Source of the DNA: Pseudomonadota bacterium | Lineage (GTDB): Bacteria > Pseudomonadota > Gammaproteobacteria > UBA1113 | DNA: 64,000 nt | Assembly: GCA_021781965.1 (NCBI GenBank) | Contig: JAJXVU010000002.1 | Coordinates: 28,788-92,787 of the forward strand | Reading direction: 5' to 3' | Shown: positions 1-64,000 of the stretch, one piece after another | Layout: every line of letters begins with the position of its first letter | How positions within the stretch are numbered: the first letter of the stretch is position 1 | Notes under the pieces: generated by a model | Databases searched by the model: none | The model's input: the letters and a program-made list of their open reading frames with translations, nothing else | Told to the model about the DNA's origin: nothing | Position numbers and translations under genes: made by a program

Positions 1-10359: not shown

Positions 10360-10445
10360 AATTTTGCATCTTGAACAAAATTCGCGTTTATAGCAACTCA
10401 CACAATGACGGTATATCAATACCGTCATTGCGCTCTTTAACATTG

Positions 10446-10622
10446 CTATTCAGATTCAAACAACTCGGCTTTTATTTTTTCATAAATCTCTTCTCTATGC
10501 ACCTCGATCTCTCTAGGTGCTTCGATGCCTAACTTTACTTGGCCATTTACATCCAATACCCGAATGATAATGTCATCGCCTATGACGATATTCTCACCTA
10601 GTCGGCGTGTTAAAACTAACAT
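10446..10622 (-). CDS. csrA: Carbon storage regulator CsrA (58 aa); below the ORF-track size cutoff
   Basis: Reverse-strand translation [58 protein letters not shown] matches the CsrA/RsmA consensus across its full length. Confidence 0.85.
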
Positions 10623-10682
10623 TTGCGTTACTCCTTTCTGTAGTAAATATTGCTCAATAGAAAAGATAACTACTCTCTACAT

Positions 10683-10707
10683 CCGCGCCCTTTCGGTCGC
10701 GGCTCGG
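10683..10707. repeat. REP-like element, variant half-site CCGCGCCCTTTCGGTCGCGGCTCGG
   Basis: Same core as the other REP copies with a CCTTT variant. An identical variant occurs at 36747-36771, between cydA and cydB. Confidence 0.7.
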
Positions 10708-11339
10708 TTCATCCGGTTACGATAAAAAAATATCTTCTCATCATTGAGGCTAAACAAATTTTTAAAAGATAAATTTATCTCCGCGGCGGACCACGCCCAC
10801 CATAAGGAACGCAATATGTGCGTCTAAAAAAGCCCATCTCTAGTTTTCTCCTTGGTCTATTGCCCATATAGATACATGTGTAGGCCCAAAATGCCTCACA
10901 GCTACCGGAAAAGAAACTAAGGAGCGCGGACTTCTACAGACGCCACAATCCGACGGTTAGAACTTTTTAAGACCCAAAAGAGCTGCTTTTTAGTCAAAAA
11001 ATGGCCTAAACAGGAAGAATTGTTTATTTTTTGGTCCAACTTATGGTGAGCAAGATGCCGCTGCGGGCGGCGACGATGTGGTATAATTTTCATTAGCTTG
11101 TCCTTATGTTGTTAAGGTGCAAGTTAGCCTCTTTGGCGTGCTTTGACTCATGCCAGAGGGGCGACTTAGGTTACGCAACTTTGAGTTTTTCCGAACGATA
11201 GCGAGGACTCAAGGTTGCACTCTTTATGCGTGAGATTCAATCACCACGCATAAGTACATCATAGCAAAGAAAAATATAAAATAAAAGCTTTTGGTAACTA
11301 CTCGCGCATTGTAGATACATTAGAGTATATATTTTCTTT

Positions 11340-11404
11340 CCGCTCCCTGACGGTCGCGGCTCGGTTGCAAACGGATGAACCGAGCCGCGACCGTCAGGGA
11401 GCGG
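11340..11404. repeat. REP-like element, complete palindrome (27-bp arms, 11-nt loop)
   Basis: ccgctccctgacggtcgcggctcggtt gcaaacggatg aaccgagccgcgaccgtcagggagcgg. The arms are perfect reverse complements. Confidence 0.85.
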
Positions 11405-11467
11405 ATGTTAGAGAGCGAAGGAAAGTAGTTATAGCTTTTCTTAAAAAAATATGAGGAAAACGAATCT

Positions 11468-11686
11468 ATGTGTTTAGCCATGCCCGTACAAATAACTGCG
11501 CTAAAAGATCATCCTCTAGCGATAGCCAACATAGGTGGCATTGAAAAAGAAATTTCATTAGCGCTAGTAGATAATGTAAAAATAGGTGATTATGTTATCC
11601 TACATGTAGGCTATGCCTTAACGAAGTTAGATGAAGTAGAAGCGCAAAAAACATTGGCTCTTTTTAAAGAGATGTCCGAATTATGA
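11468..11686 (+). CDS. hypC: Hydrogenase maturation factor HypC
   Basis: 72 aa beginning MCLAMP (HypC/HupF signature N-terminus). Confidence 0.85.
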
Positions 11687-12807
11687 AATACATCAGTGAA
11701 TTTCGCGATGGTAAGATGGCGCAACTGATTGCAGAAAAAATAAAGCGCATTGTTGAACCCAATCGCCATTATGCCATCATGGAATTTTGCGGCGGCCATA
11801 CGCATGCCATACATCGTTATGGTATTACTTCTTTATTGCCGAAGAATATAGAACTCATTCACGGACCCGGCTGCCCGGTATGCATATTACCCATCGCGCG
11901 CATCGATTATGCAATTGCTTTGGCAGAATTGCCACAGGTGATTTTATGCAGTTATGGCGACATGTTGCGTGTACCCGGCAGTGACCAATACAGTTTATTG
12001 AAGGCCAAAGCAAAGGGCGCTGATGTGCGTATGGTCTATTCTATAGATGATGCGTTGATGATAGCAAGACAGAATCCGGCTAAAGAAGTGATCTTTTTTG
12101 CCGTTGGTTTTGAAACCACTACCCCGCCTACTGCCGTTGCCTTATTGCAAGCGCAAAAAGAACAGTTGAAGAATTTCACCATTTTTTGTAATCACGTGTT
12201 AACACCCATTGCCATGCAAGCCTTGTTAGAGGCAGAAAAGAATGATGTAAATTCCCGCGTTAATTTAGATGGTTTTATAGGCCCTTCTCATGTGAGTATC
12301 ATCATAGGCAGCGATGCTTATAAAACAGTGGCTGAACGCTATCAAAAACCGGTAGTGATTGCAGGTTTTGAACCCTTAGACGTGATGCAATCTATAGAAA
12401 TGTTGGTTGTTATGATCAACGAACAGCGCTACGGCATTGAAAATCAATATACGCGCGCCGTATCGCCTACAGGCAATATTAAATCACAACAATTCATAGC
12501 ACAAACCTTAGAATTACGCGATCGCTTCGAATGGCGCGGCTTGGGTTATATCGCTCACAGCGCCATGAAAATAAAAAAAGAATTTGCGGCATTTGACGCC
12601 GAGCTACGTTTTCCGATGACCATTGCCGAAGGTAAAGAGCATAAGGCCTGCGAATGCGGTGCTATTTTGCGTGGTGCTAAAAAACCGCAGGATTGCAAAT
12701 TATTTGCCACTGCTTGTACCCCAGAAAATCCCCTGGGCTCGTGCATGGTTTCCTCCGAAGGTGCTTGCGCCGCTTATTATGCTTATGGAAGATTAACAGA
12801 TGAGTAA
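11683..12807 (+). CDS. hypD: Hydrogenase maturation factor HypD
   Basis: [15 protein letters not shown] and C-terminal CxxC motifs. Translationally coupled to hypC. Confidence 0.9.
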
Positions 12808-13822
12808 GATTAGTTTTAAAAATGGCATGGTGGAAATGAATCATGGCTCCGGTGGTAAGGCCATGCATCAGTTGATAGAACAATTGTTCTTAAAATGCTT
12901 TGACAATGAATGGTTATTGCAACGTCGCGATCAAGCTTCATTAAACATCACCAATCCGCGTTTGGTAATGACTACAGATGGTCATGTTATTTCTCCTTTA
13001 TTTTTCCCCGGTGGCGATATAGGCAGCTTAGCAGTACACGGCACCATTAATGATGTCGCTATGGCAGGCGCTACACCTTTATATTTATCCGTAGCGTTTA
13101 TTTTAGAAGAAGGATTTCCCTTAAGCGATTTACAAAAAATAGTATTGTCTATGGCAAAAGCAGCAAAAGAGGCTAATGTAGCGATTGTTACCGGCGATAC
13201 TAAAGTGGTTGAAAGGGGCAAAGGCGATGGCGTATTCATTACGACTACCGGTATTGGTGTAGTGCCTGCAGAGGTGCAATTAACGAATCAAATCGCTCCA
13301 GGTGATAAAGTGATCGTCAGTGGTTTTATAGGCGATCATGGCATTGCCGTGATGTCCAAACGACAAAATCTACAATTTACCACTGAGATTCTTTCCGATA
13401 GCGCGCCTTTACATGGTTTAACGGCGCAGATGCTACAAGCCGTGCCGAATATACATTGCTTGCGTGATCCTACTCGTGGTGGTGTGGCTGGAGTGTTAAA
13501 TGAATGGGCCAATCAATATGGCATAGGCTTTGTAGTAGATGAAAATGCATTGCCCATACGCGATGCCGTACGTGGCGCTTGTGAATTATTAGGTATCGAT
13601 CCGTTATATGTAGCCAATGAAGGTAAATTAGTCGCCGTGTGTGCAGCTAGCGATGCGGATACTGTATTAACAGCGATGAAAGCCCATCCGCAAGGGAGAG
13701 ACGCGGCCATTATAGGCGAAGCTATTAGCGATAGTCATTGCTTCGTGCAAATGAAAACGAGTTTTGGTGGCAAGCGCATAGTCGATTGGCTCGCTGGAGA
13801 TCAGTTACCACGGATATGTTAA
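12800..13822 (+). CDS. hypE: Hydrogenase maturation factor HypE
   Basis: PurM/AIR-synthase-like fold protein. Its start overlaps the hypD stop (ATGA). Confidence 0.85.
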   Translation: MSKISFKNGMVEMNHGSGGKAMHQLIEQLFLKCFDNEWLLQRRDQASLNITNPRLVMTTDGHVISPLFFPGGDIGSLAVHGTINDVAMAGATPLYLSVAFILEEGFPLSDLQKIVLSMAKAAKEANVAIVTGDTKVVERGKGDGVFITTTGIGVVPAEVQLTNQIAPGDKVIVSGFIGDHGIAVMSKRQNLQFTTEILSDSAPLHGLTAQMLQAVPNIHCLRDPTRGGVAGVLNEWANQYGIGFVVDENALPIRDAVRGACELLGIDPLYVANEGKLVAVCAASDADTVLTAMKAHPQGRDAAIIGEAISDSHCFVQMKTSFGGKRIVDWLAGDQLPRIC

Positions 13823-13903
13823 ATTTATTGTCATTACTCGCGCCTTGTAGTAAGAAAAACGCATATTGGGTACATTAGAGTATATTTCAGCCATCCGCTC
13901 CCT

Positions 13904-13947
13904 AACGGTCGCGGCTCGGTTTATCCGTTAGAGAGCGGAGAGTAGTT
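13904..13947. repeat. REP-like element, truncated palindrome
   Basis: ccgctccctaacggtcgcggctcgg followed by a partial right arm ccgttagagagcgg. It is preceded by the same ~45-bp leader (tactcgcgcNttgtag...tacattagagtatat) that precedes the 11340 copy. Confidence 0.7.
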
Positions 13948-13952
13948 ACTAT

Positions 13953-14297
13953 TTATTTACTGTGCAATAATCTTCTAATCAACAATGACTTGAGATCTTT
14001 TCTAACATCCGTAATGACATGAATATAAATTTGCTCTTCGTCGTGTATGGACAATTTCACCTCATAGATAATACGATTCATACCTGAAATCACTTGACGA
14101 TATTGCGTTTGACCTATGAAAATCAATTCTTGCGGAATAACTCCACTCAAAGGGAAATGCGCAAGATTTTCTATAACTTTTTTTATACCTTTATAGCTAG
14201 CTCGCCAGGATGTTAAGCCAAATTCTTGGCTAAGATATTGCTTTAAGTCTTTCAAATCGTCTTCTGCTGATTTAAGCAAAAACACAGAAAGTGCCAT
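13953..14297 (-). CDS. ParE/RelE-family type II toxin
   Basis: 114 aa. Sits immediately downstream of, and operonic with, a Phd/YefM antitoxin gene. Typical size and the conserved arrangement. Confidence 0.6.
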   Translation of the reverse strand: MALSVFLLKSAEDDLKDLKQYLSQEFGLTSWRASYKGIKKVIENLAHFPLSGVIPQELIFIGQTQYRQVISGMNRIIYEVKLSIHDEEQIYIHVITDVRKDLKSLLIRRLLHSK

Positions 14298-14302
14298 TAT
14301 TC

Positions 14303-14563
14303 TTACTTATCTAAGTCAGAAAAAACCTCCGTGGCAGATCTAAACAATCCCTGTTCGATTTCATGTTGGCCCAATGCCAAAATTTTAAGTAAACTTAAAG
14401 TTTCTTCTTGCTGTTCGTAAGAATGTACGTCAATCACCACAAATTTTGCTTCCCCATTTTGTGTAATAATCACAGGTTGGCGTGTTTTTGCGAGCTCTTT
14501 AGCCATTTCAGCCGTATGGCTTTTAAGATAGCTAATCGGTTTTATTTGTGTGGAAAAGTTCAT
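14303..14563 (-). CDS. Phd/YefM-family antitoxin
   Basis: Start at the ATG at 14563 (MNFSTQIKPISYLKSHTAEMAKELAKTRQPVIITQNGEAKFVVID), preceded by GGTGA. Classic YefM N-terminus. 5 bp from the toxin gene. Confidence 0.7.
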   Translation of the reverse strand: MNFSTQIKPISYLKSHTAEMAKELAKTRQPVIITQNGEAKFVVIDVHSYEQQEETLSLLKILALGQHEIEQGLFRSATEVFSDLDK

Positions 14564-14794
14564 AATAATCACCTTAACAAGTATCATAAGTCTTATTATA
14601 GACTAAATTTAGTCCTATAGATAGGCCCTTATTTCCTTCATAAGCAAAAAAATAAATTTATAACTCTTTGATTTGATTAATTTTATATTTAACACAGCTT
14701 ATTGCTTAAATTTTATCCTGCTGAATGGTAAGCAAAATACTACTGTATAAGATAGCATCCATATGATATACTTTCCTTTTTTAGGAATAAACCT

Positions 14795-15931
14795 ATGCCC
14801 TACTTCCTAGCCTACGAACAATTGAATGACCTAATCCATGCCTTAAACGCCTTGGGCTATCGTTGCCTAGGACCACAGGTGCAGGATGGTGCCATTGTCT
14901 TTGACGACTTAGCCGATGCCAAACAATTGCCCTGGGGCATGCGCGATGCACAAAAACCCGGGCATTATCGTTTACAAAAAAGTGAACTCAACGAAGCCTT
15001 TGCTTGGGCTAATGGTCCGCAGGCGATTAAACCGTTGTTGTTTAAACCTAAAGAATCGCTATGGCGCGTAGAGCGCGATGCGACAGGCGCATTTACGTTT
15101 AAAGAAACGCTGCCAGAACAAAAGCCTATCGCGTTAATAGGTGCTAGAGCCTGCGATTTAGCGGGTATGGCAGTGCAAGACAAAACTCTGTTGCAAGGAA
15201 AATATGTAGATGCGCAATATCGTTGGCACAGAGAACATTTATTAATCATTGCCGTTAATTGCAGTTATTCCGGCGGCAATTGTTTTTGCGTATCGACTAA
15301 AACAGGCCCTAAGGCTACTTCGGGTTACGATTTGGCTTTAACTGAAATTCAAAATGGCTTTGTAGTTGAAGTAGGCAGCGACAAGGGTCGTGATCTCATC
15401 AATACCCTGCATTGCCATGAAGCCGAAGCAGCAAAAATAGCTGCAGCAGCACAACGCAGTAGCGATGCGGCTAACATGCAAACCAAACGCATGCCTAAGG
15501 ACAATAGCCGCGCCTTACGCGATATATTAATGAATAATTTAGAGCATCCGCGTTGGCAGGAAGTGGCCGAGCGTTGTTTATCTTGCGGTAATTGTACTGC
15601 GGTTTGCCCTACTTGTTTTTGTCATCATCAAACGGAACACCCTACGGTAGATGGCGATGGCAGCGTGCATGCCCGTGAATGGGATTCGTGTTTTACAGAA
15701 GGCCATAGTTACATACACGGCCAGGTCGTGCGTGATACCACGGAAAAGCGCTATAAACAATGGCTAACGCATAAACTAGGCACGTGGTGGGATCAATTCG
15801 ATACCAGTGGTTGCGTAGGGTGTGGCCGTTGTGTGACTTGGTGCCCAGTGGGTATCGATTTAACCGAAGAAATGGCCGCTATTGCTGGCGAATCGAATGT
15901 AGTTGTTGCTAAAGAAGAGAAAGATCCATGA
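14795..15931 (+). CDS. Group 3b [NiFe]-hydrogenase (sulfhydrogenase-type) beta subunit, Fe-S protein
   Basis: Two ferredoxin-type cysteine clusters, CLSCGNCTAVCPTCFC and CVGCGRCVTWCP. Same operon as the gamma, delta and alpha subunits. Confidence 0.7.
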   Translation: MPYFLAYEQLNDLIHALNALGYRCLGPQVQDGAIVFDDLADAKQLPWGMRDAQKPGHYRLQKSELNEAFAWANGPQAIKPLLFKPKESLWRVERDATGAFTFKETLPEQKPIALIGARACDLAGMAVQDKTLLQGKYVDAQYRWHREHLLIIAVNCSYSGGNCFCVSTKTGPKATSGYDLALTEIQNGFVVEVGSDKGRDLINTLHCHEAEAAKIAAAAQRSSDAANMQTKRMPKDNSRALRDILMNNLEHPRWQEVAERCLSCGNCTAVCPTCFCHHQTEHPTVDGDGSVHAREWDSCFTEGHSYIHGQVVRDTTEKRYKQWLTHKLGTWWDQFDTSGCVGCGRCVTWCPVGIDLTEEMAAIAGESNVVVAKEEKDP

Positions 15932-16758
15932 ACGTTATAGACACACCCATCGACACAAAAATAGTCGCGCGCAGCGATGAATCCACCGACATTTTTACCT
16001 TAACGCTGCAATTTACCGATACTGAAGAAAAGAATTACGCCTTTCAACCGGGGCAATTCAATATGCTGTATTTATTTGGCGTAGGCGAAGTGCCTATTTC
16101 TATCTTGTCTAACGGTGAAGACAATCGTTTATATGCCCATACTATACGTCGCGTAGGTCGAGTTACTGACGGCTTGTCTTTATTGCAAGTCGGCGATCAT
16201 GTAGGCTTGCGTGGTCCTTTCGGTCGTGGTTGGCCATTAGACCTTGCGCAAGGCAAAGATGTGTTGATCATCACCGGCGGCTTAGGTTGTGCGCCTAGTA
16301 TGTCTATCATTCACCATATCCTTAAACATCGGAAAAATTTTGGCCGTCTATTCATCTTACAAGGCGTTAAACACAGTAGCGATTTAATTTTTAAAAAACA
16401 ATATGAACAATGGGCAGCATTGCCGAATGTACAAGTCGCCTTGGCTGCCGATAGCTCTCAGCCCAATTGGCCTGGACACACGGGTTTGATCACTGAGTTA
16501 CTCGATCAAATTAATTTAGATGTGAATAATACCCTGTGCATGATGTGCGGCCCAGAAGGGATGATGCGCGCTTCGGTGCAACGTTTGACACAGCTGCATT
16601 TCCCCGAGGAAGCGATTTATTTAAGCTTAGAACGCAATATGGAATGCGCCATCGGTCATTGCGGCCATTGCCAATTTGGCGGCGATTTTATTTGTAAAGA
16701 AGGGCCTGTATTCAGTTATCCTCAAATAAAAGCCTTACTCAATAAGAAGGGGTTCTAA
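15928..16758 (+). CDS. Hydrogenase gamma subunit, FAD/NAD(P)-binding oxidoreductase with a C-terminal Fe-S cluster
   Basis: FNR-like fold (RRVGRVTDGL, GGLGCAPS) plus CGHCQFGGDFICKEGP. Overlapping stop/start with its neighbours. Confidence 0.7.
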   Translation: MNVIDTPIDTKIVARSDESTDIFTLTLQFTDTEEKNYAFQPGQFNMLYLFGVGEVPISILSNGEDNRLYAHTIRRVGRVTDGLSLLQVGDHVGLRGPFGRGWPLDLAQGKDVLIITGGLGCAPSMSIIHHILKHRKNFGRLFILQGVKHSSDLIFKKQYEQWAALPNVQVALAADSSQPNWPGHTGLITELLDQINLDVNNTLCMMCGPEGMMRASVQRLTQLHFPEEAIYLSLERNMECAIGHCGHCQFGGDFICKEGPVFSYPQIKALLNKKGF

Positions 16759-17543
16759 TGGAAGAAACAAAACCGCGTATCGCCATTCATAAATTTACTT
16801 CATGCGATGGCTGTCAATTGGCTTTTCTACATTTAGGCGAAGATTTATTGAAATTAGCCGAGAAAGTAGACATCGTTCATTTTGTAGAGATGGGGCCTAT
16901 TAATCCTACTGCTAAGGTCGATGTGGCTTATGTAGAAGGCAGTATTTCCACTCCGGAAGAAGCAAAACGCATACGTGAAATTCGTGCCAATAGCCGTTAT
17001 TTAGTGACTATAGGCGCTTGTGCCACTGCAGGTGGCATTCAAGCCCTACGTAATTTTGCCGATACCAAATCGTGGATGCAGGCTATTTATGCCACCCCCG
17101 AGACTATTTCTACTTTAGACACGGCTACCGCCATTTCAAATCACGTTAAAGTGGATTACGAAATTTATGGTTGTCCGGTGAATAGCCAACAAGTATTAGC
17201 CTCTTTGTTATCCTTATTACAAAAAGTCACGCCCACGGCGCGACGTGATAAAGTGTGCTTAGAATGCAAACGTCTAGGCTATGTCTGTGTAATGGTGGCT
17301 AAAGGTGAACCCTGCATGGGACCAGTCACTCACACCGGTTGTGGTGCCTTATGCCCTAGTTTAGGACGCGGCTGTTATGCCTGTTATGGTCCGGCAGAAA
17401 ACATCAATACCGATGCTCTAACGCAATGGCTATCCAGTCTAGGTTTATCCGATGCCGAAATTTCCAGACGTTTTTTATTCATCCAAAATAGTGCTCCCGG
17501 CTTTAAAGAAGCGGGTTTAAAATTAAAGAAGAAAGTACCATGA
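16758..17543 (+). CDS. [NiFe]-hydrogenase small (delta) subunit
   Basis: NuoB/20-kDa-like Fe-S subunit with CDGCQ, GACATAGG and multiple Cys ligands (CLECKRLGYVC, CMGP..HTGCGALCP). Confidence 0.75.
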   Translation: MEETKPRIAIHKFTSCDGCQLAFLHLGEDLLKLAEKVDIVHFVEMGPINPTAKVDVAYVEGSISTPEEAKRIREIRANSRYLVTIGACATAGGIQALRNFADTKSWMQAIYATPETISTLDTATAISNHVKVDYEIYGCPVNSQQVLASLLSLLQKVTPTARRDKVCLECKRLGYVCVMVAKGEPCMGPVTHTGCGALCPSLGRGCYACYGPAENINTDALTQWLSSLGLSDAEISRRFLFIQNSAPGFKEAGLKLKKKVP

Positions 17544-18835
17544 GCAAACTACAGAAAGATTTAACTATTCCCATTATAGCCCGCGTTGAAGGCGAAGGCG
17601 CTTTGCATTTAAAAATTCATGAAGGCAAAATCAGTCAATTGGAATTATCCATTTATGAACCGCCGCGTTTATTCGAGAAATTTTTAGAAGGACGCGCGCC
17701 TAATGAAGTCATCGATGCTGTGGCTAGAATTTGTGGCATTTGCCCCGTGGCGTATCAAATGAGTGCCGTACAAGCCATGGAGCATATTTTCGAAATGCCA
17801 GTAACGCCATGGGTGCATGAAATGCGCCGTTTATTTTATTGTGGCGAATGGATGGAAAGCCATGCCTTACACATACACATGTTGGCTGCACCTGATTTTT
17901 TAAGATATCCATCGGTGATTGCGATGGCTAAAGATCACCCCGAGATCGTCAAACGCGGCATGCATTTACATGGTTTAGGCTTAATGCTAATGACTTTGTT
18001 GGGTAAACGCTCCGTGCATCCCGTAGGCGCTTGTGTAGGCGGTTTTTACGCCGCACCTAAGATCAGTGCAGTACAAGAAGTATTGGCGCAATTTAAAAAG
18101 TCGCTGCCTTTAGCGCAAGAATTGGTTTTATGGTCGGCATCCTTACCCATGGCCAAAGTGACTCAAGAATTTACTTCCGTATGCTTGCGCCATCCCCACG
18201 AATATCCTATGAATGAAGGCCGTATCGTGTCTGATCGTGGTTTGGATATAGACATCAGCGAATTTGATAACTATCTTAAAGAATCGCAAGTACCCTATTC
18301 CACTGCGTTACAATGCCATTTACAGGGAAAGTCCTATTTAGTGGGTCCTTTGGCGCGATTAAATTTAAATCATCACTTATTGCCGCCTGCTGTGCATGAC
18401 ATTTTGAAAGAAGCTAAGATATCTTTTCCCACTCAAAATATGTTCCACAGCGTCATTGCCCGCTCTGTAGAAATCTATTATGCCATGCTAGAAGCGATAC
18501 GCATTATGGAGAATTATGTTTATACGCCTACTCCACATAGTCCGATGACGCCGCGCGCAGGCGTAGGCTTTGGCTGTACCGAAGCACCGCGCGGTTTATT
18601 GTGGCATAGATATGAATTTAACGATGAAGGCTTAGTCGCTTCCTCGCGCATCGTACCGCCTACGAGTCAAAATCAAGCGCGCATAGAAGAAGACTTATGG
18701 CATTCTTTAATGGCCTTTGGTTTAGATCACAGCGACGACGACCTACGCTTTCACAGTGAAATGGTCATACGCAATTATGACCCTTGTATTTCATGCTCCA
18801 CTCACTTTTTACAGTTGAAAATAGATAGAACATGA
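17540..18835 (+). CDS. [NiFe]-hydrogenase large (alpha) subunit
   Basis: N-terminal RICGICPVAY and C-terminal DPCISCSTH nickel-ligand motifs. Confidence 0.85.
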   Translation: MSKLQKDLTIPIIARVEGEGALHLKIHEGKISQLELSIYEPPRLFEKFLEGRAPNEVIDAVARICGICPVAYQMSAVQAMEHIFEMPVTPWVHEMRRLFYCGEWMESHALHIHMLAAPDFLRYPSVIAMAKDHPEIVKRGMHLHGLGLMLMTLLGKRSVHPVGACVGGFYAAPKISAVQEVLAQFKKSLPLAQELVLWSASLPMAKVTQEFTSVCLRHPHEYPMNEGRIVSDRGLDIDISEFDNYLKESQVPYSTALQCHLQGKSYLVGPLARLNLNHHLLPPAVHDILKEAKISFPTQNMFHSVIARSVEIYYAMLEAIRIMENYVYTPTPHSPMTPRAGVGFGCTEAPRGLLWHRYEFNDEGLVASSRIVPPTSQNQARIEEDLWHSLMAFGLDHSDDDLRFHSEMVIRNYDPCISCSTHFLQLKIDRT

Positions 18836-19266
18836 GTAGAATAGCCGTCATCGGCGTAGGTTCTCCTTTTGCCGATGATCACATTGCTTATGATGTCATA
18901 CAATTATTACAGCAAGAGTCTTTACCGTCTGTATCTTTACAATACTATGATCGCCCCGGCTGGTACCTGCTAGAATACATGCAAGATTTTGATACAGTTC
19001 ATTTGGTCGATGCTATTATCAGCGATAAACCTATAGGAACCTTACATCGCTATGATGATATAGAGTATTTTAAAACTCAGGACACTCTTTTATCCAGCCA
19101 CAGTTTTGGCTTAGCCGAAACTTTATTACTAGGGAAAAGCCTGAATCAGTTACCCGCTCAACTTGTTATTCATGGTATAGAAATTGCTATGCATAATAGT
19201 GATGAGGAGAAGTTGAAAGAAGCGTATTTGCTCTTAGTCGATCGAATAAAACAAGAAATATTGTGA
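18832..19266 (+). CDS. Hydrogenase maturation endopeptidase (HycI/HoxW family)
   Basis: 144 aa beginning MSRIAVIGVGSPFADDHIAYDV. Lies immediately after the large subunit. Confidence 0.75.
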   Translation: MSRIAVIGVGSPFADDHIAYDVIQLLQQESLPSVSLQYYDRPGWYLLEYMQDFDTVHLVDAIISDKPIGTLHRYDDIEYFKTQDTLLSSHSFGLAETLLLGKSLNQLPAQLVIHGIEIAMHNSDEEKLKEAYLLLVDRIKQEIL

Positions 19267-19721
19267 TCTTTCTTCTTAATTATCGCATGTAAAAATAAAA
19301 ATGATATATTTATTCTAGGTCTTTACTGCAAAACCTCTCTGCCCCGTCATTGCGAGCCAGTGAGCGCAGCGAACAAGGCGCGGCAAAAAATGCGAGCGAA
19401 AAGCGCGAAGCGCGGCGAGTATTTTTGACGCACGTAGTGCGCCCGAAAGGGCGAAGCGCGAACGAAGTGAGAGCTGAGTCCATCCAGGGTTTAAAATACT
19501 GGATGTATAAACACCTGTGAATATTTTTAAATCTACTATCTACTATTAATTTTCGAGCGTAATCGACCAAAGCCATCGTTGCCGTTGTGTCAAACACGCC
19601 GTAAACCCATCCATGGGGGCTCGGTCGCGACGTCCTGTCGCTCACGGTTTGCCACAACTCTGCAACGATAGCTTTGGCCTTTGGTTTCGTTATTTGTTCT
19701 GTAAAAATGAAGAAAACTTAA

Positions 19722-20492
19722 TTAAGTTTCATTATCTAAGATTTCTGCTCGCGCCATCCACTCACGTTCTGCTACTTTGTCATTTTCTTCAACGTTTCTA
19801 ATATAACTAAAAACAACTTTAAACGAAATTTTTGTAAGTTCTGAGATATCGCTGCTATCACTTAAGAGCTCTCTAAAGTAGTCACTTTCAAAAATTTTTT
19901 CTGGTTCAGCTCTATTATGATTCTTATCCCAAGAAGCAGAAGTTGCTTTATCCACAAATTTACACAAGCATAATAACTCTGTTGATGAAATTTTATGGTT
20001 TGGCCAATCTAGAGAAAGTGTGGGTGATTTACTTTGCTGATATAAAACTAATGCCGATTTATCTCTATAATCTATAACCCCATAAAAAAATCTAAGATCA
20101 TTTATCTTTTTGACAATATCAATAATCTGATAGGCTGCATCTATATAGTCAGTTACATAAATAGATTGATGTGACTTGTCCGTTAATGATGATTTTAATT
20201 TATCCGCTTCTTTTAATGCATTGATAGCCTGGTGCCATTTCACATTATTGTTTTTGCATTCAGCCAGAATAGCAACTGCCTTAGAAAAATAGTTGTTAAT
20301 TTTATCTAAATAAAATAACGATTTCCTATACCTCTTGTCGAAGTAGGCTATAGCCCAAGTAGTGAACAAGCCCAGCATAGTAATAAAACCAACAGCGACC
20401 GATACCCAAACACCTATCGCGGTCCAGTTTGCTCCAGGGTCACTCCATATAGTTGGCGAGATTAAAAAATATATTCCACCCATTATATCCAC
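19722..20492 (-). CDS. Hypothetical membrane-anchored protein (single N-terminal TM, about 200 aa soluble domain); third gene of the XRE-ImmA/PIN module
   Basis: TM segment AIGVWVSVAVGFITMLGLFTTWAIAYF. No recognisable domain. 10 bp downstream of the PIN gene. Confidence 0.5.
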   Translation of the reverse strand: MDIMGGIYFLISPTIWSDPGANWTAIGVWVSVAVGFITMLGLFTTWAIAYFDKRYRKSLFYLDKINNYFSKAVAILAECKNNNVKWHQAINALKEADKLKSSLTDKSHQSIYVTDYIDAAYQIIDIVKKINDLRFFYGVIDYRDKSALVLYQQSKSPTLSLDWPNHKISSTELLCLCKFVDKATSASWDKNHNRAEPEKIFESDYFRELLSDSSDISELTKISFKVVFSYIRNVEENDKVAEREWMARAEILDNET

Positions 20493-20501
20493 CTTTAAAA
20501 T

Positions 20502-20990
20502 CTATTGACAAGTCCCTTTGCCAAGCATCATCTCAACATCCACCCATGGCAATCTACTACCCGCTTCTCTCATGCGCTGGAATCCAACGCTTGCAACTTC
20601 AACCGTGATATTTTCATTCTGAATCATCTGTTCAACTAACCATATTGTACCGTGTACTTCAACATTTAACTCTATAGCAGCTTCCCTTAGAGCCTTATCA
20701 CCCGTCAATAATTGGCAATTTTCATGTTTGGCGAGCGTCAATGCCAACATATCATTCACACTAGGCCTTATATATTTCTTATGCAGCAAATATGCCTCAG
20801 CCACCAAATCTCCATTTAGAGTTTTGCTTATCAAGCCAAGTTGCAATAAATGACTATGTCGTTCGGCTAACTCTGAAGCAAATAAGATATCAGGAACTAT
20901 AAACTGACACGGTAAACTAAACATCGCACTGGTTAGTTCTCCCTGTTCAATATCAATCAATACACTGGTATCACTGACGATCAGCAGCAT
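20502..20990 (-). CDS. PIN-like (DUF4411-type) domain protein
   Basis: N-terminal MLLIVSDTSVLIDIEQGEL, plus acidic residues in a PIN-like arrangement (NDMLALT, LLTGDKAL). Overlaps the 3' end of the ImmA gene. Confidence 0.6.
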   Translation of the reverse strand: MLLIVSDTSVLIDIEQGELTSAMFSLPCQFIVPDILFASELAERHSHLLQLGLISKTLNGDLVAEAYLLHKKYIRPSVNDMLALTLAKHENCQLLTGDKALREAAIELNVEVHGTIWLVEQMIQNENITVEVASVGFQRMREAGSRLPWVDVEMMLGKGTCQ

Positions 20991-22029
20991 ACCCGCTCTC
21001 CAAAGCCCGCAAAGATCTGAATGATTCTAGCGACATATTCATTAGCTCTGCGGCTTTGGGTTCGCCTAGGTATTCTTCGGCGATAGCATGAAAAATCATT
21101 TGTTCAAAAATATGGGTCTTTTCTTTGGGGTAAGGATCACCAGGCTCATGTTTAGACCAGCCCTTCTCATTAAACTCACTGCGCAATTGTGCATATAAAC
21201 TGTTGGATATGATTCCTATTTCCACCATTCTATGGAGAATACTCAACATGCTGATGCCAAATTCTTGCTTAAGCAAACTAAGCTCGCGAGGTTCAATATG
21301 ATTGCGGTGTTCACCCAGTATGCTAACTAAAGTTTCTTTGGGTAACAAGAATGCGCCTGCAAAACGATTACACCATTTCTCTTCATCTAACTCCGGATCA
21401 GCAAAGCCATTGAATACCAGATGACCTAACTCGTGAGCTAAAGTAAATCTTTGTCTATCTCCAGGCCACTGATTGCCGATAACAATAATCGGCATGCTAT
21501 TTATGCTCGCAGAAAAGCCATCTAATTTTGGATATTGCCGATTATCCATTTCAAATACTTTAATCCCGCGCTCTTCAAAAATATCAATGAGATCGGGTAA
21601 AGGCTCAAGCCCTAAATCCCATTGCTTGCGAATTTCATCTGCTACTGCTTCAATATCATTGTAATTGTCTATTTTTTTATGATTTAAGGAAAATGATTGT
21701 ATAGGTGGCGATGGAAATAAGCTCTCTAGTTCAACCCTGCGCTCAATTTGATCTAACATTTTGGCTTCAATTTCTTCTAATTGTCGCTTCGGCATATCGG
21801 CATGTTTGCGATACTGAATTTTTTCCAAGGTAAAGCGTTCTGGCCTAAAGAAATACTCCACCTTAACATGCAAGGCTTTTGCCAACTTAATGAGAATATC
21901 CGACGAAGGAGTCACATCGTTATCTTCATATTTTTTAATCGCCGCATGACTCAGCGCAATCTGTTCCCCCAGATCGCGTAAAGACAAGCCCAAAGCTTTC
22001 CGTGCCCGTTGAATCTTATTGCCTAACAT
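20971..22029 (-). CDS. HTH-XRE DNA-binding domain fused to an ImmA/IrrE (M78, COG2856) zinc metallopeptidase
   Basis: N-terminal IQRARKALGLSLRDLGEQIALSHAAIKKYE (XRE HTH). HEXXH zinc motif within FTLAHELGHLVF. Confidence 0.8.
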   Translation of the reverse strand: MLGNKIQRARKALGLSLRDLGEQIALSHAAIKKYEDNDVTPSSDILIKLAKALHVKVEYFFRPERFTLEKIQYRKHADMPKRQLEEIEAKMLDQIERRVELESLFPSPPIQSFSLNHKKIDNYNDIEAVADEIRKQWDLGLEPLPDLIDIFEERGIKVFEMDNRQYPKLDGFSASINSMPIIVIGNQWPGDRQRFTLAHELGHLVFNGFADPELDEEKWCNRFAGAFLLPKETLVSILGEHRNHIEPRELSLLKQEFGISMLSILHRMVEIGIISNSLYAQLRSEFNEKGWSKHEPGDPYPKEKTHIFEQMIFHAIAEEYLGEPKAAELMNMSLESFRSLRALESGYAADRQ

Positions 22030-22217
22030 AATGCACCCCTTTAGTTTACATTTTTAATTATATAACATCAATTTGTAAACTTCAACTTTTTTTGCTGTGA
22101 TAGGATAATTATGGGTCATAAGCCCCTTAAATAAAAATTAATTTATATTTATCAATAAGATATGGAGTTCGCAGCAGTGCTGCGGCTTTTGTCGGCGAGT
22201 TTGGGTACTTTAACGGC

Positions 22218-22322
22218 TAAGTAAAGAAAAATGCTCTTTTCTTTACTTATGTTGATTCTTAGTAAAGATCTCTTTACTACGCGTTATTCTAAGTAAAGAA
22301 AATCCACCTTTTGTTTACTTAA
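22218..22322. promoter_or_regulatory. Operator-like array of TAAGTAAAGA repeats upstream of the XRE-ImmA gene
   Basis: taagtaaagaaaa-atgctc-ttttctttactta is a perfect 13-bp inverted repeat at 22218-22249. Further copies: agtaaagatctctttact (22261-22278), taagtaaagaaaatcc (22290-22305) and tttgtttactta (22310-22321). Confidence 0.55.
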
Positions 22323-22394
22323 ATTGCTTATTATTTGTCTTTCGGTACATAAATAGCGTAATTACTTGAAACAACTTTTATGCGTACGATATAA

Positions 22395-23114
22395 CTACAT
22401 AACTACACAGCGACTCTTTTGAGTAGAGTTTTTTTGTTGAGCACAGTCTTCTAGAAAGGCTTTAAATTTTTCTTCATCTTTCACGCCCTTAATTACCACT
22501 ATAAAATGCTCACCTTTCTTGCGTTTACTTGCATCAACCCCATGCTCACACAACTTTTTAATAACATCATCTGCCTCCTTTATATCGATTGCGGTTATAC
22601 GCAAATGGGGAGTATGCATAGTAGCAAGTGTACCTTGAAGAATAAAATTCTTACTAAATGCATTGGTCTGATTCAGCTGCTGACATAATTTATCTAACGC
22701 TTCACTTTTATTATTAAAAAAAGTATAATGTTCTTGCATTCCATTTATACACTTGTTATATTCTTGCTGTTGTTCTTCTTGTTTAAAGTTAAAATAGTCA
22801 AGAGATAGATCTCTCCTTAAAGTACTCTCTAAATCATCAGCAGGAAAGGTTTCAAAGTCTCGACCTTTAAACATATTTGTCAATATGTTTGATATGTTTC
22901 TAGTGGTATAAATCGTGTATTGGTCTTCAGTTCTTTGCCAACTTCTTTCTAAGAGAATTTCACCTAAAGTCCTTTTTATATGTTCCCATTGAGCCATAGC
23001 GGAAGTTGTGTATGCTCCCTTATAAAAATAAGAAAGTTTTATTGGTACTAATTTTTCATCTAGACCTTCTGTAGACTCATCTTCGAGAAATACTCTTGTT
23101 GTGTCAACCGCCAT
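22395..23114 (-). CDS. Hypothetical protein (239 aa), no recognisable domain
   Basis: Long ORF with host-typical AT-rich codon usage. Acidic N-terminus, Gln/Glu-rich centre. Confidence 0.5.
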   Translation of the reverse strand: MAVDTTRVFLEDESTEGLDEKLVPIKLSYFYKGAYTTSAMAQWEHIKRTLGEILLERSWQRTEDQYTIYTTRNISNILTNMFKGRDFETFPADDLESTLRRDLSLDYFNFKQEEQQQEYNKCINGMQEHYTFFNNKSEALDKLCQQLNQTNAFSKNFILQGTLATMHTPHLRITAIDIKEADDVIKKLCEHGVDASKRKKGEHFIVVIKGVKDEEKFKAFLEDCAQQKNSTQKSRCVVM

Positions 23115-23317
23115 GATACCCCTCTCTAATGTGTTTTATTTATAAATCTTATATTCTAACCAACTAGAAAACCTTATGTGCATCTTGTAGATAACATGCG
23201 AGTCTATGACCTCTACTAGCATTCGCATATACCGATAAACACAAGTTCGCTAAGGGAGTTTAATAAAATTAAAAAGGATAGCTGCTCGTGCTTCCGTTCA
23301 TCATTATCTCTTGTTGG

Positions 23318-23806
23318 TTATAAGATGTTACAACATGGGCTTCTTTTAGCCGGATGATTCTCAGCAAATGCACGTAACTCATCAGAAATCTCAAATGTTT
23401 TCCCATTTCTAACACCTGTAACCGCTATAAAATCATAGCCGTTATCGGCCCCAAGAAAGCCCAGGTTACTATTAACTGGTTGGAAATTTCTACGTGCATC
23501 AAGCCCGCAGCCTTTTAATTCTGCGCTGAAATCTTTTACCGCCTCTTTTTCTATCCCATCGCAGCTTATACGCAGATGAAGAATCCATTCACCTTCAAGA
23601 CTGTTACATAATTCAAATTCTCTACCCATTACACTGACCGCACTATTCAACTCAGTACAGATCTCATTCAGCTGCTTCTTCAACTCAACACGCTGCTGCT
23701 TCGAGAGTTCTTTCGCACTAAGAAAATAACCGCCCCCTCCATGCGCAATCTCTTTACCAGACCCTTGTGCCGTTGTATCCACCACCCTACCTAAGCCTTT
23801 TGGCAT
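23318..23806 (-). CDS. Hypothetical protein ending in CCNIL (CaaX-like C-terminus)
   Basis: Start placed at MPKGLGRVV (ATG at 23806). The last four residues C-N-I-L fit a CaaX prenylation box of the type used by host-prenylated bacterial effectors. Confidence 0.5.
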   Translation of the reverse strand: MPKGLGRVVDTTAQGSGKEIAHGGGGYFLSAKELSKQQRVELKKQLNEICTELNSAVSVMGREFELCNSLEGEWILHLRISCDGIEKEAVKDFSAELKGCGLDARRNFQPVNSNLGFLGADNGYDFIAVTGVRNGKTFEISDELRAFAENHPAKRSPCCNIL

Positions 23807-24025
23807 AATATCCCCCTTCACGCATACCTAATTATAATAATGTGCCGTTCTAACTGAACGACATCCCAATTCGGGGCATTGTATCGTTTACAGATAAACC
23901 TGTCATCAAAAACGGTCGTTTGCAAAAAAATATTTTGCTCTAATTTTGTACTGCGCTCTCCATATAACACTTCTTCTTGACACTATGTTAAAATGCAACA
24001 TTGACAGTGTGGAACAATAATCAAC

Positions 24026-24400
24026 ATGAGCCCATTTGAACTTTTTTTGTCCAGTTTACGCAAAACCGTGGTGGAGATCCGCTGCGAAGATGCGGCAAAA
24101 GCCGTGCAAGCAGGGCTAGCGCTCTTGATTGATATCCGCGAACAAAACGAATGGCAACACGCACATATCCCTGGGGCCATACATCTAGCGCGCAGCATGA
24201 TAGAAATACAAATAGGCGCCGTTGCCCCTAATTTAGAAACCCCTATTATCCTATATTGCAGCGGCGGCATACGTTCGCTCTTGGCAGCAGAAAATCTACA
24301 ACGCATCGGCTACACGGAAGTTAAATCTTTGGCAGGCGGCTGTAAATCTTGGTGCAATGCTGGTTTGCCTTTTCTACAACAATCTCTCACTTTAATATAA
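24026..24400 (+). CDS. Rhodanese-domain sulfurtransferase
   Basis: Single rhodanese domain with catalytic Cys in ILYCSGGIRS. Confidence 0.75.
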   Translation: MSPFELFLSSLRKTVVEIRCEDAAKAVQAGLALLIDIREQNEWQHAHIPGAIHLARSMIEIQIGAVAPNLETPIILYCSGGIRSLLAAENLQRIGYTEVKSLAGGCKSWCNAGLPFLQQSLTLI

Positions 24401-24408
24401 GGTTATTT

Positions 24409-24822
24409 ATGACATCATTAGACCCCACTCTTTTTGAAAAAGCACGTTCAGCGTTAAACTATTCTTATTCTCCTTATTCTCGTTTTCCTGTAAGCTGTTG
24501 CATTAAAACCACTACGGGAAAATACTATACGGGTGTGAATATAGAAAATGCCGCTTATCCATTATCCTTATGTTCTGAAGCGGTCGCTATAAGCCACATG
24601 GTTAAAGAAGGCGAAAAAAAGATTTCTGAAATTTTTATTATCGGTTTAGGGGAAGCCTTATGCACCCCCTGCGGCGCTTGTAGACAACGCATACGTGAAT
24701 TTGCCGATGATGATACGCTTATTCACATAGGAGATGACAAAGGCCATCGCGCCACTTTCACCTTAGGCGAATTATTACCCCATTCATTCGGCCCACACAA
24801 TTTGGAGCAATCTCATGACTGA
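24409..24822 (+). CDS. cdd: Cytidine deaminase
   Basis: Zinc-ligand motifs CSEAVAI and CTPCGACRQ. Start placed at MTSLDPTLFEKAR, in frame with the longer track ORF. Confidence 0.8.
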   Translation: MTSLDPTLFEKARSALNYSYSPYSRFPVSCCIKTTTGKYYTGVNIENAAYPLSLCSEAVAISHMVKEGEKKISEIFIIGLGEALCTPCGACRQRIREFADDDTLIHIGDDKGHRATFTLGELLPHSFGPHNLEQSHD

Positions 24823-25633
24823 AGCCGCATTTAATGCGAAAACGTTTATTCAAAAACAAAAACCCAATTTCACCCCTAAACTAGGCCTGATCTTAGGCTC
24901 TGGGTTAAGTGAAATTGCAGCAAGTCTAGAAGATGTTACCACCATTTCCTATGGCGACATTCCCGGATTCATACAAACGACTATCAGCGGTCACGCGGGC
25001 GTATTGTCTTTGGGCTATCTGAATGGCGTACCCACAGTTTGTTTGCAAGGACGCAAACATTATTATGAAGGATTTAACAACGAAATCATTAAAACGTATA
25101 TACGCACTTTAAAGTTGTTGGGCGTGGAGATTTTATTCCTTACCAATGCAGCCGGTTCCTTGCATCAAGACGTTCCTGCAGGTAGTTTGATGATGATAAC
25201 TGATCACATCAATTTTCAAGGTCAAAATCCTTTAATTGGTTCTAATGATGAAGCTTTCGGCCCACGCTTTTTTGGCATGGAAGACGCGTATGATCCAAAA
25301 CTACGCGACATGCTCGCTACCGTTGCTAAAGATTTAGAGTTACATTTAGCACAAGGTGTTTATATCTCTGCTTTAGGCCCCATGTTCGAAACGCCTGCTG
25401 AAATCCGCGCTTTTAGATTATTAGGTGCCGATGCCGTCGGCATGTCTACCGTGCCCGAAGTCATTGTGGCGCGTCATTGTGGTTTACGCGTAGTAGCCGT
25501 TTCGGCTATCACCAATTTAGCTGCGGGGATGAACAAAGAAGCCTTGACTCATGAAGATACTTTGTATCAGGGCGCAAAAGCCGCAAAAGTCATGCAAAAA
25601 CTTATCTTTGGTTTTACGCAGGAATTATCTTAA
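24815..25633 (+). CDS. Purine nucleoside phosphorylase (PNP-I / PunA-XapA type)
   Basis: 272 aa. Contains GSGL, ISGHAG and GMSTVPEV motifs of the trimeric PNP family. Confidence 0.8.
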   Translation: MTEAAFNAKTFIQKQKPNFTPKLGLILGSGLSEIAASLEDVTTISYGDIPGFIQTTISGHAGVLSLGYLNGVPTVCLQGRKHYYEGFNNEIIKTYIRTLKLLGVEILFLTNAAGSLHQDVPAGSLMMITDHINFQGQNPLIGSNDEAFGPRFFGMEDAYDPKLRDMLATVAKDLELHLAQGVYISALGPMFETPAEIRAFRLLGADAVGMSTVPEVIVARHCGLRVVAVSAITNLAAGMNKEALTHEDTLYQGAKAAKVMQKLIFGFTQELS

Positions 25634-26382
25634 TGCACAATATGCAAGAAACTCAATCTGCAATTGACACCGCAGTTGCGGCACCTTTAGAGCCAGCCCT
25701 GGTCGCGCTATTACGCGGTTTAATTGATTTGACTTATCTAGGTGAAAAAGACGATAGCGCCCTAGATGACTTGTGTACTAAAGCTAAAGGTGTGGCCGCG
25801 GTGTGCGTTTATCCCTATTACATTGCACGCGTTAAAGATAAGCTAGTCGATAAAAAAACAAAAATTGCTACCGTAGTTAATTTTCCACAGGGTAATTCTA
25901 ACTTAGAAACCGTATTACAAGAAATTGATTCCGCCATAGCATTGCATGCCGATGAAATCGATGTGGTTCTGCCCTATCACGATTTTATCAATGGTCAGTT
26001 TCATCAAGTTAATCAATTCTTAGTTGCGGTGCGTAAGCGTTGTGGAAACAAAGTATTAAAAATTATCATTGAATCTGGTGCATTGCAAAAAACAGCTCTC
26101 ATTCGTTTGGCAGGACAAATGGTCATAGACAGCGGTGCTGATTTTATTAAAACCTCTACCGGTAAAGTTGAAGTGGGCGCGACTTTAGAGGCGGCTTATA
26201 CTTTATTAACCTTGATTGAACAAAGCAAAAATCCAGCCGTAGGTTTAAAATTATCGGGTGGGATACGCGCTGTTGCCGATGCGCATGCCTATGTGTACTT
26301 AGCACGCGCCGTTATGGGAAAAGCGTGGCTAAATCCGCGTACATTAAGAATAGGCGCGAGTAAATTGGTGGATGATTTGTGA
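25633..26382 (+). CDS. deoC: Deoxyribose-phosphate aldolase
   Basis: VCVYPYY and FIKTSTGK (Schiff-base Lys) motifs. Forms a cdd-PNP-deoC nucleoside-catabolism operon. Confidence 0.85.
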   Translation: MHNMQETQSAIDTAVAAPLEPALVALLRGLIDLTYLGEKDDSALDDLCTKAKGVAAVCVYPYYIARVKDKLVDKKTKIATVVNFPQGNSNLETVLQEIDSAIALHADEIDVVLPYHDFINGQFHQVNQFLVAVRKRCGNKVLKIIIESGALQKTALIRLAGQMVIDSGADFIKTSTGKVEVGATLEAAYTLLTLIEQSKNPAVGLKLSGGIRAVADAHAYVYLARAVMGKAWLNPRTLRIGASKLVDDL

Positions 26383-26395
26383 TTCGTCATTATTG

Positions 26396-26761
26396 CTATT
26401 TAGACCGTTCTACCACCAACCCCACTTCAGTACTGCCCGCTAAGGCGTGTGGTTTAACCAAGGTTAAGCGTATGTGCTTACAAGGATATGATTTTAAAAT
26501 ATGGCTACAGATTTTATCGGCTAAAGATTCAATTAAATTACACTGCAGTGTATCTAATAAAATTCTTAAATCCTCAACCAAAGCGCTATAGTCCCAAGCA
26601 TCTTTTAGATCGTCATTGGCTGCGGCAGGCCGGCTGTCATACTCTAATTCTAAATCTAAAATTACAGTTTGTTTTATCTTTTTTTCATACGCATAAACAC
26701 CGATCGCCGTTTTTAAGGCTAATTTGCGGATAATTAAAGTATCGTTCGTTGTTACAGCCAT
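26396..26761 (-). CDS. folB: Dihydroneopterin aldolase
   Basis: 121 aa matching the FolB fold consensus (GVYAYEK...ILDLEL). Confidence 0.75.
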   Translation of the reverse strand: MAVTTNDTLIIRKLALKTAIGVYAYEKKIKQTVILDLELEYDSRPAAANDDLKDAWDYSALVEDLRILLDTLQCNLIESLADKICSHILKSYPCKHIRLTLVKPHALAGSTEVGLVVERSK

Positions 26762-27840
26762 TTTCGTTTCTTAAATACAATTGCCAGCACAGTACCTATA
26801 ATGACCATGCCGGAAATTACATAAATGTAACCATTAGCCCAGTGGGTTTCTGGCATATTTAAGAAGTTCATGCCGTAAATACCGGTGATAAAGGTGAGCG
26901 GTGAAAATAACATCGCCCATACCGTTGCTTTACGTTGCACTTCATTGGAAACAAATGTTTTTTGATTCACCATAGACAAATGCACATCCAACATATGTGA
27001 GGTCATATCCCTATAGATTTCAATAATATCTATCAAACGAATCACGTGATCGTAACAGTCGCGTAAATACAATTTGGTATGTTCGCTTAAGAGATCATTA
27101 TCGTCGCGTATCAATGCGCGTATAGCTTCGCGTTGTGGCCGCAGCTTTAAACGCAACACCAATAATTCGCGTTTAATGGTATATAAAGTTTGGAACGTTT
27201 CCACTCCCTCAGGACCAAATAATTCTTGCTCTACTTGTTCGATTTCATCATCAAATTCGTCGATGATGGGAAAGGAGCGATCGATGATAACGTCTACCAA
27301 TACATACAACAAATAATCGAGTTTTTGATGGCGCAAGGGGGCCTGCGGGTGATGTAAGCGTCTACGCACCGCTCTAAAAGGATCGGTTTCGCCCTTGTGG
27401 AAACTCACCAAGAAATTGCGACCTAAAAACAAAGACACTTGTTCGTTGATGATTTTAGTACCTTGTTTGGTCGGCATGCCTAAAATGACCAATATCTGAT
27501 TTTCATAGGTTTCTGTCTTAGAACGCTCCCCCAGAGTAATGACGTCTTCTAAAGCTAAGGGATGCAGATGAAATAAACGCCCGAATTCTAACATCATTGA
27601 CGGCCGTGGCTGACCTTGTACGTGGATCCAAGTAAAAGAATCGCCACTCAAAAAGCTTTGGCAGGCGGTAGCGGAAATATCACTGCGCTCGGTCACGCTG
27701 TCTGCCGTATAGTTAATTAAAGTAATGCTGATCGGCGTCTCGCTGGCAGGATCGATTACCGGCGATAGTTCTGCGGTGTATTGTTCGTCATCTTCAAACT
27801 GGTCGTCCACCTCTACCCCCTTAATCCTAGCGTACACCAT
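26752..27840 (-). CDS. corA: Magnesium/cobalt transporter CorA
   Basis: C-terminal two TM helices with YGMNF (GMN motif). Confidence 0.85.
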   Translation of the reverse strand: MVYARIKGVEVDDQFEDDEQYTAELSPVIDPASETPISITLINYTADSVTERSDISATACQSFLSGDSFTWIHVQGQPRPSMMLEFGRLFHLHPLALEDVITLGERSKTETYENQILVILGMPTKQGTKIINEQVSLFLGRNFLVSFHKGETDPFRAVRRRLHHPQAPLRHQKLDYLLYVLVDVIIDRSFPIIDEFDDEIEQVEQELFGPEGVETFQTLYTIKRELLVLRLKLRPQREAIRALIRDDNDLLSEHTKLYLRDCYDHVIRLIDIIEIYRDMTSHMLDVHLSMVNQKTFVSNEVQRKATVWAMLFSPLTFITGIYGMNFLNMPETHWANGYIYVISGMVIIGTVLAIVFKKRKWL

Positions 27841-27875
27841 GGTTGGACGGCATTATAACGCAAATAATGGACTAG

Positions 27876-29768
27876 TTAAACCTCATAGCGTAAAACAACT
27901 TCAACGACGCTTTGTACCGGCAATTTAAAGAATTCTGTCGCTGGCAGAGCATTATTAGCTAAAAATATATACAATCTTTCACTAAATCCCGTCAATACAT
28001 TGGTATGTGAGCTTCTATCAACAGAAGCCTTGGGCGTGGCCCTGGTGATAAAAAAGGATAAAGCCTCGGCAGCACTCAAAATCCCTTCTTTTTCGGCCCA
28101 ATGAATCACCTTGTTTAAATCGGGAATTTCCTTAAAACCATAATGCGCTTCAATATGGTAAGTATTAGGCTCTAATTGTTGTACTAGGTATTTCTTCTGA
28201 AAAGATATCCAGGGCCGGCTGTGCGTACCGATGCTGATAAAAATGTTCTTTTCATGTAAAAATTTATTGTGTTGTACCTGAATTTCTAAGGATTTAGGCA
28301 CGCGATCGGCCCAGCGCGTCAAATACACTGCCGTACCCGGCAAGGTCTGTGGATAATGCTGCCTACATTCTTTTAAGTAATCCAGCAAATGAACTTCTTT
28401 AAACTGCTGTTGCACACCTTTGGCGTGCTGCCCCGTACGCCACACCCACATCAGATAAAACACTGCCATTGAAATCAACAAGGTATACCATGCACCTTCG
28501 ATAATTTTAACCACGTTGGTTGAGAAGAAGATTAGATCCACTACCAATAGCGGCATAAAAAATAGGACCAAATGCAATGGCTTCCATTTCCAATCGTAAC
28601 GCGCCATGAAGATGATCAACAATGTGGTCAATAACATACAGCTGGCAATACTTAATCCATAGGCCACCGATAGCGCTTCCGTGGTACGGAAAAATATTAT
28701 CGTTAACAACGTCAATATATACATCACCATATTGACTATAGGCACATATACCTGGCCAATCTGAACACGTGAGGTATAAATGACATTCATGCGCGGTAAA
28801 TAATTAAGCATAATGGCTTGCCAACTCACAGAAAACATACCGGAAATCACCGCTTGTGAAGCAATTACCGTCGCCATAGTCGCCAAAATAATCAAAGGCA
28901 ATATGAAAAAATGTGGCGACAGTAAAAAGAATGGGTTGCTAATCGCCCCCGGCGTACGCAAAAGCAAAGCACCTTGCCCTAAGTAATTGAGTAATAATGC
29001 TGGAAAAACAAAAAAGATCCATGCGTATTGAATGGGTTTTCTACCAAAATGCCCTAGATCGGCATATAAGGCTTCGGCTCCGGTAACCACCAAAATGACA
29101 GCACCCATGGTAAGAAAACCGCTCCAATGATTATGTGTAAAAAACATAAATGCGTAATGGGGACTCAATGCTTTTAGGATCTCTGGGGTCTGCACAATAC
29201 TACCTACGCCTAATAAGGCCAAGATGCTAAACCATAAAATCATGATGGGGCCGAAAAGGGTACCTATAACTGCAGTGCCTCGTTTCTGAAAGAAAAACAA
29301 AAAGGTTAATACCACACAAGATAGCTGGACTATGTGACCATCAAATTTATTAGTCACAGTATGCAAACCTTCTAAGGCACCTAACACGGAAATAGCCGGT
29401 GTTAATATGCCATCGCTAAAAAATAAAGCGATACCAATTGTTCCTAGCAACAACGGCAATTTTTTTAAACCTTTTACATTGAGTCGTGAACACAAGAGCG
29501 ATAAAGCGAATAAACCACCTTCACCCTGGTTATTGACTTTTAAAACGATGTAAACATATTTAACACTCACCACCAAAAACAATGTCCAGGCAAATAAGCT
29601 ACAAAGTCCAAACACATTTAAGGGATTAACGCTCAAAAAACCCACTACAAAACAACTTTTCATCGCATACAAAGGACTCGTACCTATGTCTCCAAAAACA
29701 ACCCCTATAGATGCCAATAGTAACGGCCAGGTAGGGCCTTTTTTTTCTGCTCTTTCTTCTATAGTCAT
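27876..29768 (-). CDS. kup: Potassium uptake protein Kup
   Basis: 630 aa. N-terminal GVVFGDIGTSPLYA; KUP/HAK family topology. Confidence 0.9.
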   Translation of the reverse strand: MTIEERAEKKGPTWPLLLASIGVVFGDIGTSPLYAMKSCFVVGFLSVNPLNVFGLCSLFAWTLFLVVSVKYVYIVLKVNNQGEGGLFALSLLCSRLNVKGLKKLPLLLGTIGIALFFSDGILTPAISVLGALEGLHTVTNKFDGHIVQLSCVVLTFLFFFQKRGTAVIGTLFGPIMILWFSILALLGVGSIVQTPEILKALSPHYAFMFFTHNHWSGFLTMGAVILVVTGAEALYADLGHFGRKPIQYAWIFFVFPALLLNYLGQGALLLRTPGAISNPFFLLSPHFFILPLIILATMATVIASQAVISGMFSVSWQAIMLNYLPRMNVIYTSRVQIGQVYVPIVNMVMYILTLLTIIFFRTTEALSVAYGLSIASCMLLTTLLIIFMARYDWKWKPLHLVLFFMPLLVVDLIFFSTNVVKIIEGAWYTLLISMAVFYLMWVWRTGQHAKGVQQQFKEVHLLDYLKECRQHYPQTLPGTAVYLTRWADRVPKSLEIQVQHNKFLHEKNIFISIGTHSRPWISFQKKYLVQQLEPNTYHIEAHYGFKEIPDLNKVIHWAEKEGILSAAEALSFFITRATPKASVDRSSHTNVLTGFSERLYIFLANNALPATEFFKLPVQSVVEVVLRYEV

Positions 29769-30022
29769 GAATAATTACTTCTTGTTAAGGTAGAATGATG
29801 CAATACCCAATAAACCACCGCTACAAAAACACCGCCTAGCAATGTTGCAAAAGCCCATATCACTCCAGACACCAATAATGTTTTAGCGCCCGTTTTTTCC
29901 AAGTGACCGGCATCACGCGCCACCGCCGCGGCAAAAACCACATGCAAAATGACTTGTATCGCTAAAAACAAATATTGTAATGTTTGCAGCGAGCCGCCTA
30001 AATAAGTTGACATTTGCTCCAT
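29765..30022 (-). CDS. Small two-TM membrane protein, function unknown
   Basis: 85 aa with two hydrophobic helices. Translationally coupled to kup. Confidence 0.45.
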   Translation of the reverse strand: MEQMSTYLGGSLQTLQYLFLAIQVILHVVFAAAVARDAGHLEKTGAKTLLVSGVIWAFATLLGGVFVAVVYWVLHHSTLTRSNYS

Positions 30023-30039
30023 GTTTTTTCCTTTTTATT

Positions 30040-30684
30040 TTAAATCCAGCGTGCTGTAGTTGTCATCACTTTTGCTATCCCGTGCATTAACGCTTTAATA
30101 GGTTTAGGCAACGATGCCGCGCCAGCGTTGGTGGCCTGTGTAGCATGCCGCGCTTCATCCTCATACATGAGAGTTACAATTTCACGACTACGCGTATCCG
30201 CTGCAGGCAAGCGTTGTAAATGTGAATTTAAATGGACCATTACTTGATGCTCCGTTTCAGTCACAAAGCCTAAGCTCCATTTATCCCCTACAAACCCGGC
30301 AACAGCGCCTATTATAAACGATCCAGCATACCAAAACAGGGCCAAATAACTGGTATGACTGTCTAATTCAATTAAACGTGTTTCGCACCAAGCCAGATGG
30401 TCGACTTCTTCTAAAGCGGCTTGCTGCATGGCTGCGGCTACCCGTGGATTGCGCGCCGTTAAGGCTTGTGCTTGATATAGGCCCTGCGCCGCCAATTCGC
30501 CTGCATGGTTCACGCGCATACATTGTGCAGAAAGACGTTTTTCTAGAGTAGTAAGTGCGGGGGTTGAACTTTGTGCGGGGCTAGGGCGCGCCGCTACGGC
30601 AGACGTACTCAGCGTTTTTAAAGCAGCATCAAATTGTAAAATTAACTTCTCAGCGAACGACCGATTTGCTTTAAGAGTGTTCAT
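30040..30684 (-). CDS. coq7: Demethoxyubiquinone hydroxylase Coq7 (di-iron carboxylate)
   Basis: Repeated ExxH di-iron motifs (NHAGELAAQ, EEVDHLAW, DEARHATQ). Confidence 0.8.
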   Translation of the reverse strand: MNTLKANRSFAEKLILQFDAALKTLSTSAVAARPSPAQSSTPALTTLEKRLSAQCMRVNHAGELAAQGLYQAQALTARNPRVAAAMQQAALEEVDHLAWCETRLIELDSHTSYLALFWYAGSFIIGAVAGFVGDKWSLGFVTETEHQVMVHLNSHLQRLPAADTRSREIVTLMYEDEARHATQATNAGAASLPKPIKALMHGIAKVMTTTARWI

Positions 30685-30751
30685 TTCTTTTCCTCCATAA
30701 TATCATAGTGATGAATATTAATGGTATTTAACAATGCCTACCGTAGCTCCC

Positions 30752-30814
30752 CCGCTCCCTAACGGTAGCGGCTCGGCCCATCTAATTGTAACCGAGCGTC
30801 GACCGTTAGGGAAC
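30752..30814. repeat. REP-like palindromic element
   Basis: ccgctccctaacggtagcggctcgg ... aaccgagcgtcgaccgttagggaac. Confidence 0.8.
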
Positions 30815-31065
30815 AGAGTTACGCCTAACCTTAACATATTCAATCATTAAAGAGTACTAGGGCCTGTAGCCAATCCGTTTATAGCCTACAAAAAATAAGT
30901 GTAATTAGTGTAAATATGTCCCTAGCTTCTCTCATTTTTCGCTTCGACAAACTCATTGGCTATAGATCCTAATTTTATTTCAAAAAAACAGACTAAAAGG
31001 TTAACATTTCAGCATAAATAGGCTATCATGATGGATAATTTTAATGCAAAAATCAGAGGTTTATT

Positions 31066-32574
31066 ATGCGTAAAGCAGCCATTATCACCAGTGTAGGCAT
31101 CATCGCTGCCTTTTTTCTAGGCACTCCTTATTTCTTTGGGCAAACCAATCAATCCCTCAACGATGAATTATTAACCCGAACCAATCATTTATTACAAGGC
31201 AAAGGCGAACAACAGCCTGTGTCTGTATCACAAGAAGATGTGATCGCCAGTTTTGTCATAGATGAAAAAATTTATCATGGCCCTTTTTATTGGGGAAAAG
31301 ATGCTGCGGGCAAATCGCATTTTGGCTTTGGTCGCGGTTATTTTGTTTCAGAGGCCAAACCAGACGACAAAACTCGCCAATGGTTACAAGCCCAAGGATT
31401 ACAATCCACTGGTGCTAATTGGGAAGAACGTACCGCTGAGATATCCTTATTAGGACAAATTAACGCCACAAGTCATATGTCTGCCATAGCCTTCAAAAAT
31501 AGCGATGCCACCTTGAATTGGGAAGGTGCGAGCACCAAGATGGTAATATCACCGGGTTTAACCAGCCTTAAAGCCAATGTGACTATAGGCCCTTTGTCCT
31601 ATGTGCAACAACATTCTCTGCTCGAAGTGCCTAGCGCCAATGTGAATGTGAAATTACGTTATAAAAATGGTTTATGGGTAGGTTCATCTGAATTAAAAGT
31701 CCCGCAAATTACCACCAGTCAGAACAATAAAGCTGAGATGGCCATAGGCAACTTGTTGCTGCATGGGAATTCCAATGTTAGCGGTAATTTGCTCAGCACC
31801 ACTGTTACGCTGGGTGCGGATACCGTGCAAATTGGATCGGTAAATTATGGTCCACTCAGTTATGATTTCAATGCGAAAAATATCGACGCCAATGCCTGGT
31901 TAAGATTAAGGGATTTAGCCTCCCAATATGATGCATTGATGAATGCCAACTCATTGGTGTATAATTTGAGCCTAAAGCATTATCATCGTGGCTGGTTTAA
32001 CTCTAACGCACAAATGGTCTTGACTATCAGCCGCCCTAAACCTATAGGGCTCATTAAGCAGCAACTCAATACTTTGACCAGACAATCCGAGCTGTTGATC
32101 GTCGGTAATGAAATCAGCAAAACGCTACCCGCTATAGTCAATAAAGGTGCGCAATTCAGTTTGCAACCTACGCAGAATCATGCACAGCCCGATATGTTTC
32201 AATTCAATGCCTCGTTGACTTTCCCTAAAGTGTTGCAACCACAAGACGTAGGGCAATTGATTGAAAAAGCCGAAGCGCACGTCAAGATCTTATTTTTGTC
32301 TGACTTAATAAGAACGGCAACTGCACATCAATATCCTGACAAAAGCAACGATGATGTAAACGCATCGACGCAAACCTTGCTCAACAAATGGGTGAGCTCC
32401 GGCTATTTAAGCCAAACCGATACGCAATATCTATTTAGTTTAGATTACTCGCAAGGCAACTTAAGCGTGAATGGTAAAACAATGGCTGACGATGCGGCTA
32501 CAGTCGTATCTGAAAATGTACCCGGAATGGTAATGCCAGTGGCAGGTGCAGTTCCGCCTGTGGCAGGGAAATAG
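31066..32574 (+). CDS. YdgA-like (DUF945) envelope protein
   Basis: 502 aa with an N-terminal TM/signal anchor. Size and composition resemble E. coli YdgA. Weak call. Confidence 0.4.
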   Translation: MRKAAIITSVGIIAAFFLGTPYFFGQTNQSLNDELLTRTNHLLQGKGEQQPVSVSQEDVIASFVIDEKIYHGPFYWGKDAAGKSHFGFGRGYFVSEAKPDDKTRQWLQAQGLQSTGANWEERTAEISLLGQINATSHMSAIAFKNSDATLNWEGASTKMVISPGLTSLKANVTIGPLSYVQQHSLLEVPSANVNVKLRYKNGLWVGSSELKVPQITTSQNNKAEMAIGNLLLHGNSNVSGNLLSTTVTLGADTVQIGSVNYGPLSYDFNAKNIDANAWLRLRDLASQYDALMNANSLVYNLSLKHYHRGWFNSNAQMVLTISRPKPIGLIKQQLNTLTRQSELLIVGNEISKTLPAIVNKGAQFSLQPTQNHAQPDMFQFNASLTFPKVLQPQDVGQLIEKAEAHVKILFLSDLIRTATAHQYPDKSNDDVNASTQTLLNKWVSSGYLSQTDTQYLFSLDYSQGNLSVNGKTMADDAATVVSENVPGMVMPVAGAVPPVAGK

Positions 32575-32766
32575 TTTTAGCTTCCCCAGATGTGAATGCG
32601 TCTGGGGATGAAATAACTATCTCACATAATTGTTTGCCCCTCATCCTGAAAAAAGCCAGCCACTAAGTTTAATGCAATTCCATACCGTAAGTCATTGAAA
32701 AACATATAAAAAAATTATTTTATTAACCAATCTTTTCCCCTGCCCTTCCTCTCTATCCAGTTTGCG

Positions 32767-32814
32767 ATACGCATCTTTGCGATTCGCAAACTTGCGAATC
32801 GCAAAGATGCGTAT
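32767..32814. promoter_or_regulatory. Perfect inverted repeat (22-bp arms, 4-nt spacer) overlapping the -10 region of the AAA ATPase gene
   Basis: atacgcatctttgcgattcgca-aact-tgcgaatcgcaaagatgcgtat. The right arm runs into TATTATACT, followed by the AGGAG RBS and the ATG at 32843. Confidence 0.7.
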
Positions 32815-32842
32815 TATACTGCGTTAAAGTAGGAGAATTAAC

Positions 32843-33973
32843 ATGCGCAAAAGAGATTACTTCCCCCTAGGGATAGCCTTTGGAAAAGCTTTTTGTAACC
32901 GAAAAGAAGAAACAGACTTATTATTAAATAATATAACTAATGGCAAGCACACATTACTCATGGCTACCCGGCGATATGGTAAATCAAGCCTAGCATTACA
33001 TACCATTAGCTTAAGTAACTTGCCTTATGTTGAAACTGACTTCTATATGGCGAGCACAGAAAAAATTGTAGAGAGCTATATCTTAAATAGTGTGGTTGAG
33101 TTAATTGGCAAGGCCCTGGGTAACGTCGATAAATTAATTAGTTCTATTAAAAAGTATATAAAAACCTTAAAACCTAGATTAGAGATTGGAGGAGCCAATT
33201 TAAAGTTGGAACTGGTTGCGGCTGTAGAGTCAGATCCTGCTACCAATGTAAAAGAAGCTCTTTTACTTTTAGAACGTTTACTAGCAGAGAAAGGGAAACA
33301 AGCTGTACTGTTAATGGATGAGTTTCAGAATGTAGGTGTAATTGCTAAAGGAACAGGTATTGAAGCAGCCATTAGGCATGTGGCACAAAAGACAAAATAC
33401 CTCACTATTATATTTTCTGGGAGCAATAGAAAACTGTTGCAAACCATGTTTGAAGATGAAAATAGGCCTTTATATAAGTTATGTTGGAAATTAACGCTGC
33501 AAAGAATTTCCGCAACACATTATCAATCTCATCTGCAAAAAGCGGCGAAGGAAGCTTGGAACGAAGAACTTGAAGAAGCTGTTATTGATAAGATATTTCA
33601 ATTAACAGCGAGACATCCTTACTACCTTAATAAGCTTTGCGATAAATTATGGACTTATTATGATACCACCCCAACTATAAAGAATGTAGAGTTGCACTGG
33701 TCAGAAATCATAGCGGAAGAAAAAAGCGATGCCATCAAAGAAATTTCTGCATTGCCTTCTGGTCAAAAGAATGCTTTAAGCAAACTAGCAGAAAATGAGA
33801 CAACTCAGATGACAGAGAAGCAAACTATAATGGATCTGAAAATGACAGGTAGCTCTATTGCAAGAGCCCTAGAGGGACTAGAGGAGAAAGATATTATAGA
33901 GAAAGTTGAAACTGGCTATCAAATTATAAACCCAGTCATAAAGTTTTATGTTTTAAAAGGAAAGATATCTTGA
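32843..33973 (+). CDS. P-loop AAA+ ATPase of the archaeal-ATPase (PF01637-like) family with C-terminal winged-helix (DUF234-like) domain
   Basis: Walker A ATRRYGKSS, Walker B VLLMDEFQ, sensor FSGSN, and C-terminal wHTH region (TGSSIARALEGLEEKDIIEKV). Confidence 0.7.
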   Translation: MRKRDYFPLGIAFGKAFCNRKEETDLLLNNITNGKHTLLMATRRYGKSSLALHTISLSNLPYVETDFYMASTEKIVESYILNSVVELIGKALGNVDKLISSIKKYIKTLKPRLEIGGANLKLELVAAVESDPATNVKEALLLLERLLAEKGKQAVLLMDEFQNVGVIAKGTGIEAAIRHVAQKTKYLTIIFSGSNRKLLQTMFEDENRPLYKLCWKLTLQRISATHYQSHLQKAAKEAWNEELEEAVIDKIFQLTARHPYYLNKLCDKLWTYYDTTPTIKNVELHWSEIIAEEKSDAIKEISALPSGQKNALSKLAENETTQMTEKQTIMDLKMTGSSIARALEGLEEKDIIEKVETGYQIINPVIKFYVLKGKIS

Positions 33974-34145
33974 ACGTATAATTAAAAAAATAAATATAGA
34001 ACAAAAATGTCAGTATATTCTAGCCACACATTCGGAGTTTTTTATTGCGCCAGAAACAATCAAAAATATAATACGCTTTACTTTAGACAAGGATAATCAT
34101 ACGCTTACAAACTCACCCTCATTAACTGAAGAACAGCAAATATTT

Positions 34146-34856
34146 ATGAGAATATTAAGCAATGCAAATTCAACTCGAGCATTTTTTGGTAAGAAAATTA
34201 TACTAGTTGAAGGGCAAACAGATCAGTACTTTTTTAAAGCGGCTCTAGAAAAATCACACCCCGAGCTAATGCAAGAAATTACTGTTACTGATATTAGCGG
34301 TAAAAAGGAATATAAAGCATGGAAATCATTTTTTGAAGCTTTTGGATTGACCGTATATTATATAGGAGATTTTGATAATGTAGAGGAGTTCAAATTATCA
34401 CAGTATAAGAGATCTAAAATAAAGAAACAGATAGAGAATACTTTAAAGCAGAATAAACTGGATAAGTTAACTGAAAAACAAAAGAAAGAGTTGGAAATAG
34501 CACATAAAGAATTAGTAAAAAATGAAAATTTTATCATGTGCCCTCAGAGAACTCAATGGAAAAATTTGCTTGATATTTTTATGAAATTTGTAGCTGTGAA
34601 GGCCACGCCTCATGAAATATTGTCTAAAATGAAGGAGATGGATTCAGGAATTAATACGGAAATTGATAAGAAATATTTTGAGAAAATATATATACTGAAG
34701 TTCGGTGCACTTGAAGATTACACAGAAACCAAGCACGGTAGGTTAGATGAAATAATAAGCTTTTGTGAAAATAAGTTATCTGATTGGTTGCGCAATGACA
34801 GTAATGAGAAAGATAAAGAAATAAAAGAAATTATTCAACAGATTACAATCAATTAA
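34146..34856 (+). CDS. TOPRIM-domain protein: C-terminal part of an OLD-family (ATPase-plus-TOPRIM) nuclease, probably a 5'-truncated remnant
   Basis: TOPRIM Glu in IILVEGQTDQYF and a DxD motif in YYIGDFDNV. The same frame is open upstream to 33969 and encodes QYILATHSEFFIAP, which looks like an ABC/OLD-type H-loop, yet it has no start codon. Confidence 0.55.
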   Translation: MRILSNANSTRAFFGKKIILVEGQTDQYFFKAALEKSHPELMQEITVTDISGKKEYKAWKSFFEAFGLTVYYIGDFDNVEEFKLSQYKRSKIKKQIENTLKQNKLDKLTEKQKKELEIAHKELVKNENFIMCPQRTQWKNLLDIFMKFVAVKATPHEILSKMKEMDSGINTEIDKKYFEKIYILKFGALEDYTETKHGRLDEIISFCENKLSDWLRNDSNEKDKEIKEIIQQITIN

Positions 34857-35466
34857 CAACTACATTTTTATTAATGATGACAATCTATGCAGTTCAATAT
34901 ATTAGTGACAATAACATAGTCCATATTCTTTGCTTTCATTTGTCATCATCAATGATTCTAGTGGCATGAATGTTCTTATTAAGGGTGGCTGATCCGAAAA
35001 ATTTCGAGCCAGCCTGCGATAGGTCCATACTACTACTAGGCCTTAGTCTGTACGCCTAAGGTCAATTTCACTCACCTACAAATAAATCATTTCCTCGTCG
35101 AAACAACCTTATAGCTAAAGTATGTTTCTTAAAATGACTTAACGAGATACGCGCCCTAAAAGTAAGGATGGCGCAGCATTCCACACTCTAACTTTAATTT
35201 TACTATTTACGCTTCCAACACCTAAGCCCTTACTTAACGGGCTTTAATAAATAACTTTGCCGCAAAAAACTATATAGTTTTTTTAACTTTTTTTAAAAAT
35301 TTTTTTGTGACGGGATTTTTGGAAAATATTTAGAATACGATTCGTGTTAAAAAAGATATTGCATTTCAGAGAGCTTTCTGCAGATGGGCAGCTCACGAGC
35401 TGCCCCTACAATAGATGAATGACAATATCGAACAATTCAAAACATACGCGGTACTAAGATAACCTT

Positions 35467-35568
35467 CTACGTGTCATCCTCACCATGATGCAATTCATAC
35501 CACAAACCATGCAAGATAGCGAAAGAACATGCAAAGGCCGTACCTAAGATCCAAGCAAAATACCACAT
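35467..35568 (-). CDS. cydX: Cytochrome bd oxidase small subunit CydX (33 aa); below the ORF-track cutoff
   Basis: Reverse-strand translation MWYFAWILGTAFACSFAILHGLWYELHHGEDDT. The N-terminal MWYFAWILG matches CydX. Lies 10 bp downstream of cydB. Confidence 0.8.
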   Translation of the reverse strand: MWYFAWILGTAFACSFAILHGLWYELHHGEDDT

Positions 35569-35578
35569 GTTATTCCCC

Positions 35579-36718
35579 TTAATATTTATTCTGTGAATCA
35601 CTTTCTATAGAGTCTGCAGTGACGCGACCGCGCATAACTCTATAAACCCAAGATGTGTACAATAAGATGATAGGCATGAATATGACTGTACACACCAACA
35701 TGATGCGCAATGTTAATAGACTAGACGAAGCATCCCATACCAACAAACTCATACTAGGATGCGACGACGATGGCAACAAAAATGGAAATAAGGATAAACC
35801 GAAGGTAGAAATTACTCCCACTATAGCCAAACTACTAAAAACAAAACCCCATTTGCTTTGACCACGCCCTAAGCATAATAGCTGCCCAATGACGGCAACA
35901 ACGACTAATAGCGGTGCAATCCACAATAAAGGATTAAGATGATAATTGGTCATCCATCCTCCCGACATCATGCTCACTGCTTTATGCAAAGGATTAGATG
36001 GCCCAGCATGATCAACAATGCTATCCACCACGAAACCATTTAAACCTTTAGCCACCCACACTCCAGCAAGCATAAATAAAACCAACATGAGGATGGCGGC
36101 AATGCGGCCATATTGAATAGCGCGTTGTCGCACTATTCCTTCTGTTTTAGTCGCTAGAAAAGAAGCACCATGCATCGCCAACATGCACACGCTCACTAAG
36201 CCGCACAATAAAGCAAAAGGATTTAACAGACCCCACAATGTGCCCGTGTAGAAAACACGTAAACTATCGTCAAAGAAAAAAGGAACGCCTTGCAATACAT
36301 TACCTAAAGCCACGCCGAAAATGAGCGACGGCAGCAATCCTGCAATAAATAAAATCTTATCCCAGTTAGAACGCCATCGCGTCGAGGGCATTTTACTGCG
36401 ATATTTAAAGCCTACAGGGCGCAGAATAAAGCCCAGTAAAACAATCAGCATTGCTAAATAGAAACCGGAAAAAGATACTGCGTAGATAATAGGCCATGCA
36501 GCAAAAATAGCGCCAGCCCCCAGAATAATCCACACTTGATTACCTTCCCAAACCGGGCCTACAGTATTAATAACCACACGTCTTTCTATGTCTTTACGCG
36601 CTACAAAAGGCAATAACAAAGCCACACCTAAGTCAAAACCATCCATAATGGCAAAGCCGGTTAATAACACACCGAGCAATAACCACCAGATAATGCGCAT
36701 GCTTTCATAATCAAACAT
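35579..36718 (-). CDS. cydB: Cytochrome bd ubiquinol oxidase subunit II
   Basis: 379 aa polytopic membrane protein downstream of cydA. CydB-like N-terminus (MFDYESMRIIWWLLLGVLL). Confidence 0.85.
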   Translation of the reverse strand: MFDYESMRIIWWLLLGVLLTGFAIMDGFDLGVALLLPFVARKDIERRVVINTVGPVWEGNQVWIILGAGAIFAAWPIIYAVSFSGFYLAMLIVLLGFILRPVGFKYRSKMPSTRWRSNWDKILFIAGLLPSLIFGVALGNVLQGVPFFFDDSLRVFYTGTLWGLLNPFALLCGLVSVCMLAMHGASFLATKTEGIVRQRAIQYGRIAAILMLVLFMLAGVWVAKGLNGFVVDSIVDHAGPSNPLHKAVSMMSGGWMTNYHLNPLLWIAPLLVVVAVIGQLLCLGRGQSKWGFVFSSLAIVGVISTFGLSLFPFLLPSSSHPSMSLLVWDASSSLLTLRIMLVCTVIFMPIILLYTSWVYRVMRGRVTADSIESDSQNKY

Positions 36719-36746
36719 AATTTTACTCCGTAACTATTTTACCCAT

Positions 36747-36771
36747 CCGCGCCCTTTCGGTCGCGGCTCGG
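36747..36771. repeat. REP-like element (CCTTT variant) in the cydA-cydB spacer
   Basis: ccgcgccctttcggtcgcggctcgg. Identical to the copy at 10683. Confidence 0.75.
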
Positions 36772-36778
36772 TTATAAA

Positions 36779-38329
36779 CTAATTAACTGTGCCTTCAGGC
36801 CCCAGTTTAATGTACTTCACCATCAGGAATAACTCGACGACGGCAAGACCCGTATACAATAAAATGAAACCACCCAAAGATATCCATAAGTCACTGGATG
36901 TTAATGATGATGTTCCCAAATACGTAGGTAATACACCATCTATCACCCAAGGCTGACGACCACTCTCGGCCACATACCATCCTAGTTCTATGGCCACCCA
37001 GGGTAAAGGTAAACTGTAAAAAAGCGTGCGTAAAAACCAGCGTTTTTCAATCAATTTGTCTTTAGCACCCCAATAGAAACACAACGCAAATAGAAGGATA
37101 AAGAACAGTCCACATGCAACCATTATGCGAAATGACCAGAATAAAGGAGCAACTTTCGGCACAGTATCTTCAGCTGCAGCATGAATTTGCGCTGCATTAG
37201 CATCGGTTACGGTAGGCGTATACCGTTTTAACAATAATGCATACCCTAGATCTTTTTCATGTTGATCTAAAATAGTCTTGGCAGCAACATCATCGCCATT
37301 TTGTTGTAACCGTTGCAAGGCACCATAGGCTACTATACCATTTTTGATACGCTGTTCATTGTCAATTACTAAATTGTGTATACCTGGCACTGGTTCCGTG
37401 ACAGAGCGTGTGGCAATTAAACCCAATAAATAAGGAACTTGTATCGCGGCACGTGTAATTTCATTTTTTTGATCCGGAAACCCAAATACCGTGAAAGCGG
37501 CCGGCGCAGGCTCGGTATCCCACATCGCTTCGATGGCTGCCAATTTCATTTTCTGCGCTTGCCCTGCTTCATAACCACTTTCATCGCCTAAAATTACAAC
37601 GGCTATACTGACTAATAAACCAAAAGCAGCCGCCACTTTCAAAGAGCGTTTGGCGAAAGCAATATTGCGATTTCGTAATAAGAAGAAAGCACTGATAGCG
37701 CAAATAAACATGGCACCAGTTACATACCCCGCGCTCACAGTATGCACATATTTGGCTTGTGCCACAGGGTTTAAGATAACGGCAGCAAAATCGCTGACCT
37801 CCATGCGCATAGTATTAAAGTTGAAATGTGACCCTACTGGATTTTGCATCCAGCCATTAGCCACTAAAATCCACAATGCCGATAAATTGGTGCCTATAGC
37901 TAATAACCAGGTGACCGTTAAATGCGCACCCCTGGACATTCTGTCCCAACCAAAGAAAAATATGCCTACAAAGGTCGCTTCCAAAAAGAAAGCCATTAAG
38001 CCTTCTATCGCCAAAGGAGCGCCGAAAATATCGCCCACATATTGCGAGTAATAGGCCCAATTGGTACCAAATTGAAATTCCATCGTGATACCGGTGGAAA
38101 CACCCATAGCAAAGTTAATACCAAATAAAATACCCCAGTATTTAACCATTTTTTGCCAAATAGGTTTTTTTGTTAAAAAGTAGATGGTTTCCATGATCCC
38201 TAACAGGAAGGATAAGCCTAATGTTAACGGAACAAAGATAAAATGATACAGCGCTGTTAGCGCAAACTGAAATCTGGATAAGTCAACGACCACTTCTGAT
38301 GGAAACACGATCACTACCCCCATAAACAT
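36779..38329 (-). CDS. cydA: Cytochrome bd ubiquinol oxidase subunit I
   Basis: SRFQFALTALYHFIFVPLTLGL N-terminus and a Q-loop region. 516 aa. Confidence 0.9.
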   Translation of the reverse strand: MFMGVVIVFPSEVVVDLSRFQFALTALYHFIFVPLTLGLSFLLGIMETIYFLTKKPIWQKMVKYWGILFGINFAMGVSTGITMEFQFGTNWAYYSQYVGDIFGAPLAIEGLMAFFLEATFVGIFFFGWDRMSRGAHLTVTWLLAIGTNLSALWILVANGWMQNPVGSHFNFNTMRMEVSDFAAVILNPVAQAKYVHTVSAGYVTGAMFICAISAFFLLRNRNIAFAKRSLKVAAAFGLLVSIAVVILGDESGYEAGQAQKMKLAAIEAMWDTEPAPAAFTVFGFPDQKNEITRAAIQVPYLLGLIATRSVTEPVPGIHNLVIDNEQRIKNGIVAYGALQRLQQNGDDVAAKTILDQHEKDLGYALLLKRYTPTVTDANAAQIHAAAEDTVPKVAPLFWSFRIMVACGLFFILLFALCFYWGAKDKLIEKRWFLRTLFYSLPLPWVAIELGWYVAESGRQPWVIDGVLPTYLGTSSLTSSDLWISLGGFILLYTGLAVVELFLMVKYIKLGPEGTVN

Positions 38330-38596
38330 GATTAAAGAACACTTGCCTACTTTGTTGTGGTGGCGCTTCTGGTTTGGAAAAACAAAGCCACCATAACAAT
38401 GTTAATAATATCACTTTAAAAACTAAGATCCAAGTTATTTCTTTGCGTAAAACTTTCATAATAATGATTCTCATTCTTGTTTAAGATTTGCAGTAACTGA
38501 AACCAAGATAGTAGTACTGCTGTAACTACTCATTCCAGCTGATCTTGTCATTGGAATTCATTTCATAGGACGTAAATAGCTACGTTCTACGTTCCC

Positions 38597-39436
38597 TTAA
38601 ATCACCATACTGTTTATCGCCACAGTATTATCTTGTTTATAATCTACATCTAACACTCGCAATTCACGGCTACCGCTGGCTGCCGTTTTGGCTAAAACTC
38701 TATTCATTAAATCTACGCTGCGTCGCAAAGCGTGTTCCAGATTTTTGCACGACAAATAAGATCCTAAAAAAACAGCCGAAAATAGATCGCCGGTACCACT
38801 AGGCGGTATGGGAAAGGTATATTCTCTCGCTGCCAATAAATAATGTTGACTACCTTGTCCACCATAAATATGCAGTGTGTCAGGTGCAACGTCATCTAAT
38901 TTAACGCCGGTGATAATCACTATCTGTGAACCCTTGTCTTGAAAAAATTGCGCGACCGCTTTAAGGTCAGCGGTAGTTTTAATTTGCCTGCCGGATAAAG
39001 TTTCAGCTTCATATTGATTGGGCGTAATAATATCGGCCACTAAATGGTATTTAAAAAATTCCAATACTTCCGGTTTAACAAAGCAATGCTGATTACCAAT
39101 GACGGGATCACACAGGTATAATAAGGCTGGATTTTGTGCCTTAAAGCGCTTAACGGTAGCAGCTACTTCCCGGCAGATTTCCTCGCTGCCCATATAGCCT
39201 GATAAAATCGCTTGGCAGGAAGGGATTAGATTGAGCGTTTCTAGGCCCAGTATTACTTGATGAATATGCTCTTTGGAAAAAATTTCGCCTTGCCAATGGC
39301 CATAACCGGTGTGATTTGAAAATTGTACCGTGTTCACGGGCCAAACATCATAACCCATTGATTGCAAGGGATAGACCGCCGCTTTATTGCCCACATAACC
39401 ATACGCCACATGAGACTGAATTGATAAAATAGCCAT
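38597..39436 (-). CDS. pdxY: Pyridoxal kinase (PdxY/PdxK family)
   Basis: MAILSIQSHVAYGYVGN N-terminus. Ribokinase-like fold with a C-terminal GTGD motif. Confidence 0.8.
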   Translation of the reverse strand: MAILSIQSHVAYGYVGNKAAVYPLQSMGYDVWPVNTVQFSNHTGYGHWQGEIFSKEHIHQVILGLETLNLIPSCQAILSGYMGSEEICREVAATVKRFKAQNPALLYLCDPVIGNQHCFVKPEVLEFFKYHLVADIITPNQYEAETLSGRQIKTTADLKAVAQFFQDKGSQIVIITGVKLDDVAPDTLHIYGGQGSQHYLLAAREYTFPIPPSGTGDLFSAVFLGSYLSCKNLEHALRRSVDLMNRVLAKTAASGSRELRVLDVDYKQDNTVAINSMVI

Positions 39437-39537
39437 TGTTTTACCCTATTTCTATTGCAACGCAAATAATTGTATCATAAAATAGTCGCCATAGCACGGT
39501 AGCTATGGACGCAACGACAAGATAGGGAGATATCATA

Positions 39538-39768
39538 ATGGCGCAAAATAATGCTTTGTTTAATACAGATGACAGCGACCAAGAAATTGTACAAGAACGT
39601 CTAGACGAATTTTTTTCTTCTATTATGGGTTTATTATCCCACAACCCGGCTCAACCCAAACGCAACTCTAAAGAAATGGTAGAAACACGCCGACAAGTTG
39701 AAGAAATTTTGATCGAGAGACAAAATCGTGAATTGTATGACGATAATCTAGTAGAGATTGACGGTTAA
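39538..39768 (+). CDS. Small acidic hypothetical protein (76 aa)
   Basis: ORF with a plausible start. No recognisable domain. Confidence 0.35.
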   Translation: MAQNNALFNTDDSDQEIVQERLDEFFSSIMGLLSHNPAQPKRNSKEMVETRRQVEEILIERQNRELYDDNLVEIDG

Positions 39769-39813
39769 GGTAACTCTTAAACGGCGGTTCGTATATTAAA
39801 AATCGTAACGGCC

Positions 39814-39877
39814 CCGCTCCCTGACGGTCGCGCCCGGTTCATGTATTTGTAACCGAGCGTCGACTGTTAGGAAGCGG
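39814..39877. repeat. REP-like palindromic element (degenerate)
   Basis: ccgctccctgacggtcgcgcccggtt ... aaccgagcgtcgactgttaggaagcggg. Confidence 0.75.
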
Positions 39878-40386
39878 GTATTTCCGAAAGAGCGGGTGGC
39901 TAAGATATACTCTTATAAATATTTCTTCTAATAAGGTGCGGGCAGTTACGAAAAATCTTCTTTTTTTCTCATACTTTCCTTGCGCTTTTTCGTAAATGGG
40001 CTATAGTTAATTATAGAGGGTTCACTTAAGATTACCTTAAGGTTTCTAATCGAAGCCTCAACCCTCAAGTGGCTTAGCTTGGTGAAAACGGCTTCTGGCT
40101 TTTTCACCAACCGATGGTACGTTATATACTAACAGCAGTTGGTTTCCCTAAAAATCAAATGCGAAGAGTATACGAGATTTTGTTAATGGTTCTAACCCTG
40201 CCCTGGGTATCTAATCTGTGGGGCTGTGGTAGCGGTGTTCTGAGTTATCCCCAACCTCCGACGCCACTTCCTAAGCACTTGGTAGCCGCTGTTGCAGCCC
40301 CATAGATTACCTTACAAACCATCCGCTTGCATAAATGCGTAAAAATTCTTACCATAGGTGTCATATCCTATTTAAGTGAATAATAC

Positions 40387-41202
40387 ATGACTGAGCGTAT
40401 TCGACCTTTCCTAAAATGGGCTGGTGGTAAATTTAGGCTAGCACCTTGGATTGGTCAACATTTACCCACTGGTCCCTGCTTGATTGAGCCTTTTGTAGGC
40501 GCGGCTGCCATATTTTTAAACAGTTCATTTGACCATTATCTTTTAAATGACTGTAACCCCGACCTAATCAATTTATATCAACGCTTACAACAAGAAGGCA
40601 GACCATTTATCGATTATTGTCAATCTTTTTTTATTCCACGTAATAATACCGTTAAGCGTTATTACCTTTTACGACAACTTTTTAATGACAGCAGGGATCC
40701 ACAAGAAAAAGCGGCCCTATTTTTATATTTAAATCGCCATTGCTTTAACGGTTTGTGTAGATACAATAGCAAGGGTAAGTTTAACGTCCCCATGGGAGAA
40801 TATGCAAAACCCTATTTTCCTTACAAAGAGATGCTTGCATTTTATGAAAAAGCACAACGCGCTGTTTTTAGTTGTGAAGATTTTACGACCATTATGCATA
40901 AAGCACGTGCCGAAGATGTCGTTTACTGTGACCCACCCTACTACCCCTTAAATAATGCCACCAGCTTCACGCGCTATCATCACGCCGGTTTTAGTTTGGA
41001 CGAACAAAGTGCATTGGCACAATTGTGTGTGGAGCTACAACAGCAAGGAACACGCATCATTGTTTCCAACCATGCCATGCCGGAAACACGTCGTTTATAT
41101 AAACAAGCAAAAAAACTGGTTTATTGTGATGTGCAGCGTACCATCAGTGCCGATAGCGCTCAACGATCGCCCGTTAAAGAGTTATTGGCTTTATATTTAT
41201 GA
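40387..41202 (+). CDS. dam: DNA adenine methyltransferase (Dam-type, GATC family)
   Basis: FLKWAGGK N-terminus and catalytic DPPY (VYCDPPY). Confidence 0.85.
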   Translation: MTERIRPFLKWAGGKFRLAPWIGQHLPTGPCLIEPFVGAAAIFLNSSFDHYLLNDCNPDLINLYQRLQQEGRPFIDYCQSFFIPRNNTVKRYYLLRQLFNDSRDPQEKAALFLYLNRHCFNGLCRYNSKGKFNVPMGEYAKPYFPYKEMLAFYEKAQRAVFSCEDFTTIMHKARAEDVVYCDPPYYPLNNATSFTRYHHAGFSLDEQSALAQLCVELQQQGTRIIVSNHAMPETRRLYKQAKKLVYCDVQRTISADSAQRSPVKELLALYL

Positions 41203-42323
41203 CTGCATTAGATTTCAATGCTTTAGCTGCAGACATCAAAGAATGGGGTCTTTCTTTGGGTTTTGCTGCTGTGGGTATTTGTGATATAGATCTCAATACC
41301 TATCGCGCCGATCTAGAAGCCTTTGTTGAAAAAGGTTTTCATGGCGAAATGGAGTATTTAGCACGCAATCCTGAGCTGCGCACCGATGCCACGCATTTGC
41401 TAATAGGTGCTTTACGTATTATTTCAGTACGCATGAATTATTTACCGCCCAATACACAGATGGTAAAACAACTAAAGAATAGCAAAAAAGCTTATGTTTC
41501 ACGTTATGCTGTAGGCGGCGATTATCACAAATTGATGCGCAAGCGCCTGGCAAAACTCGCCAAACAAATCAATGAGCGCGTTGCGGGTTATGGTTATCGT
41601 GCCATAACCGACAGTGCACCCTTGATGGAGAAACCCATTGCCGAAAAAGCAGGTTTAGGCTGGATAGGTAAGAATACGTTGTTATTGAATAAAGAGGCTG
41701 GTTCATGGTTTTTTCTAGGAGAATTACTCACCACTTTGCCATTACCTGTAGACAAACCTGTGATTCAAGACGGTTGTCAAAATTGTCAAGCTTGTTTGAA
41801 AATATGCCCTACTGGTGCTTTGATCAACGCCAAACAAATAGATGCCAGACGCTGCATTTCTTATTTAACCATAGAACACAAGACGGCGATCCCCCTAGAA
41901 TTAAGACCCCTTATGGGTAATCGCATTTATGGTTGTGATGATTGTCAACTCATTTGTCCGTGGAACCGTTACGCACCCGCAACGGCAGAGCCACAGTTTC
42001 ATGCACGCAATGATTTTGACAGCGCCGAATTGGTAGAATTATTTTCTTGGAGTGAAAAAACCTTTTTAGAAAAAACCATCGGCTCCGCTATACGTCGTTT
42101 AGGTCATGCGCGTTGGTTACGCAACATTGCCGTTGCCATGGGCAATGCTGTTTATGATAACGCTATCATCGCTGCCTTAGAACAACGTTTAGATTACTCC
42201 GATGTGATGATAAGAGAGCATATTGAATGGGCACTGACGCAGCAACGGGCAAAGAAAGATAAAGCGCATTTAGAAGACGCCCAGTTGAAAAAAATAACGG
42301 CTAAGTTAAATGTGCATTATTAG
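41199..42323 (+). CDS. queG: Epoxyqueuosine reductase QueG
   Basis: Two 4Fe-4S motifs (CQNCQACLKICP, CDDCQLICP) with the QueG N-terminal domain. Confidence 0.85.
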   Translation: MTALDFNALAADIKEWGLSLGFAAVGICDIDLNTYRADLEAFVEKGFHGEMEYLARNPELRTDATHLLIGALRIISVRMNYLPPNTQMVKQLKNSKKAYVSRYAVGGDYHKLMRKRLAKLAKQINERVAGYGYRAITDSAPLMEKPIAEKAGLGWIGKNTLLLNKEAGSWFFLGELLTTLPLPVDKPVIQDGCQNCQACLKICPTGALINAKQIDARRCISYLTIEHKTAIPLELRPLMGNRIYGCDDCQLICPWNRYAPATAEPQFHARNDFDSAELVELFSWSEKTFLEKTIGSAIRRLGHARWLRNIAVAMGNAVYDNAIIAALEQRLDYSDVMIREHIEWALTQQRAKKDKAHLEDAQLKKITAKLNVHY

Positions 42324-42324
42324 G

Positions 42325-44280
42325 TTATAGTTTTGGTGCGGGCCCAGAGGGTCCCGATAACCCGTGTGAAGGCGACTCTGAACTTTGAGGTAAAGGATTT
42401 TTTAGATTTTCAAATACATACTCCATTGCAGCCTCAAAAAAAATCTTACCACAATGATAAAAAGGAATTTCCCCGCATCTTGCTCTCGCTCTTTGAAGCG
42501 CCTCCGGGATAACTACAGAATAATTGATTTCAACCTGCGCTTCTTCACTGATATATTCTAAAGCTTTGTATAAAACGATTTCTAATAAGCCTTGATCATG
42601 ATTTTTTTTCTGAGCCTCTACAAAATTCTCAAATTCTTCTTGGGTATTCATTTGCTTAATTCTAGAAGCAAACTTCTCATTAATGTACATCTCGTCTGAA
42701 TGACAAGGCTTACCATAAAATCCAGGGCATCGTTTAAATAATGCCACAAAGAAGTACAAACAGATTGTTACCATATTTTCAAAACACCAGAAGTCCTTAT
42801 TCCATTTAGGCAGAATAACTTTAGTTAAAGCTTCTTTACGCATTGAAAATTCCCTAACATCTTGTTCTCTCAGTTCTGAAAACCTATCAAAAAATCTATT
42901 TTCTCTTACAGAGGCTAGTCTAAATTCTGGAATCAAACTGAAACGGTGCTTCATTAACCCCTTCTCCTTTTCCCTTATTTTCTTTCCAATGAGTTTCAGT
43001 TCCTCTTGTAATTTTTTTATTTTTTCACCATGCTGGGAAACAACCCTCTCGAATTCAGCCTGTATATTTGGGTCAAATGGTTCAATTTCCATTGAGGATT
43101 TTTCAGAATTGCCTTGATTTATTTCATTACAATTATTAAACGGCATCTGGTTAGTAATTTGCTCGCTATATTCTTCAACCGTTTTTGGGCATTGCGCCGT
43201 GACAGTCTCCAGCTCCTCTCTTTTAAGCATTGCTCTGTCTTGCAAAGCTTTAAGCTTACGCCCCTTAGAAAGCCTATTTTTATAATCTTGCAAAACATTT
43301 ATAAGCCCACTGTAAATGCGATGGTAATCTTCTTTAAAAACGATTTTTTGGATGGGCTTCTTTAAATCATCATATGGCAAAATGGCATTAAAAATGCTAT
43401 AAATTGTAGGTTTTTCTACACTAAAAAAAATATCCGTCATACCTTTCTTGTAAGCTTGGGCAGCATCAGGATTGTCTAATACCAAGTAATACATGTAACG
43501 ATCGTATAGGCGCAATCTGTCTAATATTTCCTGGATATCCGTTTCTTTTTCAATAGCCATCCTTATTAGATCATTATTTGAGATAAATACTTTTACATCT
43601 CGATCTAAATCAAACTTTCTTTTAGAAAACAGTCTCATAAACGATTCAACATCTGCAAAAGAATTAATGCCTAAATCCCGAAAATGCTCACTGTCGTTTA
43701 AGTTATCTGAATACTCTTCTAAAAACCCCCTATGTCCACAGGGGTAGGTTTTGGAATACCTTGCAACTTGTTTTTCTTTTTTTGAGGTTTTATGCTTAAA
43801 AAAAGAAAGTGGGGCTCCTGACCGTTGGTCACCCCTTGGACCTGCTGCTGCAGCAGAGGATAAGTTCCACTCTGAGGTAGAGGAGGTTATTGTGTGTTGA
43901 GGAGTTTGACCACACCCTAATTCTCGAGACGTAAGAGCGCCGCATTCAGGGTGCACTGGAAAATAATAATTGTGTAACTTTAAAGGAGAAAGAGAGCTTA
44001 ATTGTTTCCTTTTATCGGCGGCCTTTTCTGGGGTAGGGCTTCTTGAAAGGTTATCAAAAGAAGGTGAGGAGGTAGGTGACGTAGGCAGGCTCATAAAGCT
44101 CAAAGGACTAGTAGCACTAGATGAAACGCTAATAACACTATCAAGGTTAGACGTAGACTGACTCACCGTTCTAGCAGAATCCCGCCCCTTCTCGGCTCCC
44201 ATCTCATTAGGTTGTACCAAATCTACATCTAATCCCCGATGAGTTGAATCCCGGCGACTTGCACTCCCGCGCTTGCGCAT
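42325..44280 (-). CDS. Large hypothetical protein (651 aa): Ser/Thr/Pro-rich N-terminus, coiled-coil centre, Cys-containing C-terminal region; effector-like
   Basis: No recognisable enzymatic domain. N-terminal 150 aa are low-complexity S/T/P-rich. Central segment is K/E-rich and coiled-coil-like. Confidence 0.5.
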   Translation of the reverse strand: MRKRGSASRRDSTHRGLDVDLVQPNEMGAEKGRDSARTVSQSTSNLDSVISVSSSATSPLSFMSLPTSPTSSPSFDNLSRSPTPEKAADKRKQLSSLSPLKLHNYYFPVHPECGALTSRELGCGQTPQHTITSSTSEWNLSSAAAAGPRGDQRSGAPLSFFKHKTSKKEKQVARYSKTYPCGHRGFLEEYSDNLNDSEHFRDLGINSFADVESFMRLFSKRKFDLDRDVKVFISNNDLIRMAIEKETDIQEILDRLRLYDRYMYYLVLDNPDAAQAYKKGMTDIFFSVEKPTIYSIFNAILPYDDLKKPIQKIVFKEDYHRIYSGLINVLQDYKNRLSKGRKLKALQDRAMLKREELETVTAQCPKTVEEYSEQITNQMPFNNCNEINQGNSEKSSMEIEPFDPNIQAEFERVVSQHGEKIKKLQEELKLIGKKIREKEKGLMKHRFSLIPEFRLASVRENRFFDRFSELREQDVREFSMRKEALTKVILPKWNKDFWCFENMVTICLYFFVALFKRCPGFYGKPCHSDEMYINEKFASRIKQMNTQEEFENFVEAQKKNHDQGLLEIVLYKALEYISEEAQVEINYSVVIPEALQRARARCGEIPFYHCGKIFFEAAMEYVFENLKNPLPQSSESPSHGLSGPSGPAPKL

Positions 44281-44392
44281 TTTTTGTTTTCCCTAATCAA
44301 TATCTGACAAAAATCCATTTTGTAGTATTACTGTAACAACCATTTGCTCAATTCGTCAATAACCGCTTATCTGCCATCGTTGCATACGTCGC

Positions 44393-45241
44393 TTACTTTC
44401 TACGCCGGACGTTCTGCACGGGAATGCTGGTTTCTGGTGGATATTCGTCTAGTTGCGCCAGTTTTTTCCCAAAAGCAATCCCATATACTACTTCAAGAGT
44501 CATTAACAAGCCGTACCCATCCCTTTGTGACTCATAAGATTCCTCTAAGCATTGCCACTGGCGTGGTGTGATCAAACCTTTATTCATATTTTGCAAAAAA
44601 TAAGTTGGGCCTTGCCGCAGTGCTAACATCAATTGCGCAAAATCTTTATAATATAAACTGAAATACTCTACATCAACCACAGGGTTTTTAAATTGCGCCT
44701 GCTGCAGTAGATCGCCCCAATTGTGCATATCGGTAAAAGTAGGGATATAGGGTTTGTCTGATAAAGTTGAAAATACTTGCCGTAGTTCTGTTAAAGAATC
44801 CGGCGCCAAAACAGAAAATAACAACACGCCATTAGGTTTTAAAACGCGTTGGATTTCGTGGATAACCGCTTCGGGCGCCGCACACCAATGCAACATCATA
44901 TGGCAAAAAATAACATCTATAGAAGCATCTGCAAAAGGTAATAGTTCCGCTCTGGCACATAACGCTGGCTCTTTAGCTTCATCCAACTTTTGCAATTGAG
45001 ACAGCGCATAATCGACGGCGATGACTTTAGATTGCGGATATTGTTGCACTAAGGTTTCAGTAAAGAGTCCAGCGCCTGCGCCTAGATCGACTATAACTTG
45101 CGGCTGTAGATTCAATGCTGCTAAGCGCTGTACTAAGTTTTCGCCCAGGGCTTTGCTCACAGCAATGTGATGATCACTGCTTCTCAAGCGTTGAAACTCG
45201 GCGCGAATACGTTGTGGATTGATGGCAAATAATGTATTCAT
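44393..45241 (-). CDS. Class I SAM-dependent methyltransferase, BioC-like (malonyl-ACP O-methyltransferase family)
   Basis: SAM-binding motif VDLGAGAG in an overall BioC-like layout. Confidence 0.55.
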   Translation of the reverse strand: MNTLFAINPQRIRAEFQRLRSSDHHIAVSKALGENLVQRLAALNLQPQVIVDLGAGAGLFTETLVQQYPQSKVIAVDYALSQLQKLDEAKEPALCARAELLPFADASIDVIFCHMMLHWCAAPEAVIHEIQRVLKPNGVLLFSVLAPDSLTELRQVFSTLSDKPYIPTFTDMHNWGDLLQQAQFKNPVVDVEYFSLYYKDFAQLMLALRQGPTYFLQNMNKGLITPRQWQCLEESYESQRDGYGLLMTLEVVYGIAFGKKLAQLDEYPPETSIPVQNVRRRK

Positions 45242-45292
45242 GAATGCCTTTTTAATGTATAATAAAAAGAATATTGTGCATGGTATCTCTGT

Positions 45293-45976
45293 ATGTTTAA
45301 ATCTCTATGGCCCACACATTGCCTTATTTGTTTGCAAACCGTGGCGGCTACTAATCCCATCGAACACTTGTGCATGGACTGCTTAGACCTATTGCCGTGG
45401 AATACACCTGCTTGCATTCGCTGCGCCCAACCCCTGCCCATGGCGCTAGCTTATTGTGCGCACTGTTTAGGAAAACCCATGCGGCAACAACGGTCTTATA
45501 TCTTGTTCAATTATACGTCGCCCATCAGCGATTGGATCCACGCCGCTAAATTTGAAGCGAGCTTCATTCATTGCCGTTTGCTCAGTCAATTATTATCGCA
45601 CACCTTAGCCCATAGAAGCACGCCCTGGCCACAATGCATAGTGCCCATACCTTTGCACCCCCGCCGTCTACGACAACGCGGTTATAATCAAGTCATTGAA
45701 ATAGCACGCACCGTGTGTGATCGTTTTGAGATCCCTATGGATAAACAGTCGTTGCAGCGCCATCGTTATAACCAGCCGCAAAGTAAATTAGCGCTGAAAG
45801 AGCGTAAAGACAATGTACGGGATAGTTTTCAATTGCAAAAAGCACTCGGCGTGTCGCATATAGCCTTGTTAGACGATGTGAGCACCAGCGGCAATACCTT
45901 GGAAGCCGCTAGCCGTGCGTTACTGATGCAAGGACCTTTAGAACTGGAGTTTTGGTGTATTGCAAAACCGTTCTGA
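45293..45976 (+). CDS. ComF/GntX-family phosphoribosyltransferase-domain protein
   Basis: N-terminal Cys-rich zinc ribbon (CLICL...CMDC) and a PRTase motif LLDDVSTSGNT. Confidence 0.75.
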   Translation: MFKSLWPTHCLICLQTVAATNPIEHLCMDCLDLLPWNTPACIRCAQPLPMALAYCAHCLGKPMRQQRSYILFNYTSPISDWIHAAKFEASFIHCRLLSQLLSHTLAHRSTPWPQCIVPIPLHPRRLRQRGYNQVIEIARTVCDRFEIPMDKQSLQRHRYNQPQSKLALKERKDNVRDSFQLQKALGVSHIALLDDVSTSGNTLEAASRALLMQGPLELEFWCIAKPF

Positions 45977-45984
45977 TATACTCA

Positions 45985-46105
45985 CCGCTGTTGGTTCGAT
46001 AGGGCAGAAGACTAGTCCTCGAGCACCAGGAGTGACGTACTTCTGTCATATACTGGGGGGCGAGTGGGTGTAGGCAACAAAGCATAAAAGTCAAATGCGA
46101 AGAGT
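45985..46105 (+). repeat. About 120-bp intergenic repeat, family B, copy 1
   Basis: About 75% identical to the reverse complement of 53600-53720. A 20-bp terminal fragment (tcaaatgcgaagagtatac) also occurs at 40155-40175. Confidence 0.65.
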
Positions 46106-46108
46106 ATA

Positions 46109-46654
46109 CTACCAGGTCTGTATTTTCTCTCGATAATACCTAAGCTCAGCAATAGAATCTTGTATATCATCTAAAGCCCGATGCTGCGAAGTCTTGCGCA
46201 TCCCTTCAATAATGTCTGGACGCCAACGACGCGCTAGTTCTTTAAGCGTGCTGACATCGATTTGTCTATAATGAAAATATTGTTCTAATTCCGGCATATA
46301 TTCTGCTAAAAAACGTCTGTCTTGGCAAATGCTATTGCCACACATGGGTGATACCCCGGCAGGAATGTATTTTTTTAGAAACTCGATGGTCTGGTCTTCG
46401 GCTTTGCGTTCATCATAGTGGCTAGCACGCACTCTCTCTACTAACCCCGACCCGTTGTGCTGGCGCACGTTCCATTCATCCATACGTGATAGCACTGCAT
46501 CACTTTGATGAATGGCAATTACGGGCCCTTCGGCCAATATATTCAATTCTTTATCCGTGAGGATGGTAGCAATTTCAATAATGCGATCTGTTTTAGGGTT
46601 TAAACCCGTCATTTCTAGATCGATCCAAATTAAGTCTAAGCCTTCTTGCGGCAT
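46109..46654 (-). CDS. orn: Oligoribonuclease
   Basis: DEDDh exonuclease with [10 protein letters not shown]. Confidence 0.9.
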
Positions 46655-46689
46655 GGTTTTATATCCTTACTTAACATTTACACTTTATT

Positions 46690-46810
46690 AACACGGTTAG
46701 ATCCAGGGCTGAATATCATAAGTCTGCGCTGGCTGGGTCCTGTCACGGTGATACCCCGTCGTGCTCGTGCCTGCGCGCGCCGAGGACCCCCTCACCGTGA
46801 CACCCAGCCA
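46690..46810 (+). repeat. GC-rich palindromic intergenic repeat, family C, copy 1
   Basis: Similar to the reverse complement of 62650-62765. Internal inverted repeat gctgggtcctgtcacggtga...tcaccgtgacacccagcc. Confidence 0.6.
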
Positions 46811-46947
46811 TGACTCTCCTGCCTCGTACAGCGCGAATCGATATCAAAATGTTGAATCATTACAAATGATATAATCTTAATGGCTAAATCGCCTAAATAC
46901 AAGCGCAGCCCTTGCTTTTTGTTGTAAAAAGGCTTTCAATACACCTT

Positions 46948-47532
46948 ATGGTAACTTTTATAGCTTTTATGATAGGCGCCTATTTATTGGGCTCCATTTC
47001 CAGCGCTGTGCTCATCTGCAGATTAGCAGGTTTGGGTGATCCGCGTGCGCAAGGTTCTGGCAATCCGGGCACTACCAATGTATTGCGCATAGGCGGCAAG
47101 AAGCTCGCTATTTTTACCTTATTGGGAGATCTACTCAAAGGTTTTATTCCAGTTTACATCGCGCATTTTACATCCCTATCTGCGATGGCGATATCTTCTA
47201 TCGCCTTAGCCGCTTTCATAGGTCATTTGTTTCCCGTATTTTTTGGCTTTAAAGGCGGCAAAGGAGTCGCTACTGCATTGGGTGTTTTATTGGCCCTGGC
47301 TTGGCCTGTAGGTTGTGCAGCACTCATCACTTGGATTGTAGTCGCAGCACTATTTCGTTATTCCTCTTTAGCAGCATTGGTCACCGCGGTGCTGTTGCCG
47401 CTGTATGTTTATCTGTGGTCGAACCCAGAATATTTAATCGCAGTGATTATTATCTCGTTGTTGTTAATAATAAAACATCGCGATAATATCCTGCGTTTGT
47501 GGTCCGGCAAGGAAAGTAAGATTAAATTGTAA
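46948..47532 (+). CDS. plsY: Glycerol-3-phosphate acyltransferase PlsY
   Basis: GSGNPGTTNVLR motif. Start placed at the internal ATG (MVTFIAF), consistent with PlsY N-termini; the track ORF begins at 46912. Confidence 0.8.
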   Translation: MVTFIAFMIGAYLLGSISSAVLICRLAGLGDPRAQGSGNPGTTNVLRIGGKKLAIFTLLGDLLKGFIPVYIAHFTSLSAMAISSIALAAFIGHLFPVFFGFKGGKGVATALGVLLALAWPVGCAALITWIVVAALFRYSSLAALVTAVLLPLYVYLWSNPEYLIAVIIISLLLIIKHRDNILRLWSGKESKIKL

Positions 47533-48019
47533 CTATCCACAACTGCAACAATGCCCACGCCACAACCCCGGCTGCGGCATCATCAACCATCACACCCCAA
47601 CCGCCGGGCAAATGTTTTTGCAGCCAGTTGATAGGCCAAGGTTTGAAAATATCAAAAATACGAAATAAAATAAAACCGATGATGAGTACATCCCATCTAA
47701 ATGGTGCATGACACAACGTAATCCACATGCCGACCATTTCATCCCAAACAATGCAGCTCGGATCTTTTTTTCGAAATGCTTTTTCAGAATAACCGCACAA
47801 TGCTACACCGACGGCAAACGTGATAATGAGTAACAAACCGTATTGCCATAAAGGTAGCTTACTGAATATATAAAAAAGTGGAATCGCAATAAGACTGCCC
47901 CAAGTCCCCGGCATGCGCGGTAATAAGCCGCTACCCAAACCGCAGCTTAAATAATGCAGTGGATTGGATAAGGCTAAGCGAACGACTTGTTTTTGGCTTA
48001 AGGGTTGTTCATCCGTCAT
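47522..48019 (-). CDS. pgpA: Phosphatidylglycerophosphatase A
   Basis: 165 aa with the PgpA fold and GTWGSL motif. Confidence 0.8.
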   Translation of the reverse strand: MTDEQPLSQKQVVRLALSNPLHYLSCGLGSGLLPRMPGTWGSLIAIPLFYIFSKLPLWQYGLLLIITFAVGVALCGYSEKAFRKKDPSCIVWDEMVGMWITLCHAPFRWDVLIIGFILFRIFDIFKPWPINWLQKHLPGGWGVMVDDAAAGVVAWALLQLWIVTI

Positions 48020-48493
48020 TTATTCTTGTTTATCCGATCTAGACTGCGACGAACGCCATTCCACTGGCCTTAAGCTAGGCATCAATTTGTCTAATACGGC
48101 ATTGACATATTTGAAGCTGTCTTCTGCGCCATAAATTTTTGCCAATTCAATTGCTTCGTTGATAACGACGCGATAAGGCGACTCATAGCAATGAGCGAAT
48201 TCATATGTACCTAATAACAAAATAGAACGCTCTATGGGATCGACTTGTTCTAAGGAACGTTCTGATTCTTTAGTCATAACGCGACCCAATATCTCACACA
48301 ATTTGGTGTGATGTTCTAGAACGCCAGTTAAAATTTTATTGAAAAATTCCACATCCATTTGTCTGGCATATTCATCGACGGTGAATTGCCGGCTGATGTA
48401 ACCCATTTCGTTGCCCGTTAACAACCATTGATAGATGGCTTGCATGGCGAAGCGTCTGGACATGCGGCGTTTGCGTGGATTAATGTTTTGCAT
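48020..48493 (-). CDS. nusB: Transcription antitermination factor NusB
   Basis: RRFAMQAIYQW N-terminal motif. Confidence 0.85.
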   Translation of the reverse strand: MQNINPRKRRMSRRFAMQAIYQWLLTGNEMGYISRQFTVDEYARQMDVEFFNKILTGVLEHHTKLCEILGRVMTKESERSLEQVDPIERSILLLGTYEFAHCYESPYRVVINEAIELAKIYGAEDSFKYVNAVLDKLMPSLRPVEWRSSQSRSDKQE

Positions 48494-48500
48494 TGTTGTT

Positions 48501-48959
48501 CTACCCTTCTCTACGTTTTAATTTTTGTATTTCTTTACGAAATGCTTCTAAATCTTCAAAAGATTTATACACTGAAGCAAAACGCACATACGCGACTTCA
48601 TCTAATAACAGTAACTCTTCCATCACCCACTCTCCAATTAAAGACGACTGCACTTCTCTCTCGGCCACAGCACGCAAGCGGCTTAAAATGCGGTGTATCG
48701 CCGCCTCTATGGCATCGGTCGCCACAGCGCGTTTTTCCAAGGATTTTAAAATACCCACCCTTAACTTGTTTTCATCGAACTGACTACGTGTGCCATCTCG
48801 TTTGATAATGCGCGGCCACGATAATTCTACCACTTCAAAAGTAGTAAATCGTTCATTGCAGGATAAACATTCTCGCCTACGCCGAATTTGATCGCCCGTG
48901 ACCACCAAGCGCGAATCAATTACCTTGGTTTCTTCAAAATGGCAAAATGGACAATACAT
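48501..48959 (-). CDS. nrdR: Transcriptional repressor NrdR
   Basis: MYCPFC zinc ribbon and an ATP-cone. Start moved to the internal ATG (M10 of the track ORF). Confidence 0.85.
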
Positions 48960-49055
48960 CGGAACTATCTGCTCCCTTTTGAACAAAAGCCCACATTGGG
49001 CGCATTTTCGGTGCTCTTAGATGAGAAATCGTTACAATACATTGTACGTGTGTCC

Positions 49056-50306
49056 TTATCGATAAACAGGGAAACGTTGACACAATTGTAGCACTTCTCT
49101 GCGAACTTGTTGTAATACTTGTTCATCGCCGATATTTTCCAGCACGCGCTGTATCCAATCTGCTAAAAGATGCATTTCGGCTTCTTTAAAACCGCGCGTC
49201 GTTGCCGCGGGTGTACCTAGGCGCAGACCGCTGGTCACAAAGGGCGATCGCGTTTCGTGCGGAACTGTATTTTTATTGACCGTAATGTTAGCCTTGCCTA
49301 AGGCTTCTTCCGCATCTTTCCCCGTATACGGCTTATCCAACAAGCTTAACAAGAATAGATGGTTATCGGTACCCCCAGAGACTATATTAAAGCCTTTCTC
49401 CATTAAGTCCGCGGACAAAATTTGTGCATTTTTAACCACTTGCTGTTGATAGGTCTTAAATTCAGGTTGTAGTGCTTCTTTAAAAGCCGCCGCCTTGGCA
49501 GCAATAACATGCATTAAAGGCCCACCTTGCATGCCAGGGAAAACGACTGAATTGAGTTTTTTCTCGATCTCAGGATTCGCTTTAGCTAAAATTAAACCGC
49601 CACGAGGCCCGCGTAATGTTTTATGTGTGGTTGAAGTCGTCACATCGGCAATGGCTACGGGAGAAGGATACACGCCAGCTGCAACCAAGCCCGCTACATG
49701 CGCCATATCCACTACAAAGTAAGCATTGATGCGATCGGCAATTTCACGAAAAATGGACCAGTCTACACTGCGCGAATACGCCGAAAAGCCCGCTAAAACC
49801 ATTTTGGGCTTGTGTTCTAAAGCCAAAGCTTCCACTTGTTTATAATCTATGTAGCCTTTTTCGTCTAGGCCGTAAGAGATGGGTCTATATAGTTTACCGG
49901 AAAAATTCACTTTAGAACCGTGGGTTAAGTGCCCACCCTGCGATAAATCCATACCTAAAAAGGTATCGCCCGGCTCCATTAAGGCCATATACACCGCGGC
50001 ATTGGCTTGAGAGCCGGAATGTGGTTGCACATTGGCATAGGCAGCGCCAAACAATTCCTTAACACGGTTGATGGCGATACTTTCAGCTATGTCTACATAT
50101 TCACAACCACCATAATAGCGCTTACCAGGATAACCTTCGGCATATTTATTGGTTAATTGCGACCCTTGTGCCTCTAATACTGCCGGGCTAACATAGTTTT
50201 CCGATGCGATAAGTTCTATATGCTCTTCTTGCCTACGCTCTTCGGCCGCAATGGCTTGATATAACTCGGGATCTACATCGGCTAACGAGGAATGTTTATT
50301 GAACAT
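49056..50306 (-). CDS. glyA: Serine hydroxymethyltransferase
   Basis: 416 aa with the PLP-binding region [14 protein letters not shown]. Confidence 0.95.
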
Positions 50307-50615
50307 AGTATTTCCTTAAAGCGGGGCTTATTGAATAGCTCTATTTTATAGCAAAAATAGGAAAAAAGCGAGTTAGAAAAACGCTATGAATCATAATTTT
50401 AATTTACTTACAGCCATACTTGAAATATAAAATGAAACAAGAAAATATTGGTCCATGAAAAGAAATTAATTATCAATTTCAAGTAATATCTTTTTACAAT
50501 TGTGGCGCGCTTGATTGGATGAAATAGAGAGTACAATCCATATTTATGGGTAGACAAAGTGAGATAGTTGGATTCTACTTCATATATAGTGCCGTCTAAT
50601 ATTGTCTATAACCGC

Positions 50616-64000: not shown

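Follow-up and report, generated by a model that had tools for sequence, protein, structure and literature searches.

Pairs of genes in which a helix-turn-helix (HTH)-M78 peptidase fusion lies upstream of a gene for a PIN-domain protein of the COG2405/DUF3368 or related kind were predicted to be toxin-antitoxin modules in 2009 and again in 2017 (PMC2701414, PMC5499597). Matelska et al. (2017) described both COG2405/DUF3368 and DUF4411 clusters among the PIN proteins (PMC5499597), and the term "three-component" in these studies refers to three domains (HTH, protease, and nuclease) and not to a third membrane protein (PMC2701414, PMC5499597). Within the Rosmer zone, PIN-like toxins were also found to be paired with ImmA-type antitoxins (Ernits et al. 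2023; PMC10440598). We found no experimental characterization of an HTH-M78 antitoxin with a DUF3368-type PIN toxin in the literature that we searched. Genes cotranscribed with repressors are also known from the immunity regions of prophages and integrative and conjugative elements (ICEs), such as those of lambda cI-rexAB, the lactococcal Sie proteins, and the membrane-anchored AbiP.

Here, we analyzed a three-gene locus, A-B-C, in a 64,000-nucleotide stretch of DNA (the window). By sequence, its first two genes are of an already predicted, widespread kind of toxin-antitoxin or phage defense pair. We estimate a probability of about 0.55 that A and B form a Rosmer-like, autoregulated type II toxin-antitoxin or abortive infection pair, with C carried as exchangeable cargo.

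Organization of the locus and its promoter region

The three genes announced in the preliminary description were all found to be real, co-oriented open reading frames (Table 1). A and B share 20 nt, at the end of A and the start of B, and C begins after an 18-nt gap when its ATG is taken as the start. This ATG, which is preceded by AGGTGGA and is likewise called in public assemblies, is most likely the correct one. The earlier account of overlapping or 10-bp spacing is thus retained for A and B and revised for C, whose predicted length changes from 256 to most likely 253 aa. No terminator-like sites were found between A, B, and C. A promoter-like site at the B/C junction (11/12) was rejected as a promoter of C because its −10 element overlaps the C start codon.

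Upstream of A, a promoter scored 10/12 in the promoter scan, and an inverted repeat, GTTTACA-N23-TGTAAAC, at 22044-22080 straddles its −10 element. This palindrome occurs nowhere else in the window (0 occurrences expected by chance), and matching half-sites flank the −10 element upstream of A in approximately 22 of the 26 loci listed, from Legionellales to Betaproteobacteria. It is a predicted, conserved operator overlapping the A promoter. The two open reading frames upstream of the locus (239 and 167 aa) gave no family match, as expected from the earlier placement of the module amid orphan genes, but this does not hold downstream, where the hydrogenase maturation gene hycI is found and the locus adjoins the hyc operon. 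Rfam and tRNA scans of the window gave no match.

Table 1. Features of the A-B-C locus, in window coordinates
Feature	Coordinates	Strand	Length	Remarks
Promoter/operator	22044..22085	minus		−35 TTGAAG, 22085..22080; −10 TATAAT, 22062..22057
Gene A	22029..20971	minus	352 aa	HTH_3 + Peptidase_M78
Gene B	20990..20502	minus	162 aa	PIN, DUF3368/COG2405
Gene C	20483..19722	minus	253 aa	from ATG at 20483; alternative GTG at 20492
Long hairpin	19565..19679	minus		conserved, approximately 40 nt downstream of C

The A-B pair and its closest described relatives

The product of A has an XRE HTH domain at residues 1 to 63, an M78/ImmA/IrrE zinc peptidase domain at approximately 150 to 270, and a C-terminal helical region (Pfam HTH_3, 1.1e-10; Peptidase_M78, 2.1e-16). 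The peptidase motif H199-E-L-G-H203 (HEXXH) is kept in 76 to 77 of 77 homologs, and A thereby shows the fusion of an Xre-type HTH to a COG2856/DUF955/M78 peptidase by which Makarova 2009 and Matelska 2017 recognized such genes. The PADLOC model of the Rosmer antitoxin RmrA, PDLC03949, matched A over nearly its full length (3.5e-54, residues 4 to 340), and 13 further RmrA models also matched, supporting the earlier view of A as a COG2856-type XRE-peptidase fusion of the antitoxin or regulator kind. The match to the NCBIfam spr1629 repressor/antitoxin family (131.8 bits) was under the cut-off of 335 bits. A is predicted to be both the autorepressor and the antitoxin of the operon.

Gene B, directly downstream of A in the same operon, encodes the PIN partner expected by the same two studies. 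It matched Pfam PIN (PF01850) with 26.1 bits (cut-off, 23.6), its precomputed family is PF11848 (DUF3368/COG2405), and approximately 120 homologs likewise carry PF11848, with or without PF01850. The acidic residues D7, E40, D80, and D98 are kept in 74 to 75 of 75 homologs, so that the loss of catalytic residues named in the preliminary description as a sign against its proposed module was not seen. That description was right in calling B PIN-like but not in calling it DUF4411-like, as Pfam reported PF01850 alone and no match to PF14367 at E ≤ 0.1. The only PADLOC hit of B was a weak one, to PDC-S70 (1.3e-4). B is predicted to be the toxin, a PIN-like nuclease.

Of 80 genome loci, which span several phyla, 74 have A directly upstream of B or overlapping it. 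The pair also occurs on 47 plasmids, 21 of them conjugative. Searches of phage genomes and IMG/VR contigs recovered neither the pair nor B alone. Restriction-modification genes lie within 6 kb of only approximately 8 of the 80 loci, making the evidence for a location in defense islands modest. In its overlapping gene order, its conserved HEXXH and acidic residues, and its mobile, patchy distribution that includes plasmids, the pair resembles the Xre-COG2856 plus PIN modules and differs from them by the extra, lineage-specific gene appended here. It adds one member to a large class of modules for which predictions exist but hardly any tests, and the putative operator and catalytic residues identified here make a test of an HTH-M78/DUF3368 pair straightforward.

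The comparison with the anti-phage system RosmerTA (Millman et al. 2022; Ernits et al. 2023, PMC10440598) is closest at A, which is of the RmrA type by its PADLOC profile, and extends to the diverse, swappable partner genes. However, there are three genes here instead of two, this PIN subtype is not known to have a defense phenotype, and neither B nor C matched any RmrT model (none at E ≤ 0.1). The RmrA antitoxin that the tool looks for is present without an adjacent match to an RmrT model, so PADLOC would not call the pair Rosmer. VapBC modules share the PIN toxin, a DNA-binding upstream partner (predicted here), overlapping genes, and a palindromic operator at the promoter, but VapB is small and labile, whereas the predicted antitoxin of this locus has 352 aa and joins an HTH to a metallopeptidase. 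The built-in protease of A suggests an activation that would be triggered by a signal rather than depend on Lon or Clp.

In the CapH/CapP and ImmR/ImmA systems, the HTH and M78 domains are encoded by separate genes that control a neighboring system, whereas they are fused in A. An unlikely alternative is that A is not an antitoxin but such a stress switch in fused form, in which a signal, e.g., DNA damage, would lead the peptidase to destroy HTH repression and turn on B, then C or other cargo. This option was raised by Makarova 2009 (PMC2701414), and several observations fit it: A matched PADLOC capH (5.8e-14) and capP (8.9e-14), the putative operator overlaps the promoter, C-family genes elsewhere follow a LexA/CI-like repressor, and what follows A-B varies between loci and is often of defense type (type I restriction-modification, type III methylase, MkoA-like helicase, DUF2971/PDC-S31). 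On the other hand, the RmrA models fit A far better and over its full length, and B is nearly always present and translationally coupled to A, as expected of a toxin and its antitoxin. An RmrA deletion was also unobtainable in the original Rosmer work, possibly due to toxicity (bioRxiv 10.1101/2022.05.11.491447).

For the favored toxin-antitoxin reading, we infer from sequence that A binds DNA and neutralizes B, that a trigger releases B, that RNA is the target of B, and any role of C in defense. A dimer of A would bind the palindrome over its own −10 element, keeping expression of the operon low, and would hold B inactive through direct binding. A trigger, for instance infection by a phage, damage to DNA, or the element being lost, would either activate the M78 peptidase of A or lead to the loss of A itself. 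The freed B would then cut RNA and stop growth, with de-repression of the operon. C would not be needed for this cycle and would be read as cargo from the A promoter.

The third gene and the slot it occupies

The product of C has one N-terminal hydrophobic helix (approximately residues 20 to 47) followed by DKRYRK and an all-alpha domain of approximately 205 aa, which should be cytoplasmic given this basic stretch. Its family shares the motifs NNxKWHxAI, HxxIY, FFYG, and RISPxxLxxLxxFxDKA, with no conserved HEPN-like Rx4-6H motif in the alignment. The dN/dS of C, 0.14 to 0.34 versus 0.06 to 0.10 for A and B, marks it as a genuine gene on which purifying selection acts, and C is kept beside A-B across dS values of approximately 0.7 to 1.5. 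An AF2 model built with 44 sequences reached a pLDDT of 91.9 (38 with only 4 sequences). Searched with this model, PDB and BFVD gave no match below an E of 0.1, and a PDB sequence search with the B and C profiles gave no relatives. Pfam had no match for C itself at E ≤ 0.1, and Pfam, PHROGs, and PADLOC yielded no consistent family for its homologs; among 44 family members, neither RmrT nor DUF6680 was detected at E ≤ 0.01. The earlier description of C as an undescribed protein with one transmembrane helix therefore stands, and the new material of this locus lies in its third slot, with a protein family that, despite its confident model, is covered by none of Pfam, PHROGs, and PADLOC and has no structural relative.

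With C as the query, a word-indexed search across 5.8 billion proteins returned only 4 clusters, and a profile search returned 93 representatives. The co-occurrence elsewhere that the preliminary description had asked for was seen in every close C homolog found (4 clusters), all of which accompany A-B. However, a single small clade of Legionellales accounts for all cases of C after A-B, in a largely syntenic locus beside the hyc operon, and co-occurrence within one such narrow lineage is weak evidence for an obligate link. A claim of two independent contexts was rejected, as one locus with a different upstream flank (L006) also has hycI downstream. In the 8 further contexts covered, distant C homologs never adjoin A-B. 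They lie either after an HTH+Peptidase_S24 repressor (a T4SS element, ICE-like), after a small XRE gene (a VapE/terminase element), or alone, and none of the only 4 loci recovered from a metagenome scan had A-B. C had no match in phage genomes or IMG/VR and was absent from plasmids.

The slot itself was found to be variable. Among the 24 A-B loci closest to that of the window, 12 have no third gene, 3 have DUF6680 (PF20385), and 1 has an unrelated 199-aa membrane-anchored protein; a helicase-nuclease, DUF2971, and DUF3800 were also found in this position. In 8 of the 24, the third gene is tightly coupled (gap of −4 to +27 nt) and encodes a 200- to 250-aa protein with one N-terminal transmembrane helix, then K/R residues and a helical domain. 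These 8 belong to three families without detectable homology, namely C, DUF6680, and the 199-aa orphan. The orphan lies in a locus (L105) at the same chromosomal site as that of the window. The two loci are 86% identical in DNA across A-B, lose homology 24 nt ahead of the B stop codon, and regain it exactly at the C stop codon. C is thus cleanly swapped in situ for a membrane-anchored protein that is unrelated to it. DUF6680 follows closely related A-B pairs in three loci (L012, L014, and L107) and shares with C the third slot and an N-terminal transmembrane helix with a helical domain of approximately 200 aa. It also resembles C in being stand-alone mobile-element cargo, found on its own on Vibrio plasmids and, as a moron, in 86 prophages of Ralstonia, but no homology between the two was detectable: C was rejected as a DUF6680 relative with a BLASTP E of 8.1, a negative hmmsearch, and an hhalign probability of 0.9%.

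Most of the 80 A-B loci lack C, and C in turn is not always with A-B. The novel three-gene system proposed at first is not borne out by these results, given that the pair was already predicted, the C family also occurs apart from it, and the slot is exchangeable. C is most likely lineage-specific, exchangeable cargo rather than a core part of A-B, judging from these distributions. Like the repressor-linked genes of prophages and ICEs, C-family genes in mobile elements often come right after an XRE repressor, of HTH+S24, HTH-only, or HTH+M78 type, and encode small proteins with an N-terminal membrane anchor; the family recurs just downstream of cleavable repressors. C is not known to resemble RexAB, Sie, or AbiP in sequence or structure, and it differs from them in its large, predicted cytoplasmic domain. 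As cargo, C would most likely act alone as an exclusion or abortive infection factor anchored in the inner membrane, with its helical domain in the cytoplasm.

The shared N-terminal anchor of three unrelated third-slot proteins could also mean that the slot is functionally tied to A-B and is not a neutral space for cargo. In an obligate three-component system, which we consider quite improbable, the membrane-anchored protein in the slot, whether C, DUF6680, or the 199-aa orphan, would work with A-B as an exchangeable sensor or effector. For instance, it might respond to envelope or phage events by activating the A peptidase, or serve as a second, membrane-directed effector that is released with B. 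Such a system would account for the 8 tightly coupled third genes, for the exchange of one membrane-anchored protein for another, and for the retention of C under purifying selection, and one validated RmrT toxin of a Rosmer system is a membrane-depolarizing transmembrane protein (PMC10440598). However, a third gene of this design is missing from half of the closest and approximately 90% of all 80 A-B loci, the presence of such a gene makes no difference to the length or architecture of A, and both C-family and DUF6680 genes exist without A-B. Very unlikely is a second toxin of the RmrT type, with C depolarizing the membrane and A neutralizing two toxins, because, although C is membrane anchored and Rosmer toxins are diverse and include the transmembrane, depolarizing RmrT-D5 of phage Kita (PMC10440598), no RmrT model matches C, its homologs stand alone or after plain repressors without an M78 partner, which is unexpected of a constitutively toxic protein, and a large cytoplasmic helical domain makes up most of C, unlike in a small pore-former.

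The most far-reaching version, to which we give little credence, is a dedicated cassette slot after the PIN gene, through which A-B pairs of the Legionellales type would recruit interchangeable, modular sensors or effectors anchored in the inner membrane (C, DUF6680, and the 199-aa protein of L105) into one three-part defense system. The C family, with its confident fold and no known counterpart, would then define a new class of membrane immunity proteins that are linked to repressors in mobile elements. For the cargo reading favored here, the swap and the presence of DUF6680 in the slot point to candidate new exclusion or abortive infection proteins in Legionellales, and the locus offers a testable case of the exchange of defense cargo behind a conserved regulatory pair.

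A conserved hairpin downstream of the third gene

The long hairpin beyond C (Table 1) delimits, on the 3′ side, the segment in which third genes are exchanged. Its consensus fold has an energy of −73 kcal/mol, and 5 pairs are kept through two-sided changes among 3 sequences. No Rfam family matched it, and an integron attC site was rejected, as no RYYYAAC/GTTRRRY cores were seen by eye and no integrase lies nearby. The hairpin may serve as a structure at the operon end, or it may be a palindromic repeat element; part of it recurs in the window at 62541-62583.

Gene layout and nature of the A-B pair

Three co-oriented genes, A (an HTH-M78/ImmA fusion), B (a PIN nuclease), and C (a membrane-anchored product), were present where the preliminary description had placed them, with small corrections only (see the table). 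The ATG is the more likely start of C, with an AGGTGGA ribosome-binding site ahead of it, and public assemblies call a protein identical to C from this codon. We found no terminator-like site between A, B, and C, and the Rfam and tRNA scans of the window gave no matches. Assembly GCA_027457125.1 carries an identical copy of the locus. Relatives come from genomes and MAGs of Legionellales, Legionella, Tatlockia, and Coxiellaceae.

Positions of features in the window
Feature	Position	Strand	Remarks
Gene A	22029..20971	minus	352 aa
Gene B	20990..20502	minus	162 aa; 20-nt overlap with A
Gene C	20483 (ATG) to 19722	minus	253 aa from ATG; GTG alternative at 20492
Long hairpin	19565-19679	minus	~115 nt, just after C; consensus fold
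Phd/YefM antitoxin and ParE toxin	13953-14587	minus	94 and 114 aa; adjoins hydrogenase and hyp genes
Orphan ORF	22395-23114	minus	239 aa
Orphan ORF	23318-23821	minus	167 aa
TAAGTAAAGA(A) array	22217-22333		direct and inverted copies, dense; 130-270 nt upstream of A promoter
TCCGCTCCCTNACGGTCGCGGCTCGGTT repeat	10319, 10667, 11324, 13879, 36731, 62574		dispersed, GC-rich; inverted copies near 30771 and 39832
99-nt tandem repeats	8058-8728 and 9866-10030		6 copies and 2 more
24-nt tandem repeats	61305-61496		6 copies

Gene A matched the Pfam families HTH_3 (1.1e-10) and Peptidase_M78 (2.1e-16), and its zinc motif, H199-E-x-x-H203, was conserved in 76-77 of 77 homologues. Its best match among the PADLOC models of RmrA, the antitoxin of the Rosmer (RosmerTA) anti-phage system, was nearly end-to-end (3.5e-54, residues 4-340), and 13 further RmrA models matched as well. 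The NCBIfam 'spr1629 family repressor/antitoxin' model gave 131.8 bits, under its 335-bit cut-off. The PADLOC capH and capP models were matched at only ~1e-13. That A is a CapH/CapP-like switch instead of an antitoxin is a less likely reading.

Gene B passed the Pfam PIN model (26.1 bits, cut-off 23.6). It had been described as DUF4411-like, but the precomputed annotation of an identical protein and of ~120 homologues assigned it to PF11848 (DUF3368, COG2405) instead. A lack of conserved acidic residues would have counted against the earlier proposal, but in an alignment of 75 homologues with identity down to ~38%, D7, E40, D80, and D98 were conserved in 74-75 sequences; the PIN acidic core of B is therefore intact. 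No solved structure related to B was detectable by sequence search.

Scanning genomes with the alignment of B yielded 80 loci, from Gamma-, Beta-, and Alphaproteobacteria as well as MAGs labelled Nitrospirae, Solibacteraceae, Binatia, Leptospirillum, and Acidimicrobiaceae. The A homologue overlapped the start of B at its end, or stopped a few bases short of it, in 74/80. Homologues of B were also carried by 47 plasmids (21 conjugative, 14 mobilizable); in every annotated record among those listed, they overlapped or adjoined a gene labelled 'XRE family transcriptional regulator'. None were found in phage genomes or IMG/VR contigs. Upstream of A, an inverted repeat, GTTTACA-N23-TGTAAAC, brackets the -10 of a promoter-like TTGAAG-17-TATAAT and occurs once in the window, with 0 occurrences expected by chance. 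The half-sites, their spacing, and their placement over the -10 recurred 5′ of A in ~22 of the 26 loci listed, including Betaproteobacteria in which B is only ~50% identical. Such a conserved palindrome is expected of an operator recognised by the HTH of A itself and points to autorepression, as is usual in type II toxin-antitoxin operons. A-B is a widespread and, as judged from these sequences, probably autoregulated pair.

Makarova et al. (2009, PMC2701414) reported that genes for COG2856-Xre fusions are frequently predicted to form operons with toxin genes of the PIN or RelE type, and put forward a 'three-component' toxin-antitoxin system of greater complexity. Clusters of COG2405/DUF3368 and DUF4411 PIN proteins are co-transcribed with HTH and DUF955 protease domains, as in a Geobacillus example in which an HTH-DUF955 gene lies upstream of a COG2405 gene (Matelska et al. 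2017, PMC5499597). RosmerTA was named for a zinc-peptidase antitoxin with a toxin of unknown function (Millman et al. 2022), and ImmA-type antitoxins were confirmed with diverse toxins, PIN partners being noted (Ernits et al. 2023, PMC10440598). The A-B core thus belongs to an already known type.

Our evidence best fits a Rosmer-like 'Xre-COG2856 + PIN' pair followed by an exchangeable slot. A would be both autorepressor and antitoxin, and B a PIN RNase toxin freed upon cleavage or loss of A. The slot would be transcribed from the A promoter, and in the window lineage it holds C, a predicted inner-membrane-anchored protein with a cytoplasmic domain.

Exchange at the third position

We compared the position directly 3′ of B, the third slot, across 24 distinct A-B loci with B at least 62% identical to that of the window. 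It was filled by the C family in four (the window, L005, L006, and L009) and by DUF6680 (Pfam 3.9e-57; 212 aa, N-terminal TM helix, 4-6 nt from B) in three (L012, L014, and L107). Single loci had an unrelated 199-aa protein with an N-terminal TM helix and a 4-nt overlap with B (L105/L106), an overlapping DUF2971 protein (PDC-S31; L025), and, in Legionella feeleii (L017, 6497-9895), an 1132-aa RNase-H-like and SF1 helicase protein (PADLOC MkoA-like, 4.6e-43) overlapping the end of the PIN gene by 10 nt. A DUF3800 or unknown protein gene was more loosely placed in two, and nothing lay within 150 nt in the remaining 12. A system of three obligate parts, in which a membrane-located sensor or effector can be swapped, is improbable; it is kept alive mainly by the N-terminal-anchor design common to three unrelated third-slot proteins.

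The clearest swap is that between L105 and the window, which have the same chromosomal surroundings towards the cdd and rhodanese genes. Their DNA is 86% identical over a stretch that begins upstream of A and ends 24 nt short of the B stop (window 22249..20526), shows no similarity across the third gene, and becomes similar again (91%, 19723..19639) exactly at the C stop codon. This amounts to a clean exchange of the third gene, with the sequence on either side conserved. The gene hycI lies downstream in L006 too, and A-B-C contexts differ at the upstream flank only, so two independent contexts hold for that flank only. The A-B-C co-occurrence is largely vertical inheritance in one lineage.

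Beyond the 24 closest loci, A-B directly precedes hsdM in L032, L035, and Vibrio cholerae pNDM-116-14 (2908-8441) and overlaps hsdR by 4 nt in Sulfuricurvum pSULKU03 (2950-7623), all inside type I restriction-modification operons. Nucleases such as PrrC sit inside hsd loci, a placement that these A-B pairs recall. Restriction-modification genes lay within 6 kb in only ~8 of 80 loci. DUF6680 also occurs apart from A-B, alone on Vibrio plasmids and in Ralstonia Mu-like prophages (86 prophage records); in the one inspected, phage YO356_1 (3489-4031), it is an opposite-strand insert between a Mu-F-like head gene and the portal gene, a classic moron.

The C family

A word-indexed search of 5.8 billion proteins with C returned four clusters only (65-100% identity), all in A-B-C triplets. 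At dS of ~0.7-1.5, dN/dS was 0.14-0.34 for C and 0.06-0.10 for A and B. In a full HMMER profile search, 93 representatives were recovered (60 at E-values below 1e-10); they are 200-290 aa long and have the motifs NNxKWHxAI, HxxIY, FFYG, and RISPxxLxxLxxFxDKA in common. An N-terminal hydrophobic helix was present in 43 of the 44 members examined (two in some), usually followed by Lys/Arg residues, which predicts a cytoplasmic C-terminal domain. No consistent model was found in Pfam, PHROGs, or PADLOC. C is a genuine gene, and its family has not been described before. No PADLOC RmrT (Rosmer toxin) model matched B or C, and only for this reason does A-B, which shares the RmrA-type antitoxin with Rosmer but differs in B and C, fall outside the strict PADLOC definition. 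That C is a second RmrT-like toxin is highly improbable, even with one RmrT being a membrane-depolarising TM protein (Ernits et al. 2023, PMC10440598).

Neither A nor B was found near the more distant members whose contexts we tabulated. P0217 and P0219 (~52% identity to C) lie 24-28 nt downstream of an HTH_3 and Peptidase_S24 (CI/LexA-like) repressor, divergent from T4SS genes (VirB4, TrbC, VirB3) in an ICE-like element; P0229 (25%) follows, after 48 nt, the gene for a 79-aa XRE protein, and the surrounding element also encodes a VapE-like primase and a small terminase. Others follow a copper oxidase gene beside IS66 (P0220, 29%), lie near HTH and PemK toxin genes (P0224, 23%), or are solitary or near Fic and TA-like genes (P0186, L090, L091, and L092, 25-44%). 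What recurs next to C-family genes is therefore a repressor of the XRE type within a mobile element, and not a PIN gene; the C family, still unnamed, is not tied to A-B and otherwise rides in mobile elements behind cleavable repressors. This place is typical of exclusion or abortive-infection genes such as lambda rexAB, lactococcal Sie proteins, and AbiP, which the C family may resemble in its position. Of the novel three-gene toxin-antitoxin or defence system proposed earlier, the undescribed third family holds, whereas the core pair is ordinary and C is not bound to it; the novelty lies in the appended gene and the cassette-like slot.

In L094/L095 (4298-5711) and L096 (4317-5711), an HTH and Peptidase_S24 repressor gene followed by a C-family gene diverges from a T4SS operon (Phg_2220_C, TrbC, VirB3, VirB4), which suggests the regulatory switch of an ICE with a C-family passenger.

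Flanking and other features of the window

Every locus with C retains the 240 nt after it at 83-91% conservation, as does L105, whose third gene is different. The hairpin there (consensus energy -73 kcal/mol) keeps 5 pairs through double changes, covariation being thin with three sequences only; it had no Rfam match, and part of it repeats at 62541-62583. It may be a structure that ends the operon, or else a palindromic repeat element. The TCCGCTCCCTNACGGTCGCGGCTCGGTT repeat, frequently in palindromic pairs, looks REP- or MITE-like. The TAAGTAAAGA(A) array contains a 51-nt palindrome and a 45-nt direct repeat 72 nt apart, and is partly common to L105 and absent from L006 and L009.

The Phd/YefM-ParE genes are a separate classical toxin-antitoxin pair. 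Searches of Pfam, PADLOC, and NCBIfam placed neither orphan ORF in a family. At the corresponding locus, L105 encodes a homologue of the 239-aa protein (27% identity). The last residues of the 167-aa protein, CCNIL, are similar to a CaaX prenylation motif and would fit a Legionella effector-like protein. The 99-nt and 24-nt tandem repeats look like in-frame coding repeats, and the 99-nt (33-aa) period would fit ankyrin-type repeats.

Follow-up and report, generated by a model that had tools for sequence, protein, structure and literature searches.

The window, that is, the whole 64-kb stretch of DNA analysed, contains a gene for an AAA+ ATPase, preceded on the same strand by a DUF945 gene and followed by a gene for a stand-alone OLD-like TOPRIM protein, and then by cydX and cydB. 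A long perfect palindrome lies immediately upstream of the ATPase gene, where it is combined with the predicted promoter. The features of the palindrome, the promoter and the ATPase gene are the following.

32767-32814: perfect inverted repeat of 48 bp, ATACGCATCTTTGCGATTCGCAA-AC-TTGCGAATCGCAAAGATGCGTAT, with a 2-nt centre (AC)
32792-32797, forward strand: predicted -35 hexamer TTGCGA, from a consensus scan
32815-32820, forward strand: predicted -10 hexamer TATACT, from the consensus scan and the alignment of 24 homologous promoters
32831-32835, forward strand: Shine-Dalgarno sequence AGGAG, 7 nt 5' of the ATG at 32843, read from the sequence
32843-33973, forward strand: gene of the 376-residue AAA+ ATPase (ATPase_2/AAA_14-like) with a C-terminal winged helix
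33749-33970, forward strand: winged-helix region, residues ~303-376, from the AlphaFold2 model
33848-33886, forward strand: predicted recognition helix GSSIARALEGLEE, residues 336-348
33863-33865, forward strand: codon of Arg341

The TOPRIM gene (34146-34856, forward strand) starts 172 bp past the ATPase gene and encodes 236 residues (PF20469, 3e-12). In the PADLOC Old model, the match is confined to residues 372-577, and in the GajA models to their C-terminal parts; the protein has no ATPase half. The gene may be either a remnant or a small defence gene in its own right. A conserved pair of ATPase and OLD-like TOPRIM protein, in the manner of PARIS or Gabija, was rejected because, among the loci compared, the TOPRIM gene is found at the ATPase locus of this genome only and is missing at every other one.

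A preliminary description of the sequence had reported a 48-bp perfect inverted repeat at 32767-32814, and the repeat search found it with the same coordinates and total length. The arms (32767-32789 and 32792-32814) are 100% complementary and measure 23 nt each on either side of the 2-nt centre, instead of the 22 bp initially given. This is the longest perfect inverted repeat of the whole window. The claim that such a palindrome is rare by chance was borne out, as the longest perfect arms reached 9-11 nt in 20 first-order Markov simulations of the window, compared with the 23 nt observed; the palindrome is non-random, far beyond chance. It ends 28 nt before the ATG, in agreement with the distance of about 30 bp from the start codon noted earlier. 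The runner-up inverted repeat, at 54036-54070, has 16-nt arms and a 3-nt loop followed by CTTTTGTTG, and resembles an ordinary intrinsic terminator. Tandem Repeats Finder also reported repeats in 8047-8689 and 61332-61460, with periods of 99 bp (about 3 copies, 73-79% matches) and of 24/48 bp (5.4 and 2.6 copies), which are probably coding repeats.

Rather than being a single site, the palindrome is made up of short palindromic units arrayed with a phasing of 15 bp. Tandem Repeats Finder, which is independent of the inverted-repeat search, identified 2.9 copies of the 15-bp unit TTGCGATTCGCAAAC at 32762-32805. The 13-mer TTGCGA-N-TCGCAA has two occurrences in the 64-kb window, both of them in the array, where 0.17 would be expected in the window. 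In the register of this 13-mer, the array consists of three units and a half-unit.

32762-32774: unit -2, TTGCGA-T-ACGCAT, TTGCGATACGCAT
32777-32789: unit -1, TTGCGA-T-TCGCAA, TTGCGATTCGCAA, a perfect 6-1-6 palindrome
32792-32804: unit 0, TTGCGA-A-TCGCAA, TTGCGAATCGCAA, the left half-site of which is also the -35 hexamer
32807-32812: terminal half-unit, ATGCGT, the partner half of which is taken over by the -10 region

The notation TTGCGA-N-TCGCAA (6-1-6) is equivalent to TCGCAA-NN-TTGCGA (6-2-6). In this alternative register, the 48 bp form three 14-bp sites with single bases between them.

32769-32782: site 1, ACGCAT-CT-TTGCGA
32784-32797: site 2, TCGCAA-AC-TTGCGA
32799-32812: site 3, TCGCAA-AG-ATGCGT

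The whole 48 bp is perfectly palindromic because each outer 14-bp site exactly mirrors the other. The half-sites alternate at 7 and 8 bp, whereas a spacing of 10-11 bp (about 10.5 bp) is expected of a classical winged-helix dimer, and adjacent 15-bp units are turned by about 154 degrees about the helix relative to each other. The element had been proposed to be the operator of a dimeric repressor. The operator is retained from this proposal, but not the single dimeric site, since there are at least three palindromic sites phased at 15 bp. A genome-dispersed repeat of the REP or MITE type was discarded, as the motif is found at this locus only within the window, and elsewhere always 5' of the same gene family.

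The predicted -35 and -10 hexamers are separated by a spacer of 17 bp. They form the sole sigma-70-like match in 32300-33100, although one site for 2.2 expected in shuffled sequences is not significant by itself. From this predicted promoter, transcription is expected to start at about 32827, so that the palindrome would extend from about -60 to -13 and the full array from about -65 to -15. The array spans the predicted -35 and the entire spacer, and ends abutting the predicted -10. Of the overlap between palindrome and promoter that had been described, the part concerning the predicted -35 and the spacer is confirmed, but the palindrome adjoins the -10 without containing it. The -10 had previously been read as TATTAT (32812-32817), which is probably 3 nt too far upstream, as both the scan and the register of the 24 promoters give TATACT. 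With TATTAT as the -10, the -35 paired with it would moreover be AACTTG, a poor one, and TATACT is preferred by the family alignment. A spacer operator of the MerR type, which needs an over-long spacer of 19-20 bp, was dismissed for a spacer of 17 bp. A divergent minus-strand promoter in the palindrome was also dismissed, since the sequence at the mirror position is CGCAAA and there is no -10. Further upstream, a hairpin with the sequence CCCCAGA(N10)TCTGGGG (32583-32608) lies 9 nt past the DUF945 stop and has a T-run on neither strand. It may be a weak terminator and, because the T-run is missing, read-through from the DUF945 gene toward the palindrome is possible. An AT-rich stretch is found 5' of the array, at 32694-32725.

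The Walker A (RRYGKSS) and Walker B (DEFQ) motifs of the ATPase are invariant in an alignment of 25 sequences. The Pfam models matching the protein are AAA_14, with 32.5 bits for a cut-off of 27, and ATPase_2 (PF01637), with 31.8 bits for a gathering cut-off of 33.2. The latter match covers the full profile (1-225), and many homologues carry precomputed PF01637 hits. No DNA-binding domain was called by the Pfam scan of the window ATPase, while some homologues have precomputed MarR_2 (PF12802) hits or MarR/PadR names from their sources. Scans with NCBIfam and PADLOC returned only pepcterm_ATPase with 18 bits, the cut-off being 324, and PDC-S01 with 19 bits over the N-terminus alone. In the AlphaFold2 model (mean pLDDT of 83, pTM of 0.81), an AAA+ core is followed by a helical lid and, at the C-terminus, by a winged helix. 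The modelled winged helix comprises helices 306-317, 326-332 and 336-348, and a wing formed by residues 352-361.

Of the solved structures, those of two archaeal ATPases, SSO1545 (2fna) and PABY2304 (2qen), are ranked first by Foldseek, with E-values of 6e-14 and 3e-13 and TM-scores of 0.69-0.75. They have the same length and architecture as the window ATPase, with an identity of only 17-19%; the profile match of 2fna to the ATPase has an E-value of 1.5e-4. The next structural matches are the Orc1/Cdc6-DNA complexes 2v1u and 2qby, with TM-scores of about 0.49 and E-values of 5e-9 to 9e-9. No function or DNA target of SSO1545 or PABY2304 was found in the literature searched, nor was a function, DNA target or mode of regulation found, in an incomplete search, for PF01637, DUF234, COG1672, SSO1545 or Arch_ATPase.

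The locus was compared with about 90-95 loci (designated by L numbers) collected by genome, metagenome and exact-protein look-ups, in which the relatives of the ATPase are 23-98% identical to it. All 24 loci examined at 60-98% identity have an array of this kind, with units in exact 15-bp steps. In 22 of these 24 related promoters, the last half-unit is followed by a TAnnnT hexamer in the -10 register. The unit 17 bp 5' of the -10 hexamer begins with TTGCG in 17/24 loci, many of which have TTACGA in other units; TTGCG is kept at the -35 despite TTACGA elsewhere in L005, L011, L015, L024 and L028. As the other units differ while TTGCG is kept at this position, the -35 half-site is doubly constrained, by its role in the operator and by its role as -35. 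Among the close relatives, between about 35 and about 115 nt separate the array from the start codon, so that its position is linked with the promoter rather than with the ribosome-binding site. In the closest relative (L002, 98% identical), the palindrome is imperfect and 54 of the 59 array positions are identical to those of the window.

The family is large, with 3,510 clusters at 50% identity for E<=1e-3 and 1,756 for E<=1e-10, nearly all of 370-390 residues. Most of the distant relatives, which extend to about 25% identity and also occur in Vibrio and Bacteroides, have arrays of lineage-specific words. Depending on the lineage, these words are CGA-N-TCG, CGT-N-ACG, GTGA-N-TCAC or GTAA-N-TTAC, AGCTTATTAAG, CAAT-A-ATTG and TAGAAT-A-ATTCTA; the word is TAGTGTCTAAC in Vibrio parahaemolyticus and ATGATTAT on a Bacteroides plasmid. 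A periodicity of 14-15 bp was detected in 17/74 upstream regions, compared with 0/365 control segments of the same loci. Likewise, an 8-mer word is present at least five times in 19/72 upstream regions, against 0/213 controls from the same loci, and perfect inverted-repeat arms of at least 15 nt were found in 9/72 upstream regions, against 0/355 controls. The signal is weaker in the group at about 25% identity, where at least four copies of a word are present in 7/19 cases, and the repeats of some of these relatives seem, by eye, to be downstream of the -10. Two paralogous ATPases (L040 and L052, 47% and 39% identical to the query) are encoded about 12 kb apart on SDBT01003357.1, and their upstream words are entirely different, of the ACGTCACGT type in L040 and of the AGCTTATTAAG type in L052. 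Directly in front of the 27%-identical homologue of L063, at about 1100-1170, the palindromic array is replaced by a heptanucleotide microsatellite, (GTGACCA)n. In Vibrio parahaemolyticus (L094; NZ_CP062152.1, 257518-258771), the gene of the 26%-identical WP_021486265.1, labelled 'ATP-binding protein' in its source, lies downstream of nrdAB and is preceded by two copies of TAGTGTCTAAC, a half-unit and then TATACT.

The ATPase gene behaves as a solitary movable cassette. No neighbouring gene of at least 80 codons is conserved beside it among at least 60 loci, and no small partner ORF (30-110 codons) is conserved either, as the clusters obtained contain only translations of the repeats or near-identical loci. 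Some neighbours are of a mobile or defence-like nature; L091 has genes for a phage integrase, CsrA and an IS66 transposase, and L093 has one for a Pif1-like helicase with HTH_40. The surroundings in L090, L092 and L094 are housekeeping genes. A phage origin was considered, and no relatives were found in the viral contigs searched.

The ATPase gene alone is co-inherited with the repeats. Within the close group, position 3/11 of the operator is G:C in 21 of the 22 half-sites associated with proteins that have Arg341, and A:T in 72 of the 89 half-sites associated with Thr, Ala, Ser or Val at this position of the predicted recognition helix (Fisher test, 7e-12, uncorrected for phylogeny). A contact between arginine and guanine is chemically plausible. 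The rule relating residue and base was first drawn from one clade with arginine, and then checked on P0041 (L090), a second Arg341 protein located elsewhere in the neighbour-joining tree. The operator of P0041 is TCGCAA/TCGCAT, as predicted by the rule, and the operators of its threonine-bearing sisters, P0051 and P0010, read CGTA, also as predicted. Arg341 has two independent origins, and the co-variation rests on only these two events. It is nevertheless the strongest indication that the winged helix of the ATPase itself reads the repeats, and residue 341 is the predicted specificity determinant for base 3/11. The suggestion that the C-terminal winged helix of the ATPase could recognise the palindrome thus gained support, in that the repeats follow the gene into unrelated contexts, the word shifts with the lineage, and residue 341 co-varies with the base.

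The mirror symmetry of the array exceeds the needs of the unit consensus. In the window, as in L003, L005, L011 and L093, each flanking site mirrors the other exactly. Even the 2-nt spacers within the flanking sites are mirrored in 8/27 loci, for 1/16 expected (P = 1.8e-4). Long perfect palindromes with 38-58 paired nucleotides recur 5' of relatives with unrelated sequences; the perfect arms measure 19-29 nt in L093, L040, L053, L011, L043 and L035, and the words are unrelated. The palindrome of L040 is perfect over 50 bp and has no loop. That of L093 (about 1385-1446), 5' of a 64%-identical homologue, is a 62-bp element with 29-nt perfect arms that takes in a -10-like TTAATG and its mirror image, so that a divergent promoter is conceivable there. 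The source of the symmetry may be either a dyad-symmetric oligomer that recognises the array as a whole, or repeated correction by quasipalindrome template switching. Quasipalindrome template-switch mutation is known to turn imperfect inverted repeats into perfect ones (PMC7202029).

It is considered likely that the array is composed of the cognate operators of the ATPase, which would bind them through its winged helix, cover its own promoter and repress its own gene. The short palindromic units recur at 15-bp intervals between about -65 and -15, over the -35 and the whole spacer of a promoter of the sigma-70 type. The product of 32843-33973 would contact these units with the winged helix at its C-terminus, and would probably do so in several symmetric pairs of subunits or as a single higher-order oligomer. 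Cooperative occupancy of the 3-4 phased sites by the ATPase would exclude the RNA polymerase, and the gene would be repressed. The negative sign of the regulation is deduced from the position of the array over the promoter. A dependence on ATP, suggested by the conserved ATPase motifs, is speculation. Self-regulation alone makes no biological sense for a protein, which is counted against this explanation.

It is most improbable that the units belong to another host regulator, encoded in trans, and that the ATPase gene is simply one that it regulates. Palindromic sites of 13-14 bp that overlap promoters are common to many repressor families, but the word of the array follows the ATPase lineage across phyla and differs between paralogues on the same contig. 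The confinement of the 13-mer to this single place in the window also speaks against such a regulator, as do the prediction of the operator base by a residue of the ATPase recognition helix and the lack of a second conserved gene. It is very unlikely that the palindrome acts as a nucleic-acid structure, whether as an RNA hairpin in the 5' leader or in read-through transcripts of the DUF945 gene (an insulator or a processing site), or as a DNA cruciform. The predicted fold is indeed stable, with -43.1 kcal/mol for RNA (z = -8.2) and -27.8 kcal/mol for DNA (z = -9.8), the two arm mismatches of L003 are transitions that would make G-U pairs, and the mirroring of the spacers as well as the possible read-through from the DUF945 gene, past a hairpin without T-run, would fit such a role. 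However, the predicted transcription start is downstream of the palindrome, no T-tract follows the palindrome, and no terminator-like site is present in 32300-33100. The fold energy is not conserved either, varying from -6.6 to -39 kcal/mol among relatives with 60-98% identity; the arrays of L006 and L008 are pure direct repeats, and some units of L008 have A-C/C-A mismatches on the coding strand. The stable 5' hairpin offered as an alternative in the preliminary description is accordingly unlikely, given an array in a fixed register 5' of a conserved -10, a variable distance to the start codon and a hairpin stability that is not conserved. Rfam models searched over 31500-35600 gave sub-threshold matches to eukaryotic miRNA and snoRNA hairpins only (29.7 bits, for gathering thresholds of 50-100), which were set aside as generic hairpin hits.

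Autoregulation could instead be secondary to the use of the array as an ORC-like assembly platform, an ATP-dependent nucleoprotein loading site serving as replicator or iteron, chromosome organiser or defence sensor, but this is judged unlikely. Orc1/Cdc6 proteins on origin DNA (2v1u, 2qby) are the best structural matches after the two archaeal ATPases, and archaeal orc1 genes adjoin their repeated binding elements. The dyad symmetry over 38-58 paired nucleotides that recurs in unrelated lineages, the AT-rich 32694-32725 upstream of the array, and the mobile or defence-like contexts with an integrase and IS66 (L091) or a Pif1-like helicase (L093) would also be compatible with a platform. Against it, the repeats are contiguous, without an unwinding element between them, and no feature is more conserved than their fixed register relative to the -35 and -10. 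Neither a helicase, a primase nor a partner gene is conserved, no relatives were found in viral contigs, and many loci lie amid housekeeping genes.

The proposed operators of the ATPase share features with several known systems. ParA_F is an ATPase with a winged helix-turn-helix that binds repeated promoter hexamers in inverted orientation as several cooperatively assembling dimers, the number of dimers being three on F, an arrangement conserved across related systems (bioRxiv 10.1101/2021.05.10.443373). As in the type Ia ParA proteins (SopA/ParA_F of F and ParA of P1), an ATPase with its own winged helix-turn-helix is associated with repeated sites that blanket its own promoter. However, ParA is a deviant-Walker-A ATPase (ParA/MinD) with an N-terminal winged helix-turn-helix, whereas the window ATPase is an AAA+ protein with a C-terminal one. 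ParA is also paired with ParB and a centromere, whereas no partner or downstream gene is conserved here, and the ParA hexamers are 28 bp apart, in contrast with the contiguous 15-bp units.

DnaA is an AAA+ ATPase with a C-terminal DNA-binding domain, which represses its own promoter through several DnaA boxes in a nucleotide-dependent manner. The window ATPase has a comparable organisation and multiple sites at its own promoter, to which it is presumed to bind. The DnaA boxes are asymmetric 9-mers, unlike the present units, and domain IV of DnaA is not a winged helix; the relationship between the two sequences is limited to the AAA+ core. DnaA mainly targets oriC, whereas the array at its own promoter is the only putative target known for the window ATPase. 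The archaeal Orc1/Cdc6 proteins have the same order of AAA+ core, lid and C-terminal winged helix, together with repeated, partly dyad-symmetric elements beside their own gene, but share just 12-15% identity with the window ATPase, with a TM-score of about 0.5. Their ORBs flank an AT-rich unwinding element, whereas the present units are contiguous and phased with a bacterial sigma-70 promoter, and there is neither a link to MCM or the replisome nor any conserved neighbour here. The winged helix and the short palindromes over the -35 and -10 of the own promoter are reminiscent of the MarR/PadR autoregulators. These are dimers of about 150 residues without ATPase, typically with one or two sites and half-sites about a helical turn apart, whereas here a 300-residue AAA+ module precedes the winged helix-turn-helix and 3-5 sites are spaced every 15 bp. 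The mycobacterial STAND regulator IniR has an ATPase domain that resembles SSO1545 (PMC5760070). With its 818 residues, MalT-like sensor and LuxR-type helix-turn-helix, it was rejected as a counterpart and offers at most a loose parallel. The array and the ATPase lack the defining features of an Orc1/Cdc6 origin-ORB system, of a type Ia ParA partition operon and of a terminator or leader hairpin, which were likewise rejected.

The reading of the element as a multi-site array of operators, with the ATPase as the recogniser, is well supported by the comparison of sequences. Autoregulation itself is an ordinary mechanism. What sets the present case apart is the occurrence of co-evolving private operator arrays across an uncharacterised AAA+/winged-helix family, with a predicted specificity residue and recurrent perfect palindromes. 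The palindromes raise a separate question, that of selection by a symmetric oligomer as opposed to the 'perfecting' of operator arrays by template switching. A more far-reaching idea, doubtful at present, is that the ATPase_2-type family (about 1,750 clusters) consists of ORC-like, sequence-specific DNA switches, each with private dyad sites of about 45-60 bp bound by a symmetric, ATP-controlled oligomer with a role beyond self-repression. If so, the perfect palindromes would reflect a single symmetric oligomer, possibly on extruded or distorted DNA, and the nucleoprotein complex would serve, for example, in sensing, in defence or in controlling the replication of a mobile cassette. AAA+/winged-helix proteins of the ATPase_2/COG1672 type are common in bacteria and archaea. 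Their own co-evolving arrays would give this family its first testable activity, sequence-specific DNA binding and self-regulation, for which WP_021486265.1 of Vibrio parahaemolyticus provides a cultivable test case.

Follow-up and report, generated by a model that had tools for sequence, protein, structure and literature searches.

A probable deletion remnant of a class 1 OLD nuclease gene beside an unrelated AAA+ ATPase gene

Known OLD-type systems and the locus

Class 1 OLD nucleases, such as P2 Old, the Thermus scotoductus protein (TsOLD; 6P74), Vibrio cholerae OLD, and E. coli YbjD, combine an AAA_15/AAA_21 ABC ATPase with a following OLD-type TOPRIM domain. P2 Old requires both its ATPase motifs and its nuclease motifs in vivo, and dimerisation of OLD proteins is mediated by the N-terminal region (PMC7049728). 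For YbjD, the essential part is reported to be the ATPase domain (PMC13261556). Gabija GajA, a class 2 OLD protein that is accompanied by a UvrD/PcrA-like helicase (GajB), belongs to the same ATPase plus TOPRIM superfamily. The locus described here has a superficial likeness to PARIS (AriA and AriB), AbiL, and Septu-type pairs, in that an ATPase gene is followed by a TOPRIM-only open reading frame (ORF).

In the window (the whole stretch of 64,000 nucleotides that was analysed), a small AT-rich islet has a DUF945 gene on one side and the cydABX operon on the other. An earlier note on this DNA had reported two plus-strand ORFs here, both of which are present, and had considered either a pseudogenised OLD-family gene or a novel split pairing. 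We put the probability at about 0.85 that the locus consists of a deletion-truncated OLD remnant beside an unrelated ATPase gene, which would make it ordinary gene decay rather than a new defence system. The main features are as follows.

32843 to 33973, plus strand: intact gene for a 376-aa AAA+ ATPase (ORF list, Pfam, AF2 model, Foldseek)
33987 to 34856, plus strand: 3' remnant of a class-1-type OLD nuclease gene (profiles, tblastn, family alignment)
34146 to 34856, plus strand: 236-aa ORF, with the ATG at 34146 as the sole canonical start in frame (ORF list)
34857 to 35466: AT-rich non-coding spacer up to cydX (ORF list; GC content of 0.30 to 0.36 compared to 0.42 to 0.45 in the flanks)

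Domain content of the OLD remnant

The remnant corresponds approximately to residues 390 to 683 of 683-aa relatives and was matched with an E value of 6e-69 when one of these was the tblastn query. Its recognisable parts, in order, are listed below.

34017 to 34046, plus strand: H-loop ILATHSEFFI, with the His at 34029 to 34031
Between H-loop and TOPRIM domain: linker
34182 to 34376, plus strand: TOPRIM domain, with E at 34209, D at 34221, and DxD at 34368 to 34376
C-terminal part: helical region, with an xLE motif at 34710 to 34715

Profile searches placed the translated remnant among TOPRIM/OLD families, with matches to Pfam OLD-like_TOPRIM (PF20469; E value, 3.1e-12; 47 bits compared to a cut-off of 23) and to PADLOC 'Old' (E value, 2.9e-16; residues 16 to 295 of 299 against profile positions 315 to 577 of 578). 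The TOPRIM Glu and DxD motifs described in the earlier note were confirmed by alignment: the E and D of VEGQTD (34209 to 34223) correspond to E377 and D381 of TsOLD, and the DxD of GDFDN (34368 to 34376) corresponds to D431 and D433, which are the metal-ligand residues of that protein (PMC7049728). The OLD-type C-terminal TOPRIM domain is thus present with its Glu and DxD.

The N-terminal ABC ATPase is not. Its Walker A/B half is missing, as had been claimed; the remnant has no Walker A, ABC signature, Walker B, or D-loop, and the 299-aa translation had no Pfam match to AAA_15 or AAA_21. Only the H-loop block survives, with ILATHSEFFI aligning to CQY[IV]LVTHSE in relatives and to CQIIYSTHSP in 6P74. 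Because nothing else is left of the ATPase half, the locus is the remnant of an OLD family member and not a functional member. The frame upstream of 34146 is indeed open, lacks ATG, GTG, and TTG, and encodes the H-loop, but it opens at 33957, after a TAA at 33954 to 33956, and has 63 codons instead of 58. Furthermore, its first ∼10 codons (33957 to 33986) are not of OLD origin but consist of the ATPase 3' end and 13 nt of an old spacer.

There are no stops and no frameshifts in the 293 codons of the remnant, only 1 of 39 family-conserved positions deviates, and all TOPRIM metal ligands are intact, a pattern expected either soon after a deletion (a very recent one) or under continued selection. 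AF2 modelling of the 299-aa remnant drew on only 4 sequences (pLDDT, 49.7), and the model, being of too low a quality, was left out of the fold search. NCBIfam gave nothing useful for the remnant or for the 376-aa ATPase.

Full-length relatives of the remnant are 610 to 710 aa long and have an AAA_15 ABC ATPase followed by TOPRIM (profile on residues ∼310 to 680). They match PADLOC 'Old' and the T. scotoductus class 1 OLD best, and they are single genes with no helicase or reverse transcriptase (RT). One of them, P0125 (AAA_15 at 1 to 413, TOPRIM at 459 to 523; best PADLOC match Old, E value 2.5e-28), has an ISL3 transposase on one side and a ParE/ParA module on the other, with no adjoining helicase. 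The canonical domain order was therefore found in full-length homologs, but no intact close ortholog was present in protein databases, where the nearest full-length relative was 45% identical. At ∼680 aa the subfamily is longer than TsOLD (525 aa), with a helical segment after TOPRIM, and its identity to characterised class 1 members is low (profile match to 6P74, E value 2e-14). Compared to class 1 OLD, the window copy has lost ∼57% of the protein and lacks a start codon at the ancestral site. It resembles class 1 in being a solo gene, without a helicase, retron RT/ncRNA, or other partner. No ORF of >38 aa occurs in the ORF list between 34857 and 35466, so that a helicase, RT, or other partner gene is absent 3' of the remnant, and Rfam searches of the whole window gave no matches at the gathering threshold.

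The likeness to Gabija, PARIS, and AbiL that had been pointed out is limited to the ancestry of the remnant; neither a helicase nor an AriA-like or other partner gene is present. Several PADLOC GajA models match the remnant (E value 2e-11 and weaker), but the Old model outscores every one of them, and no GajB-type helicase lies directly downstream of the remnant or beside P0125. The ABC part of the OLD subfamily profile finds distant matches in AriA and PtuA. In contrast to AriA, which is an ABC protein, the ATPase in the window is Orc/Cdc6-like AAA+ with a winged helix, and in contrast to AriB, the TOPRIM ORF is truncated from a fused OLD and has no DUF4435 match in Pfam.

The neighbouring ATPase gene

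The ATPase gene is preceded by its own control region.

32762 to 32820, plus strand: operator/promoter of the ATPase gene (sequence, promoter scan)
32777 to 32789: 13-bp palindrome TTGCGATTCGCAA
32792 to 32804: 13-bp palindrome TTGCGAATCGCAA
32792 to 32820: promoter scan match, with −35-like TTGCGA and then −10 TATACT (32815 to 32820)
32832 to 32835: Shine-Dalgarno sequence GGAG of the ATPase gene

The 376-aa protein contains Walker A (RRYGKSS) and Walker B (LLMDEF) motifs. It matched Pfam AAA_14 above the cut-off (E value, 9.9e-8) and covered the full ATPase_2 (PF01637) profile just short of it (E value, 1.6e-7; 31.8 bits compared to a cut-off of 33.2). The AF2 model (pLDDT, 85.7) had 2FNA and 2QEN as its top Foldseek matches over nearly all residues (E values of 7e-14 and 4e-13, respectively; TM ∼0.7), followed by Orc1/Cdc6, and phmmer also detected 2FNA (E value, 2e-4). 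With a Walker A/B core, a helical lid, and a C-terminal winged helix all present, as in PF01637/AAA_14-type proteins, the modelled fold identifies the protein as an Orc/Cdc6-like AAA+ ATPase and not an ABC ATPase. Fold and domain order are like those of the archaeal-type PF01637 ATPases SSO1545 (2FNA) and PABY2304 (2QEN), whereas the protein in the window is bacterial (from Legionellales-like metagenome-assembled genomes [MAGs]) and belongs to a subfamily with an upstream operator array.

This subfamily is very tightly conserved (60 to 80% identity among hundreds of homologs), and at least 884 homologs of the protein were found. Comparison of the window with the syntenic locus L012 gave a dN/dS of 0.032 at a dS of 0.21, and the ATPase is thus under strong purifying selection. 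In addition to TTGCGATTCGCAA and TTGCGAATCGCAA, the operator has a third, degenerate palindrome copy, and all are nested in a longer inverted repeat. Homologs carry equivalent upstream palindromes with co-varying half-sites, compared to an expectation of ∼0.1 per 160 nt in shuffled sequence. Most likely, the TTGCGAnTCGCAA palindromes that overlie the ATPase promoter are bound by the ATPase itself, which would constitute autoregulation.

In order to evaluate the pairing of ATPase and OLD genes, 67 loci with ATPase homologs (490 kb) were searched by tblastn and with an HMM of 25 full-length OLD relatives. No OLD neighbour was found at 66 of them, L012 being the only locus with OLD sequence. This pairing is thus not a system, and nothing comparable to the conserved AriA/AriB pair of PARIS was seen. 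The suggestion of a novel split pairing or re-assorted locus does not agree with this result, with the AAA+ fold, or with the finding described below that the ATPase was a neighbour before the deletion. The ATPase gene is autonomous, lies outside the OLD gene, and was unaffected by the deletion.

The ancestral arrangement and the origin of the remnant

Three further features bear on how the remnant arose.

32637 to 32717: patchwork relic of a stretch of ∼740 bp, with about 40 + 35 nt left (alignment of window 32560 to 32850 with L012 6350 to 7295)
33953 to 33982, plus strand: promoter-like site TTAAAA-18-TATAAT (10 of 12), overlapping the ATPase 3' end (promoter scan)
33975 to 33986, plus strand: deletion junction; CGTATAATTAAA is the last stretch common to the window and the L012 spacer

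L012 is syntenic with the window (COQ7, DUF945, ATPase) at 88 to 95% nucleotide identity. There, the same ATPase gene is followed by a 111-nt spacer and then by a Walker-A N-terminus from this OLD subfamily, in an ORF that begins MKVNFIQISN...ILIGQNGSGKST and matches the N-termini of P0125 and P0132 (E values of 3e-18 to 3e-24) as well as AAA_15/AAA_23. The L012 sequence is a contig from a MAG and stops 300 nt past a MITE-like repeat; the OLD gene on it can be traced to codon ∼69. Identity between the window and L012 (blastn) ends at 33986, 13 nt beyond the ATPase stop and inside the L012 spacer. This arrangement indicates that the ancestral locus held the ATPase gene and a full-length OLD gene, and it supports the earlier suggestion of a pseudogenised OLD-family gene. 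The window junction was identical in six independent assemblies (L001 to L006) and so does not stem from misassembly. JGI metagenome contigs, scanned by exact pattern, gave no match to the shared 28-mer of ATPase 3' end and spacer. The ∼740-bp stretch in L012 holds a 146-aa minus-strand ORF (L012 ORF list) with a weak match to Xre_MbcA_ParS_C/DUF2384 (Pfam E value of 2.5e-4, below the cut-off), and its relic in the window points to further deletions within the islet.

The sequence missing from the window lineage amounts to ∼1.26 kb, made up of 98 nt of spacer and ∼389 codons. Read in the OLD frame, CGTATAATTAAA gives R-I-I-K, which resembles the family block YLR[IV]I[EK], with an extra E in the alignment (YL-E-RII); CGTATAATTAAA was therefore probably a 12-nt microhomology at the deletion site, an assignment that stays indirect because an intact close ortholog was not found. 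The promoter-like site at 33953 to 33982 is identical in L012, with the OLD start codon ∼100 nt further downstream, and it is probably the former OLD promoter, kept just upstream of the junction. With this site, and with no terminator after the ATPase gene (none were detected between 32500 and 35650), transcription of the remnant is plausible.

The same comparison decides against two other readings. The earlier note had described the missing half as replaced by an unrelated P-loop ATPase, and a mobile cassette of operator, promoter, and coding sequence (32770 to 33963) might have inserted into an intact OLD gene, taking the place of its 5' half. ATPase homologs are single genes in many unrelated, housekeeping contexts, nucleotide homology among their loci is limited to 32770 to 33963 with sharp ends, and the OLD-like frame seems to start almost exactly where the ATPase coding sequence ends. 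However, at the same chromosomal site in L012 the ATPase gene is followed by a normal spacer, into which identity continues for 13 nt, and a true OLD start, so the ATPase stood beside the OLD gene and not inside it. In addition, the window has no OLD 5' half upstream of the ATPase gene and no transposase or terminal repeats at the cassette edges, and insertion was rejected as very unlikely. A programmed +1 frameshift within 33957 to 33970 would yield an AAA+-wHTH-TOPRIM fusion protein, since both frames are open over a shared 14 nt, with the OLD frame at +1 to that of the ATPase. However, AAAGGAAAGATATCTTGA has no slippery or RF2-like shift site, stimulatory Shine-Dalgarno sequence, or structure, and ATPase homologs have variable tails that all end at the same point. 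L012 has the same ATPase 3' end with no TOPRIM downstream, which makes the overlap a by-product of the deletion and the frameshift barely credible; it too was rejected.

It also seems unlikely that the locus has become a split system. In that case a 236-aa TOPRIM-only protein would be translated from ATG 34146, on a transcript that reads through or comes from the retained promoter, and would serve as a nuclease effector in its own right, perhaps under the control of the AAA+/winged-helix ATPase by analogy with AriA/AriB. The intact catalytic residues and conserved positions, the promoter-like site, and the lack of a terminator would fit such a protein, and OLD C-terminal regions are nuclease competent in vitro (PMC7049728). 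TOPRIM-only ORFs of the subfamily also recur, at P0153/L023 and P0161/L083. However, these have different upstream sequences, with a Walker-A fragment directly upstream in L023 and an unrelated 207-aa fragment in L083; a genuine short form was therefore rejected, and both are debris of different rearrangements. ATPase-OLD adjacency is confined to one lineage pair, conservation of the ATPase is just as strong at loci where OLD is absent or, as in L012, broken differently, and the known partners of TOPRIM nucleases are ABC proteins. The lack of a clear Shine-Dalgarno sequence before 34146 counts for less, since the OLD start in L012 also has none. That the 236-aa ORF is retained as a 'headless' OLD nuclease, alone or gated by the DNA-binding ATPase, is a long shot; if true, it and the 5'-truncated OLD copies in other lineages (L007, L023, and L083) would mean that split or solo TOPRIM effectors have repeatedly arisen from fused OLD.

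Under the favoured reading of deletion and decay, the islet would once have held two independent tandem genes, an autoregulated AAA+/winged-helix ATPase gene and a solo class-1-type OLD gene for a protein of ∼680 aa, with an ABC ATPase carrying an inserted dimerisation domain and then a TOPRIM two-metal nuclease. In the window lineage, a single deletion, probably by slippage or illegitimate recombination at the 12-nt direct repeat CGTATAATTAAA, would have fused the 13th base past the ATPase stop codon to OLD codon ∼390. The ribosome-binding region, start codon, Walker A, Q-loop, dimerisation domain, ABC signature, Walker B, and D-loop would have been lost, leaving the H-loop, linker, TOPRIM, and C-terminal helices. 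Because P2 Old needs both sets of motifs and the N-terminal region responsible for dimerisation is gone, this pseudogene fragment should be unable to act as an OLD defence protein. The undecayed remnant may still give residual expression of a TOPRIM-only protein, and the ATPase gene would go on functioning alone.

What appeared to be a two-gene defence system is thus a chance neighbour and a deletion remnant. In the output of gene callers the fragment appears as an ordinary 'OLD-like TOPRIM' protein of 236 aa, which defence-system finders could miscount. The more interesting neighbour is the AAA+/winged-helix ATPase family, which is conserved and solitary and has its own operators; nothing here ties it to OLD function. 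Sister lineages that hold complementary 5' and 3' OLD remnants, together with several other broken copies of the subfamily, illustrate how solo OLD genes turn over rapidly and are lost again and again.

Domains and ancestry of the remnant

The locus is a decaying class-1-type OLD gene, of a known kind, beside an unrelated intact AAA+/winged-helix gene. The two open reading frames are as follows.

Window 32843-33973, same strand as the TOPRIM ORF: ATPase ORF, 376 aa
Window 34146-34856, same strand as the ATPase ORF: TOPRIM ORF, 236 aa

Pfam assigned the TOPRIM ORF to OLD-like_TOPRIM (PF20469; E value, 3e-12, above the curated cut-off). Residues 16 to 295 of its upstream-extended, 299-aa translation aligned with positions 315 to 577 of the 578 in the PADLOC "Old" model (E value, 2.9e-16); the PADLOC GajA models scored more weakly. 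These matches put the earlier note's observation of a TOPRIM nuclease ORF without its Walker A/B half far beyond chance. On the extended translation, Pfam returned no match to AAA_15, AAA_21, DUF4435 or RloB. The upstream frame contains no ATG, GTG, or TTG, as had been noted, but it is open for 63 codons rather than 58, beginning at 33957 after a TAA at 33954 to 33956. The remnant H-loop aligns with CQIIYSTHSP of the Thermus scotoductus class 1 OLD (TsOLD; 6P74), which was the best solved relative (E value, 2e-14), VEGQTD aligns with E377/D381, and GDFDN aligns with D431/D433 (residue roles from PMC7049728).

A word-indexed protein search returned only three relatives (44 to 58% identity), with an ABC signature, Walker B (IIDEPE), D-loop, H-loop (LVTHSE), and TOPRIM, and an exhaustive profile search returned 3,316. 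Full-length relatives are 610 to 710 aa, with AAA_15 preceding TOPRIM, and the profile covers their residues ∼310 to 680. In one of these, P0125 (683 aa; best PADLOC model, Old, 2.5e-28), AAA_15 spans residues 1 to 413 and TOPRIM spans residues 459 to 523. The remnant is equivalent to P0125 residues ∼390 to 683 (tblastn E value, 6e-69), with ∼57% of the protein gone. P0125 is flanked by an ISL3 transposase on one side and a ParE/ParA module on the other. Because there is no helicase in the P0125 neighborhood and no ORF of >38 aa between the remnant and cydX, the ancestry is that of a solo, class-1-type OLD (classes as defined in PMC10568477) and not Gabija, retron, or PARIS.

Loss of the 5′ half

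When genomes were scanned with the ATPase protein, the matches included L012, a contig from a gammaproteobacterial MAG of Lake Mendota. It is syntenic with the window over COQ7, DUF945, and the ATPase gene (88 to 95% nucleotide identity). Identity passes the ATPase stop codon plus 13 bases and stops at window 33986. Beyond this break, L012 has a spacer and then an ORF from L012:8530, MKVNFIQISNILSFKY...ILIGQNGSGKSTALEVVNFIFKK, with matches to AAA_15, AAA_23, and the remnant's relatives P0125 and P0132 (tblastn E values, 3e-18 to 3e-24). This ORF is the Walker-A N terminus of the remnant's own OLD subfamily. The arrangement in L012 indicates that the ancestral order was the ATPase gene, a 111-nt spacer, and a full-length OLD gene. 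This supports the earlier suggestion of a pseudogenized OLD-family gene, not the proposal that an unrelated ATPase had replaced the Walker half.

In the window lineage, the remaining spacer and ∼389 codons, about 1.26 kb, were lost. Translated in the OLD frame, the last 12 bases common to the window and L012, CGTATAATTAAA, give R-I-I-K, in agreement with YLR[IV]I[EK], a block of the family; what looks like its "YL" ahead of them derives from the ATPase 3′ end and forces an extra residue into the alignment. The deletion probably occurred between 12-nt direct repeats. Protein searches and a scan of JGI metagenome contigs yielded no intact close ortholog in which the repeats would be visible. The junction was the same in six independent assemblies and is thus not an assembly artifact. 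The L012 OLD frame has no family resemblance past codon ∼69, where it enters a MITE-like repeat; what remains in this sister lineage appears to be the complementary 5′ part, although this is also the end of the MAG contig.

The remnant itself is probably dead as an OLD protein, because mutations in Walker A/B, the signature, D-loop, H-loop, or TOPRIM abolish P2 Old activity in vivo and OLD dimerization maps to the lost N-terminal region (PMC7049728), and because the essential part of Escherichia coli YbjD is the ATPase domain (PMC13261556). A small door is left open by a promoter-like TTAAAA-18-TATAAT at 33953 to 33982, just 5′ of the junction and also kept in L012 upstream of the OLD start, by conserved residues (60 full-length relatives define 39 positions with ≥85% conservation, of which the remnant deviates at 1 and intact relatives at 0 to 8), and by the TsOLD C-terminal region, which is stable when isolated and drives nuclease activity in vitro (PMC7049728). 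No terminator was found ahead of the remnant ORF, and its 293 AT-rich codons contain no stop. The simplest reading of its history is a recent deletion; the sampled copies were all identical but for one SNP, in the ATPase gene.

The ATPase as an independent gene

The ATPase matched AAA_14 and, marginally, PF01637. Its confident AF2 model (pLDDT, 85.7) had 2FNA and 2QEN, both archaeal PF01637 ATPases, as its nearest structures, followed by Orc1/Cdc6 proteins, and the predicted fold is an AAA+ core with a winged helix, not ABC. There are at least 884 homologs, many 60 to 80% identical, mostly in Legionellales/Berkiella-like MAGs. One close homolog sits between ABC-transporter genes and another between rne and rplS; nucleotide homology among the loci is limited to window 32770 to 33963. 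Members of this very tightly conserved family are always solitary, and their genomic contexts are unrelated; some metagenome bins have several paralogs. Between the window and L012, in both of which OLD is broken, the ATPase gene differs at 50 nucleotides and its product at only 6 residues (dN/dS, 0.032; dS, 0.21). A novel split pairing, the other reading offered earlier, was not supported: OLD-like sequence was detected (tblastn; HMM of 25 full-length relatives) in only 1 of 67 ATPase-homolog loci (8 from genomes and 59 from metagenomes; 490 kb), that of L012. Given the fold, scattered contexts, selection, and lack of recurrent pairing, the "ATPase + TOPRIM" appearance is a coincidence of neighborhood plus deletion.

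In close homologs, one to three palindromes of 13 bp, TT[GA]CGnnnCG[CT]AA, lie directly 5′ of the −10 box (for example, TTGCGAnTCGCAA, TTACGAnTCGTAA, and TTGTGAGTCACAA).

Window 32762-32820: palindrome array over the ATPase promoter
L012 7205-7265: palindrome array over the ATPase promoter
L013-L018 and L025-L042 (ATPase-homolog loci), upstream of the ATPase match: palindrome arrays

Half-sites covary between homologs, and shuffles yield ∼0.1 palindrome per 160 nt. The palindromes look like a typical operator for autoregulation, to which the ATPase presumably binds through its own winged helix.

Erosion of the islet and other broken OLD copies

The islet is eroding. Of a ∼740-bp stretch upstream of the L012 ATPase gene, all but ∼75 nt is missing from the window, and the whole islet is AT-rich (GC, 0.30 to 0.36 versus 0.42 to 0.45 in the flanks). 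Two short relic pieces lie at window 32637 to 32717 (counterpart, L012 6421 to 7162). A 146-aa minus-strand ORF in this stretch of L012, between DUF945 and the ATPase gene, weakly matches an Xre/MbcA/ParS antitoxin C-terminal domain (DUF2384-like).

The MITE-like element is ∼111 bp, with GC above its surroundings and 15-nt terminal inverted repeats, CAAAGCCATCGTTGC...GCAACGATGGCTTTG.

Window 19560-19716: MITE-like repeat
Window 62531-62583: partial copy
L012 8777-8933: MITE-like repeat, directly 3′ of the truncated OLD 5′ fragment

Adjoining the first copy (19722 to 22029, minus strand) is a cluster of small, putative defense/TA-like ORFs, in which a 162-aa PIN-like protein overlaps a 352-aa protein with predicted HTH and ImmA/IrrE-like domains, accompanied by a 256-aa protein without assignment.

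Broken OLD copies of the same subfamily were found at four other loci. An internal deletion fuses a Walker-A fragment to the TOPRIM part in L023 (1-776), the TOPRIM part lies behind an unrelated 207-aa fragment in L083 (4433-5717), the copy in L007 (1323-2912) has a foreign N terminus, and L010 (1-1297) has an inversion inside the gene. The L083 copy is inside a serine-recombinase element adjoining cydB/cydX, like the window locus. The possibility that TOPRIM-only ORFs are a conserved short form was rejected, as these are four different rearrangements, which argues for frequent decay as the probable origin of such ORFs.
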